This document shows, in pieces, positions 1 to 64,000 of a stretch of 64,000 bases of DNA. The stretch comes from an uncultured Clostridia bacterium. GTDB lineage: Bacteria > Bacillota > Clostridia > TANB77 > CAG-508. The translations under genes were made by a program, and so were the position numbers. The notes beneath the pieces were generated by a model. It made no database searches. It worked only from the letters and a program-made list of their open reading frames with translations, and had not been told where the DNA came from. Positions within the stretch are counted from its first letter, which is position 1; every line of letters begins with the position of its first letter. The stretch lies in NCBI GenBank assembly GCA_944390285.1, contig CALXPN010000002.1, forward strand, positions 31,762-95,761. Reading direction: 5' to 3'.

Positions 1-312
1 TATAAAACATACTATTCCTATTATCAATGCTCCTAATACAAAACCAATTAATTTTCTTATATAATCGTCTTGATATAAATTAAGTTTTCCCTCTATAGTC
101 ATAGTAATTATTAAATAAATTACTGATAAGAAAAAACCAGAAATTACAGCTAGTCCCCCTAGTCTTGGCATTGTTATTTTATTTATACGTCTTTCATCTT
201 TTGGCGTATCTACTGCTCCTAATCTTTTTGCTAAATTTATTGTATGTGGCGTTGCCATAAAAGCCGTTAAAAATGCTAACATAAAGGCTATTGCTATATC
301 TCCCCACATAAT
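1..312 (-). CDS. Partial (N-terminal part only; runs off window edge) glycosyltransferase family 4, undecaprenyl-phosphate sugar-1-phosphate transferase (WecA/TagO/MraY-like)
   Basis: Minus-strand ORF from ATG at 310-312 to the window edge. Translation MWGDIAIAFMLAFLTAFMATPHTINLAKRLGAVDTPKDERRINK... matches the conserved N-terminus of WecA/TagO-type transferases. Not in the ORF track because it is truncated. Confidence 0.45.
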   Translation of the reverse strand, partial: MMWGDIAIAFMLAFLTAFMATPHTINLAKRLGAVDTPKDERRINKITMPRLGGLAVISGFFLSVIYLIITMTIEGKLNLYQDDYIRKLIGFVLGALIIGIVCFI

Positions 313-324
313 TAATTTTCTCCT

Positions 325-771
325 CTATTTCATATTTTCATTTTCTATATCTTGTATCATTTGTAATCTTTCTAAATATCTTCCACCTTTAAATTCTGTA
401 GCAATCCAAATTCTTAACATTCTAATAGCTTCATTAGGTGTAATATAATCTCCACCAAATACTGCTATATTTATATCATCATCTGATTTCGATAATCTTG
501 TCTCTTCTTCATTTGTAAAATTCGCAGCTCTTACTCCTCTAAATTTATTTGCAACTATTGTCATTCCTGCTCCACTTCTACAAACTAATATACCTAATTC
601 ACATCTTTTAGTACTCACTTCTTCTGCAACTTTTTTTGCATAAATAGGATAATCTGTTCTTTCCTCATTATAAGCACCAAAATCTTTATATTCTAAACCT
701 AATTCATCTAAATATTTTTTTATTTCCTCTTTTAATTTAAACCCTCCATGATCGCAACCTAAAGCTATCAT
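325..771 (-). CDS. rpiB: Ribose-5-phosphate isomerase B (RpiB/LacAB family)
   Basis: 148 aa; MIALGCDHGGFKLKEEI...CRSGAGMTIVANKF motif typical of RpiB; GGAGG RBS 8 nt upstream of the start. Confidence 0.8.
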   Translation of the reverse strand: MIALGCDHGGFKLKEEIKKYLDELGLEYKDFGAYNEERTDYPIYAKKVAEEVSTKRCELGILVCRSGAGMTIVANKFRGVRAANFTNEEETRLSKSDDDINIAVFGGDYITPNEAIRMLRIWIATEFKGGRYLERLQMIQDIENENMK

Positions 772-936
772 ATTAGTTCCTCCTTTGTTTTATTTGTTTC
801 GAATATATCACAGAATTTATAATAATACAAGTTTATTCTAACGCACAAATGTGAATTTTATGTGAAAATATTTTTGATACAATTTTTATAGAATAATGTA
901 TTTATATCACAAAAAACACTTTTTTTTATAAAAAGC

Positions 937-965
937 TTGATTTTTAAATATATACATGTTAAAAT
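937..965 (+). promoter_or_regulatory. Sigma-A type promoter for rpsT (TTGATT, 17-nt spacer, TG-extended TAAAAT)
   Basis: TTGATT at 937-942, 17-nt spacer, TG at 958-959, TAAAAT at 960-965; about 45 nt upstream of the rpsT start. Confidence 0.45.
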
Positions 966-1010
966 ATTTGAAGTAAAATTTACTTTATGTATTAAGAGGA
1001 GGTGCAAAAT

Positions 1011-1274
1011 ATGCCAAACATTAAATCAGCTATAAAAAGAGTTAGTATTATTGAAAAGAAAACTTTACAAAACAATATGGTAAAATCTGCTTACAAAACA
1101 GCTGTTAAAACATTTGAAGCTGCAGTAGCAGAAGGAGATAAATCAAAAGCAGAAGCTGCTTTTAAAGATGCTGTTAAAAAAGTTGATCAAGCTTGCACAA
1201 AAGGTGTAATAAAAGCAAATACAGCTTCTAGAAAGAAATCAAACTTAGCAAAAAAATTAAATAGTGTAAAATAA
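1011..1274 (+). CDS. rpsT: 30S ribosomal protein S20
   Basis: MPNIKSAIKRV... is the canonical S20 N-terminus; AGGAGG RBS at 995-1000. The ORF track starts at an upstream GTG at 1002; ATG at 1011 fits the RBS spacing better. Confidence 0.9.
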   Translation: MPNIKSAIKRVSIIEKKTLQNNMVKSAYKTAVKTFEAAVAEGDKSKAEAAFKDAVKKVDQACTKGVIKANTASRKKSNLAKKLNSVK

Positions 1275-1293
1275 ATATTACTTATATTTTCTT

Positions 1294-1327
1294 AAAACTT
1301 CTTTATCAAAAGAAGTTTTTTTATTTT
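1294..1327 (+). terminator. Rho-independent terminator after rpsT
   Basis: Perfect 10-bp stem aaaacttctt / aagaagtttt with a 6-nt loop, followed by a T-run. Confidence 0.6.
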
Positions 1328-1521
1328 GCTTATATAACAAATTTATTCTCTAAAATATTACTATATTTCATAATTTAACCAAATATATAAAAATATTTAA
1401 TTATTTCTATTCATTTTTATTCGTATTTCTCTGTTTTTGTCATTTTTTGTTGTATTATCTAACTTTATATGTTATAATAAAGGAGATTTTTAATGTCTTT
1501 TTTAAAGTGAGGTGATTTATA

Positions 1522-2596
1522 ATGGCAATATGTGCCCCCAATAAATGTACTGCTTGTATGGCATGTTATAATGCTTGCCCACAAAAGTGTATTTCAATGA
1601 ATTATAATAGCTATGGTACTCTATCCCCCACTATAAACAAATCAATATGTAATCGGTTGTAATTTATGCAGTCTAGTATGTCCAGTAAATACTAAAACTA
1701 CAAGTTACATTCCAAAAGAAGTCTATGCATGTTGGAGTTTAGATAATGAAGATAGAAAATCTAGTAGCTCTGGTGGTATGGCTTCTATTTTTTATGCTCA
1801 CTTTTTAAAAAATAAAACTTCTGCTGTATATGGTTGTAGTTATGATAATAATTTACAACTAAACTTTTCAAGGGCAACTGATTTAAAAGAAATTCGTAAA
1901 TTTAAAACATCTAAATATTCAATTAGTTATATAGGAAATACTTATAAGAATATACGTCAAGACTTAATTAATGGATTATATGTCTTATTTATAGGTACTC
2001 CTTGTCAAGTATCAGGATTAAATAATTTTTTGAACAAGGAATATCCTAATTTACTAACAATTGATTTAATATGTCATGGTGTCCCTTCACAGATTTATTT
2101 AGATGAATATATAAAAAGTTTAAATTTAAATACACAACCTAATTCCCTTACTTTTAGAGGGAAAAAAGATTTCTTTTTTACACTATATAAAGATAATACT
2201 ATACTTTATAGTAAAAATTCTGATGAAGACATTTTTTATAAAGCATTTTTAGATGGACTTTTTTATAGAGAAAACTGTTATAGTTGTGAATTTGCAACCT
2301 CTAAAAGAGTAGGAGATTTGAGCTTAGGAGATTTTTGGGGATTAGGTGATGAAATTCCATTTAATTATGATAAACAAGATGGAGTTTCTGTTTTACTAGT
2401 AAATACTGAAAAAGGAAAAATCGTTTTTAATGAAGTAAAAGATATAATTTTCTTCGAAAAAAGAACTTTAGAAGAAGCAATAAAAGGAAATGAACAATTA
2501 AAACATCCTACAAGAAAACACAAGAACTATGATTTATTTTTAAAGCTATATTCAGAATTTGGTTTAAAAAAAGCTTTAGAAGAAACTTTAAAATAA
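1522..2596 (+). pseudogene. Frameshifted FrhB-like (coenzyme F420 hydrogenase/dehydrogenase beta-subunit family) 2x[4Fe-4S] protein
   Basis: ATG at 1522 gives MAICAPNKCTACMACYNACP (first CxxCxxCxxxCP) but the frame stops at 1660-1662. Deleting one A near 1651 restores KSICIGCNLCSLVCP (second ferredoxin motif) and runs in frame into the 1778..2596 ORF (FrhB C-terminal-like domain). Confidence 0.55.
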
Positions 2597-2607
2597 GGAG
2601 GATTATA

Positions 2608-3666
2608 ATGAAAAAAATCGGAATATTATCTATGCAAAGAATAATTAATTTTGGCTCTTTTCTACAAGCCTATGCTCTTTCAGATATTGTTAGATCTTTG
2701 GGAAATGAAGTAGAATTTGTAGATTTTAAAGTAGAACCATGTGCTGTTGAACCAGAAATACCATTATCTGTAGACAGTGTTCCAGAAAGTAGAAAAAAAG
2801 CTGTTAAATATATTCTAAAAGCTCATGAAAACTTTAATAAAAATATATTACCAGATATAAATGTTACTACAAGAAATGAAATTGCAAAAGTTGATACTCT
2901 TTTAATTGGTAGTGATGAAATATTTAATTGTTTACAAAAAAATCCTGTAGTAGGCTATTCTTTAGAAATGTTCGGAAAAAATGCTAATGCAGATAAAATA
3001 ATATCTTATGCTGCTTCTTGTGGAGATACTACTTATGAAAGAATTTGTAAACATAACAAACAAAAAGAAATATCAGAACTACTAAATAAATTTTCAGCTA
3101 TTTCTGTAAGAGATGAAAATTCTAGAGAATTTGTAGAAAAATTGTCTGATATAAAACCTATAAACCATTTAGATCCTGTTCTTATATATGATTTTAAAGA
3201 TGTTGAAATAGATACTGCAAATCTAGAAAATTATATAATCGCTTATGCATACGATTTTAATTTTTCAGAAGAAGAAGCAAATTATATAAAAGAATTTGCA
3301 AAAAAACACAATAAAAAAATACTTTCTTTTAGTATCTGTTATCAAGATTTCGCAGATATTGTTGTAGATATACATCCTTTTGAAATATTTTCATATTTTA
3401 GAAAAGCAGATTTTGTAATAACTAATACTTTCCATGGAACTATTTTTTCCATAAAAACTCATACTCCTTTTGTTTCTTTTACTAGAAATTATAATACTCA
3501 AAAATTAGGAGACCTTATTGAAAGATTAGAATTTCAAGATAGAAGAATTCACTCTTTAAAAGAATTAGAAGACAAATATAACAAACCCATAAATTTTTCT
3601 AAATGTGATGAAAGATTAAAAAATGAAAGAATTAGAAGTATTGAATATTTAAAAGAGAATTTATAA
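2608..3666 (+). CDS. Polysaccharide pyruvyl transferase family protein (CsaB-like)
   Basis: MKKIGILSMQRIINFGSFLQAYAL N-terminus is typical of this family. It is the usual partner gene of FrhB-like proteins in cell-wall polysaccharide loci. RBS AGGAGG. Confidence 0.7.
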   Translation: MKKIGILSMQRIINFGSFLQAYALSDIVRSLGNEVEFVDFKVEPCAVEPEIPLSVDSVPESRKKAVKYILKAHENFNKNILPDINVTTRNEIAKVDTLLIGSDEIFNCLQKNPVVGYSLEMFGKNANADKIISYAASCGDTTYERICKHNKQKEISELLNKFSAISVRDENSREFVEKLSDIKPINHLDPVLIYDFKDVEIDTANLENYIIAYAYDFNFSEEEANYIKEFAKKHNKKILSFSICYQDFADIVVDIHPFEIFSYFRKADFVITNTFHGTIFSIKTHTPFVSFTRNYNTQKLGDLIERLEFQDRRIHSLKELEDKYNKPINFSKCDERLKNERIRSIEYLKENL

Positions 3667-3751
3667 TGTTTTCCAAAATTTTCATTTGTTTTTATATTTT
3701 TAAAATGTTAATATTATTTTAGAGTTATTTTTCTTTCAAAGGAGTCTTTAT

Positions 3752-3991
3752 ATGGAAAACTTTAAAATCACTATAAAAAATAAAAAAACAAAAAAATTAG
3801 TAAATTTAAATTTATTTATCTCTTTTATAATTTGTACATTTGGAATCTTTATGCTTTGGATATATAATACATATTACATATCTATATACCTATTTAAAGC
3901 TAGTATTATTGTTTTTAGAACAGGATTATTTATGGGAACTTTTTCAATTATATTTGGCATATTTTTTGAAAATTATTTAGGTTGTAAATAA
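3752..3991 (+). CDS. Small hydrophobic membrane protein (hypothetical)
   Basis: 79 aa, two predicted TM helices, AAAGGAG RBS; no recognisable family. Confidence 0.3.
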   Translation: MENFKITIKNKKTKKLVNLNLFISFIICTFGIFMLWIYNTYYISIYLFKASIIVFRTGLFMGTFSIIFGIFFENYLGCK

Positions 3992-4008
3992 TTTATTTAC
4001 ATATAAAA

Positions 4009-4041
4009 AATCTCAGAAATTCATTTTCTGAGATTTTTTTA
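4009..4041. terminator. Bidirectional rho-independent terminator between convergent genes
   Basis: 11-bp stem aatctcagaaa / tttctgagatt with a 5-nt loop and a T-run. Confidence 0.6.
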
Positions 4042-4061
4042 TTAATATTATATAATTCTTA

Positions 4062-4604
4062 TTAATAATTTTGAGCATTAATTTCAAAGAATGCTTGTGG
4101 ATGATTACATACTGGGCAAACTCCAGGAGCTTCTTTTCCTACACAAATATGTCCACAGTTTCTACATTTCCAAATTTTGTCTCCATCTTTGCTAAATACT
4201 AAATCACCTTCTACATTTTCTAATAATTTTTTATATCTTGCTTCATGTTCTTTTTCTATTGCTCCAACTGCTTCAAATAAATAAGCAATTTTATCAAATC
4301 CTTCTTCTTTTGCTTCTTTTGCCATTCTATCATACATATCTGTCCATTCAAAGTTTTCTCCTTCTGCTGCTGCTTTTAAGTTTTCAGCTGTTGAAGAAAT
4401 ATCTCCTCCATTTAATAATTTGAACCATAGTTTTGCATGTTCTTTTTCATTTTCTGCTGTTTCTAAGAATATAGCAGCAATTTGCTCATATCCTTCTTTT
4501 TTAGCTTTACTAGCAAAATAAGTATATTTATTTCTAGCTTGAGATTCTCCTGCAAAAGCCTCCATTAAGTTTTTTTCTGTTTTTGTTCCTTTTAATTCTG
4601 GCAT
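4062..4604 (-). CDS. rbr: Rubrerythrin
   Basis: 180 aa; ferritin-like diiron domain ([13 protein letters not shown]...) plus C-terminal rubredoxin-like CRNCGH...CPVCNHP. Confidence 0.85.
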
Positions 4605-4616
4605 TTTTCATTCCTC

Positions 4617-5006
4617 CTAATTCTTTAATTTTTTACATGAATTGCATATTCCTTCTAATGCAATTCCTTTTTCAGAGATTTCTACTCCTGTCTGTTTTAA
4701 AATCATTTTTTTCAATTTTTCATATTCAAAATCATATTTGAAATCAAAAACTTTTCCGCATTTTGTGCAAATAGCATGATTATGTTTTTCACGTACAGCA
4801 TCATATCTATCTGGACCCACTAGCATTGATATTTTGTTTATTAAATTATTTTCAACTAGTACTCCCAAATTTCTATATACTGTACTCCTACTCACATCTG
4901 GATCTTTTGTTTTTACACTTAAATAAATTTCTTCTGCAGTAGGATGATCATATGATTCTTGAACTGTTTTTATTATTTCTTCTCTTTGTCTTGAATAGTT
5001 TTTCAT
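4617..5006 (-). CDS. perR: Fur-family transcriptional regulator, probably PerR (peroxide regulator)
   Basis: 129 aa Fur-family fold with HxxCxxC...CxxC metal sites; directly upstream of, and co-oriented with, rubrerythrin. Confidence 0.65.
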   Translation of the reverse strand: MKNYSRQREEIIKTVQESYDHPTAEEIYLSVKTKDPDVSRSTVYRNLGVLVENNLINKISMLVGPDRYDAVREKHNHAICTKCGKVFDFKYDFEYEKLKKMILKQTGVEISEKGIALEGICNSCKKLKN

Positions 5007-5019
5007 AAAAATCTCCTAT

Positions 5020-5040
5020 AAATTAGGATTAATTCCTAAT
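5020..5040. promoter_or_regulatory. Candidate Fur/PerR-type operator palindrome overlapping the perR RBS region
   Basis: aattagga-ttaat-tcctaatt has 8-bp inverted arms and the 7-1-7 shape of a PerR-box (TTAnnAAT-N-ATTnnTAA); lies 14-34 nt upstream of the perR start codon. Confidence 0.3.
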
Positions 5041-5184
5041 TTTACGATATTATTATATCATATTTTATTTTTTTAGCAAGCTTTTTTATAAATTTTTATA
5101 ATCTAAGATTTTGACTTCTTATGTAAACTATGATATACTATATATGTAGCAATAGCAATATTATAAAAAAATAAGGAGAAAAAA

Positions 5185-5460
5185 ATGAATAGAGAAGACA
5201 TAAAAAAAGAAATCAAAGAAGCATTAGAGCGGACATTAGTTTTTTATCCGTTTACGGATGAAAAAATCGATAAACTGACCGATTTACTTGTTGCACATCA
5301 AGCAGAAATCATGACAGCCATGCAAAACAATGATGCACAACAGGATAAATGGAGAAAACGGTTTTTCGAATACGCTGTCATGTCTGCCGACTCCATTGAA
5401 AGTCTTGCATATATCGACGATTTTCTCGTTGAATATGTACTTCATAGTTTCAACCAATGA
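5185..5460 (+). CDS. Hypothetical protein (91 aa), noticeably higher GC than surroundings
   Basis: Good RBS (AAGGAGA) and ATG; GC content visibly above the flanks; followed by a hairpin terminator. Confidence 0.4.
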   Translation: MNREDIKKEIKEALERTLVFYPFTDEKIDKLTDLLVAHQAEIMTAMQNNDAQQDKWRKRFFEYAVMSADSIESLAYIDDFLVEYVLHSFNQ

Positions 5461-5461
5461 G

Positions 5462-5490
5462 AACCTGCTGACTGCAGGTTTTCATTGGTT
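5462..5490 (+). terminator. Hairpin terminator after the 91-aa ORF
   Basis: 7-bp stem aacctgc / gcaggtt with a 5-nt loop, then a T-rich tract. Confidence 0.4.
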
Positions 5491-5510
5491 TTATTGTACA
5501 AAAACATATA

Positions 5511-6188
5511 TCATGAATTTGTTGGAAGCACAGTTGTATTACTCGCACCTTTTCCAACAACATCAGGCATAATTGTATTCCATGTTAAATTTCCTACTAT
5601 TCCATCTGCTGAAAATCCATTTTTATTTTGATATGCAATAACTGAATCTCTTGTTTTAACACCAAATACTCCATCTAATCCTCCAGTATCATATCCAAGT
5701 GTAGTTAAAGCATCTTGCAAAATACATACATATACTCCTCTACTTCCAGTTCTTACAATAGGATAACCACTTACAGTCTGTCTTTCATCAAAATGCACCC
5801 ATCTAGGTGTTAAATAAGCTGGTTCTACATAGTTCCAAATTCCAGAAGAAATTGCCAAATTTCTCATTCTATCTCTTTCTTCTGAATTCAAATTTTGCCC
5901 TACATCAAAAGCAAGCCCTGCATAATGTTGAGATAAAGTTCCATGTCCTCCTTCCCATGGTCTTTTAAAAGCAAATCCAACATAAATTGGTCTACCATAT
6001 ATATATCTAAAACTATTCCATGCTTGCATTGCTCTCCTATCTGTCCATAAAAGTCCTGTATTACTACTTCCCCTAAACTCTGATACTGTTAAACTTCTAC
6101 CAGAATTATATGGCATAGCTTCTGTTTCTCCACGATAATATGTTTCCATTCTATTTGAGCTATTATTATAAACTAATATTTTAGCCAT
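5511..6188 (-). CDS. Peptidoglycan hydrolase: peptidase M15-like (HxxxxxxD...H zinc site) with C-terminal peptidoglycan-binding (PG_binding_1) domain
   Basis: HYAGLAFD and WVHFDERQ motifs as in M15/YcbK-like peptidases; C-terminal GSRGVYVCILQDALTTLGYDTGGLDGVFGVKTRDSVIAYQ matches the PG-binding repeat. Confidence 0.5.
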   Translation of the reverse strand: MAKILVYNNSSNRMETYYRGETEAMPYNSGRSLTVSEFRGSSNTGLLWTDRRAMQAWNSFRYIYGRPIYVGFAFKRPWEGGHGTLSQHYAGLAFDVGQNLNSEERDRMRNLAISSGIWNYVEPAYLTPRWVHFDERQTVSGYPIVRTGSRGVYVCILQDALTTLGYDTGGLDGVFGVKTRDSVIAYQNKNGFSADGIVGNLTWNTIMPDVVGKGASNTTVLPTNS

Positions 6189-6337
6189 AATGTACTCCTT
6201 TCTTTTTGTTCTTCTTTATATTATATGAAAACATATTATTTTAGTGAAATTTCAAAATTTTATTTACAAGATTTATATTTTTTTATATACTAATTATGGA
6301 TTTTACTTTAATGTTAATAAATAAAAAAATATAAAGG

Positions 6338-8488
6338 ATGGTATTTATGAAAAGATCTAAGCTTATTTTTATAATAATTTTAGTCATATATTTTTTACCA
6401 CTTATTTTAATATGGTTTGAAGAAGCAGAAATAAATTTGAATCCTTTTGATTATGCAAGAATAACAGATATAGATTATACAGCTGTTGTTGCAGATAATC
6501 CAGGTGATGGTGGAAAAATTTTCGTAACAGAAAGATTAACTTATGATATACATGCCGCTTCTAAAAATAATCCTTTTTGGGAATTGTGGAGAGACCTGCC
6601 AGAGGATACTGTTGATGGACTTAAAGTTGAATATAAAGTAAATTCTGTAAAACAAATTTTAGATGATGGTACTGAAATCGCGTACGAAGAAAGTCCAAAA
6701 CTTTATTGGAATGACAGTGATTATCTTAGTTCTTCTACTCTATATGGTCCTGGTAAATGGTATCATAGTGAGGGTCCTTATAATGAAGATAAAAGACAAT
6801 ATGAATGCCTTCTTTTATATGTCGATGGTCTATATAGAGAAAAAGTAACATTTGAGATAGAATATGAAATGAGTAATGCATCTTTATATTACAATGATTG
6901 CTCAGAATTATACATATCTCTTTATTCAGGAAATACGATAAAATATCTAAATTCTTATGATGGTCAAATTTTATTTCCAAATTCTATTATGCCTAAAGAA
7001 GGAAACTATGAAGTACACACCTATGGCACAAATAATTATGATTTTCCTTACACAGAATCTGATACATTAAATCCTGGATATCATACTTTTTCTTTTAAAT
7101 TAGATAAAAATAATTTAAAATTTATACCTTATACTAATTATTTAGAATTTGCTCTAATTTCATTTGGTGAAGATAAACATTCTTTTACCAAATATGCACC
7201 TGAAAATTATTATTCAGGAGATAATGTTCTTTCAGAATTACGAGATGACAATACTAGTTTTGAGGAAACTAAAGAAAAATCAAAACAATATCAAATATAT
7301 TTACTTATAGGAGCTATTATAACTTCTATATTTATTACGATTTATACGATTAATACTAATAAAAGAATGAGCAAAAAGCACAAATTTTATAAACCTACTA
7401 CAAAGATAAAGTTTTTTAGAGAAATTCCAAGTGATTTAGATCCAAACTTTGTTGCTAATCTATTATTCAGTAAAAGTAATCGCACAAATTATAATAAAGA
7501 TGGATATTCTGCTACAATACTAAGTTTAGTACGCAAAAAGTATATTAAATTAGAAAAAATCGAAGATTATTTAGATTGGAATTTTAATAATGTAAAAATT
7601 GTAATATTAAAAAAACCTGAACCTATACAACAATTAAACTTACTAGAAAATGATTTAATAAACAAAAATAACAATATCGATAAATCACTTACACTTACTC
7701 CTACTGAAGAGCATTATTTTAATTTAATATGTAAATATTCTTCGTATGGAATTGAATTACCTATGGAAATTTTACAAAGAAAAGTAGCTTCTGATTATGA
7801 AAACACAGAAACTTTTATTAATAATATTAATAGCTCTATAACAAATATAGGAGTAACAGAAGGATATTTTCAAAAATCTGATTATACTGAAGCAAAAACT
7901 TCTATACAACATTTATCTAAGACATATAGAAATTTAGGAATCTTATCTATTATTTTATGCAACCTAATTTCATACTATTTTACTTTTTTAGGAATTTCTT
8001 ATGGAGCTTTCTTTATATTAGGTTTTGTATTTTTAATTAATTCATTATATTTAAGAAAGATTTCTGGAAAATATGTTTTACTTACACAATTTGGTGAAGA
8101 TGAATATGAAAAATGGAGAGGATTGTATAATTTTTTAAACAGTGAAACTCTTATGAAAGAACGTACAATTATTGAACTTCCTTTATGGGAACAATATTTA
8201 GTATATGCAACAGCTTTTGGAATTTCAGAAAAAGTTATAAAAGCCTTAAAAATTAGATGTCCAGATGTAACTTCGAGTGATATGCTTAGTAATCCTTACT
8301 ATAGTTCTAGATCTTTTTATAGATCTAGTCATTCATTCAGATATGCTACTCATTCTGCTATACGTACAGCACATTCTTCTAGTTATGGAGGATATGGTGG
8401 ATTCAGTGGTCATGGCTACGGTGGAGGAGGCCGTGGTGGTGGCGGTGGCCGGAGGGGGTCATTAACACATATTATAATAATTAAATAA
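6338..8488 (+). CDS. DUF2207-like membrane protein with C-terminal Gly-rich tail
   Basis: 716 aa; N-terminal signal anchor, large extracytoplasmic domain, multiple TM helices, tail SSYGGYGGFSGHGYGGGGRGGGGGRRG. ATG at 6347 has the better RBS spacing. Confidence 0.55.
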   Translation: MVFMKRSKLIFIIILVIYFLPLILIWFEEAEINLNPFDYARITDIDYTAVVADNPGDGGKIFVTERLTYDIHAASKNNPFWELWRDLPEDTVDGLKVEYKVNSVKQILDDGTEIAYEESPKLYWNDSDYLSSSTLYGPGKWYHSEGPYNEDKRQYECLLLYVDGLYREKVTFEIEYEMSNASLYYNDCSELYISLYSGNTIKYLNSYDGQILFPNSIMPKEGNYEVHTYGTNNYDFPYTESDTLNPGYHTFSFKLDKNNLKFIPYTNYLEFALISFGEDKHSFTKYAPENYYSGDNVLSELRDDNTSFEETKEKSKQYQIYLLIGAIITSIFITIYTINTNKRMSKKHKFYKPTTKIKFFREIPSDLDPNFVANLLFSKSNRTNYNKDGYSATILSLVRKKYIKLEKIEDYLDWNFNNVKIVILKKPEPIQQLNLLENDLINKNNNIDKSLTLTPTEEHYFNLICKYSSYGIELPMEILQRKVASDYENTETFINNINSSITNIGVTEGYFQKSDYTEAKTSIQHLSKTYRNLGILSIILCNLISYYFTFLGISYGAFFILGFVFLINSLYLRKISGKYVLLTQFGEDEYEKWRGLYNFLNSETLMKERTIIELPLWEQYLVYATAFGISEKVIKALKIRCPDVTSSDMLSNPYYSSRSFYRSSHSFRYATHSAIRTAHSSSYGGYGGFSGHGYGGGGRGGGGGRRGSLTHIIIIK

Positions 8489-8520
8489 ATAGAGGGAACC
8501 TTTAATACCCTCTATTTATT
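8487..8520. terminator. Bidirectional terminator between convergent genes
   Basis: 10-bp stem aaatagaggg / ccctctattt with an 11-nt loop. Confidence 0.5.
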
Positions 8521-10042
8521 ATTTTACAAAAAAATCATCAAATTGAATTTTGGATAAATTTATATTTAATTCTTTTTCTAGTTCTTCTTTCTTAAAAGTT
8601 TTATAAACAATTTTAGAGATATACTTTTCAGCTATTTTTAAAATATACTTATAATCTAAAATATCATCTGGAAAATAAATTCCCCCTTTATTTTTGTTTT
8701 TTATCATCCAACAAACTGCTGATAATGCAGACATTGAAACAGGTGTAATTGTAGGAGTTTGCCAATAAGAGTCTTTAGGATTTTTATATAAGAACTCTAG
8801 TTCTACTCTATTTCCTACCCAAACTGGATCAAATTTTTCGCCTAATAGTAAAACTCCAACATATTCTGTTCCTGATTCTATTTTCTCTTTATACACAATT
8901 TCATAATATTCAGGATATATACAACCTCTTATAATTGTTTTACCATTTTCATTTTCACAATCTTGTGGTTTATTTAAATCTAAATCAGGATAACTATTTA
9001 CCTTTGCATTCTCAAAATATTTTTTAGCATATTCACATGGTGAATATAAAAACACTACAGTTGGTCTATAAATAATTTTATCTTGTTTTTTTACTTCTAA
9101 AGCTTTAGCAATAGTAATTGTTTCTTCGTGTGGCACAAGAAATCCCTCAAATTTTCCATTCGGATAATATGTATTACATTTTACATCTAATGCTATTTTA
9201 TTTAGTTCAATAAAGCCTTCTTTTTCATCTATTTTTTTACACTTATCATTAAATCTAATATTTTCGTGTGTTCCTATATTTATTGTTGCTTCACTTAACA
9301 TTTCAAAAAAAAATGAATCTATACACCATGTATTAAATAATTTATTATCTTTATATTCATCATTAATTTTCTGAAGATCTATATCATTTACATGTATCAT
9401 TTTTAGTCCTAATTTGTATGCTATTTCATTAAACTTATTTTCTTTTAATAATTTTTTTAGTTCTTTATTTTTTCCATATTGATTATTTATAATAGATTCC
9501 AATCCTGCTTTTACAAAATGAGATACAAGTCCTGGATTATCTCCATGTTGTAAAACAATAGGATGTTTATTAAATTCTTGATTTTCCAGATACTTTTTTC
9601 TTAAATCTTGTTTTAATTTATTTTCATTTAAAATGCTATACCAATTATCTGGCCAATCTGCTTCTCCTGTATTAATATACATAATATTATTTTTAGCACA
9701 CCAATCACAAATATCTTTTGTTCCAACTGTATCTGCAAAATCTATAAGTAAATCTCCCTCACTTAAATATTTTTTAAAAACCTCACTAAAATTCTCTTTT
9801 GTTACATCACAAATAATAAAGTTTTTAACAATTCCACCTAAATTTACAAAAGCATCAAATTCATATTTGTCTTTTGATATTACAAAATAATTATTTTCAT
9901 AGAATCTTATTTCATTTGAAACTTTTTCATAAAAACTTTTTCCTACTGCTCCAAAACCAAATTGAACAATATTCCCATCAAATTTTATCATTATATAATT
10001 TACATGAATATGCCATTTTGCAAATTCATATTCTCCTTTCAA
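8519..10042 (-). CDS. NAD(P)-binding saccharopine-dehydrogenase-like protein, possibly homospermidine-synthase-like
   Basis: 507 aa; Rossmann GFGAVGKS near the N-terminus; HGDNPGLVSHFVKAGLE resembles the SDH/HSS family. ATGA overlap with the upstream gene indicates translational coupling. Confidence 0.35.
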   Translation of the reverse strand: MKGEYEFAKWHIHVNYIMIKFDGNIVQFGFGAVGKSFYEKVSNEIRFYENNYFVISKDKYEFDAFVNLGGIVKNFIICDVTKENFSEVFKKYLSEGDLLIDFADTVGTKDICDWCAKNNIMYINTGEADWPDNWYSILNENKLKQDLRKKYLENQEFNKHPIVLQHGDNPGLVSHFVKAGLESIINNQYGKNKELKKLLKENKFNEIAYKLGLKMIHVNDIDLQKINDEYKDNKLFNTWCIDSFFFEMLSEATINIGTHENIRFNDKCKKIDEKEGFIELNKIALDVKCNTYYPNGKFEGFLVPHEETITIAKALEVKKQDKIIYRPTVVFLYSPCEYAKKYFENAKVNSYPDLDLNKPQDCENENGKTIIRGCIYPEYYEIVYKEKIESGTEYVGVLLLGEKFDPVWVGNRVELEFLYKNPKDSYWQTPTITPVSMSALSAVCWMIKNKNKGGIYFPDDILDYKYILKIAEKYISKIVYKTFKKEELEKELNINLSKIQFDDFFVK

Positions 10043-19431: not shown

Positions 19432-20031
19432 TTAATTATAATTTTCTAATTTTTTTAATTTCATATATAAATGTGGCCAAGAATAAATTCTTTCTATTTT
19501 ATCATCTTTTAATCCTTTATTTACTCTTGTATCCATTATAAATGTTTTTATACCAGCACTTGATACCATTTTACAATTTTGAAAACTATCATCTATAAAA
19601 ACATCTAATTTTTCTGATTTTGCAGCTATTAATTTATTTTCTGCATTTATTATTAATTTATCATAAGGAATATTATTTTCTTTTATCCAGTTAGTTGTTA
19701 TCTTTTTTACATCGAATTTATCTGTTTCCCATCTTGCAGTAATAAGTATTATTTTATTTCCTTCTTCATGAATTTTATTCAAATATTTTAAAGATAAAGT
19801 TTTAGGTTTTACGTTTGATATTATTTTTTCATAATATTCATCTAAAAATTTTAAATCTTCGCCTTCATTCCATTCATTTAAATTTCTCATATAAAAGTGA
19901 TTATCACAATTACTAATATCTCTCATTATAGGTTCTTTGTTTAAAACATCTACTGTATATTCAGATGCATATGCCATCATTACTTCATAAGTGTCTGTAA
20001 TTGTATCATCAATATCTATTCCAACTATCAT
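19432..20031 (-). CDS. HAD-superfamily 5'(3')-deoxyribonucleotidase-like hydrolase
   Basis: 199 aa; N-terminal DIDDT HAD motif I; NT5C/YorS-like architecture; sits between gatC and gatA. Confidence 0.5.
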   Translation of the reverse strand: MIVGIDIDDTITDTYEVMMAYASEYTVDVLNKEPIMRDISNCDNHFYMRNLNEWNEGEDLKFLDEYYEKIISNVKPKTLSLKYLNKIHEEGNKIILITARWETDKFDVKKITTNWIKENNIPYDKLIINAENKLIAAKSEKLDVFIDDSFQNCKMVSSAGIKTFIMDTRVNKGLKDDKIERIYSWPHLYMKLKKLENYN

Positions 20032-20070
20032 ACATTTCCTCTTTCATTTATAGTATATTTAATATATATA

Positions 20071-20358
20071 TTAATTTAATACTTTTGGAATTCTAAACAT
20101 CCCCTCATCTTGACTTGGTGCATTTGATAATAATACTTCTCTGTTTTCAAACTTTACAACTTCATCTTTTCTAAATACATTGCTTTTTTCATTAGCTGCA
20201 ATTGTTTCCGTCATTTCACTTGTATCTACATTGTTTATTCTATTTGCAAATTCTAAAATTTCCTGCATATCTTTAGTATATTTTTCTATTTCATCTTCTG
20301 AAAGATTTAAATCTGCAAGTTTTGCAATATGAATAACTTCTTCTTTACTTATTGCCAT
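20071..20358 (-). CDS. gatC: Glutamyl-tRNA(Gln) amidotransferase subunit C
   Basis: 95 aa; MAISKEEVIHIAKLADLNLSEDE... typical GatC. Confidence 0.85.
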   Translation of the reverse strand: MAISKEEVIHIAKLADLNLSEDEIEKYTKDMQEILEFANRINNVDTSEMTETIAANEKSNVFRKDEVVKFENREVLLSNAPSQDEGMFRIPKVLN

Positions 20359-20473
20359 TTAATTCATCTCCTTTCATAATGCATAATTATATAATGAAAA
20401 TTTAAAAAACACAAGAAAAAAGTGATATACTTGTATAAATATATATCACTTTGTAAATTTTATATAAAACAAT

Positions 20474-20665
20474 AAAATCCATATATATAATAAAAAAATA
20501 AAAATATTTCTAGTCAAGCTAGTTTTCATAAAAATTCTAAGATTAGATTTGTCAGCGCCCTCAGGAACAAGCCTGAGATTCCCTAACAAATCTAACCTAA
20601 GAATTTCTATATTCAAACTACTTTCCATTCCATATTTTTATTTTTTTATTATATATATGGATTTT
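20474..20665. repeat. Hairpin/MITE-like element, copy B (inverted relative to A): perfect 34-bp terminal inverted repeats around the conserved core
   Basis: 20474-20507 (aaaatccatatatataataaaaaaataaaaatat) is the exact reverse complement of 20632-20665. TIR sequence differs from copy A. Core retains the identical 37-nt gtcagcgccctcaggaacaagcctgagattccctaac. The track ORF 20446..20628 lies inside it and is likely spurious. Confidence 0.7.
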
Positions 20666-20678
20666 TATTATACACAAT

Positions 20679-20978
20679 TTATCTATATAATTCATCTGAT
20701 GACATTAATTTTCCATAGCAATCTTTAAATTGTCCGAAAGCTAAGAAAACAAAATCATTTGCAACTAATGCAAGCATTGTAATTAAACACATAGCACCTA
20801 TTGGTGTACAAACCAATAATGCAAGAACAGAAGCTATAGTTCCATACATCATTAAAAATCCTGAGCCTATTTTTCCAGCATATAAACGATGTACTCCAAA
20901 AAAACCTAAAAACCAACATAACATTAATGCTGTAAATCTGTTTTTTGTACTTACATTTTCATCTTTTTTATTTTCCAT
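20679..20978 (-). CDS. TM2 domain-containing membrane protein
   Basis: 99 aa; GVHRLYAG motif and two TM helices. Confidence 0.6.
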   Translation of the reverse strand: MENKKDENVSTKNRFTALMLCWFLGFFGVHRLYAGKIGSGFLMMYGTIASVLALLVCTPIGAMCLITMLALVANDFVFLAFGQFKDCYGKLMSSDELYR

Positions 20979-21140
20979 ATCTTTTGTTTCTCCTTATTTT
21001 TTATAATAAATAATCTAATCTTCTTATTTAATCTTAATATTAAATGTTAATTTTTGTCAACAGATTTTCCATATGTTACTAAAATGATAAAAAAAAGTTA
21101 ATTTTGTTACATAAAAAAAGAACCTTTAAGGTTCAATTTT

Positions 21141-22229
21141 TTAATATAAATAATTTTGTGGATTTACAGGCGAACCACCTAATCTTATTTCTAAATGTAA
21201 ATGAGGACCTGTAGAATTTCCTGTAGAACCGACTGCAGAAATTGTAGTTCCTGGTCCTACTTGATCTCCGACTGATACATATATAGCACTACAATGTGCA
21301 TAATATGATTCAACTCCTCCACCATGATTTATTATTACTAAATTTCCATAAGATCCTTTATATCCCGCATATGTTACAGTTCCAGAAGTAATAGGTCTTA
21401 TTCCTGTACCAGATGGTGCTGATATATCAAGTCCAGTATGTGCTGAAGATCTAGAAGAACTCCTTACTCCAAATCTTGATGTTATAGAACCACTAACTGG
21501 TATTGAAAGAGCCATACCATTTATATTTCCGCTTGCTTCTGCTCTAGTTGTTGTTGCTATACTTTGAGCTTCACTTACTATAGTTTTTTTCCTTTTTTTA
21601 GCTTCTTCAGCCCTTTTCGCCTCTTCTGCTGCTTTTGCAGCTGCTTCTGCTTCAGCTTTCTTAGTTTCATATTCTGTAACTTTTGCAGTTTTAAATTCAT
21701 TTAATATTAACATTGCATTGTCTTTTGAAACTGATGAGTTTTCAGTTTCATAAACTTCTACAATACCTAATTTTAAATCTACTTCTGGATTTAAATTTGT
21801 TTTTAGTTCATTTATTATGCTTTCTGCTTCTTGTTGAGTTGCAACAACAGCTTTTTGCTCACCATCTGATGTAACAGCATATGTTTTATAAGTTGTTGTT
21901 GTCAAATTTTGAACTGCAAGCATAACTTCTTTTTCCTCTGTCTTTTTATCCCTATTTATTAATTTAAATTCATATTCTGGCATATTGGCTATTTCTCTAA
22001 ATGCTATATTACCAGAAGTATCATTCATATATTTATCGATTTTTGCTTTTATAATATCTATATTATCTACAAATCCAATGGTCTCACCTGATATTGTGAC
22101 TTTATATGCAGGTTTGTATTTAATACATACCACAGCAATAACTATGGCAGAACCAATTGTGACAAGTTTTAGGGTTTTCACAGCTTCTTTTGTACAATAT
22201 CTAACCCAATTTACTAAAATAAAATTCAC
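21141..22229 (-). CDS. Membrane-anchored M23 family metallopeptidase (LytM-like)
   Basis: HTGLD...HLHLEIR zinc motifs; N-terminal TM; Ala/Glu/Lys-rich linker. Probable GTG start at 22229 after AAAGGAGA, rather than the track's 22259. Confidence 0.7.
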   Translation of the reverse strand: MNFILVNWVRYCTKEAVKTLKLVTIGSAIVIAVVCIKYKPAYKVTISGETIGFVDNIDIIKAKIDKYMNDTSGNIAFREIANMPEYEFKLINRDKKTEEKEVMLAVQNLTTTTYKTYAVTSDGEQKAVVATQQEAESIINELKTNLNPEVDLKLGIVEVYETENSSVSKDNAMLILNEFKTAKVTEYETKKAEAEAAAKAAEEAKRAEEAKKRKKTIVSEAQSIATTTRAEASGNINGMALSIPVSGSITSRFGVRSSSRSSAHTGLDISAPSGTGIRPITSGTVTYAGYKGSYGNLVIINHGGGVESYYAHCSAIYVSVGDQVGPGTTISAVGSTGNSTGPHLHLEIRLGGSPVNPQNYLY

Positions 22230-22619
22230 TCTCCTTTTCAGCTTTTTAAAATTCGTCACTAGGCATTATTATACTATAAATAAAATTCCATTTCAAACAC
22301 TAAAAACAATTGTAAATTCATTTTAATACTTTTAAATCTAAATCTTTTATCTGTACTTGAAGTTTTTCCATAGTTTTCTCTTTAAATGTTCTTTTTTCTC
22401 TTTTATTCTCATTTTTTCTGTATAATTGATTTTTATACTTTTCTTTTAAAGTGGATTTTTTATACCTTTTTTTTATATTTTTTTATATTTTTTTGTTATT
22501 CTATCCCACTTTTTATTTATTTTACTTTAGTATTTTATTAATAAATAAATATTTAATTTTTACTATAAATATATTTATATTTTATTAAAATTATAAGTTA
22601 AATGTTCAATATTATATAA

Positions 22620-24527
22620 TTACTTTAACGGCCTCCGCCACCTCCGGCCTCCACCGCCAAATCCTCCTCCTGTTGAAAATCCTCCACCAGCACCTGTACC
22701 TGATGAATAATTTATACTACTTCCAATAGAAGAATTCATTGTATTTATAAAATTAAAATTACTATTTGAATTAAAAGCTATATACATATATGAATAATTA
22801 TTTCTTAAATATTGTTCATCACCAAGCTCTGGAAATTTTACTTTTAATTGTTCTATAACTTTTTCTGAAATTCCAAATGCTGTTGCAAAAACTAAAAATT
22901 TTTCCCATAATACTAAATCTGGAACTTCTTTATCATCAAGTTTTGAAAAATCTTCCATATATCTTTTTAGAGCACTCCATTTTTCCCTCTGATTTGCACC
23001 TTTTTGTGTTAATCCATTAAATCTTGATATATAGCACATTAATTTTGTAAAAACAGCTATAGATAAAACCAAAAATATAACTGAAATTGCAACTATTGAT
23101 GAAGCAAAAATCATACCAAACGCAATTATTATACAGAACATTAGAATTACACAAGGAACTGTATATTTTGCACTTTTTTTGATTATATTCTCATCATATG
23201 TTTCTTTTTGTGTATTTTCTTTTTTAGCTAGTTTTGAATATTCTTTTACTAATTCTTGTACTTGTTTTGTATGTTTTTTATTATACTTTTCAAAATCTTT
23301 TATTGTAAATATATTATTATTACTTATATTTTTTAAATAATTGTATAAATATTTTTCATCTTCATTTAATTCTTTTCCATTCTTATTTAATTTTATGATA
23401 AAATTTTTCTTAGTATTTTCAATACTTTCTTTTTTATTGTCAGATTGTTTTTCTTCAAAACTTATCCACCCTTTTAAGCACATATTAAGCATTGTAGCTG
23501 AAATTATTTTTCCTATATTATAATCTGTATTATTCAAATAATATAGAAAACTTGCTTCTAATACACTTGCATTTTCATCTGGTAATTCTCTAAAATATTT
23601 TATTTTTTCTTCTGGTAATATTTTAGGATTTTCTTTTGACTCTTTTGAAATAGTAAACCAATATTTGATACATAAAACACTTCCTATAATTCCAACAATC
23701 ACAACAATATTACTAACAAGCTCTTGCATTTTTTCATTTTTTTCTCTTTTTTCATTTGCTTCATTTGCATAATCTGTCTCTTCAGAAATTATTGTATCTA
23801 ATTTATTCTCATCTACTTTTTTTTGTGTATTTATAAACATAGATGTTGGTGTTGCAATTCTAATTTCTAAAAATGTATTTCTTTCTAAATTCTCTACACT
23901 AAAACTAGCTTGATATTGAGTATCTTTGTTTATATTTCCATTAAGTGGTCCATGTGCCCATACTCTAAAATCTTCTTCATCTACAATTCCATATGGTACT
24001 TTTATAATTCCATCTATTTTTTCTATTGGAATATCAAAATCATCTCCTATTAATTTCCAATAAACTTCTGCACAATCATTATATAATGTTACATGATTTG
24101 CAACTGTATAATTTATCTCAAATGTCCTTGTTTCAGTTCCACTAACATCAACTCCCCATGCAATCTCAAAATCATTATCTGGATTTACTAAAGCTTGATA
24201 ATAATTTCTATCTACATGATATGAATACTCTTCTTTTGGTTCATATACAACTTTTTTTCCATCAGTTAATATTTCTGTCACTGTAACATCCTTTATTTCA
24301 TCATAAGAATCATCCATTTTAAAAGTTTTAAATAATGTATTTGTATCTGATATTTCTATATTCCAAGTTTCTTTAATATCCAAATCTCCATTATTTCTAA
24401 CTAATACATCAAAATTTAAATTATTAATCTTCTGCGATTCTGCAAAAGAAGATTTTGGTTTAATAAAAAATATTAAAACTGCCAAAAATATAATAAATAT
24501 TACTTTTAATAAAACATTTTTTTTCAT
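22620..24527 (-). CDS. DUF2207-like membrane protein with C-terminal Gly-rich tail (paralog of 6338..8488)
   Basis: Same architecture as 6338..8488; tail SGTGAGGGFSTGGGFGGGGRRWRR. The ATG at 24527 is preceded by AAGAGG. Confidence 0.55.
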   Translation of the reverse strand: MKKNVLLKVIFIIFLAVLIFFIKPKSSFAESQKINNLNFDVLVRNNGDLDIKETWNIEISDTNTLFKTFKMDDSYDEIKDVTVTEILTDGKKVVYEPKEEYSYHVDRNYYQALVNPDNDFEIAWGVDVSGTETRTFEINYTVANHVTLYNDCAEVYWKLIGDDFDIPIEKIDGIIKVPYGIVDEEDFRVWAHGPLNGNINKDTQYQASFSVENLERNTFLEIRIATPTSMFINTQKKVDENKLDTIISEETDYANEANEKREKNEKMQELVSNIVVIVGIIGSVLCIKYWFTISKESKENPKILPEEKIKYFRELPDENASVLEASFLYYLNNTDYNIGKIISATMLNMCLKGWISFEEKQSDNKKESIENTKKNFIIKLNKNGKELNEDEKYLYNYLKNISNNNIFTIKDFEKYNKKHTKQVQELVKEYSKLAKKENTQKETYDENIIKKSAKYTVPCVILMFCIIIAFGMIFASSIVAISVIFLVLSIAVFTKLMCYISRFNGLTQKGANQREKWSALKRYMEDFSKLDDKEVPDLVLWEKFLVFATAFGISEKVIEQLKVKFPELGDEQYLRNNYSYMYIAFNSNSNFNFINTMNSSIGSSINYSSGTGAGGGFSTGGGFGGGGRRWRRPLK

Positions 24528-24546
24528 AAGTACCTCTTTCTTACTT

Positions 24547-25257
24547 TTATTTTTCTTCACCTAATTGTCTTTCTTTTACTGCTAATGCCTTTGCAATTCC
24601 TTTTTCAAAAGCATTTGTCCTATGATACTCTTTATTTAATCTTTTATATTCTTCTAATAACTTCTGTCTTTCTATTTCTGTAAGCGGATATATCATCCCA
24701 CCCATTTTAGTTATTATTTGTAATTCCTCTGGGTTTAAATCTCTATATATTGGTGGTAAACCAAATCTTTTAAAATTCATTATTTCAAAAGGATCTAAAT
24801 CTTCTGCATCTGGCATAATATCTTCTAAACCAACTTTCATACATCTTATTTGATAAATATCCTCTAAAGAATTTATTTTTCCTTTTTCTTCTCCCCATCT
24901 TTTTATTTTAATCATATCTATTCTATTTGGAACTCTTGTAGTTCTAGAAAAATATTTTTTAGTATTTCCTATTGTTTGTTCTAATAATATAGATTCTTCT
25001 ATTCCATCATCATTATAAACACTTATTGTTTTTATTTCTTCTGCTTCATTTTTTTCTAATCTCATTCTTTTTAGTTTTTCATCTAATGGATCTATATAAT
25101 ATTTAGATGCCATAACAGTATTGGAAAGAGATGTAGGTTCTATAAATGTTACTTGATTATTCTTTTCTAAATTAACTATTTCATCTAACATATCTTTAGC
25201 TTCATTAGAATATGGTCTTATATTTTTCTGTTCTAAAAAACTTGAAAGTCTCCACAA
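24547..25257 (-). CDS. Hypothetical protein; probably the frameshifted 3' part of a gene that starts at 25372
   Basis: Track ORF begins at a TTG with no RBS. An ATG at 25370-25372 with AGGAGA RBS, 10 nt after the smc stop, opens a 55-codon frame that ends at 25205-25207 and overlaps this ORF in another frame. Confidence 0.4.
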   Translation of the reverse strand: MWRLSSFLEQKNIRPYSNEAKDMLDEIVNLEKNNQVTFIEPTSLSNTVMASKYYIDPLDEKLKRMRLEKNEAEEIKTISVYNDDGIEESILLEQTIGNTKKYFSRTTRVPNRIDMIKIKRWGEEKGKINSLEDIYQIRCMKVGLEDIMPDAEDLDPFEIMNFKRFGLPPIYRDLNPEELQIITKMGGMIYPLTEIERQKLLEEYKRLNKEYHRTNAFEKGIAKALAVKERQLGEEK

Positions 25258-25382
25258 AATTGTTTGAAATCGTGGATTTCCGTGAGATATGTTCTGAAAA
25301 ATCTCTACAATATAAATATTCTTCTATAAATTCTCTAAAACTTTCAAGTTTTGATTCTCTATTTTTATCCATAACTTTCTCC

Positions 25383-28300
25383 TTATTTTAATTTCATAGA
25401 TAATAATTTACTTATTCCTTTTTCTTCCATTGTAATTCCATAAACAGTATCTGCTGCTTCCATTGTACCTTTTCTATGTGTTATAACCAAAAACTGTGAA
25501 TTTTCAGAAAATTTTTTTAAATATTCTGAAAATCTATATACATTAACATCATCAAGAGCTGCTTCTATTTCATCTAATACACAAAATGGTGCTGGATTTA
25601 TTTTTAATATTGCAAATAATAATGCAATTGCTGTAAAAGCTCTTTCTCCACCTGACAAAAGCATCATATTTTGAAGTTTCTTTCCTGGTGGTTGAACATT
25701 AATTTCAATACCTGATTCTAATATATTTTCCTTATCTGAAAGAATTAATTCTGCTTTTCCTCCTCCAAATAATTCTGCAAAAACTTCTCCAAAATTTTTA
25801 TTAATTATTTTAAATTGTTCTGCAAATTGTTTTTTCATTGTTTCTGTCATTTCATTAATAACTTTTCTCAATTTATTACTTGAATTCTCTAAATCTAATC
25901 TTTGTTCACTCATAAAATCATATCGTTCTTTTATTTCTTTATATTCTTTTATTGCATCTATATTTACACTACCTAATTCTTTTATTTCATTTCTTATTGA
26001 ATTCACTTTTTTCTGCACTTCTGACGGGTTTTTAGCTTTTTCTATATTTTCTACATTATTTGGAGTAAGTTCATATTCTTCCCACATTTTATTTATAACT
26101 TGATTTAATTCAAGTTCTATTTTTGATTTCTTTAAATCCAACTTTGAAATTTGATTTTTTATATCTTCTATTTTTTCATTTTGATTTTCAATATCTGATT
26201 CTATAATTAATAATTTTTCATTTTTATTTATTCTATCATTTTTTAATTTTTCAACTTTTTCTTTACTTCCATCAATTTCTTCTTCTAGTTTTAATATTTT
26301 ATTTTTAATTTCTTCGATTTTGTTTTCTAATTCTTTTGTTTCTTGAAGATTTTTCTCTCTTAAATTCTTTTTATTTTCTATACTTGATATATTATTTTTA
26401 ATATCTGCATTTATTCTTTCCATTATTTCATTAATAGAAACTTCACTTTCATCAAATGATGATACAGATATTTTTAAATTTGTTATATCAAAATTTAAAT
26501 CATCAATATATTTTTGATTATCTTTATTTAAATTTGTAAATTCTTCAATTTCAATATTTAAAGTTTCATTTTGTTTATCTATATCTGAAACTTTTTCTTT
26601 TAAGCTTTCTTGATTATTTAAATTTAATTCTTTTTCTTTGACACAAGAATCCAAATCTGTCCTAAGCTTAGCAAGTTTTGAATCTAATTTTAATATTTCT
26701 AATTCTATATTATCAATTTTTTGTTTCTCTGTTGCATATGTAATTTCAAGTTCTTGAGATTCTTTTTGTTTTATATTAAACTCTTCTAAGATTTCAGAAA
26801 TACTATTTTCATATTCCGATTTTTCTTTTTCCACTCTTGCAATTTTTTCTTTAATAAATTTTAATTCTTCTTCAAGTGATTTAATTTCTTTTCCTCTCCC
26901 TAATATGCTAACTGTCTTATTCGGAGTAGAACCTCCACTTATAGCTCCTGAAGGATTTATAATATCACCTTTTAATGTAACTATTCTAAATTTATATCCA
27001 TTTTGTTTTGCAAGTGCAACAGCACTATCTATATCTTCTACAATAACTGTTTTTCCAAGTAAACTTAAGATAATACCATCATACTTTTTGTCATATTTAA
27101 TTAAATCTGAAGCAAGCCCTATTATTCCATTTATTCTTTTTGTATTTACACCAGATAATCTTGTTCCCCTTACAGAAGTAATTGGTAAAAAGGATGCTCT
27201 TCCTAAATTATTCTCTCTTAAATAATTAACTAATTTTTTCGCTTCATCTTCTGATGCTGTAACAATATTTTGAATTGCTCCACCTAAAGACATTTCAATT
27301 GCAATTTCATATTTTTTATCTACTTGAATCAAATTAGCTAATACTCCATAAACACCTTTTGCCAAAGAAGAATCACGTTCTATTGCTTCAAGTAAAAGTT
27401 TTACACTTTTGGCATAACCTTCTTTTTCTTTTTCTGTTTCAATTAAAAATTTAAGTCTTGATTCTTTTATTCTATATTCTGATTGATAACTATTTAGTTT
27501 CACATTAAAATCTTTTAATTTTTCCTGTGATATTTCGTTTTCTTTTTGCATTTTTTCTATTTTTTGCAAAATTTCTGTTCTTTTTTTATCTATACTATAA
27601 AACTCTTTAGATTTTTCCTCTTTATTTGTTCTAGTATTATCCAATTCTGAAATCGTATCTTGAATATCGTTTTTTAATGAATGCTCTCTTTTTTCAAAAT
27701 TTTCAAAATCAGCTTTTTCTTTGTTTATTTGTGCTATAATTTCATATCTATCATCTATATTTTTTTGAACTATTTGTTTCTTAGATTCTATCTCTATTTC
27801 TTTATTTGATAATGTTTTTGAATATTTTTCAAGTTCTTCTTCTTTTTCTTTTAATTCTTTTTCAAATTTTTCTTTATTTAAATATAAATTGTCCTTTTTT
27901 TCTTGCTTTTGATTTTTTTCCTCTTCTAATTCTTTATTTCTATTTTCTAAGCTTTCAATTTCCTCTCCAAACCTTACATAATTTTCTTTATTATTTGAAA
28001 TTCTCTCTAAAGAAACATTTATTTCACTATTATATTGTTCTTTTACTTTGTTTCCCTCAAAATGTAAGTTTTGTGTTTTTTCTATTTCTTCTATTAGCTT
28101 ATCTATTTGTAATTTTAACTCTTCTTTTTCTAATTGTATATTATTTAAATTCTCGTCTTCTTTTACCTTTTGAGTTTCTATAATATCTATATTTTCTAGT
28201 ATATCTTGTATTTGTTTTTTATAATCATCTATATTATATAAAAATAATCCTACTTCTATATTTTTTAGTTCATCTCTTAAACTCAAAAATCTTTTTGCTT

Positions 28301-28931
28301 TTTCAGATTGTATTTTTAATGGTTCTATATTAGCTTCTATTTCTGAAATAATATCATTTATTCTAAGTAAATTTAATTTTGTTTGTTCTAGTTTTTTTTC
28401 TGAATCCATTTTTCTTGTTCTATATTTTACAATACCTGCAGCCTCTTCAAAAATATGTCTTCTATCTTCTGATTTATTACTTAAAATCTCATCTATTTTT
28501 CCTTGACCTATAATAGAATATCCATCTTTTCCTATGCCTGTATCCATAAATAATTCTAATACATCTTTTAACCTACAAGGTACTTTATTTATAAAATATC
28601 CTGATTCGCCACTTCTATATATTCTTCTTGTTACAACTACTTCATTATATTCTATAGGAAGTTTGGAATCCGAATTATCTATTACAAGTGATGCTTCTGC
28701 ATATCCTAAAGCTTTTCTATTTTGAGTTCCTGCAAAAATTATATCTTCAGATTTTGTTCCTCTTAAAGATTTCAAACTTTGTTCACCTAAAATCCATCTA
28801 ATACAATCTGATATATTACTTTTCCCTGAACCATTTGGACCAATTACGGTTGTGATTCCTGGCATAAAATCCAAAACAGTTTTGTCTGCAAAAGATTTAA
28901 AACCATACATTTCTAGCCTTTTTAAATACAT
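25383..28931 (-). CDS. smc: Chromosome partition protein SMC
   Basis: 1182 aa; Walker A GPNGSGKSN, long coiled coils, hinge, C-terminal LSGGE signature. Confidence 0.9.
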   Translation of the reverse strand: MYLKRLEMYGFKSFADKTVLDFMPGITTVIGPNGSGKSNISDCIRWILGEQSLKSLRGTKSEDIIFAGTQNRKALGYAEASLVIDNSDSKLPIEYNEVVVTRRIYRSGESGYFINKVPCRLKDVLELFMDTGIGKDGYSIIGQGKIDEILSNKSEDRRHIFEEAAGIVKYRTRKMDSEKKLEQTKLNLLRINDIISEIEANIEPLKIQSEKAKRFLSLRDELKNIEVGLFLYNIDDYKKQIQDILENIDIIETQKVKEDENLNNIQLEKEELKLQIDKLIEEIEKTQNLHFEGNKVKEQYNSEINVSLERISNNKENYVRFGEEIESLENRNKELEEEKNQKQEKKDNLYLNKEKFEKELKEKEEELEKYSKTLSNKEIEIESKKQIVQKNIDDRYEIIAQINKEKADFENFEKREHSLKNDIQDTISELDNTRTNKEEKSKEFYSIDKKRTEILQKIEKMQKENEISQEKLKDFNVKLNSYQSEYRIKESRLKFLIETEKEKEGYAKSVKLLLEAIERDSSLAKGVYGVLANLIQVDKKYEIAIEMSLGGAIQNIVTASEDEAKKLVNYLRENNLGRASFLPITSVRGTRLSGVNTKRINGIIGLASDLIKYDKKYDGIILSLLGKTVIVEDIDSAVALAKQNGYKFRIVTLKGDIINPSGAISGGSTPNKTVSILGRGKEIKSLEEELKFIKEKIARVEKEKSEYENSISEILEEFNIKQKESQELEITYATEKQKIDNIELEILKLDSKLAKLRTDLDSCVKEKELNLNNQESLKEKVSDIDKQNETLNIEIEEFTNLNKDNQKYIDDLNFDITNLKISVSSFDESEVSINEIMERINADIKNNISSIENKKNLREKNLQETKELENKIEEIKNKILKLEEEIDGSKEKVEKLKNDRINKNEKLLIIESDIENQNEKIEDIKNQISKLDLKKSKIELELNQVINKMWEEYELTPNNVENIEKAKNPSEVQKKVNSIRNEIKELGSVNIDAIKEYKEIKERYDFMSEQRLDLENSSNKLRKVINEMTETMKKQFAEQFKIINKNFGEVFAELFGGGKAELILSDKENILESGIEINVQPPGKKLQNMMLLSGGERAFTAIALLFAILKINPAPFCVLDEIEAALDDVNVYRFSEYLKKFSENSQFLVITHRKGTMEAADTVYGITMEEKGISKLLSMKLK

Positions 28932-29083
28932 TTTTTATTCCTCAAATCTTCTTCTATAATTTTACAAAATCATATTATATTTTTCTACTTTTTTCAAGCT
29001 TTTCTAACAAATTCCCTTGACCAAAATTTTATTAAGATATAAAATATATGTACAAAAATTATTTTACAAATGAGGAGTTTTTA

Positions 29084-30025
29084 ATGAAAGAAACTTTTGA
29101 TTTTTATAACAGTACTTCCATAAAATCTTATAACTTAGATGAAAGAATCCGTTATCAATTAAAAATGTTAGATGGTTTAGATAATTTCACAAGAAAACAT
29201 ACAGATAATGTTGCAAATATTACATGTAGACTTTGTGAAAAATTAAATATGACAAAAGGATTTACAGTTTATTGTACTACTTGTGCATATCTACATGATA
29301 TAGGTAAAATGTTTATTCCTCCTTCTGTTTTACAAAAACCTAGTAAACTAACAGATCAAGAATTCGAAATCATGAAAACACATACTACAATAGGATATAA
29401 AATGTGTATGAATGATTTAAAATTACGTCCATATGCTGCAGGTCCATATTATCATCATGAAGCCTTAAATGGTACTGGATATCCAAATGGCTTAACTGCA
29501 GATAAAATTCCTTACGAAGCCCAAATAATAAGAGTAGCAGATGAGTTCGAAGCAATTACTGCTAAAAGGCAATATAAAAGTCACATTGGAATTATTGATG
29601 CTTTAAATATTATGATAAGTAATGCACAACCTTCTAAAATAAACAATATGTCTGATGCTATTAAAAATTTGAAAGTTGCAAATTTAGGAAAAATAGATAA
29701 AAAGATATTAAAAACTTTATTTAAAGTTATTATAGAAGATACAGAATATGAAATAGCATCAAGAATAGACTATGTAAACTTTTTAACAGAGGAAATTAAA
29801 AGAGTTGAATCAGCTAGAAAATATTATAATAAAATGATATCTACAAAATCTGAGTATAAAAGAGAGTATTTTAAAGAAGAAATAAAATGTTATCTAAAAC
29901 CACATGAAGATCCTGAAAAAATACCTCAAATGATAGATGAATTTAAAATAGCATATAAAGCTAGAAAAGAACATATTGCAAAATTATATGATGAAATTAA
30001 ACAAATAAAAAAATTGAAAGTTTAA
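29084..30025 (+). CDS. HD-GYP domain phosphohydrolase (probable c-di-GMP phosphodiesterase)
   Basis: HDIGK and HHE...GTGYP motifs. The ATG at 29084 (MKETFDF) follows GGAG; the track start at 29048 is probably too early. Confidence 0.6.
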   Translation: MKETFDFYNSTSIKSYNLDERIRYQLKMLDGLDNFTRKHTDNVANITCRLCEKLNMTKGFTVYCTTCAYLHDIGKMFIPPSVLQKPSKLTDQEFEIMKTHTTIGYKMCMNDLKLRPYAAGPYYHHEALNGTGYPNGLTADKIPYEAQIIRVADEFEAITAKRQYKSHIGIIDALNIMISNAQPSKINNMSDAIKNLKVANLGKIDKKILKTLFKVIIEDTEYEIASRIDYVNFLTEEIKRVESARKYYNKMISTKSEYKREYFKEEIKCYLKPHEDPEKIPQMIDEFKIAYKARKEHIAKLYDEIKQIKKLKV

Positions 30026-30033
30026 AAGACCTG

Positions 30034-30134
30034 ATCTATATAATATAAAAATATTGCAAATATCTTAAAGTCAAGCTAGTTTTTACAGAACTACTTTCCA
30101 AACGATATTTGCAATATTTTTATATTATATAGAT
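30034..30134. repeat. Hairpin/MITE-like element, copy C (short): perfect 31-bp terminal inverted repeats around a 39-bp core with the centre deleted
   Basis: 30034-30064 (atctatataatataaaaatattgcaaatatc) is the exact reverse complement of 30104-30134. Core ttaaagtcaagctagtttttacagaactactttccaaac matches both edges of the A/B cores. Confidence 0.6.
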
Positions 30135-30179
30135 TAGGATTAAAAAAGATAGCCATTTATTTAGACTATCTTTTTATTA

Positions 30180-31619
30180 TTAATATTGTCTTCCCCATAC
30201 AATCATTTTTGTAGCTTTTTTTCCGCAAACTGGACATACATCTGCTAAATGCTCTTGTTTAAATGGCATACATCTTGATGGGGCTCCTGTTACTTCTTTT
30301 ACTTTATCTTCACAAGCTTGATCACCACACCACATTGTTTTTACATAACCTTGATTTTTTTCTAAATTTTCTGCTATTTCATCTAAAGTATATGCAACTG
30401 TTGTTCTTTCATCTCTTACTTTTTCACAAGCTTTAAACATATTTTCTTGAATTTCATTCAAAAGTTCTCCAAGTCTTATATTAAGATTTTTTAATTCTAC
30501 TGTTTCCTTTTCTCCATTATCTCTTCTTGCCAAAATTGCAACACCTTTTTCAATATCTTTTGGTCCTATTTCTATTCTTACAGGGACACCTCTCATTTCC
30601 CAATCATTAAATTTAAATCCTGTAGAATAATTATCTCTATCATCTAATTTAACTCTATAATTTGATTTTAATTCTTCAAAAATTTCATTAGATTTCTCTA
30701 ATACGCCTTCTTTATGTTGAGCAATAGGAACTATAACTGCTTGAATTGGTGCTACTTTTGGAGGTAATTTTAAACCTCTATTATCTCCATGTGCCATTAT
30801 AACTGCACCTATTAATCTTGTTGTAATTCCCCATGATGTTTGATATACATATTCTTCTTTTCCTTCTCTATTTTGAAATTTAATATTAAAAGGTTTTGAA
30901 AAATTTTGTCCAAAATAATGTGAAGTTCCAGCTTGAAGAGCTCTACCATCTTTCATTAAAGTTTCTACAGTATACGTACTATCTGCACCTGCAAATTGCT
31001 CTTTTTTAGTTTTTTTACCTTTTAATACAGGTATTGCTAAAAGATTTTCTATTACATCTGCATAAACATCAAGCATTAACAATGTTCTATCTTCTGCCTC
31101 TTTTGCTGTCTCGTGAATTGTATGACCTTCTTGCCATAAAAATTCTCTAGAACGTAAAAATGGTCTTGTTTCTTTTTCCCATCTTAAAACACTACACCAC
31201 TGATTTCCAAGTATTGGTAAATCTCTCCAAGATTTAACCCATTTAGCATACATTGTAGAAATAATTGTCTCTGAAGTTGGTCTTATACAAAGTCTTTCTT
31301 CTAATTCTTCTCCTCCACCTATTGTAACCCATGCTACTTCTGGAGCAAATCCTTCAACATGTTCTTTTTCTTTCTCAAGCATGCTTTCTGGTATAAGAAG
31401 TGGCATATAAAAATTAGTTATTCCTACTTCTTTAAATTTTTTATCAGCATAATCTTTTATATTTTCCCAAATCGCATAACCATAAGGTTTAATCGCAATA
31501 CAACCTTTAGTTTCTGTATAATCTGCAAGATCTGCTTTTATTACAACATCAGTATACCATTTTGCAAAATCATCTTCTATATTTGTAATTTCCTTAACAA
31601 ATTCTTCTTTTTTTCCCAT
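30180..31619 (-). CDS. proS: Proline--tRNA ligase (archaeal/eukaryote-type class II)
   Basis: 479 aa; class II motifs and C-terminal zinc-binding CxxC...CxxC as in the ProRS type common in Clostridia. Confidence 0.85.
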
Positions 31620-31640
31620 AATTTACCTCCAATTTTAAAT

Positions 31641-32258
31641 TTAATTTTCTTCTTTTTTTTCTCTTACATTAAATTTCCCGTCTTCCCTTTCGGGCATTGG
31701 AGCCTCAATTACATCATCTATAACTATTTGTTCATTTTCATCTAATTTATATCTTGGAAGTTCTGGAAGTTCTTCTAAACTTGAAATTCCAAACATTTTC
31801 ATAAATTTATTTGTTACCCTATACATTGTTGGTCTTCCAGGAGCATCAAGTTTCCCAGCTTCTTCTATTAAATCAAATTCTAATAACTTATATACTGTAC
31901 CATCTGCATTAACACCACGAATAGCTTCTATCTGTGATCTTGTAATATTAGGGTTATATGCAATTATAGATAAAGTTTCAAGAGCAGCATTAGAAATATT
32001 AGGTTTTGCTCTATTATCAAATAAAGGATATATATATTCATAAAGCTCTTTTCTTGTACAAAGTTGATAACTGTCATTTACTTTTATAATCTCAATTCCA
32101 CTATTTCTCGCTTCATATTCTGCTTTCATTTTTAAAATAATTTTATCTATATCTTCTGCACTAAGCTCTAAAACATTCATAATTTCTTTTACACCAACTT
32201 CTCTTCCAGCAGAAAAAAGCATTGCTTCAATTATAGATTCTTCTTTACTTAATCCCAT
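31641..32258 (-). CDS. scpB: Segregation and condensation protein B
   Basis: 205 aa; two winged-helix repeats typical of ScpB (AMLFSAGREV...GRPTMYRVT). Confidence 0.75.
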   Translation of the reverse strand: MGLSKEESIIEAMLFSAGREVGVKEIMNVLELSAEDIDKIILKMKAEYEARNSGIEIIKVNDSYQLCTRKELYEYIYPLFDNRAKPNISNAALETLSIIAYNPNITRSQIEAIRGVNADGTVYKLLEFDLIEEAGKLDAPGRPTMYRVTNKFMKMFGISSLEELPELPRYKLDENEQIVIDDVIEAPMPEREDGKFNVREKKEEN

Positions 32259-32470
32259 ATTTCCCTCCTTTCACAGTATTTATATATTATTACATAAAAA
32301 TCCTAAAATGTCAAACTGTCTATCCCTTTAAATAGCTTTAAAATCAATATTTTTTAAGAAAAATTGACATAGATTTTTTATTGTGATATAATTATATTGG
32401 ATTTATTTATAAGAAAATTTATTGTAATTCTTTTCTAACCACATTTTATATTAGGAGGGAATATAGTTAT

Positions 32471-32713
32471 ATGAAAAATAATAATAACGATAATAATAAT
32501 AATAATGAAAATGCAATAAAAATAGTAGTTGGCGATGAATCTGTATTAAATATCTCTGAAGTTAATGATTATATGAATGATTTACGTCCAAGAAAAATTG
32601 ATAATACAAATCTTATTATACCTGTACCTAAAAAGAAAATTGAAAAAACTAAAAAAGTTGCTAAAAAGAAGAAAAAAATAAATAAAACTATAAAAAAAGA
32701 AATTGAAAAATAA
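32471..32713 (+). CDS. Hypothetical low-complexity Asn/Lys-rich small protein
   Basis: 80 aa; good RBS (AGGAGGG); no family. Confidence 0.3.
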   Translation: MKNNNNDNNNNNENAIKIVVGDESVLNISEVNDYMNDLRPRKIDNTNLIIPVPKKKIEKTKKVAKKKKKINKTIKKEIEK

Positions 32714-32741
32714 ATTTCAATTTCTTTTTTTATAGTTTTAT

Positions 32742-33608
32742 TTAGTATGAATAAGCTTCATTTAAAATCACTTCATATCTTGCATAGTTTACTAATTCGT
32801 TTTTTTCATCATTCCAAATTCCAGAATCTATAATTCTTTCTTCGTCTCCTGATTTTATATCATATATATATGTTTCTTTAACATCTAAAATATTATCTTG
32901 CAAATCGTAATAAACTATTGAAAATCCAACACAATTTATCTCTTCTGTATAATTGTTTTTTAAAGTTATATTTATTTCACCATTTTTTAATTCATTTGCA
33001 ATTGAGATATAATCATTTAGATAATAATCTTTGTAACTTTCATCATAAAAATCTTCTTTAGTTATAAAAGTCTCATATCTAACTTGATTTTTGGGTAATT
33101 CTTCAAATTTTAAAAATCTTGATGAATTAGCTTTAAAATAATCTATATATTGTTTTTTAATATCTATTATTTTATTTGATTCATCATAATAAACTACATA
33201 AACCAAAATATTTGTTATATCTTCATTATTTTGATTTGTCATATTCAATATTAATTCATTATTTATACTTATTGATTGTTTTACTATTTGTATATTTTGT
33301 TTTTGTGTTTCAAAATTTGATTTTCTTATTTGTTCTTGAACTTCATAATCATAAACATCTTCATTTATATCTCTATAATCTTCATAATATTCATCACTAT
33401 ATTCAGAATCATCCTTATAATTATAATAATATAAAACTATTCCAACTACTACTATTAATATAATGGCTATTATTATATTCTCTTTATTTTTTTTCAATTT
33501 CCCTCTTACTTGTGCTTTTTTGCTATTTTCATCATCATCTAAACCATCTAATTCATCCATAAGTTTTTGATTGTCTAACTCATTTAAATCTTTTTTATCT
33601 TCTTTCAT
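32742..33608 (-). CDS. Hypothetical membrane-anchored protein
   Basis: Likely start MKEDKK at 33608 after AGGGGGA; single TM (IIIAIILIVVVGIVLYYY) then a Tyr/Asp/Glu-rich extracytoplasmic region. Confidence 0.4.
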   Translation of the reverse strand: MKEDKKDLNELDNQKLMDELDGLDDDENSKKAQVRGKLKKNKENIIIAIILIVVVGIVLYYYNYKDDSEYSDEYYEDYRDINEDVYDYEVQEQIRKSNFETQKQNIQIVKQSISINNELILNMTNQNNEDITNILVYVVYYDESNKIIDIKKQYIDYFKANSSRFLKFEELPKNQVRYETFITKEDFYDESYKDYYLNDYISIANELKNGEINITLKNNYTEEINCVGFSIVYYDLQDNILDVKETYIYDIKSGDEERIIDSGIWNDEKNELVNYARYEVILNEAYSY

Positions 33609-33724
33609 GCTATTTCCCCCTATATAAATTTTACCTATTAAAAAAATTTTTTTCAATATATTTTATAAAATAATGTATTTTTTTTTAATTATTGATATAA
33701 TTTAAAAAAATGTTGGAGGGAATT

Positions 33725-35095
33725 ATGAATATACGAGAAAAAATTTATTCAAAAAAACATCTAAAAGAAGTACTTCACACAACTTTAAACCCTTATGAAC
33801 CAGGAGCTGTTAGAATACATCTTGTACCACCAAAGTCTTCTTTTTGGAAATCAAGACCAAGTATAGTTATTTTAAATGGAAAAGATATTATTCCTATTAA
33901 TGAAGCTTGGGCAATTTTACTTTCGATTTTTATAAATGAAGTAAACAAATTTGAAGGTAAAGCTATTCAAGATAAACTTCTTGATAGAATTTTAAAAAAC
34001 ACTGTAGAAAAGACTAGAAAAATCTATAAGAAAACTGGAAGAATTGAAATTAAAGAAGACTTAAAAGAACTAATTAAAGTATTTACAGATATTGCATCAA
34101 CTGGTACTACTGATATTGATGTTGGCCAAATGTCTATAGGAGAATATGCTCCTAATATGCAGTCTCCACATAGAATGGATTTAATGATTAGTTCAATGAG
34201 TAAAAATAATAACTGGAATTGTAATCAAAAATGTATCCATTGCTATGCTGCTGGACAAAAGCTATCTGAAAAAGAAGAACTTTCAACAGAAGAATGGAAA
34301 AAAGTAATTGATATATGTCAAAAAGAATGTATTCCACAGCTTACATTTACTGGTGGAGAACCAACAATGAGAAAAGATTTAGTTGAACTTATAGAATATT
34401 CAAAATGGTTTATAACAAGGTTAAACACAAATGGTGTACTTCTTACAGAAAAGCTTTGTAAAGAACTATATGAAGCGAGTTTAGATAGTGTTCAAGTTAC
34501 TCTATATTCTAATAATCCAGAAATCCATAATAAATTAGTTGGAGCTGATAATTTTGAAAAAACTATAACAGGTATAAAAAATGCAATTAATGCTGGATTA
34601 AATGTAAGTATAAATACTCCACTATGTACATTAAATAAAAATTATATAAATACATTAAAATTCGCAAAAGAGCTTGGTATAACTTATGTTACTTGCTCTG
34701 GACTTATAGTCACTGGAAATGCAAAAGAAAAACAATCAAAAGATACTCAATTATCAGAAAAAGAATTATATACAATCTTAAAAGATGCAAAAAATTATAC
34801 AGATGACAATCTTATGGAATTAGGATTCACGTCTCCTGGTTGGGTAAAAGAAGATGATTTAAGAAAATTAAATCTTGATGTTCCGACTTGTGGTGCATGC
34901 TTAAGCAATATGGCTATTGCCCCAAATGGAGATGTAGTTCCTTGTCAAAGTTGGTTAGATGAAAAATCTAATTTAGGAAATATCTTAAAAACAAAATGGA
35001 AAAAAATATGGAATAATCCTATTTGCAAAAAACAAAGAGAATTTTCAAGTAAAATGTATTATACTTGTCCTCTAAAAGGAGGTAACAATGAATAA
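33725..35095 (+). CDS. Radical SAM enzyme with C-terminal SPASM/twitch-like Cys-rich domain and ~150-aa N-terminal extension
   Basis: CNQKCIHC (CxxxCxxC) radical SAM motif; GGEP motif; C-terminal CGACLSN...PCQSW plus further Cys. ATG at 33725 follows GGAGGG. Confidence 0.7.
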   Translation: MNIREKIYSKKHLKEVLHTTLNPYEPGAVRIHLVPPKSSFWKSRPSIVILNGKDIIPINEAWAILLSIFINEVNKFEGKAIQDKLLDRILKNTVEKTRKIYKKTGRIEIKEDLKELIKVFTDIASTGTTDIDVGQMSIGEYAPNMQSPHRMDLMISSMSKNNNWNCNQKCIHCYAAGQKLSEKEELSTEEWKKVIDICQKECIPQLTFTGGEPTMRKDLVELIEYSKWFITRLNTNGVLLTEKLCKELYEASLDSVQVTLYSNNPEIHNKLVGADNFEKTITGIKNAINAGLNVSINTPLCTLNKNYINTLKFAKELGITYVTCSGLIVTGNAKEKQSKDTQLSEKELYTILKDAKNYTDDNLMELGFTSPGWVKEDDLRKLNLDVPTCGACLSNMAIAPNGDVVPCQSWLDEKSNLGNILKTKWKKIWNNPICKKQREFSSKMYYTCPLKGGNNE

Positions 35096-35984
35096 AAAAT
35101 TTATTATATTTATAATAGTATTAATTGCTATTTTAGCTTTAATTTACTTTGCTGGTTCTTCTAAAGAATTAGATAGAATTGAAAATTATACTATTACAGT
35201 AACTCCTCAAGATGATGGAACATTAAATATGATTTATGATATAAAATGGAAAGTTCTAGATTCAACTACTGAAGGTCCTCTTGAATGGGTACAAATTGGA
35301 ATTCCTAATGAAAATGTAGATAATATAACTGCATTATCAAATAATATTGAAAGTATAGAACAATATAATTCTACATATGTAAAAATTGTATTTAAAAATA
35401 GTTATGAAGCAAATGAAGTTGTAAATTTTAGATATAAAATCCATCAAAAAAATATGTATACCCTAGAAGGAAGTAATTGTAAATATGAATTTACTCCTGG
35501 ATGGTTTAAAGATATTGCAGTTGATAATATTTCTGTAAAATGGAAAGCAAATTCAGTTTCATCTGCAAATACAGAAACTAGAGAAAATGGTTTTTATGTA
35601 TGGCAAACATCATTAAAAAAGAATGAAAAATTAAAAGTAGAATTAGAATATCCACAAGAAGCATTTTCAGGACTAACCTCTTCTGGAGAAAATTATAATT
35701 CTTCAAATTATACTAATAATATCAATGGTTTTGGAATTATAGGATTACTTATAGTTATAGCAATAATATCTGCATTTATTGGAATGTTCTCTTCTGACGG
35801 ATATGAAAGACATAGAGGTTATGGTGGAACAAGCTATTATAGAAGTAGTTGTGTAAGTAGCTGTGCTTGTGTAAATAGTTGTGCATGCGCTTGTGCTTGT
35901 GCTGGTGGTGGAAGAGCTGGTTGTTCAAAAAAAGATTTTTATGGGACAAAACTAAAATCTAAAGATATTTTGAAAAAATTATAA
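35088..35984 (+). CDS. DUF2207-N-domain-like membrane protein with Cys-rich C-terminal tail, translationally coupled to the radical SAM gene
   Basis: ATG sits inside ATGAATAA overlapping the upstream stop; AAAGGAGG RBS. N-terminal anchor, DUF2207-like ectodomain, second TM, tail SSCVSSCACVNSCACACACAGGGRAGC (8 Cys in about 25 aa). Confidence 0.5.
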   Translation: MNKKFIIFIIVLIAILALIYFAGSSKELDRIENYTITVTPQDDGTLNMIYDIKWKVLDSTTEGPLEWVQIGIPNENVDNITALSNNIESIEQYNSTYVKIVFKNSYEANEVVNFRYKIHQKNMYTLEGSNCKYEFTPGWFKDIAVDNISVKWKANSVSSANTETRENGFYVWQTSLKKNEKLKVELEYPQEAFSGLTSSGENYNSSNYTNNINGFGIIGLLIVIAIISAFIGMFSSDGYERHRGYGGTSYYRSSCVSSCACVNSCACACACAGGGRAGCSKKDFYGTKLKSKDILKKL

Positions 35985-36125
35985 ACTTAATAAATAAGTG
36001 GACACTTATATAAAATTTGAAAAAACAAGTTTTATCAAGGTTTCCACTTATTTGTTTTATATACTAAAATCTTTTTAAAAATTTACCATATAAAATTAGT
36101 GTGATTTTACTTAATTACATTTTTT

Positions 36126-36154
36126 GTATTTTTACTTGACAAATTGGAATAATA
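36126..36154 (+). promoter_or_regulatory. Consensus sigma-A promoter for tRNA-Met
   Basis: TTGACA, 17-nt spacer, TATAAT; about 30 nt upstream of the tRNA 5' end. Confidence 0.55.
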
Positions 36155-36183
36155 CTATTATAATTATATCTGCTGAAAGTTAT

Positions 36184-36260
36184 GGCGATGTAGCTCAGTT
36201 GGCTAGAGCATCCGGTTCATACCCGGCAGGTCGTAGGTTCAAGTCCCACCATCGCTACCA
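36184..36260 (+). tRNA. tRNA-Met (anticodon CAT), elongator-like
   Basis: GGCGATGTAGCTCAGTTGGCTAGAGCATCCGGTTCATACCCGG...CATCGCTACCA; cloverleaf with CAT anticodon loop and encoded CCA; near-identical to the B. subtilis elongator tRNA-Met. Confidence 0.85.
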
Positions 36261-36263
36261 TTA

Positions 36264-36299
36264 ATCAGTCGAAAGACTGATTTTTTTTTATTTTTTTTA
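36264..36299 (+). terminator. Rho-independent terminator after the tRNA
   Basis: Stem atcagtc / gactgat with loop gaaa, followed by a long T-run. Confidence 0.6.
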
Positions 36300-36488
36300 A
36301 ATTTATAAAATTGCTCAAAAAGGTTTATTTATAGCCTTTTTTTATTTTTAACTTTTTTAAAATTCTCTGAACTTTTTACAGCTTTTTTCAATTTACATGC
36401 CCAAGTACAACCCCATTTTTTCAAAAAAATTAATTTGGAGTTTAAAATTACAATCCCAAATTAAATTTGGGGTTGTAAAAATAATAAT

Positions 36489-37052
36489 TTAGATTTCTAA
36501 TTCTTTTTGTTGAATATTTTGTAATAATTTAACACTATCTAGCATATTTTCTTCAAGATAATATTTATTTACTTTTTCTATTTCTTTTTCTTTAAATTTG
36601 TCGAATACTGATGTATATGTATTTAAAGTTACTGATACATCTTTATGTCCCATTAATTTTTGAACAACCACTGGTGCCATACCGCTTTCAATACATCTTG
36701 TTCCGTAAGTATGTCTTAAACTATGTGTTGTAATATCCTCAATTCCAAAGTGTCTTTTTAATAATCTTTTTAGTTCTGTATTTACATTTTCTCTATCTGT
36801 ATATTTTCTACATTCAGGTTTAAATAATAATTTTTCTTCGTTATTTTCTTTTATATATTTTAGTATTTCTAAACCTGATAAGTTTATGTTAATAATTATA
36901 ATATCAATATTTTTATTAATAATACTTTGCATAGCTTCATTTATATTATGTGATATGTTATATATTTTTAAATTACTTATTGAGTTTGAAATTTTGTTAA
37001 TAATTTTAGACATATAATCTAAATTGTTATCAATAATCATTAGATTTTGCAT
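36489..37052 (-). pseudogene. Tyrosine recombinase/phage integrase C-terminal catalytic-domain remnant fused to a receiver-like N-terminal fragment
   Basis: HSLRHTYGTRCIESGMAPVVVQKLMGHKDVSVTLNTYTSV carries the HxxR...Y active-site region of tyrosine recombinases. The N-terminal 80 aa look like a CheY-receiver fragment, and the integrase N-terminal and core-binding domains are missing. Confidence 0.5.
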
Positions 37053-37123
37053 TTTTTCTTCTATCCTTTGTCAATTAATATAGTATATATCGTGAAATTT
37101 TTAAAAAAGTTGTATTTTTATAT

Positions 37124-38461
37124 TTAATCTTTATCAATTTTTTCTAACTCAATTGTAACTGGGTTTCCATAAAACTCTATTATAACAGATATTTTATTTG
37201 TTGCATCATATTTTGTCATTTCAAATGTTTCATAAAAATCAAATTTATTTCCATATATGAAATTAGCATTTTGCTTTCTGGTTGGGCTCATTGTACATCT
37301 AAATTTTTCGTTATTAGAATTAAGGACATAACTTCCTTCAGTATTTTCATTAGATGTTATTATTTGTGATTCGCCATTAACATTTATAGGTTGCATCTTT
37401 TTCCAATATTCTTCATACATTTCTTTATATGGAGATTGACTATATAGTTCTTTTAGTGCATTATTTTCAACATTATCTACATTATTAATATTAGAAAGTA
37501 TAGTTGTAGGTATAATTACTGTTTTTTCATCAACAATTTCTATATCTTTATTAACGTTATTAGAATTAATTTCATTTTCTTTTTTCTTTAACTCTTCTGG
37601 ATATGTTGGTTCTTCTATATCTGAAATAGTAATTCCAATTTCAAATCCAGTATCAGAAACTTTAGCAGTATAAATATCAAAGTTATCGTTATCACAATTT
37701 ACTACTTTGTAATATTCATATGACCTATTGTACATTACTTCAGGAATTTCTAAATGAATTTTCCAATTACCAGAGAGTATTATTGCATCTTCAGTATCTT
37801 TTTTAGTAATTTTAATTTTGCTAAAATTCAAATGTAATTCTTTTAAATGAGGATATTTTTCGTTATAAATATTGTAAGTTAATGTTATAATATTATTTTC
37901 TGAATTATATGCTGTTATAAAATTATTTACACCACCTTTCATATAATCTTCATATTTATAGGATAAATTGTTTTTTATGCAAAAAAATTCAAAGTCTTCT
38001 TGATTAGCTCCATTAAAAACAATTTTGTTATTTTCATCAACAATAATCAAATCGATTAAATCTATATTTTTTAAATTATTTAAATCTATTAAGTTATTTA
38101 TATCATTTTGAAACTGAAAATCAAAGTGAATACCAATATTATAATCATCTATGTAAAAATCACTTATTTTAGTTGCAACATCAATATTATCTATATTTGT
38201 TGTAGAATTTACAAAATCCATATTAGTTTCTTTAATATAACCATTGTTAATTGCTGTTTCTATGCCATTTCCTAAGTTAAATTTATTTTTAATGAAATTG
38301 CTAATATCTGTGGCAAAAACGCAACTGGTAGTTAAAATTATACAAAAACAAGCTACAATTCCTATTTTTTTATTTGTAAATTCTGCATTATTTTTTTCTT
38401 TTTCTTTCATTTTAGATACAGCTATTTTAAATTTGATATATTCTTTTAGTTTATCTTCCAT
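37124..38461 (-). CDS. Membrane-anchored protein, candidate anti-sigma factor (DUF4179-like architecture)
   Basis: 445 aa; short cytoplasmic N-terminus, one TM (IGIVACFCIILTTSCVFA), large extracytoplasmic domain; immediately downstream of the sigma factor gene; AAGGAGG RBS. Confidence 0.4.
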   Translation of the reverse strand: MEDKLKEYIKFKIAVSKMKEKEKNNAEFTNKKIGIVACFCIILTTSCVFATDISNFIKNKFNLGNGIETAINNGYIKETNMDFVNSTTNIDNIDVATKISDFYIDDYNIGIHFDFQFQNDINNLIDLNNLKNIDLIDLIIVDENNKIVFNGANQEDFEFFCIKNNLSYKYEDYMKGGVNNFITAYNSENNIITLTYNIYNEKYPHLKELHLNFSKIKITKKDTEDAIILSGNWKIHLEIPEVMYNRSYEYYKVVNCDNDNFDIYTAKVSDTGFEIGITISDIEEPTYPEELKKKENEINSNNVNKDIEIVDEKTVIIPTTILSNINNVDNVENNALKELYSQSPYKEMYEEYWKKMQPINVNGESQIITSNENTEGSYVLNSNNEKFRCTMSPTRKQNANFIYGNKFDFYETFEMTKYDATNKISVIIEFYGNPVTIELEKIDKD

Positions 38462-38465
38462 TTAA

Positions 38466-38975
38466 CTATCCTCCTTTATAAAAATTCTTTTTGATTTTTT
38501 TTCTTGCTCTATGTAGTCTACTTCTAACATTTATTTCAGAAAGGTTTAATTCTTTAGCTATATCCTTTATAGGTTTATCAAAATAATAGAACATATTTAT
38601 TATTTTAATATCTATTTCTTTTAAACTATTAAATGTTTCTCTTAAATTATCTATATAGAAATTTTTGTCTAAAAAATTTTCTGTATCATAATATCCGATA
38701 CTATTTTCATAATCTGATAAATTATAAGTATAATTTTTTTTTCTAAAACGTTCTCTTACTAAATTCCTTGTAATACCTGAAATATATGAGTCAAATGATA
38801 CGGTTATATTTTTTTGGTTTTTCCATAATATGAAAAAAGTATCTGCTAATATTTCTTCTTTATCTTCAACACTCAAATTATTATTAGACATATTATTGAT
38901 TATTGTTCTAATATATGGTGTATATTCGCTTATTATTTTATCTAAATCTAATTCATTGCTATTTATTGTATTCAT
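38466..38975 (-). CDS. Sigma-70 family RNA polymerase sigma factor (ECF / TcdR-like group)
   Basis: Region 2 (ADTFFILWKN) and region 4 HTH (DIAKELNLSEINVRSRLHRARKKI). Likely start MNTINS at 38975 after AAGGAG; the track start at 39083 is probably too early. Confidence 0.6.
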   Translation of the reverse strand: MNTINSNELDLDKIISEYTPYIRTIINNMSNNNLSVEDKEEILADTFFILWKNQKNITVSFDSYISGITRNLVRERFRKKNYTYNLSDYENSIGYYDTENFLDKNFYIDNLRETFNSLKEIDIKIINMFYYFDKPIKDIAKELNLSEINVRSRLHRARKKIKKNFYKGG

Positions 38976-39135
38976 TAATTGCTCCTTAATAAAATCTCTC
39001 GTATATATAGTGTAATTTTTTTTTAAAAAGTTGCACTTTATTTTTAATTTTTTATTATCAAATTTTTGCAAAAAGTGCAACATTTTTAAAATTTAAGAAA
39101 CTATATATACAAAATCTTAAGAAAGGAGGAATATT

Positions 39136-48025: not shown

Positions 48026-48248
48026 TTATTTTATCCCCATATTTAAATACTATATTTTCTAAATCTTTTGCTGTACCTTTGTATAATTTTTCTTTATCCT
48101 GAAGTATTTCTTCTAATTGTTGTTTTAATTCTTCATTTTTGGAATCTTTAGAAATCTTAATATTTAAATCTGCTATCATTTTATTTAACTTATTTACAAT
48201 TACTACAAAACTTGTATTATTATTCATTAAAAACTCTCTTTCTTTCAT
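48018..48248 (-). CDS. Small protein (76 aa) translationally coupled upstream of the zeta-like kinase; possible antitoxin
   Basis: Position and overlap only; no family recognised. Confidence 0.3.
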   Translation of the reverse strand: MKEREFLMNNNTSFVVIVNKLNKMIADLNIKISKDSKNEELKQQLEEILQDKEKLYKGTAKDLENIVFKYGDKING

Positions 48249-48350
48249 TATTTATAATATGTTACCATATACTAAATAAAATATCTATACTTTTAATAAA
48301 TTTTACTCTAAAAAAATACTTAAAACATAATATGTTTTAAGTATTTTTCA

Positions 48351-49742
48351 CTAAAATTCACAATTTTTTGGTGTTCTTGGAAATGGTATAACATCACGAA
48401 TGTTTTGCATTCCTGTAATATACATCATTAATCTTTCAAATCCTAAACCAAATCCACTATGTGGTACACTTCCATATTTTCTTAAATCTAAGTACCACCA
48501 ATAATCTTTTTCATCCATATTTAAGTCTTTTATTTTACTTTGTAATTTCTCTAAATTATCTTCTCTTTGACTTCCTCCAATTATTTCACCTATTCCAGGA
48601 GCTAAAAGATCAGCAGCTGCAACTGTTTTTCCATCTTGATTTAATTTCATATAAAAAGCTTTTATTTCTTGAGGATAATCTGTAACAAAAACTGGTTTTT
48701 TGAAAATATTTTCACTTAAATATCTTTCATGTTCTGTTTGAAGATCTACTCCCCAACTAACTTTATATTCAAATTCATCATTATGTTTTTCTAGTTCTTT
48801 TACTGCATCTGTATAAGTAATTCTTCCAAATTCTGAATTTACTACATTATTTAATCTTTCTAATAAGCCTTTATCTATAAAATTATTAAAAAATTCCATT
48901 TCTTCTGGACAATTCTCTAAAACATAATTTATAACATATTTTAACATATTTTCAGCTAAATCCATATCATCTTTTAAATCTGCAAAACAAATTTCAGGTT
49001 CTATCATCCAAAATTCTGCTGCATGTTTTACTGTGTTTGAATTTTCTGCTCTAAAAGTTGGTCCAAAAGTATAAACATTTCTGAAAGCAAAAGCATAAGT
49101 TTCAACATTAAGTTGTCCACTTACTGTAAGATGTGCTTGTTTTCCAAAAAAGTCTTTTGAAAAATCCACCTTTCCATCTTCTGTTTTAGGTACATTATTT
49201 AAATCAAATGTATTTAAATTAAACATTTCACCTGCGCCTTCTGCATCACTTCCTGTAATTATTGGTGTATGCACATATACAAAATTATTTTCTTGAAAAA
49301 ATTTGTGTATAGCATATGATAATACTGAACGAACCCTAAATACTGCATTAAAAGTGTTTGTTCTTGGTCTTAAATGAGATATCGTTCTTAAATATTCCAT
49401 TGTATGTCTTTTCTTTTGTAATGGATAATCTGATGCAGATATTGCTATTATTTTTACTTCTTTTGCTTTTATTTCAAAAGGTTGTTTTGCATTTTCTGTT
49501 TTTACTAAAATCCCAGTTACTTCTATTGATGAACTTATTGTTAATTTACGTATTTCTTCAAAATTAGATAAAGAATCATCAAATACAATTTGTAGATTTT
49601 TAAAAAATGATCCATCATTTAATTCGATAAATCCAAAACTTTTTGAATCTCTAACAGTTCTTATCCAACCTGAAACTTGTATTTCTTTTTCAAAAAATTT
49701 TTCTTTGTTTCTATATAAATCTTTTATTAAAACACTACTCAT
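48351..49742 (-). CDS. asnS: Asparagine--tRNA ligase
   Basis: 463 aa; N-terminal OB-fold anticodon-binding domain and class IIb motifs; GGAGG RBS. Confidence 0.9.
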
Positions 49743-49802
49743 AAAATTCCTCCATTACTTACATTTTGTATTATATAAGATTTTCCTCTAATTTTCAATA
49801 TC

Positions 49803-50744
49803 TCAACTGAATTTTATTTTCCTTGTTTCATCTATTTGTTCAAATCCAATTCTTTTATACACAGAAATTGCTGGTTGATTTTTAGAATTTACATGTAAAA
49901 CTATAAACTTATATCCATCTTTTAGCAATTTTTCACAAAGTGCATAAACGCATCTTTTAGCATATCCATTCCCTCTAAATCTCTCTGGTGTAATTACTCC
50001 TCCTATTGCAGTACTATTTACTTGTTTTCTAACAGTAACCGCTTGACTCACAATTTCATTTCTTTCATTTCTCAAAACATATAATCCCTTTTTTATAAAG
50101 ATTTTTGCAACTTTATTTGCTTCTTCATCCGAACAATATGCTCCATGATAAGTATCTTTATACATTTCTTTTACATTATTTTCTATTTTTTCAAGTTCTT
50201 GTTCATTTTCTATTTTCTCTAGTTTTTCTCCTGATTTTAAAATATGTTCTTCATTAAATTTATCAAATTTAAAAATTTGAACTACTTCTCCTTTTTTCAT
50301 TTCTGTATTTGTTTTTTTACTATAAACCTCAGCAATTCTTTCAGAATTTTGTATACTTGTTAACACTTCTCTTAATTTTATATTTAAACTAATAATATTA
50401 TCAATCAAAAATTCTATTACTTTATTTTGTATAACTGCCTCTGGTGAATATACTAATAATCCTTCTTTATCATCATCTACTAAAAAAATTAATTTGATAC
50501 TTCCTCCTTCTTCTATTCTCCCCATAAGCCATTTATTTACTTTTTCTTCAGAATGTTCTAATGTAATTCCTATCATTATTTCATTTTTTGCTTCTTCGTT
50601 TAGAAGCTCTGATAAATTCTCTTCTAAAAATTCTTTTTTAGTCTCATATTTTATAAATTTCATTAAATAAATGCCCCCTAATAAATCTTTATTTATATTA
50701 TCAATGAATTGTGAAAAAAGCAAGAATTTGTTAATCTTTTCCAA
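49803..50744 (-). CDS. GNAT family N-acetyltransferase with a long N-terminal extension
   Basis: C-terminal GNAT fold (RFRGNGYAKRCVYALCEKL...ISVYKRIGFE). Confidence 0.5.
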   Translation of the reverse strand: MEKINKFLLFSQFIDNINKDLLGGIYLMKFIKYETKKEFLEENLSELLNEEAKNEIMIGITLEHSEEKVNKWLMGRIEEGGSIKLIFLVDDDKEGLLVYSPEAVIQNKVIEFLIDNIISLNIKLREVLTSIQNSERIAEVYSKKTNTEMKKGEVVQIFKFDKFNEEHILKSGEKLEKIENEQELEKIENNVKEMYKDTYHGAYCSDEEANKVAKIFIKKGLYVLRNERNEIVSQAVTVRKQVNSTAIGGVITPERFRGNGYAKRCVYALCEKLLKDGYKFIVLHVNSKNQPAISVYKRIGFEQIDETRKIKFS

Positions 50745-50760
50745 ATTCTTGCTCTTAATT

Positions 50761-51111
50761 TTAATTATCTAATCCAAAACTTATTCCTATAGCATCATTT
50801 ACCCTACTCATAACTACATTATCATTTATATGTCCTATCTTTTCTTTTAATCTACTTTTATCTATTGTTCTTATCTGTTCTGTTAAAACAACAGAATCAG
50901 ATTTTAAGCCATTATTATCAGATCCTATTTCTATATGAGTAGGTAGCTTATTTTTTCCAGTTTGCGACGTAATTGCTGCAGCTATAACAGTTGGACTATA
51001 TTTATTTCCAGTGTCATTTTGTATTATCAATACTGGTCTTATTCCTCCTTGTTCAGATCCTACCACTGGACTTAAATCTGCATAAAACATATCTCCTCTT
51101 TTTATTACCAT
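50761..51111 (-). CDS. mazF: MazF/PemK-family endoribonuclease toxin (NdoA-like)
   Basis: [50 protein letters not shown] is near-canonical MazF/EndoA. Confidence 0.75.
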
Positions 51112-51163
51112 AACTTCTCTCCTATTAATTTACATATAGAATAGAATTGTTGACATATTAAAA

Positions 51164-51763
51164 TTATTTAATTTTTATATCATTATATATTATGCGTATA
51201 CAAGCCTTTTTGGTATTATCTTTCATGATTAATTCTGTTGGAAGATTTGTTTTTTTATCTAAATATAGTTCTTTATATTTTATATATGTACTAGAATTAT
51301 TATTTAAAATTGTTTCTAAAATTATTTTTTCATTTTTTTCATAAAATTTAAAATTATTATTTTCACAATCTTTTGTAAATTTATTTAAAAATAAATCATT
51401 ATTTAAAATGCCATCATATTCTTCATAAATTTTTTCCATATTTATTTTTGTATTTGTTATTTTTAATGTATTATCATTTATTTCTATAATCATATCTTTT
51501 ATATTTTCTGGACTATTAATAATTGTCTTACTATTTTTTTCAGAAACTTCTTGAAACATCTCATAATTATTTTCATTTTTATTTGTTGTAATAGTTACTA
51601 AAATATTTGCTTCATAATTATTAAATTTATTTAAAATATTATCAACAATTTCATTTTGATTTCTAAATTTATTATTACCAAAACTAGAAAAAATATAATA
51701 AATTATTAAAAAAATTGATATACAAATAAAAACAAAAACAAACATTAATTTTTTTGAATTCAT
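51164..51763 (-). CDS. Hypothetical membrane-anchored protein
   Basis: 199 aa; N-terminal TM; Asn/Lys-rich; no family recognised. Confidence 0.35.
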   Translation of the reverse strand: MNSKKLMFVFVFICISIFLIIYYIFSSFGNNKFRNQNEIVDNILNKFNNYEANILVTITTNKNENNYEMFQEVSEKNSKTIINSPENIKDMIIEINDNTLKITNTKINMEKIYEEYDGILNNDLFLNKFTKDCENNNFKFYEKNEKIILETILNNNSSTYIKYKELYLDKKTNLPTELIMKDNTKKACIRIIYNDIKIK

Positions 51764-51872
51764 ACTTCACTCCAAAATTCGATAAAATTTTAATTTAAAT
51801 AATTATATTAAAATTTATTATTCAAATTTTCTATATATGACTTTTAAATTAATATTTGTTTTTATTATTTTT

Positions 51873-52859
51873 CTATTTCTCTATCTCTCTAAAATAAGCT
51901 TTTAAAATTTCTTCAAATTCTTCTTTTGATTCAAGCTTATTTATTTTTTCTCTCATTATGCTAGCATTTGGCAGTCCTTTTATATACCAAGCTATATGTT
52001 TTCTTATTTCTCTTGTAGCTGTATATTCTCCTTTTTCTTTTAATACTAAATTAAAATGTTCTAATATAACTTCATATTTTTCATTATTTGAAATCTCTGG
52101 TAGTTTCTTATTATTTTCTAAATAATATAAAATTTTCTTAAAAATCCATGGATTTCCTAACGATGCTCTTCCTATCATAATCCCATCTACTCCTGTTTCT
52201 TCAAACATTTTGATTGCATCTTCTTCGCATTTTATATCTCCATTACCAATTACAGGTATTTTTACAGCATCTTTTACATCTTTTATTATTTTCCAATCAG
52301 CTATTCCAGAATAAAATTCAGTTCTAGTTCTCCCATGAATAATTATTGCATTTGCTCCTGCATTCTCAATAATTTTCGCTACTTCTACAGCAACTATGTG
52401 TTCTTTATCCCAACCTTTTCTTATTTTTACTGTAACTGGCTTCTTAGACTTTTTTACAACTTCTTTTACTATATTTTCTACTAACTCTAAATCTAATAAT
52501 AATTTACTTCCATCGCCATTTTTTACAACTTTAGGCGCTGGACATCCCATATTAATATCTACTATATCTGCATAATTTGATATAAATTCAGCTCCCTTTC
52601 CCATTGTTTCTGGTTCACTTCCAAAGATTTGCATTGATATTGGCTTTTCTTCTAATTCCGTTTTTAACATACTAAGTGTTTTTGAATCTTTATATACAAT
52701 TGCTTTACTGCTTACCATTTCATTACAAACAAGACCTGGGTTTCCATATTTTTTACAAATTTTCCTAAATGGTAAATCTGTTATTCCAGCCATTGGTGCT
52801 AATATTATATTATTTTCTAATTCTACATCTCCTATTTTTAATTTTTTTAAATATCTCAT
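51873..52859 (-). CDS. dusB: tRNA-dihydrouridine synthase
   Basis: LAPMAGITDLPFRKICKKYG N-terminal Dus motif; TIM-barrel FMN enzyme. Confidence 0.8.
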   Translation of the reverse strand: MRYLKKLKIGDVELENNIILAPMAGITDLPFRKICKKYGNPGLVCNEMVSSKAIVYKDSKTLSMLKTELEEKPISMQIFGSEPETMGKGAEFISNYADIVDINMGCPAPKVVKNGDGSKLLLDLELVENIVKEVVKKSKKPVTVKIRKGWDKEHIVAVEVAKIIENAGANAIIIHGRTRTEFYSGIADWKIIKDVKDAVKIPVIGNGDIKCEEDAIKMFEETGVDGIMIGRASLGNPWIFKKILYYLENNKKLPEISNNEKYEVILEHFNLVLKEKGEYTATREIRKHIAWYIKGLPNASIMREKINKLESKEEFEEILKAYFREIEK

Positions 52860-52934
52860 CTTATCATCCTATTTCATATTTCAATATTCATTATTAAGAA
52901 AAATACTGCGTATATGGCGCAGTATCTAAAACTT

Positions 52935-54041
52935 TTATTCAACAAAAATTGCTTTTTGTCTTCTACTACTAATATTTAATAATAATCCTATACATATAAA
53001 GTTCGTAACAAGAGAACTACCACCATAACTTACAAAAGGTAATGGTACTCCTGTTATAGGTAACAATCCTATTGTCATTCCAATATTTTCTGCCATATGG
53101 AAAAAGAATATTCCTGCTATTCCTATTGCTATATATGAACCTATATTATCTTTTGCAGTTTTAGCAACATATATAGCTTTTGTAACTAATACTATATATA
53201 AAATTGTTACACTACCTGTTGCTATAAATCCCATTTCTTCTCCTATAACAGAAAAAATAAAATCTGTTGTTTTAGGATGTAAAAATCCAAGTTGAGTTTG
53301 GTTTCCTTTAAATAATCCCATACCAAAAATTTCTCCTGCACCAATTGCAAGTTTTGATTGTATAATATTATAACCAGCACCTCTTGGATCTAAATCTGGA
53401 TTTAAAAATACTTTGATTCTATTTATAGCATATTCTGGAAGATTATTATATATAATTGGTAATGCTATAGCAAGTAATATAAGTGCTAAAATTATATATT
53501 TTTTATCTATTCCTGAAACAAATAACATAAATATAATAGCAACCATATATGCTATTGCTGTACCATTATCTGGTTCTAATACTATTAAACCTACTGGTAT
53601 GGCAGCCATTATAAGTATTATTAATAATTTCCAAATTTTATTTATTTCTCTTTTTCCTCTTATTTGCATTTTATTTATTAGAAAAGCCAAAAATAGAATC
53701 GTAATAACCTTACCAATTTCAGATGGTTGAAAAGACATCGATTCACCAAATCTAAACCAACTCCTAGCACCACTAATAGGCTCTGTAAACAAAACTCCAA
53801 TTAAAAGTGCAATTAAAATTATATATGCAAGGCTTGAAAATCTTATAATAACATTATAATCTATTAAAAATGCTAAAATAAGAAATGGTATACTTATAGC
53901 TATCCATTGAAGTTGTTTTTTGAATTCATCATATTCTGTACTTTGAGTTGCTGAAAATAAAGCTATTAATCCTATTATTGTTAAAATTACACTCACAATA
54001 AGTATTACCCATTCTGTGTTTTTAAGTAATTTTTTTCCCAT
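52935..54041 (-). CDS. rodA: SEDS-family peptidoglycan glycosyltransferase (RodA/FtsW)
   Basis: 368 aa; 10 TM helices; conserved SEDS blocks (GARSWFRFG..., PITGVPLPFVSYGGSS); located after minDE. Confidence 0.8.
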   Translation of the reverse strand: MGKKLLKNTEWVILIVSVILTIIGLIALFSATQSTEYDEFKKQLQWIAISIPFLILAFLIDYNVIIRFSSLAYIILIALLIGVLFTEPISGARSWFRFGESMSFQPSEIGKVITILFLAFLINKMQIRGKREINKIWKLLIILIMAAIPVGLIVLEPDNGTAIAYMVAIIFMLFVSGIDKKYIILALILLAIALPIIYNNLPEYAINRIKVFLNPDLDPRGAGYNIIQSKLAIGAGEIFGMGLFKGNQTQLGFLHPKTTDFIFSVIGEEMGFIATGSVTILYIVLVTKAIYVAKTAKDNIGSYIAIGIAGIFFFHMAENIGMTIGLLPITGVPLPFVSYGGSSLVTNFICIGLLLNISSRRQKAIFVE

Positions 54042-54053
54042 TAAATATACTCC

Positions 54054-54731
54054 CTAATTATTTTTCTTTGTTTTTTCCTTAGTTTTAGTATTTTTAGTAT
54101 TTTTTGTGTTTTTAGAACTTTTATTTGTCTCATCAGCTTTTTTTTCTAAAGTTTCGTCTGAATTTTTATTTGCATCTCTATCAGCTGCTTCTGCTGCTTT
54201 TAACAAATCATCAAATGTAACATCATCATCATCGTCATCATCTACTTCTTCAAAAACTTCTTTAATTTCTTCTACTTCTATTTCTTTATCACTTTCTGAA
54301 TGTTCTTGAGTACTGTCTGAAAGCTCTATCACTTCTGGAGTTTTTACTTCTTTTTTCTCTTCTTTAGTGGGTATTCCCATTTCTTTATTAAAATCTACAC
54401 CTTCAAAATCTTTAATTTTTTCTGCCATCATATCATTTTTTATATTCACAATTGGAATATTAGCATATAATGATGGTGCTCCATTTGTTCCATCATCATT
54501 TGTCTGATTTGTAAGTCTTACATCTATTAAATCTTCATCTACTACTATATATTTTTTTATAACATCTATTATTTCTTGTTTCATAAGCTCTAAAAAATCT
54601 GCTGATACATTTGCTCTATCTTGCATTAAAACCAAATGTAATCTTTCTTTTGCTGCATCTTTTGATCCTAATTCTTTTTGCTGTTCTGTTTTTACCATTC
54701 TTTTGAAAAAATGACCTAAATTTTCAAACAT
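54054..54731 (-). CDS. minE: Cell division topological specificity factor MinE with an approximately 130-aa acidic/Lys-rich C-terminal extension
   Basis: N-terminal about 90 aa is canonical MinE (MFENLGHFFKR...ERLHLVLMQDR); the remainder is low complexity (DDDDDDD, KNTKNTKNTK). Confidence 0.6.
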   Translation of the reverse strand: MFENLGHFFKRMVKTEQQKELGSKDAAKERLHLVLMQDRANVSADFLELMKQEIIDVIKKYIVVDEDLIDVRLTNQTNDDGTNGAPSLYANIPIVNIKNDMMAEKIKDFEGVDFNKEMGIPTKEEKKEVKTPEVIELSDSTQEHSESDKEIEVEEIKEVFEEVDDDDDDDVTFDDLLKAAEAADRDANKNSDETLEKKADETNKSSKNTKNTKNTKTKEKTKKNN

Positions 54732-54758
54732 TATCTTATCTTACCTCCAACATTTTAT

Positions 54759-55553
54759 CTATCCTCTTCCAAAAAGTCTTCTAAGACCTGCAAAAAAACC
54801 TTTTTCTTTGCCTGGAACTGTAACTTCTATATTTTCTCCTAATAATCTTCTTGAAATCTCTATATATGCTTTTCCTGAAGGAGCCCTTTTATTTGAAATT
54901 ACTGGCTCTCCTTTATTTGTCTGTGTTATAACATTTTCATCATCTGGTACAACACCAATCAAATCAATCGCTAATAAATCTACAATATCATTTACATCCA
55001 TCATTTCTCCTCTTTTTACCATTGTAGGTCTTAATCTATTAACAATTAATTCTGGATTTTTTATTTCTGATGATTCTAGTAATCCAATAATTCTGTCAGC
55101 ATCTCTAATAGCAGAAATTTCAGCTGTAGTAACAACTAAAGCTCTATCTGCACCTGCAATTGCATTTTTAAATCCTTGTTCTATTCCAGCTGGACAATCT
55201 ATTAAGACAAAATCAAATTCTTCCTTTAGCCTTTTTATAAGATTTATCATTTGTTCTTCATTTATAGCATTTTTATCTCTTGTTTGAGCTGCTGGAAGTA
55301 AAAAAAGTTCTTTAAATCTTTTGTCTTTTATTAAAGCTTGTCTTAATTTACATTTTTCTTCTATAACATCTACTAAATCGTATACTATTCTATTCTCAAG
55401 TCCTAAAACAACATCTAGGTTCCTAAGTCCAATATCTGTATCTACCAAAGCAACCCTTTTTCCTGCTAAAGCTAATGCTGAGCCTAAATTTGCTGTAGTT
55501 GTTGTTTTACCAACTCCACCTTTTCCTGATGTAATAACGATTACCTCTCCCAT
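54759..55553 (-). CDS. minD: Septum site-determining protein MinD
   Basis: Deviant Walker A SGKGGVGKTT; C-terminal amphipathic membrane-targeting helix KGFFAGLRRLFG. Confidence 0.9.
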   Translation of the reverse strand: MGEVIVITSGKGGVGKTTTTANLGSALALAGKRVALVDTDIGLRNLDVVLGLENRIVYDLVDVIEEKCKLRQALIKDKRFKELFLLPAAQTRDKNAINEEQMINLIKRLKEEFDFVLIDCPAGIEQGFKNAIAGADRALVVTTAEISAIRDADRIIGLLESSEIKNPELIVNRLRPTMVKRGEMMDVNDIVDLLAIDLIGVVPDDENVITQTNKGEPVISNKRAPSGKAYIEISRRLLGENIEVTVPGKEKGFFAGLRRLFGRG

Positions 55554-55823
55554 TAAACTTCCTCCTTAAAAACTCCTATCATTTAATCATCGTTTTTTAA
55601 ACATATATATCTTATATGTTTTTTCGTCAAAAGTCAATGAATTCAGATATATTTTTGTAATATTTTTGTAATAATAATATGAATATTTATTCTCTTATAA
55701 GCTTTTATATTGACTTTCCCTAAAAAAAAATATATACTTAGCTTGTAAAATTTTAAAATTAAAACAACTTAAGTGAACGATCTACAGTTTATACATAATA
55801 TTATTCTAAAACAGGAGGTTACT

Positions 55824-56402
55824 ATGAGTAATTTAATTGAAATCAGATGGCATGGTAGAGGTGGTCAAGGTGCTAAAACAGCTTCACTTCTTCTAGCAGA
55901 TGCAGCCTTCAACACTGGTAAATATATTCAAGGTTTTCCTGAATATGGACCAGAAAGAATGGGTGCTCCTATTACAGCTTATAACCGTATTAGTGATACA
56001 CCTATAACAGTTCATTCAAACATTTATGAACCAGATTATGTTGTTGTTGTTGATGATACACTTTTAGAATGTGTAGATGTTACAGCAGGTCTTAAATCAA
56101 CAGGTGCAATAATAGTTAACACAACAAAAGATAATGATGAACTAAAACAATTATTAAAAGGTTATTCAGGAGAAATTTACAAAATTGATGCAAGAAAAAT
56201 ATCTATGGAAACATTAGGAAAATATTTTCCAAATACTCCAATGCTTGCAGCAGTTGTAAAAGTTAGTGGAATTATGTCTGATGAAGCATTTTTAGAAGAT
56301 ATGGTTGGTTCTTTCAAACATAAATTTGCTAAAAAACCTGAAGTTATTGATGGAAATATGAAAGCTTTAGAAATGGCTTTGAAAGAAGTTACTAAAGTTT
56401 AG
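55824..56402 (+). CDS. porC: 2-oxoacid:ferredoxin oxidoreductase gamma subunit (pyruvate/ketoisovalerate type)
   Basis: MSNLIEIRWHGRGGQGAKTASLLLA typical gamma subunit. ATG at 55824 follows AGGAGG; the track start at 55773 is probably too early. Confidence 0.7.
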   Translation: MSNLIEIRWHGRGGQGAKTASLLLADAAFNTGKYIQGFPEYGPERMGAPITAYNRISDTPITVHSNIYEPDYVVVVDDTLLECVDVTAGLKSTGAIIVNTTKDNDELKQLLKGYSGEIYKIDARKISMETLGKYFPNTPMLAAVVKVSGIMSDEAFLEDMVGSFKHKFAKKPEVIDGNMKALEMALKEVTKV

Positions 56403-56416
56403 AAAGGAGCTTATTT

Positions 56417-56707
56417 ATGACAGAGGATAAATTAAATCCAAATACACCTATGGAAGATCTTACAATAGGTGGAAATATTTATACAGCTGGAAATGCAAAA
56501 GAATTTAAAACTGGTGATTGGCGTTCTTCAAAGCCTATTTTTATTCCAGAACTTTGCAAACAATGTGGTCTTTGTTTCCCTGTTTGCCCTGAAGATGCTA
56601 TTCCAGTGAACAAAGATTTAAAAAGAGAAGATTTCAATTATGATGCTTGTAAAGGATGCGGTGTTTGCGCTAAAGTATGTCCTTTTAAAGCTATTGAAAT
56701 GAAATAA
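56417..56707 (+). CDS. porD: 2-oxoacid:ferredoxin oxidoreductase delta subunit (2x[4Fe-4S] ferredoxin)
   Basis: CKQCGLCFPVCP and CKGCGVCAKVCP motifs. Confidence 0.75.
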   Translation: MTEDKLNPNTPMEDLTIGGNIYTAGNAKEFKTGDWRSSKPIFIPELCKQCGLCFPVCPEDAIPVNKDLKREDFNYDACKGCGVCAKVCPFKAIEMK

Positions 56708-56740
56708 CTCAAAAATAATAATAGAAAGGAAATAAAAATT

Positions 56741-57925
56741 ATGGGAATTAGAGAAAGATTAAGTGGTAATGAAGCTGCTGCTATTGCAATGAAACAAATT
56801 AATCCAGATGTTGTTGCTGCTTTTCCTATCACACCTTCAACAGAAATACCTCAATATTTTTCAAGTTTTGTAAGTAATGGTCAAGTAGATACAGAGTTTG
56901 TTGCTGTTGAAAGTGAACACAGTGCTATGAGTGCTTGTATTGGTGCTGAAGCTGCAGGTGCCAGAGCAATGACAGCTACTTCTGCAAATGGTTTATCTTT
57001 AATGTGGGAAATGATTTATATAGCCTCAAGTTTAAGATTACCAATAGTAATGTCATTAGTTAATAGAGCAGTTTCAGGTCCTTTAAATATTCATAATGAT
57101 CATTCAGATGCTATGGGAGTTAGAGATGCAGGATGGATAATGTTATTTTCTGAAAATAATCAAGAAGCTTATGACAATTTATTAATGGCTCACAGAATTG
57201 CTGAAAATAAAGATGTTTTACTACCTTTAATGGTATGTCAAGATGGATTTATAACATCACATTCAATAGAAAATATTGAGCTATTAGAAGATGATAAAGT
57301 AAAAGCTTTTGTTGGAAAATATAAACCAGAACATTATTTATTAAATGACAAAGAACCTATAGCAGTTGGACCTTTAGATGTTCAAAGTTATCTTTTTGAA
57401 CATAAAGCTCAACAAGCTGAAGCTATGAAAAATGCAAAAAAAGTTATTTTAGAAGTTTCAAAAGAATTCGAAGAATTAACTGGTAGAAAATACGAATTTT
57501 TTGAAAAATATAAAATGGAAGATAGTGAACTTGTTATAGTTTGTATGAACTCTACTGCTGGAACTGCAAAAGCCGCTATTGATGAATTAAGAGCTCAAGG
57601 AATTAAAGCAGGATTACTAAAAATTAGAATGTTTAGACCTTTCCCTGCAGAGGAAGTTGCAGAAAGCTTAAAAAATGCAAAAGCAATTGCAGTTTTAGAT
57701 AAAGCAGACTCTCTAAATGGTGCAGGTGGAGCATTATTTGAAGATGTAGTCTCTGGAATGTATGTATCAAATATTCATGTTCCAACTGTAAACTATGTTT
57801 ATGGAATCGGTGGTAGAGATACAACAGTTAATGAAATAAAACAAGTATATACAGATTTAGCAAAAATTGCTGAAACTGGTAATATTGGTGATCCATATAG
57901 ATATTTAGGACTAAGAAGAAAATAA
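56741..57925 (+). CDS. porA: 2-oxoacid:ferredoxin oxidoreductase alpha subunit
   Basis: 394 aa; conserved alpha-subunit blocks (GNEAAAIAMKQINPDVVAAFPITPSTEI). Confidence 0.8.
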   Translation: MGIRERLSGNEAAAIAMKQINPDVVAAFPITPSTEIPQYFSSFVSNGQVDTEFVAVESEHSAMSACIGAEAAGARAMTATSANGLSLMWEMIYIASSLRLPIVMSLVNRAVSGPLNIHNDHSDAMGVRDAGWIMLFSENNQEAYDNLLMAHRIAENKDVLLPLMVCQDGFITSHSIENIELLEDDKVKAFVGKYKPEHYLLNDKEPIAVGPLDVQSYLFEHKAQQAEAMKNAKKVILEVSKEFEELTGRKYEFFEKYKMEDSELVIVCMNSTAGTAKAAIDELRAQGIKAGLLKIRMFRPFPAEEVAESLKNAKAIAVLDKADSLNGAGGALFEDVVSGMYVSNIHVPTVNYVYGIGGRDTTVNEIKQVYTDLAKIAETGNIGDPYRYLGLRRK

Positions 57926-57984
57926 AATATAAATAATTATTTAATTTAGAAAAACCTAAATTAAATATAGAAAGGATGATAAAA

Positions 57985-64000: not shown

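Follow-up and report, generated by a model that had tools for sequence, protein, structure and literature searches.

Invertons are invertible promoter or terminator switches, e.g. fimS, hin and the C. difficile switches cwpV and flgB. Other small palindromes are dispersed between bacterial genes as MITEs or palindromic intergenic repeats, among them ERIC/IRU, Correia/NEMIS, RUP, SPRITE, Nezha and Chunjie (reviewed in PMC3184786). The insertion sequences IS1397, ISKpn1, IS621 and ISPpu9 target REP sequences, or palindromic units (PMC1525189, PMC3184786). The REP/REPIN/BIME elements and their RAYT proteins form a further system of extragenic palindromes that fold into hairpins, build mosaics and were proposed to move as single-stranded hairpins (PMC2817692, PMC3333891). 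Outside bacterial chromosomes, two reports describe small flip-flop inversions at chloroplast DNA hairpins and at the hairpin termini of poxviruses and parvoviruses (PMC12928735, PMC8956199).

The element described here is a hairpin, called copy B, located between a TM2-domain gene and gatC in a 64-kb stretch of DNA from an uncultured Clostridia bacterium (the whole stretch that was analyzed is referred to as the window). It probably belongs to a family, undescribed to date, of mobile palindromic repeats of low-GC gut bacteria that are small, MITE-like and non-coding, insert at hairpin apices and have a core that flips without an invertase. No Rfam match was obtained for the family, nor any literature match for its motif strings. 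Two of its properties are unusual, namely the insertion at an apex, observed in one relative, and the invertible core, observed in this species.

Like MITEs, the family members are small (units of 109-193 nt), non-coding and multi-copy, with three copies in the window and several per contig elsewhere. They also form long imperfect hairpins in intergenic, probably co-transcribed positions in either orientation, vary in presence or absence between strains and have internally deleted and mosaic derivatives (PMC3184786). Unlike MITEs, their outer inverted repeats are copy-specific, although inner ends recur within subgroups and the arms of copies B and C are alike; no target-site duplication was found at the one resolved site, where insertion was at the apex of a host hairpin, the center is invertible and the family has no known parent IS. 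As for the REP-targeting IS, the target is a host extragenic hairpin and the flanks are a split palindrome (PMC1525189, PMC3184786), but those elements encode a transposase and use one conserved REP family, whereas the unit inserted here is ORF-free, measures 120-170 nt and has targets that differ by site. With invertons, the family shares a short segment enclosed in inverted repeats and found in both orientations in natural populations; in contrast to them, no invertase was found, the repeats are not common to the copies, no promoter is evident and the whole is a dispersed mobile repeat. With the flip-flop hairpins, the family shares an imperfect palindromic center between perfect stems with two reverse-complement isomers, apparently no dedicated invertase and recurrence among close relatives (PMC12928735, PMC8956199). 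Those are organelle non-coding loops and viral telomeres, whereas this is a dispersed bacterial family with a covarying core. As extragenic palindromes that fold into hairpins and build mosaics, the members resemble REP/REPIN elements, but no GTAG-type motif was found, neither a RAYT nor a Y1 transposase was seen in the window, and the conservation is reversed: REPINs have conserved ends and a variable center, and this family a conserved center and variable ends (PMC2817692, PMC3333891).

Copy B, its neighbors and the other copies of the window

The features of the copy B region and of the two other copies are listed below, with the strand in brackets.

20071-20358 (-): gatC, with a GatC family match
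20386-20414 (-): probable gatC promoter, TTGTGT-17 nt-TATAAT, recognized by reading and below the scan threshold
20414-20455, approximately (-): terminator-like hairpin and T-run, AAAGTGATATAT..ATATATCACTTTTTT, read from the sequence, between copy B and the gatC promoter
20474-20665: copy B, whole unit of 192 nt, hairpin between the TM2 gene and gatC
20474-20507 (no strand): left arm of copy B, 34 nt, perfect inverted repeat of 20632-20665, copy-specific sequence, identical in contigs L018-L024
20508-20631 (+): invertible segment of copy B, 124 nt, present as its exact reverse complement in contigs L019 and L023
20513-20626, approximately: conserved core of copy B, GTCAAGCTAG...ACTACTTTCC, imperfect rod-like hairpin with conserved asymmetric internal loops
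20551-20587 (+): apical motif common to copies A and B, CAGCGCC-CTCAGG-loop-CCTGAG-ATTCCCTAAC
20632-20665 (no strand): right arm of copy B, 34 nt, perfect inverted repeat of the left arm
20679-20978 (-): TM2-domain gene, stop codon 13 nt from the outer edge of copy B
14398-14590 (-): copy A, perfect 35-nt arms at 14398-14432 and 14556-14590, 123-nt invertible segment
30030-30138 (+): copy C, 35-nt arms at 30030-30064 and 30104-30138 with 1 mismatch, 39-nt remnant

An initial annotation had described perfect 34-bp inverted repeats at the ends of copy B, a center identical to that of copy A, a compensatory stem change between the two and an ORF (20446-20628) unlikely to be a gene, all of which was borne out. 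The arms are 100% complementary and 124 nt apart, and their sequence is found in two places only in the window (shuffles expect 0). The 37-nt center GTCAGCGCCCTCAGGAACAAGCCTGAGATTCCCTAAC occurs exactly twice, at 20551-20587 (+) and 14476-14512 (-), with 0 occurrences expected by chance. In the alignment of the two copies, the change of an A-T to a G-C pair on both sides of the stem is visible (TTAAATTTG/CAAATTTAA versus TTAGATTTG/CAAATCTAA), and the pattern holds family-wide. The whole unit folds into a single long hairpin of -65.5 kcal/mol (z = -13.6 against shuffles). The two ORFs inside the element, ORF 20446-20628 included, had no match in a family search.

The position between gatC and the TM2 gene, both matched on the minus strand, was also correctly reported. 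The element had however been assigned to the likely promoter or leader region of the gatC transcript, an assignment that is not supported: a terminator-like hairpin and a probable, conserved promoter lie between copy B and gatC. In gene orientation, the TM2 stop codon is followed by 13 nt, copy B, 21 nt, the hairpin with its T-run, the promoter, the ribosome-binding site and gatC. A consensus scan for promoters and terminators around copy B gave no excess over shuffles (3 promoter-like sites versus 3.8) and reported no intrinsic terminator; it passed over the hairpin because the stem has just 2 G-C pairs. In related species (L038-L042, ~81-85% protein identity) the element is absent at this site. 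There, ~15 nt separate the TM2 stop from an equivalent, ordinary terminator hairpin with its T-run, after which come promoter hexamers identical to those of the window and then gatC, and the gap between the genes measures ~100 nt versus 320 nt in the window. Because these element-free relatives keep the terminator and the promoter hexamers there, copy B has inserted behind the TM2 coding sequence, in its 3' region, and lies outside the gatC leader. An NT5C-family 5'-nucleotidase gene (19432-20031) lies between gatC and gatA, an arrangement also observed in L038-L042.

The window contains three copies of the element, A, B and the deleted copy C, all of which begin 4-13 nt past a stop codon; the spacing is 10 nt for copy A (from the end of gene 14601-15203) and 4 nt for copy C (from the end of gene 29048-30025). 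Copies A and B consist of a conserved rod-like core of ~113 nt within perfect arms of 34-35 nt that differ from copy to copy. Their segments between the arms are 89.5% identical whereas their arms are unrelated (z = -0.3 in semi-global alignment); copy A folds at -77.4 kcal/mol (z = -16.5). The remnant of copy C comprises only both core ends, GTCAAGCTAGTTTTT...ACTACTTTCC. Since other strains carry at this site a full, diverged segment of 121 nt between the arms, in both orientations, the window copy results from an 84-nt internal deletion. B and C combine the most diverged segments (77% identity) with arms of significant similarity (z = 4.0), and A and B show the opposite combination; core and arms thus have separate histories, due either to an exchange of cores between copies or to entry into a pre-existing family of palindromes. 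Each arm sequence is confined to its own copy, and the idea of guide-like or spacer-like arms matching another locus was dropped for this reason. The unrelated arms of A and B, the third copy at 30030-30138, the inversion of the core in other strains and the mobility of the element had escaped the initial annotation.

Two further observations concern these sites. Core deletions at site A (56 nt, contigs L029 and L035) and at site C (84 nt, window 30065-30103) are symmetric with 3-5-nt microhomology at the junction, as expected from slippage across a hairpin. In contig L141, an allele of gene 14601-15203 (protein P0018) is 87% identical overall with an identical 3' end followed by the same copy A, which suggests recombination within the gene. 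P0018 was considered as an intermediate relative and discarded on account of this same copy A.

Family members in gut metagenomes and the pairing of their core

Several searches were unproductive. Scanning a collection of species-representative genomes with the 18-mer CTCAGGAACAAGCCTGAG gave 16 matches of 18-20 nt, all of them chance matches, and a first metagenome pattern, GCGCCCTCAGGNNNNNNCCTGAGATTCCC, found nothing, being too strict as copy C later revealed. No match to the central motif was obtained in plasmids, phages or IMG/VR viral contigs. At the gathering score, Rfam recognized only a tRNA in the window and, at E up to 10, just spurious miRNA and snoRNA hairpins. Literature searches with motif strings returned unrelated primers only. 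The family signature AGCGCCCTCA...TGAGATTCCCTA, located within the apical motif, was defined with fixed positions taken from the diverged core of copy C. Scanned as AGCGCCCTCA-N7-13-TGAGATTCCCTA, it matched 90 stretches in gut metagenomes, on contigs of 24-31% G+C and with several per contig.

Aligning 21 diverse cores yielded a four-helix rod of 34 stem pairs. Double changes were found in 21 of the 34 pairs, and 95.2% of the cells are paired versus 32-52% when the partners are slid; none of 500 shuffles reached the observed pairing values. The single compensatory change of the initial annotation is therefore one instance of a very strong pattern, and its claim of selection on secondary structure holds insofar as pairing is maintained. 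At the level of an RNA strand, the claim is not supported. Among 711 cells, G·U pairs (~8) are not above A·C (~12), the strand of the motif relative to the upstream gene is ~50:50 across the family, and the core flips between strains. Because there is neither a G·U excess nor an orientation bias and the core flips, the constraint acts on both strands. It would concern a DNA hairpin, or an RNA hairpin that forms whichever strand is transcribed, and speaks against an RNA gene read from a single strand. The apical loop motifs persist while the surrounding stems are completely replaced; being set by the search pattern, their invariance within the 21 cores is not independent evidence.

The family members are almost always intergenic, between tandem (37), convergent (12) or divergent (9) genes, with 1 doubtful case inside an ORF. 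The outer edge of the element usually lies 0-20 nt past a stop codon. Arm lengths range from 12 to 37 nt across the family. Long, perfect, copy-specific arms that end abruptly are found outside the window in L075 (31 nt), L076 (37 nt), L121 (31 nt), L133 (35 nt), L136 (32 nt) and L110 (27 nt). Runs of A and T, which might point to a terminator, flank the composite hairpins of copy A (A6...T7) and L121 (A5...T7), and copy B has only A4/T4. The conserved CTTGAC at one end of the core has no consistent -10 partner, and the idea of an outward promoter starting from it was dropped for this reason.

One abundant class is a 236-nt repeat present at many different loci. In another gut organism (L051, L060, L071, L087 and ~40 loci, e.g. 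L087:5580-5960), the core module is contained in a mosaic repeat with many copies per genome and its own 14-nt ends, AAATTGGAATTTGT...ACAAATTCCAATTT. Besides additional blocks that vary, this mosaic repeat includes a hairpin rich in G+C, GGGGTCGC..GCGACCCC. The possibility that the abundant class resides within a larger IS was dropped, the shared unit being just ~236-300 nt, i.e. a mosaic MITE with its own 14-nt ends. Finally, the same outer core was found with a different apical motif, GGCACCCTTTCAAG...CTTGAACATTTTCC, in L091:280-540 and L136:13700-13789; the family is therefore wider than the search pattern.

Core inversion between strains

Contigs of other strains that encode exactly the same flanking proteins were taken from public metagenome assemblies. 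Those of site C were found through the other neighbor protein; the protein of gene 29048-30025 had no record. At site B, five contigs (L018, L020-L022 and L024) have the orientation of the window. In the two others (L019 and L023), the 124-nt segment is present as its exact reverse complement (0 mismatches) between identical arms and flanks. At site A, L028, L032 and L034 are in the orientation of the window (flip) and L029-L031, L033 and L035-L037 in the opposite one (flop). Among the latter, the reverse complement is exact in L036, off by 1 SNP in L031, L033 and L037, and off by 5 in L030. Site C is flop in L048 and L049 and flip in L050, which is partial. As inversion yields exact reverse complements, the cores of all three copies are invertible segments. 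Site A shows at least 2-3 independent flips between haplotypes that are nearly identical.

Assembly graphs are known to become ambiguous at inverted repeats and Logan unitigs (k = 31) end inside the arms, which could mean that assemblers are unable to resolve the segment and that the inversions are artefactual. This is very improbable. The contigs come from metaSPAdes, from MEGAHIT at k119 and from a long-read-style contig, s2648.ctg003080l (L030), which is in the flop state; the final k, 55 for metaSPAdes and 119 for MEGAHIT (k119, L037), exceeds the arm length of 34-35 nt. The orientation of the core is moreover linked to neighboring SNPs at site A, and the reverse complements are exact in otherwise identical contexts. 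As several assemblers, with k up to 119 exceeding the arm length, agree and orientation tracks linked SNPs, the flipped states are not a graph artefact. A coexistence of both orientations in sample BRZ_AQ would be expected to break contigs at the elements, and its contigs do end inside core C and at the inner boundary of arm B. The long-read-style contig L030 (1-1229) also displays gatB as four ORFs (171, 129, 55 and 73 aa) versus one gene of 481 aa, owing either to homopolymer sequencing errors or to a pseudogene.

No flipping was seen in 12 of 12 filled contigs of a copy downstream of rodA (25-nt perfect arms), all in one orientation, nor in 44 copies of the abundant class (17-18-nt arms), judged relative to asymmetric flanks. 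Flipping was met only with arms of 34-35 nt, in a comparison that spans different species; this pattern fits recombination or template switching dependent on homology length. No transposase and no intact recombinase was found in the 64-kb window, and no pair of core ends encloses an ORF in ~600 kb of loci, as would an autonomous IS partner. The only recombinase-like ORF of the window lies next to a tRNA.

36184-36257 (+): tRNA
36489-37052 (-): recombinase-like ORF, 187 aa, receiver-like N-terminus and C-terminal half of a tyrosine recombinase (HSLRH...LNTYT)

This ORF was rejected as a candidate invertase: it is degenerate, adjoins the tRNA and lacks a counterpart in the vicinity of other family members. 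Downstream of it lie ORFs without family match and a gene for a sigma-70 region-4 protein (38466-39083). The region 36184-37052 has the appearance of a degraded border of an integrated element.

Insertion sites, origin of the arms and competing explanations

The insertion site could be resolved in one relative (L109), downstream of a gene whose protein homologs are named RodA of Clostridia MAGs. The element is present there in L161 and L142-L151. The same RodA allele (P0136) is associated with a filled site in L161 and with an empty one in L152-L160. The empty allele, TTTCCGGTAG AACTT|AAGAG CTACCGGAAA, is a hairpin with a 10-bp stem (-13.7 kcal/mol) located 7 nt past the stop codon. At its apex, precisely where CTT meets AAG, the filled allele has gained 166 nt (CAATAAAAAAATAA...core...TTATTTTTTATTG). 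From this comparison, the rodA site owes its outer arm to the host stem and its inner arm to the element. In a lineage at 91% identity, the site is element-free and its hairpin is a different one. No direct target-site duplication was seen around the 166-nt insert, where a palindromic target could hide one, and none is evident at A, B and C. Where the empty hairpin has two mismatched pairs, pairing is perfect in the filled allele, a difference of three substitutions; since three are needed, it is not a simple conversion of one arm, and the empty allele could itself have diverged or be the footprint of an excision.

Other copies have a similar organization. In L075, L109, L121 and L140, the inner arm (an A-run and 3-6 nt) recurs between copies, and the outer 12-19 nt are unique and resemble a split terminator stem, as in L121 (AAAAA-GAAGTATAGCCTCT[...]AGAGGCTATACTTC-TTTTTTT). 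Insertion at the apex of a pre-existing host hairpin would thus explain why arms are copy-specific. For the copies of the window, the same origin of the arms is presumed from this relative. All same-species contigs are filled at A, B and C, including the divergent allele P0018, and gave no empty allele. In the related species, the element is absent at site A as well as at site B. The outer arm of site A, A6-CAAGTAAC...GTTACTTG-T7, resembles the terminator of a relative at that place, CAACTTAATC...GGTTAAGTTG-T-run, and no second terminator is found at this site in the window; this likeness is suggestive but weak, the sequence being AT-rich. At site B of the relatives, the ordinary terminator is the sole hairpin, and it is still intact beside copy B, so that copy B did not land in it. 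Arm lengths in the window (34, 35 and 35 nt) are suspiciously equal for the sum of a host stem and an element end, and apex insertion accommodates the discordance between arms and cores only via conversion or replacement of cores.

Two other palindromic sequences of the window were recorded in addition. A perfect, core-free palindrome with 30-nt arms and a 6-nt loop (32679-32744) overlaps the stops of ORF 32471-32713 and of the convergent gene 32742-33656; strains differ in it at one substitution and in the length of a T-run (T7 or T8). It may terminate transcription in both directions, or else represent, in the empty state, the type of hairpin that the element targets. Another one, at 60297-60344, has 24-nt arms that are 96% complementary, without spacer, between 59456-60307 (+) and 60338-60595 (-).

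The following scheme would connect these observations. The conserved unit would be a self-complementary rod of ~115-165 nt with fixed asymmetric internal loops, which enters the apex of a host hairpin just past a stop codon. The host stem would then become the outer, copy-specific arm and the AT-rich ends of the element the inner arm. As the rod folds on itself, the host hairpin could still close, and such sites would probably tolerate insertion for that reason. Where perfect arms are as long as 34-35 bp, recombination or replication template switching between them would flip the core and keep the arms identical by conversion. Flipping is an observed fact in this species and presumably requires no dedicated invertase. 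Strict Watson-Crick pairing would follow from the need for the pairing to work in either orientation, and the asymmetric loops may be the recognition sites of a mobilizing protein. The host would likely be affected through the transcript of the upstream gene, whose 3' end would carry a far longer stem-loop, and not through control from the gatC leader. A more far-reaching and less likely version is that of a new kind of structure-guided mobile module, which would recognize the apices of host stem-loops, perhaps as single-stranded DNA via its asymmetric loops, with terminator or 3'-end hairpins serving as safe harbors. Fusion of its ends with the host stem would then create long perfect palindromes that work as self-contained flip-flop switches without an invertase.

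Other explanations were weighed against this scheme. The core might be flipped by a dedicated site-specific recombinase and alter the expression of its neighbors, e.g. by forming or disrupting a terminator or RNA-stability element in the TM2/gatC transcript, which would make of it a programmed inverton, i.e. a phase-variation switch. C. difficile switches inverted by one recombinase have differing repeats; exact reverse complements, both orientations at three sites in natural strains, the repeated flips at site A, the contig breaks in a high-coverage sample and conserved asymmetric loops that could be protein sites would fit too. However, the arms are unrelated between copies and the conserved sequence is inside the segment, no intact recombinase is found nearby and no consistent promoter in the core. 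The elements sit past stop codons in any orientation to genes, members with 17-25-nt arms were not seen flipped, and the whole behaves as a mobile repeat with presence and absence alleles; a programmed switch is therefore unlikely.

The element could also be a structured non-coding RNA with stems maintained by selection for RNA folding, be it a small RNA gene or a leader that regulates the gatC operon in cis. Very strong covariation, conserved loop motifs and a location that is in every case intergenic, probably on the transcript of the upstream gene, would be in line with this. Such an RNA is nevertheless improbable in view of the pairing statistics (no excess of G·U over A·C), the lack of orientation bias and of an Rfam match, the inversion of the core between strains, the existence of insertion and empty alleles, and the terminator-like hairpin and conserved promoter that separate copy B from gatC. 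The arms, for their part, could be made by the element if ~35 bp of flank were copied in inverted orientation upon insertion, an inverted target duplication with a length ruler. Perfect, sharply bounded and copy-specific arms of 34, 35 and 35 nt, or of 31-37 nt in L075, L076, L121, L133 and L136, speak for such a process, and so does the absence of a palindrome at site B in related species. Against it, the single filled/empty pair shows that the outer arm pre-existed as a hairpin stem, arms range from 12 to 37 nt in the family, and the relatedness of the B and C arms implies that the arm partly travels with the element or belongs to a family of targets. We consider this origin doubtful, and retain the mobile palindromic repeat inserted at a hairpin apex as the probable explanation.

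If this is right, apex insertion explains how perfect inverted repeats can differ at every site, and a segment of ~120 bp undergoes recurrent inversion in wild gut populations with no recognizable invertase. Covariation restricted to Watson-Crick pairs would be a signature that separates a constraint at the DNA level, or on two strands, from RNA genes, and the conserved asymmetric loops may point to a protein partner. Such elements break short-read assemblies and create false small ORFs, of which 20446-20628 is one. Read-based screens for phase variation would call them invertons, and their recognition as a class is needed. Should the reading as a structure-guided module be true, gut Clostridia-like bacteria would carry many heritable and reversible variants of 3'-UTR structure.

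Follow-up and report, generated by a model that had tools for sequence, protein, structure and literature searches.

A dispersed intergenic hairpin repeat of gut Clostridia and a population allele that has lost its apex

REPINs and the REP-BIME sequences are hairpin repeats that are mobilised by RAYT transposases, keep their pairing by compensatory change, and are presumably recognised in single-stranded form. The ERIC sequences (or IRU) of the Enterobacteriaceae are ~127-bp imperfect palindromes with TA-flanked termini and conserved terminal repeats, and a 1996 study by Sharp and Leach is said to have traced shorter ERIC variants to internal, palindrome-associated deletion. ERIC has been counted among the small repeats, as described together with bcr1, an intergenic repeat of ~155 bp in the Bacillus cereus group whose compensatory changes keep a structure thought to act as RNA (PMC3184786). 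The bcr1 repeats have 5-bp direct-repeat flanks and a two-stem, cruciform-like fold. Invertons are segments of 100–200 bp that lie between inverted repeats and occur in either orientation among close strains; those served by one recombinase have their repeat sequences in common, and their inversion carries a promoter or coding change. Finally, template-switch (quasi-palindrome) mutation, which is a mutational mechanism and not a family of elements, has been credited with the homogenisation of arms, the inversion of spacers, and the extension of stems (PMC8794818, PMC5941160, PMC8604942, PMC13100816).

Here we analyze a family of intergenic hairpin repeats represented by three copies (A, B, and C) in the window, a 64,000-nt stretch of DNA from an uncultured Clostridia bacterium. 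We file the family among the intergenic hairpin repeats but outside any named family, its nearest relatives in kind being ERIC, bcr1, Correia-type MITEs, REPINs, and invertons. Like ERIC, it is intergenic and multi-copy, forms a long imperfect hairpin, and encodes no protein, but the sequences are unrelated, and the family differs from ERIC in its locus-variable perfect outer stems, its core inversions, its strong strand asymmetry, and the lack of a detectable target duplication; the 89 copies examined for direct target-site duplication likewise set it apart from MITEs. It resembles bcr1 in being a Firmicutes intergenic repeat with compensatory base changes, whereas it forms one long hairpin, has no direct repeats, and is framed by perfect inverted repeats that support inversion. 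With REPINs it shares compensatory changes and a presumed recognition as a single-stranded hairpin. However, none of the hallmarks of REP units (20–40 nt in length, a GC-rich composition, a conserved tetranucleotide, and an accompanying RAYT gene) was observed in or near the copies, and conservation falls on an AT-rich interior of 120 nt, with asymmetric loops, rather than on the ends. As in invertons, a segment of 100–200 bp between inverted repeats occurs in both orientations among close strains, but the likeness stops at orientation: the repeats differ by locus around a conserved, almost palindromic interior, and there is no linked recombinase. All three outcomes of template-switch mutation are seen in the family, although that mechanism leaves the conserved core and the dispersal unexplained. 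We found no paper describing these hairpins, and literature searches on TANB77 with inverted repeats, and on invertons with template switching, returned nothing specific; the family is apparently undescribed.

In our best reading, which we consider probable, copy C is a deletion allele of a hairpin repeat of ~191 nt that belongs to a family constrained as a single strand, its arms make up the outer hairpin stem, and template switching or recombination would account for the rearranged alleles. If so, the family adds an uncatalogued, dispersed, structured hairpin to the poorly known, small-genome, low-GC Clostridia of the gut, and provides a natural, population-level record, at one kind of locus, of spacer inversion, arm homogenisation, and apex deletion, processes so far known mostly from reporters or phylogenetic inference.

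Copy C and its alleles

The window is chromosomal, has a G+C content of ~25%, and encodes gatCAB, smc, scpB, and proS; its proteins find their matches in metagenome-assembled genomes (MAGs) of uncultured gut Clostridia. Only six perfect inverted repeats of at least 16 nt occur in the 64 kb, and three of these are copies A, B, and C. Copy A spans 14398–14590 (better-folding or 'strong' strand, +), with arms at 14398–14432 and 14556–14590 around a core at 14433–14555, and copy B spans 20474–20665 (strong strand, −), with arms at 20474–20507 and 20632–20665 around a core at 20508–20631. A covariance model built later recognised these two as the only full copies in the window. The arms of both are flanked by A-runs and T-runs.

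Copy C, which lies between convergent genes, is a hairpin at 30034–30134, and its perfect 31-nt inverted repeats and 39-nt core are present exactly as they had been described. The left repeat, ATCTATATAATATAAAAATATTGCAAATATC (30034–30064), is matched by its exact reverse complement at 30104–30134, and the 39 nt between them, TTAAAGTCAAGCTAGTTTTTACAGAACTACTTTCCAAAC (30065–30103), are what is left of a 121-nt core whose would-be strong strand is the minus strand. The inverted repeat in fact stretches to 35 nt (left arm 30030–30064, right arm 30104–30138) with a single mismatch, the G at 30033. This G is a private SNP of the window strain: the arms are perfect over 35 nt in nine of the 11 other assemblies and in L004, and L155 has another private SNP, also within these terminal 4 nt. 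All three copies contain the edge motifs GTCAAGCTAGTTTT and ACTACTTTCC; the 39 nt of copy C correspond to both edges of the cores of A and B and, relative to A and B, lack 84–85 nt of the centre. A further match to the edge motifs at 23901 lies inside a gene and was set aside as chance. Immediately beyond copy C, and outside the element, is an ordinary bidirectional terminator hairpin at 30142–30175 (AAAAAAGATAG...CTATCTTTTT).

Public assemblies, queried with the HD-GYP gene beside copy C, yielded the same site from 11 further strains, at least 99% identical. Among the 12 assemblies including the window, four carry a full 121-nt core, one carries its exact reverse complement, and seven (the window and six other strains, one of them on a contig with a long-read-style name) carry the 39-nt form. 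The full cores sit between the same arms as copy C. The 39-nt form derives from the full core by one deletion of 82 nt, the junction of which is ambiguous over the tetranucleotide AACT (30089–30092). Copy C is thus a derived allele in the population, with a frame that was inherited and not re-formed. This bears out the proposal that copy C is an internally deleted member, with 82 central nt fewer than the full allele of this site, but it undercuts what the preliminary description built on that proposal, namely that palindrome formation is intrinsic because even a deleted copy keeps its frame: since other strains hold the full 121-nt core in the same arms, the deletion is later than the frame, and copy C is therefore uninformative on how such frames form. 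The short allele is found on both haplotypes of the adjacent terminator (with and without a TA dinucleotide in the 30150–30165 region, L001–L010), a pattern suggesting that the deletion at AACT has happened more than once or that strains have recombined.

Site A is polymorphic in the same manner. Its full 123-nt core is found in one orientation in two assemblies and in the opposite one in four; relative to the window, four full-length and four apex-deleted alleles in other strains are inverted, and L032 has exactly the reverse complement of the window's core. The apex deletion, present in four assemblies, removes 56 nt between AAATT repeats and is independent of the deletion at site C. In one further assembly the site falls in a scaffolding gap. 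Across species, the entire ~250-nt unit is inverted between L069 and L110, with breakpoints in the outermost inverted repeat of 19–20 nt and flanks that match as reverse complements. Inversion of the core or unit was thus seen at three loci, and apex deletion at two. The inversion at site C comes from one low-coverage (4.7x) SPAdes contig and may be an assembly error, because the 35-nt arms are longer than the smaller k-mers of such assemblers. This explanation is less likely for site A, where each orientation is represented by several assemblies and the deleted alleles share one orientation, and it does not apply to L069 and L110. Indeed, the deleted alleles have a single orientation at each site (7/7 at site C and 4/4 at site A), which argues that assembled orientations are not random.

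In relatives with 83–86% identity in the flanking protein, neither arms nor core are found at sites B and C, and the ordinary bidirectional terminator is the only hairpin at site C. This makes the entire 190-nt unit a gain or loss specific to a lineage. The empty site C of one 85%-identity relative (L157, 1543–1589) starts with ATATATAATACAAAAA, 16 nt of which resemble TATATAATATAAAAAT in the left arm of copy C; the likeness may be a coincidence of AT-rich sequence, or it may indicate that the flank contributed part of the arm. At the position of copy B, between a TM2 gene and gatC (window 20359–20678), the related species L158 has an AIM24-family gene (3308–4403).

Distribution, core structure, and arms of the family

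Copies were gathered from a species-representative genome collection with a degenerate pattern for the central motif, and their total is a lower bound. The pattern gave at least 110 matches and the covariance model 111. The matches listed come from ~45 uncultured Clostridia genomes of human, rabbit, sheep, and mouse guts, with up to nine or more copies per genome; eight others, one on a viral contig and seven outside the Clostridia, are chance pattern matches with no support from the model. The view of copy C as one of a multi-copy family is thus borne out by at least 110 copies in ~45 genomes. A scan of the collection with the apical stem of A and B as the query gave no match, owing to the variability of this stem. 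In Rfam 15, the window and 17 loci gave only tRNA and tmRNA at the gathering score, sub-threshold matches being generic miRNA-precursor hairpins.

All copies among the matches listed are intergenic, and they are enriched downstream of genes (20 between convergent, 51 between tandem, and six between divergent genes; chi-square p = 0.0014). Flanking sequences revealed no target duplication in 89 copies, with an identity of 4.87 of 8 positions compared to 4.98 of 8 in an offset control (p = 0.59). Clustering of the 746 neighbouring ORFs, from ~750 kb around the copies, revealed no transposase (Y1 transposases included), no recombinase, and no nuclease, nor does the window hold a cognate transposase-encoding element. 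Most neighbours are housekeeping genes, the commonest single class being prepilin-like proteins. In the rabbit MAG Lapin-022 bin72, copies L043, L076, L092, L103, L127, L132, and L141 are located 60–95 nt upstream of paralogous prepilin-like genes in one orientation, and at least eight copies in that genome lie just upstream of such genes with a fixed orientation; the repeat was either co-duplicated with these genes or has a regulatory association with them. The element also has practical consequences for metagenomics: the repeat breaks assemblies, approximately 20 of the ~110 copies being no more than 300 nt from the end of a contig, and pipelines based on orientation will label it an inverton.

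In the interior of the hairpin, the stems covary very strongly from one subfamily to another. In the model-aligned set, 93.8% of the cells are paired, compared to 72% in shuffles and 38–51% in slid controls; the covariation score is 0.50 versus 0.13 in shuffles, and double changes occur in 22 of the 27 pairs. Two motifs outside the helices are conserved: UAG-G-G-AA-UCUCA / UGAG-G-G-C-G-CUR forms an asymmetric internal loop towards the apex, and G-GA-AAGU / GCUU-GA-C forms a tandem G·A motif at the base. The conservation of the central loop is partly a matter of construction, as the copies were collected with an exact central motif, and matches found by the model alone do vary. Indeed, only the model found a second subfamily, with the related central loop GGAAA..GUUCA / UGAA..AGGGUGCC (L072, 5032–5174; L085, 9–156 and 1744–1891; L134, 2758–2903; L096, 6763–6906). 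Likenesses to K-turns, group II intron domain V, ssoA CS-6, the pC194/phiX nick sites, and dif did not fit across the subfamilies, and an outward promoter composed of TTGAC at the core edge and the AT-rich arm was dismissed by eye, as no consistent −10 hexamer occurs at 17±1 nt.

The two strands are far from equivalent. One folds much better as RNA in 97 of 98 copies (on average −42.8 versus −31.8 kcal/mol), with 310 G·U pairs against 95 on the other strand; tandem G·A pairs are likewise part of this difference. The asymmetry points to selection on a single-stranded form and, together with the covariation of the stems, indicates a core under constraint to fold on one particular strand, as either RNA or ssDNA. 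The persistence of conserved mismatches and wobbles in a core presumably exposed to a homogenising pressure also points to function. A simple role as a 3'-UTR RNA fits poorly, since among 51 cases with co-directional neighbours the better-folding strand is the antisense one in 38 (p = 6e-4); its orientation also flips among strains. Our preferred candidate is an RNA or ssDNA hairpin that is bound by a protein and has no enzyme encoded in cis, and the conserved loops, together with the strand asymmetry, offer a handle for finding a binding partner.

The arms are the outer stem of this hairpin, conserved in length, unconstrained in sequence, and partly locus-specific; the palindromic frame is, as had been proposed, an integral part of the element. 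The total span is constant (median 193 nt), with minor classes near 275, 320, and 450 nt in which the unit is either longer or nested in another repeat. Nested copies (L074, L084, L088, L095, L114, L116, L123, and L133, e.g. in BRZ_GB bin19) lie within a palindromic repeat with GGGGACGTTTC...TTGCACCTTTTTGTGCAA, and have perfect arms of up to 40–56 nt and spans of ~320 nt. Arm sequences differ among A, B, and C and have no consensus between loci. In other genomes, AT-rich inner arms are common to the copies, and the outermost 5–17 nt are locus-specific and often higher in G+C. Even the outer arms are shared by L069 and L139, two copies at different loci in one genome, so arms can travel with the unit. 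L115 and L125 are orthologues from two species with 99% identity across the inner ~170 nt; their outer arms are wholly different and still complementary. Across the family, ~84% of the outer-stem positions form Watson–Crick pairs, which places the three perfect arms of 31–35 nt in the window at the well-kept end of the range. Exact segments of 26–29 nt from the arms of A and C had no match in viral contigs, and a guide-like role of the arms was discarded.

Origin of the frame and of the rearranged alleles

How would such alleles arise? The alleles show recurrent apex deletions between short direct repeats, exact inversions of the core, and arms that pair perfectly while evolving fast. At site C, the ~191-nt unit, composed of 35-nt arms and a 121-nt core, lost its apical 82 nt in one deletion, probably of the slippage type, between AACT tetranucleotides, with the arms already in place. 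Two long inverted repeats ~120 nt apart would be expected to undergo template switching during replication or inverted-repeat recombination, which would homogenise the arms and invert the spacer; with slippage promoted by the hairpin, the same process could also delete the apex. Template switching is read here from its outcomes, and RecA-dependent recombination or an unlinked recombinase would yield the same alleles. Neither the constant total length nor the replacement of the outer arms between L115 and L125 is explained by such a model. A bolder reading would make the family a novel kind of mobile, fixed-length, strand-specific hairpin (RNA or ssDNA) whose conserved asymmetric loops dock a protein encoded by the host or by the element, and whose variable, perfectly paired outer stem and invertibility are part of its working or spread, for example through a hairpin-shaped single-stranded intermediate that regenerates the arms, and not by-products of replication errors. 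We regard this as possible but doubtful.

The preliminary description instead pointed to enzymes, and a reading along these lines would have the frame arise at insertion as an inverted target duplication, with the core edges and the ATC and GAT junctions as the sites of a dedicated nuclease or recombinase. In its favour, the outermost 5–17 nt of the arms are locus-specific in several genomes, the empty sites of related species have neither arm, and that of L157 opens with its 16-nt likeness to an arm of copy C (the left one). Nevertheless, the span is ~190 nt whatever the locus-specific share of the arm, L069 and L139 have outer arms in common although they lie at different loci, and copy C, deleted only after its frame existed, has no bearing on the matter. 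As to the enzyme, the motifs at the core edges are well conserved, but no nuclease or recombinase is encoded near the copies, and the junction residues, whose variability had been named in advance as evidence against their role, do vary: with a slash at the junction, copy B reads ATAT/TTCTAG...CCATTCC/ATAT, the alleles at site A read CATC/GTTTGG or CATC/ACTTGG, and other species differ again. The ATC and GAT junctions are therefore not invariant, which by that criterion refutes the idea built on them, and we consider an insertion-made frame with dedicated sites unlikely.

Two further explanations seem to us more improbable still. The core could be a small mobile element that entered long terminator palindromes already present in the genome, at their apical loop, in the way that IS1397 and ISKpn1 insert into REP palindromes, so that the arms would be host terminators. 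The enrichment of copies 3' of genes and their depletion between divergent genes agree with this, as do the A-runs and T-runs beside the arms of A and B, and a long palindrome without a core does exist in the window at 32679–32744 (perfect over 30 nt, with a 6-nt loop, and overlapping the 3' ends of two convergent genes). This palindrome, however, is without a core in all 10 strains and is imperfect in most strains other than that of the window, where it varies in T-run length and by a G/C SNP, unlike the arms of the element; it was rejected as an empty or fully deleted site and is a polymorphic terminator. Moreover, the empty sites of related species show no such palindrome, an ordinary terminator persists beside the element at site C, and the conservation of inner arms among copies in other genomes implies that they belong to the element, all of which makes an origin in terminators very unlikely. 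A programmed phase-variation switch, in which a site-specific recombinase flips the element as an inverton and thereby controls neighbours such as prepilin-like surface proteins, has in its favour the two orientations at sites A and C and between species, the prevalence of prepilin-like proteins among the neighbours, and the tyrosine-recombinase fragment in the window (36489–37052). The set of at least eight copies upstream of prepilin-like genes in one rabbit-gut genome can be counted on the same side, their orientation being fixed. Yet arms without a consensus between loci leave no common site for a recombinase, none is encoded among the 746 neighbouring ORFs, and the one in the window adjoins a tRNA, like the integrase of an island; flipping a nearly palindromic core alters the sequence only slightly, the genes on either side of copy C are convergent, and housekeeping genes make up most of the neighbours. 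We give a programmed switch correspondingly little credence, and the deletion allele of a single-strand-constrained hairpin remains our preferred reading of copy C.

Other features of the window

The leader of the gene for a 119-aa lipoprotein (14289–14397, minus strand) contains a relatively GC-rich, strain-conserved segment, GGAAATCCAAGTTAGAATCCTCTAGTTTTACCGGGGATCAGTC, which has no match in Rfam and is preceded by a promoter-like TTGATT-N17-TATACT. The gene listed as a 325-aa ORF is in truth one of 313 aa. At 36184–37052, a tRNA gene is followed by the 187-aa C-terminal domain of a tyrosine recombinase, and 3' of this fragment lie ORFs of unknown function, a sigma-70 region-4 protein (38466–39083), and a zeta toxin (47015–48025); the segment from 36184 to ~48025 is probably an island integrated at the tRNA.

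Follow-up and report, generated by a model that had tools for sequence, protein, structure and literature searches.

A radical SAM enzyme near-obligately paired with a membrane protein that carries a near-invariant Cys-rich tail motif in Clostridia

On what does a maturase-like radical SAM enzyme act when the one gene that accompanies it encodes a membrane protein? The question is raised by two genes in a 64,000-nucleotide stretch of DNA from an uncultured Clostridia bacterium (contig CALXPN010000002.1; hereafter the window). The radical SAM gene occupies positions 33725 to 35095 of the plus strand and encodes 456 amino acids. Its partner, at 35088 to 35984 on the same strand, encodes a membrane protein of 298 amino acids and overlaps it by 8 nt. 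The radical SAM frame opens at 33710 or 33725 and ends at 35095. We take 33725 as the real start because homologues begin with MNxKE and a GGAGGG lies 5 to 10 nt 5' of this ATG. At the junction between the genes (35075 to 35095, plus strand), the stop codon of the enzyme (TAA, 35093-35095) falls within ATGAATAA, which opens the partner gene at its ATG, 35088. The ribosome binding site of the partner, AAAGGAGG (35075-35082), lies inside the upstream coding region. The window sequence thus bears out the overlap and the internal RBS described in the first-pass annotation. Across 101 related loci the estimated spacing of the two genes is mostly -11 to +7 nt, and the partner stands downstream of the enzyme in 101 cases and upstream in 5. 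The pair is a self-contained, translationally coupled two-gene cassette.

No third conserved gene was found in 81 neighbourhoods (80 genome loci together with the window), whose contexts differ. A conserved protease, transporter, reductase or regulator was considered as a further partner and rejected; the recurring additional 'clusters' proved to be antisense ORFs within the pair. Nor is a small-peptide gene conserved near the enzyme, whose only conserved neighbour is the membrane protein of 300 to 470 residues. A defence system was discounted, as PADLOC returned no system; the enzyme resembled pVip only as a radical SAM protein in general, and the partner had no match. Phage origin was likewise set aside, with just one match among 2.9 million viral contigs, as was a riboswitch or other RNA element, since Rfam yields tRNA-Met only. 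Promoter-like matches occur no more often than after shuffling, and the one site that resembles a terminator lies behind the tRNA.

The retention of the two genes side by side was assessed from both directions. Among genome loci seeded with the radical SAM enzyme, a Cys-rich tail protein is adjacent in all 76 that could be evaluated, the remaining 4 of 80 being cut at a contig end; these loci span Clostridia, Lachnospiraceae, Oscillospiraceae, Erysipelotrichaceae and Anaeroplasmataceae. Starting from the tail, 80 metagenome loci gave 74 with the enzyme adjacent; a contig edge truncates five of the remaining six. The sole genuine exception is a short metagenome contig (L132) on which a tail protein has no adjacent radical SAM gene. 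The first-pass annotation had asked whether orthologues of the enzyme keep the Cys-rich tail beside them and whether the two co-occur; they do so near-obligately in both directions, and the pairing is not a matter of chance. Homologues of the partner number 3065 and fall into 647 clusters at 50% identity; a single tail motif recurs in nearly all those that are complete. Carriers number at least 136 species-level genomes, mostly of gut and rumen Clostridia, and include the cultured Dorea phocaeensis Marseille-P4003 (locus L063). At one locus, L074, three tail-bearing paralogues surround a single radical SAM gene, an arrangement that recalls RiPP clusters with several precursors.

The enzyme (33725 to 35095, plus strand) is predicted to comprise an RRE-like N-terminal domain, an AdoMet radical core and a reduced, twitch-like SPASM domain. 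The Pfam Radical_SAM profile (PF04055) matches at 82 bits against a cutoff of 29.5, placing the protein in the superfamily, and the barrel is modelled with pLDDT mostly 85-96. The CNQKCIHC motif recognised in the first-pass annotation is confirmed at residues 166-173 (34220 to 34243, plus strand). It supplies the CX3CX2C cysteines (C166, C170 and C173) for the SAM-cleaving [4Fe-4S] cluster and is invariant in 112 orthologues.

The C-terminal cysteines, CGACLSN...PCQSW, had been read as a SPASM/twitch-like cluster, and this reading stands in part. Pfam SPASM (PF13186 / TIGR04085) matches residues 394-453 at 37.4 bits against a cutoff of 21.5, covering profile positions 1-63 of 67, and the auxiliary Fe-S domain (34880 to 35092, plus strand) contains conserved C389, C392, C407, C434 and C448. 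The canonical seven-Cys SPASM motif (CX9-15GX4C - gap - CX2CX5CX3C - gap - C) ligates two auxiliary clusters. Here the first half is kept, as C389/C392-X9-12-G402-X4-C407 (CX9-12GX4C). The CX2CX5CX3C element is absent from the C-terminal domain, where orthologue conservation leaves only C434 and C448 after C407, and the complete two-cluster motif is therefore not present. Because just the first half of the canonical motif is found, the label 'SPASM' needs qualifying, and by motif the auxiliary domain looks twitch-like. C245, C301 and C324 are likewise conserved, and the enzyme has eight conserved cysteines outside the SAM cluster in an atypical arrangement.

The N-terminal domain (amino acids 1-150; 33725 to 34174, plus strand) is a putative substrate-recognition domain in which four predicted beta-strands (17-21, 29-34, 46-50 and 54-58) are followed by a helical bundle (60-74, 83-98 and 106-126). 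Residues H18, P23, R30, P35, N51, G52, P57 and D112 are conserved among 112 orthologues. The domain had no match in Pfam, NCBIfam, PADLOC or a PDB sequence search, and a PqqD/RRE sequence signal was not found in Pfam or PDB. In maturases of the SkfB, CteB and SuiB type, the RRE is an N-terminal winged helix (a three-stranded sheet plus helices) that precedes the core. SkfB, SuiB and CteB, each with its peptide-recognition element in the N-terminal domain, are also the best structural matches of the predicted fold; in Foldseek they align over the full length, N-terminal domain included, and such full-length alignments are restricted to RRE-bearing maturases. In its predicted architecture, then, the enzyme is maturase-like, of the SkfB, SuiB and CteB type, and from the model and alignment lengths its N-terminal domain is putatively RRE-like.

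Sequence comparison placed the enzyme in no named NCBIfam family. The top PDB sequence match is SkfB, a Cys-to-C-alpha thioether synthase, and the second is the lipid-modifying GDGT-MAS. The best NCBIfam match is NirJ2, at 118.5 bits against a cutoff of 500; the top scores go to the small-molecule enzymes NirJ2, AhbD and MoaA, all far below their cutoffs. Scores against maturase models fall short similarly (SkfB 52.8 against 300, StsB 74.5 against 625, MftC 91.3 against 265, ACGX 55.1 against 400), and no curated cutoff is reached among the named NCBIfam maturase equivalogs, comprising StsB, SkfB, mycofactocin MftC, PqqE, WgkB, ScmE/F, ACGX, GeoRSP, HxsC and others. The first-pass annotation had allowed that the enzyme might classify firmly into a family with an unrelated known substrate; it falls in none.

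The partner (35088 to 35984, plus strand) is predicted, from its ORF, its 3065 homologues and an AF2 model, to consist of a signal or anchor helix, a beta-sandwich ectodomain, one transmembrane helix and a cytoplasmic Cys-rich tail. In the model the ectodomain has pLDDT above 90, hydrophobic helices span residues 3-22 and 214-234, and the tail falls below 50. The extracytoplasmic beta-sandwich domain (approximately amino acids 28-190; 35169 to 35657, plus strand) has the conserved sequences DGTL.I.Y.I.WKVLDS..EGPL.WV.IG.PN and FTPGWF. The transmembrane helix (amino acids 214-234; 35727 to 35789, plus strand) has the hydrophobic sequence GFGIIGLLIVIAIISAFIGMF. The first hydrophobic segment resembles an anchor or a signal peptide; AxA-type sites occur in homologues, one of which has a lipobox-like FCISC. 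The partner is thus a predicted type I membrane protein with a disordered cytoplasmic tail. The cytoplasm is also the compartment in which a cytoplasmic radical SAM enzyme would work.

The partner had been described as DUF2207-like, with an ectodomain between two transmembrane helices and two paralogues in the window. The two hydrophobic helices are present, the first of them with the signal-like character noted above; the DUF2207 label and the term paralogue are not supported. No DUF2207 match was found in the partner by Pfam (E <0.1), and alignment by hhalign to the DUF2207 proteins of the window gave 72.7% probability over just 65 N-terminal columns, signal sequence included, for one and 5% for the other. 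Furthermore, a single transmembrane helix follows the ectodomain and the multi-TM DUF2207_C domain is missing. Membership of DUF2207 was accordingly rejected at the family level. Neither Pfam, NCBIfam nor PADLOC has a family for the protein, a PDB sequence search gave nothing, and the tail alone is likewise without a match. True DUF2207 proteins, matching both PF09972 and PF20990, are encoded at 6338-8488 and 22620-24560; as had been observed, they end in Gly-rich, Cys-free tails and have no radical SAM neighbour.

The tail reads ...SCACACACAGGGRAGCSKKDFYGT and contains the 8 Cys previously reported (RGYGGTSYYRSSCVSSCACVNSCACACACAGGGRAGCSKKDFYGT...); with its stretch SSCACx...KDFYGTKLKSKDILKKL, it provides the sole CxCxC run within a real ORF in the window. 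Its first part is a variable linker (amino acids 235-264; 35790 to 35879, plus strand) rich in Gly, Tyr, His, Arg and Ser, with SSCx repeats. Among homologues the linker differs in length and composition, some being His-, Pro- or Gly-rich, and in many a His run (HHHHHH) stands just upstream of the motif. Two loci (L050 and L101) have a zinc-ribbon insertion (CxxC...CxxC) in the linker, and the usual motif follows it. Certain representatives at 50% identity have CxxC...CxxC as their C-terminus; since the full-length loci show the ribbon as an upstream insertion, these are probably truncated gene calls, and the idea that a zinc ribbon replaces the Cys tail was rejected.

The linker leads into a near-invariant core motif, CACACACAGGGRAGCSKKDFY (amino acids 265-285; 35880 to 35942, plus strand), which we propose as a candidate site of modification and recognition. 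Over 134 distinct tails it conforms to the 19-residue, near-invariant pattern C-A-C-A-C-A-G-[GS]-G-R-A-G-C-[STA]-x-K-[DN]-[FL]-Y, with conservation of 81-100% at each position and of 99% or more within the CACACA...GRAGC core. The core columns are invariant in the homologue alignment; the homologues are just ~25-50% identical overall, and the ectodomain and cytoplasmic linker diverge. A DNA-level repeat artefact of the form (TGYGCN)n was rejected because synonymous codons are used in full, with four each for Ala and Gly and six for Arg. On this codon evidence, the invariance of the motif is maintained by selection at the protein level. By eye, neither the glycyl-radical motif RVxG[YF] nor the sulfatase motif CxPxR fits the tail. 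The protein ends in a Lys-rich segment (35943 to 35981, plus strand) whose periodic hydrophobic pattern, GTKLKSKDILKKL, may form an amphipathic helix; hydrophobic residues are conserved at +14, +19 and +23, and AF2 places helices at 281-285 and 291-297 with pLDDT 55-62.

Several known systems resemble the cassette in part. The sporulation killing factor sactisynthase SkfB of Bacillus subtilis (PDB 6EFN) is only ~20% identical to the enzyme, and its N-terminal domain has no detectable sequence relationship to the domain described here. SkfB acts on SkfA, a soluble 55-aa precursor that has a leader and shares its operon with genes for export and immunity; the candidate substrate here is the cytoplasmic tail of a 298-aa membrane protein without accessory genes. 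Clostridial ranthipeptide or sactipeptide systems, CteB/SCIFF among them, combine a Cys-rich substrate with an RRE-bearing radical SAM maturase, as the cassette putatively does, and CteB aligns with the enzyme over its full length in Foldseek (449 columns). However, SCIFF is a ~45-aa peptide with its own motif, the SCIFF-maturase model is not among the 25 NCBIfam matches listed for the enzyme, each of which lies far under its cutoff, and the missing CX2CX5CX3C sets the enzyme apart from this type. More generally, the short precursor peptide encoded near RiPP maturases of the SkfB, CteB and SuiB type is not part of the cassette. The ACGX-repeat system (TIGR04340), bioinformatically defined and uncharacterised, also pairs a radical SAM/SPASM enzyme with a low-complexity Ala/Cys/Gly substrate; this is a free repeat peptide with another repeat unit rather than a membrane-protein tail, and at 55 bits against a cutoff of 400 the enzyme is not a member.

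Two further comparisons concern enzymes that act on proteins. QhpD is a radical SAM/SPASM precedent for the introduction of several Cys thioethers into a protein that stays within a larger functional assembly and is not released. Its substrate QhpC, the gamma subunit of quinohemoprotein amine dehydrogenase, is small, soluble and periplasm-bound, receives Cys-to-Asp/Glu links and is encoded in the qhp operon; the present partner sits in the membrane, and no enzyme subunits are encoded near it. The anaerobic sulfatase-maturating enzymes (anSME), which convert Cys to formylglycine, have no N-terminal recognition domain (~320 Foldseek columns aligned with the enzyme) and carry the full 7-Cys SPASM motif. 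Their target, C/S-x-P/A-x-R, does not occur in the tail motif, in which the stretch from the closest Cys to the single Arg is C-A-G-G-G-R.

The enzyme most likely modifies the tail of its membrane-protein partner, since a maturase-like radical SAM protein is paired with a near-invariant Cys/Ala/Gly tail. From the pairing, the first-pass annotation had suggested thioether crosslinking or another radical modification of the tail, and the pairing supports that reading; from it we infer, with moderate confidence, that the cytoplasmic tail is the substrate of a post-translational change. Thioether chemistry specifically is an inference of lower standing, and we hold it to be possible but doubtful. 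Mechanistically, the N-terminal domain of the enzyme would dock on the tail around K-D-F-Y and the following helix, during or after insertion of the partner into the membrane. The CACACAG(G/S)GRAGC segment would then be threaded into the active site and covalently altered by means of the 5'-deoxyadenosyl radical. The product that we would prefer is a set of thioether crosslinks formed from Cys, as in sactionines or ranthionines. These might hold the tail in a compact hairpin made up of the CA-repeat strand, the GGGRAG turn and the C-S-x-K-D-F-Y strand.

Certain observations count against a modified tail. The candidate substrate is a membrane protein of 300-470 aa and not a short leader-plus-core peptide; the best NCBIfam scores, sub-cutoff as they are, belong to small-molecule enzymes; and the N-terminal domain has no sequence similarity to PqqD/RRE, its RRE-likeness coming from the model and alignment lengths. 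Additionally, CxC repeats beside His-rich linkers, with a zinc ribbon in some proteins, fit a metal- or Fe-S-binding tail, and at L132 a tail protein lacks an adjacent enzyme.

The tail might instead be a metallothionein-like module that binds metal or Fe-S and works with the radical SAM protein as a membrane tether, as a cluster donor or scaffold, or as a redox or metal sensor; in that case coordination geometry, together with docking to the enzyme, would account for the invariant motif. With Cys and Ala alternating, every thiol would point to the same side of a strand, and such a role would suit the His runs and the L050 and L101 zinc ribbons in the same cytoplasmic region as well as the eight conserved cysteines of the enzyme. 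Yet a metal site alone does not explain the invariant Ala, Gly, Arg and K-D-F-Y, nor the strict one-to-one adjacency and coupling to an enzyme whose nearest structural relatives are peptide maturases with a recognition domain. Moreover, homologues differ in, and can dispense with, the His-rich and zinc-ribbon elements, which does not hold for the motif. We regard this explanation as rather unlikely.

Fainter still is the prospect that the partner is an oversized precursor, from which a modified C-terminal segment of 30-40 residues is cleaved off as a free RiPP (a bacteriocin or signal) while the remainder serves as a giant leader. The C-terminal position of the segment, as in RiPP cores, the resemblance of the enzyme to sactipeptide and streptide maturases and the multiple substrates at L074 would all agree with this. 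It is difficult to reconcile with the cytoplasmic side on which the tail lies, with the lack of conserved protease, transporter and immunity genes in the 81 neighbourhoods and with an ectodomain that is itself well conserved, needlessly so for a disposable leader. A similarly small chance attaches to an enzyme that acts on a small molecule or on a membrane or envelope lipid, the partner merely localising or regulating it through the Cys-rich tail as an interaction tag. Similarity to the tetrapyrrole or GTP enzymes NirJ2, AhbD and MoaA and the rank of GDGT-MAS point this way, but the NCBIfam scores in question lie far under their cutoffs, the structural ranking favours peptide maturases, which Foldseek aligns over the full length with the N-terminal domain included, and pathway genes do not co-occur.

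Modification of the tail remains the reading that we prefer. In the literature covered, which left many subscription papers outside, we found no description of the motif, of DUF2207 with radical SAM, of membrane-anchored RiPP precursors of this kind or of such a protein substrate for SPASM enzymes. Genome mining for radical SAM maturases seeks short precursor peptides beside the enzyme, and the cassette would escape such searches because its conserved 'core' ends a membrane protein of 300-470 residues. The system is experimentally tractable, with two genes, no accessory factors and a tail that can be expressed as a soluble fragment.

Should the tail indeed be modified, RRE-bearing radical SAM maturases would act not only on free peptides but also on integral membrane proteins, and a large uncharacterised family would be defined, with more than 3000 partner sequences and a clear 19-residue target. 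This would also raise the matter of what role a crosslinked or metal-binding cytoplasmic tail plays in a protein whose extracellular domain is conserved. Speculatively, and with little weight attached, the maturase might turn the tail into a RiPP-like structure anchored in the membrane. This crosslinked prosthetic element, derived from the protein and possibly metal-binding or redox-active, would couple the conserved beta-sandwich to a cytoplasmic output. Were that so, an integral membrane protein would, to our knowledge for the first time, be the target of radical SAM/SPASM-type modification, and a transmembrane device of a new kind would be widespread in gut Clostridia.

The open reading frames of the radical SAM (rSAM) enzyme (33710/33725-35095) and its partner membrane protein (35088-35984, 298 residues) occupy the same strand. 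The rSAM start was placed at 33725, as in the first-pass annotation, because homologues (454-459 residues) begin with MNxKE and GGAGGG stands immediately 5′ of the ATG at this position. The rSAM stop codon (35093-35095) falls within ATGAATAA, which also supplies the partner ATG at 35088, and AAAGGAGG, proposed as the ribosome binding site, was located at 35075-35082 in the upstream gene. In the partner, an N-terminal hydrophobic helix precedes a beta-rich region, which is followed by another hydrophobic helix (residues 214-234) and then the tail. This overlap, the CNQKCIHC motif (rSAM residues 166-173) and the eight cysteines of the tail (RGYGGTSYYRSSCVSSCACVNSCACACACAGGGRAGCSKKDFYGTKLKSKDILKKL) were all as originally read. 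Within the window (25.8% G+C), the tail is the only case of a CxCxC run in a real ORF. An Rfam scan of the region matched solely the downstream tRNA-Met, and scans for consensus promoters and terminators returned nothing specific. Only metagenome assemblies contained proteins sharing 98-99% identity with the cassette products; the closest rSAM orthologues in the genome collection (Ca. Scatovivens and Clostridia MAGs) share 65-69% identity.

Homology searches recovered 3065 partner homologues, forming 647 clusters at 50% identity, and more than 6600 enzyme homologues. Whether rSAM orthologues always adjoin a Cys-tailed protein was assessed in 80 loci kept from an enzyme-seeded search that found 136 species-level genomes. 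An adjacent ORF matched C.C.C.G.GR.GC in 73 of these 80 and the variant CACACASSGRAGC in three more; L004, L011, L033 and L056, whose contigs end within ~0.5 kb of the rSAM stop, were left out of the count. The association thus held in 76 of 76 evaluable loci. In the reverse search of metagenomes, seeded with the partner, the rSAM gene adjoined the partner in 74 of 80 loci, and in five of the six exceptions the partner gene lay at a contig edge. The sixth (L132, a short contig, 1-2546) was the only locus in which the tail protein was not beside an rSAM gene. Here the upstream gene is different: an ORF resembling an rRNA methyltransferase runs, together with a Pro/Glu-rich stretch, into the partner frame in place of the signal peptide. 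Chimerism of the metagenome contig, or rearrangement of this copy, may account for the locus. The partner was downstream of the rSAM gene in 101 cases and upstream in five, with spacings, estimated from heuristically picked start codons, clustered between -11 and +7 nt.

Clustering of all ORFs from 81 neighbourhoods (80 genome loci and the window) revealed the rSAM enzyme and the partner as the only conserved genes. Other recurrent clusters were rejected as conserved partners, being antisense ORFs within the two genes. One further carrier has wholly different surroundings, which include giant Flg_new-repeat proteins as well as an amidase. Nearly all hosts are uncultured Bacillota of the gut or rumen (Ca. 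Scatovivens, Lachnospiraceae, Oscillospiraceae, Erysipelotrichaceae, Anaeroplasmataceae and Anaerovoracaceae), with Dorea phocaeensis Marseille-P4003 as a cultured carrier. The cassette is essentially missing from viral contigs (one match) and matches no known defence system. At one locus (L074:1629-5854), three ORFs with CACACAGGGRAGC tails flank a single rSAM gene, one before it and two after; the nearer of the two downstream paralogues bears a long acidic Tyr/Asp-rich insert ahead of its ectodomain. This arrangement resembles RiPP clusters having several precursors.

Alignment of 134 distinct tails, anchored on GRAGC, yielded the essentially exceptionless motif C-A-C-A-C-A-G-[G/S]-G-R-A-G-C-[S/T/A]-x-K-[D/N]-[F/L]-Y. 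The tails had been collected with a regular expression that constrained the Cys residues, [GSA][GS]G, R, [AV] and GC and nothing else; it left free the CA-repeat Ala as well as K, D/N, F/L and Y. Each motif position draws on all synonymous codons; selection therefore acts on the protein, and an origin as a DNA repeat was ruled out. Between the TM helix and the motif, homologues differ greatly in both the length and the make-up of their sequence (Gly/Tyr, His runs, Pro-rich stretches, extra SSCA repeats), and two loci (L050:1636-3045 and L101:608-1903) insert a zinc-ribbon-like CxxC-x(10-12)-CxxC (e.g. KCQGCGAPRGENETKCPYCGRSF) ahead of the usual Cys/Ala tail. Several 50%-identity representatives whose sequences apparently stop at the ribbon (P0355, P0361, P0365, P0374) are probably truncated gene calls. 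A few database proteins (P0296, P0314) carry the C-terminus ...VHVHAQAEEEQVALKKIF..., which is CACACAGGGRAGCSKKDF read in the +1 frame; such frameshifted forms of the same tail could reflect sequencing error, pseudogenes or slippage in the (TGYGCN)n repeat. Lys residues abound in the segment after the motif, and hydrophobic residues stand at +14, +19 and +23.

Conservation of the partner ectodomain is moderate. In the AlphaFold2 model it forms a confident beta-sandwich (pLDDT >90), and the tail is disordered (pLDDT <50 for residues 238-279). An N-terminal signal/anchor sequence together with a single TM helix would be expected to place the tail in the cytoplasm, alongside the enzyme.

The first-pass annotation had described the partner as DUF2207-like and a paralogue of two other proteins in the window. 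Those proteins, at 6338-8488 (+) and 22620-24560 (-), indeed match both DUF2207 models (PF09972 and PF20990) and end in Gly-rich, Cys-free tails (GGYGGFSGHGYGGGGRGGGGGRRGS and GGGFSTGGGFGGGGRRW, respectively). The partner, however, matches no family in Pfam or NCBIfam, DUF2207 included, and profile comparison of its family with the two proteins gave 72.7% probability over 65 N-terminal columns (signal sequence included) for one and 5% for the other. Both labels are thus unsupported at the family level, although a very distant kinship of the ectodomains may exist. Gly-rich linkers in some tail-protein homologues (GGGFGGGSRGGGFGGGG) are similar in composition to the DUF2207 tails, which may be why the two families were joined.

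The rSAM enzyme matched Pfam Radical_SAM (82 bits) and SPASM (37.4 bits, cutoff 21.5) and fits no curated NCBIfam family, the top match being NirJ2 at 118.5 bits (cutoff 500); it fell far under every threshold of the peptide-maturase models WgkB, StsB, SkfB, MftC, PqqE, ScmE/F, ACGX and GeoRSP. Beyond these generic domains, Pfam, NCBIfam and PADLOC cover neither cassette component. Among 112 orthologues (down to 44% identity), the SAM-cluster cysteines, C245, C301 and C407 are invariant, and C324, C389, C392, C434 and C448 are 93-99% conserved. The predicted SPASM/twitch assignment stood in part: the SPASM profile matches and the CX9-12GX4C half of the signature is present, but CX2CX5CX3C is absent, so that by motif the C-terminal domain is of a reduced, twitch-like type.

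In the rSAM AlphaFold2 model (pLDDT 82.7), the N-terminal extension of ~150 residues folds as four strands (17-58) and helices 60-74, 83-98 and 106-126 before the barrel. Foldseek aligned 420-470 columns with SkfB, SuiB, CteB and TigE, compared with only ~320 for anSME, BlsE, PqqE and MoaA. SkfB, SuiB and CteB are RiPP maturases with three domains: RRE, core, and SPASM or twitch (PMC6231123). On the basis of these full-length alignments and this domain make-up, the modelled extension is predicted to sit where the RRE sits in those enzymes, with the same order of strands then helices. Sequence searches of Pfam and the PDB found no relative of the domain, and we therefore term it RRE-like rather than an RRE.

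A divergently transcribed 304-residue protein (32742-33656, -; one TM segment, acidic, Asn/Tyr-rich, no Pfam family) has homologues adjoining the cassette in 8 of 81 neighbourhoods, closest relatives only, and so probably reflects synteny, not a functional link. Beyond the tRNA-Met (36184-36260, +), a 187-residue ORF (36489-37052, -) has a weakly receiver-domain-like N-terminus and the catalytic end of a phage-type integrase (residues 32-151 against positions 48-170 of 172 of Phage_integrase); it has the appearance of an integrase relic, truncated or chimeric, left where integration into a tRNA took place. An ECF-type sigma factor (38466-39083, -; Sigma70_r2 and r4_2) and, directly downstream, a 445-residue protein (37124-38461, -) that has a single TM segment and belongs to no Pfam family are probably a sigma/anti-sigma pair unconnected with the cassette.

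The evidence is best accounted for if the rSAM enzyme and the partner tail are an enzyme-substrate pair, which we consider probable. Each of the refuting conditions set out with the first-pass annotation that could be checked computationally came out in favour of its reading. Their adjacency is near-obligate and translationally coupled, and no other gene is conserved; the tail, predicted to be disordered and to share the enzyme's compartment, holds a 19-residue invariant motif amid variable sequence; several tail-bearing paralogues surround one enzyme at L074; and the enzyme's closest structural relatives are peptide maturases bearing recognition domains. The tail might instead be a metal or Fe-S site, as its CxC repeats, His runs and occasional zinc ribbon would suggest, but this is unlikely, accounting less well for the invariant Ala, Gly, Arg and K-D-F-Y positions and for the maturase architecture of the enzyme. 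Release of the tail as a free RiPP appears more doubtful still, since the ectodomain is conserved and no protease or exporter is conserved in the 81 neighbourhoods. We give equally little credence to a small-molecule or lipid substrate with the partner as a membrane tether; the likeness to NirJ2, AhbD, MoaA and GDGT-MAS is generic and well under cutoffs.

As an enzyme-substrate pair, the N-terminal domain would bind the conserved K-D-F-Y/helix segment as a 'follower'-type recognition element, and the Cys/Ala/Gly segment would be modified in the rSAM barrel. Cys-to-carbon thioethers, as first proposed, are the favoured chemistry, though only as a tentative guess: in both sequence and fold the closest relative is SkfB, and the alternating Cys, Gly-rich turn and second conserved strand are the elements that a thioether-stapled hairpin would require. 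The modification may alternatively be Cys oxidation, epimerisation, or a crosslink involving the F-Y-x-T segment.

As proposed here, the cassette resembles SkfB/SkfA and CteB/SCIFF, RRE-dependent rSAM maturases with Cys-rich substrates; in having as target a protein presumably still functional as a protein, it is closer to QhpD/QhpC and anSME/sulfatase. It belongs to none of these families, since all equivalog cutoffs were missed, part of the canonical SPASM motif is lacking, the tail contains no anSME substrate motif and the candidate substrate is not a short leader-plus-core peptide. Full-text searching, with incomplete coverage of the literature, found no description of the cassette. We classify it as a putative radical SAM maturase system that would act on an integral membrane protein at its cytoplasmic tail. 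Large, gut-associated and uncharacterised, the family would be missed by peptide-centred RiPP mining and offers an unusually sharp, experimentally tractable prediction.
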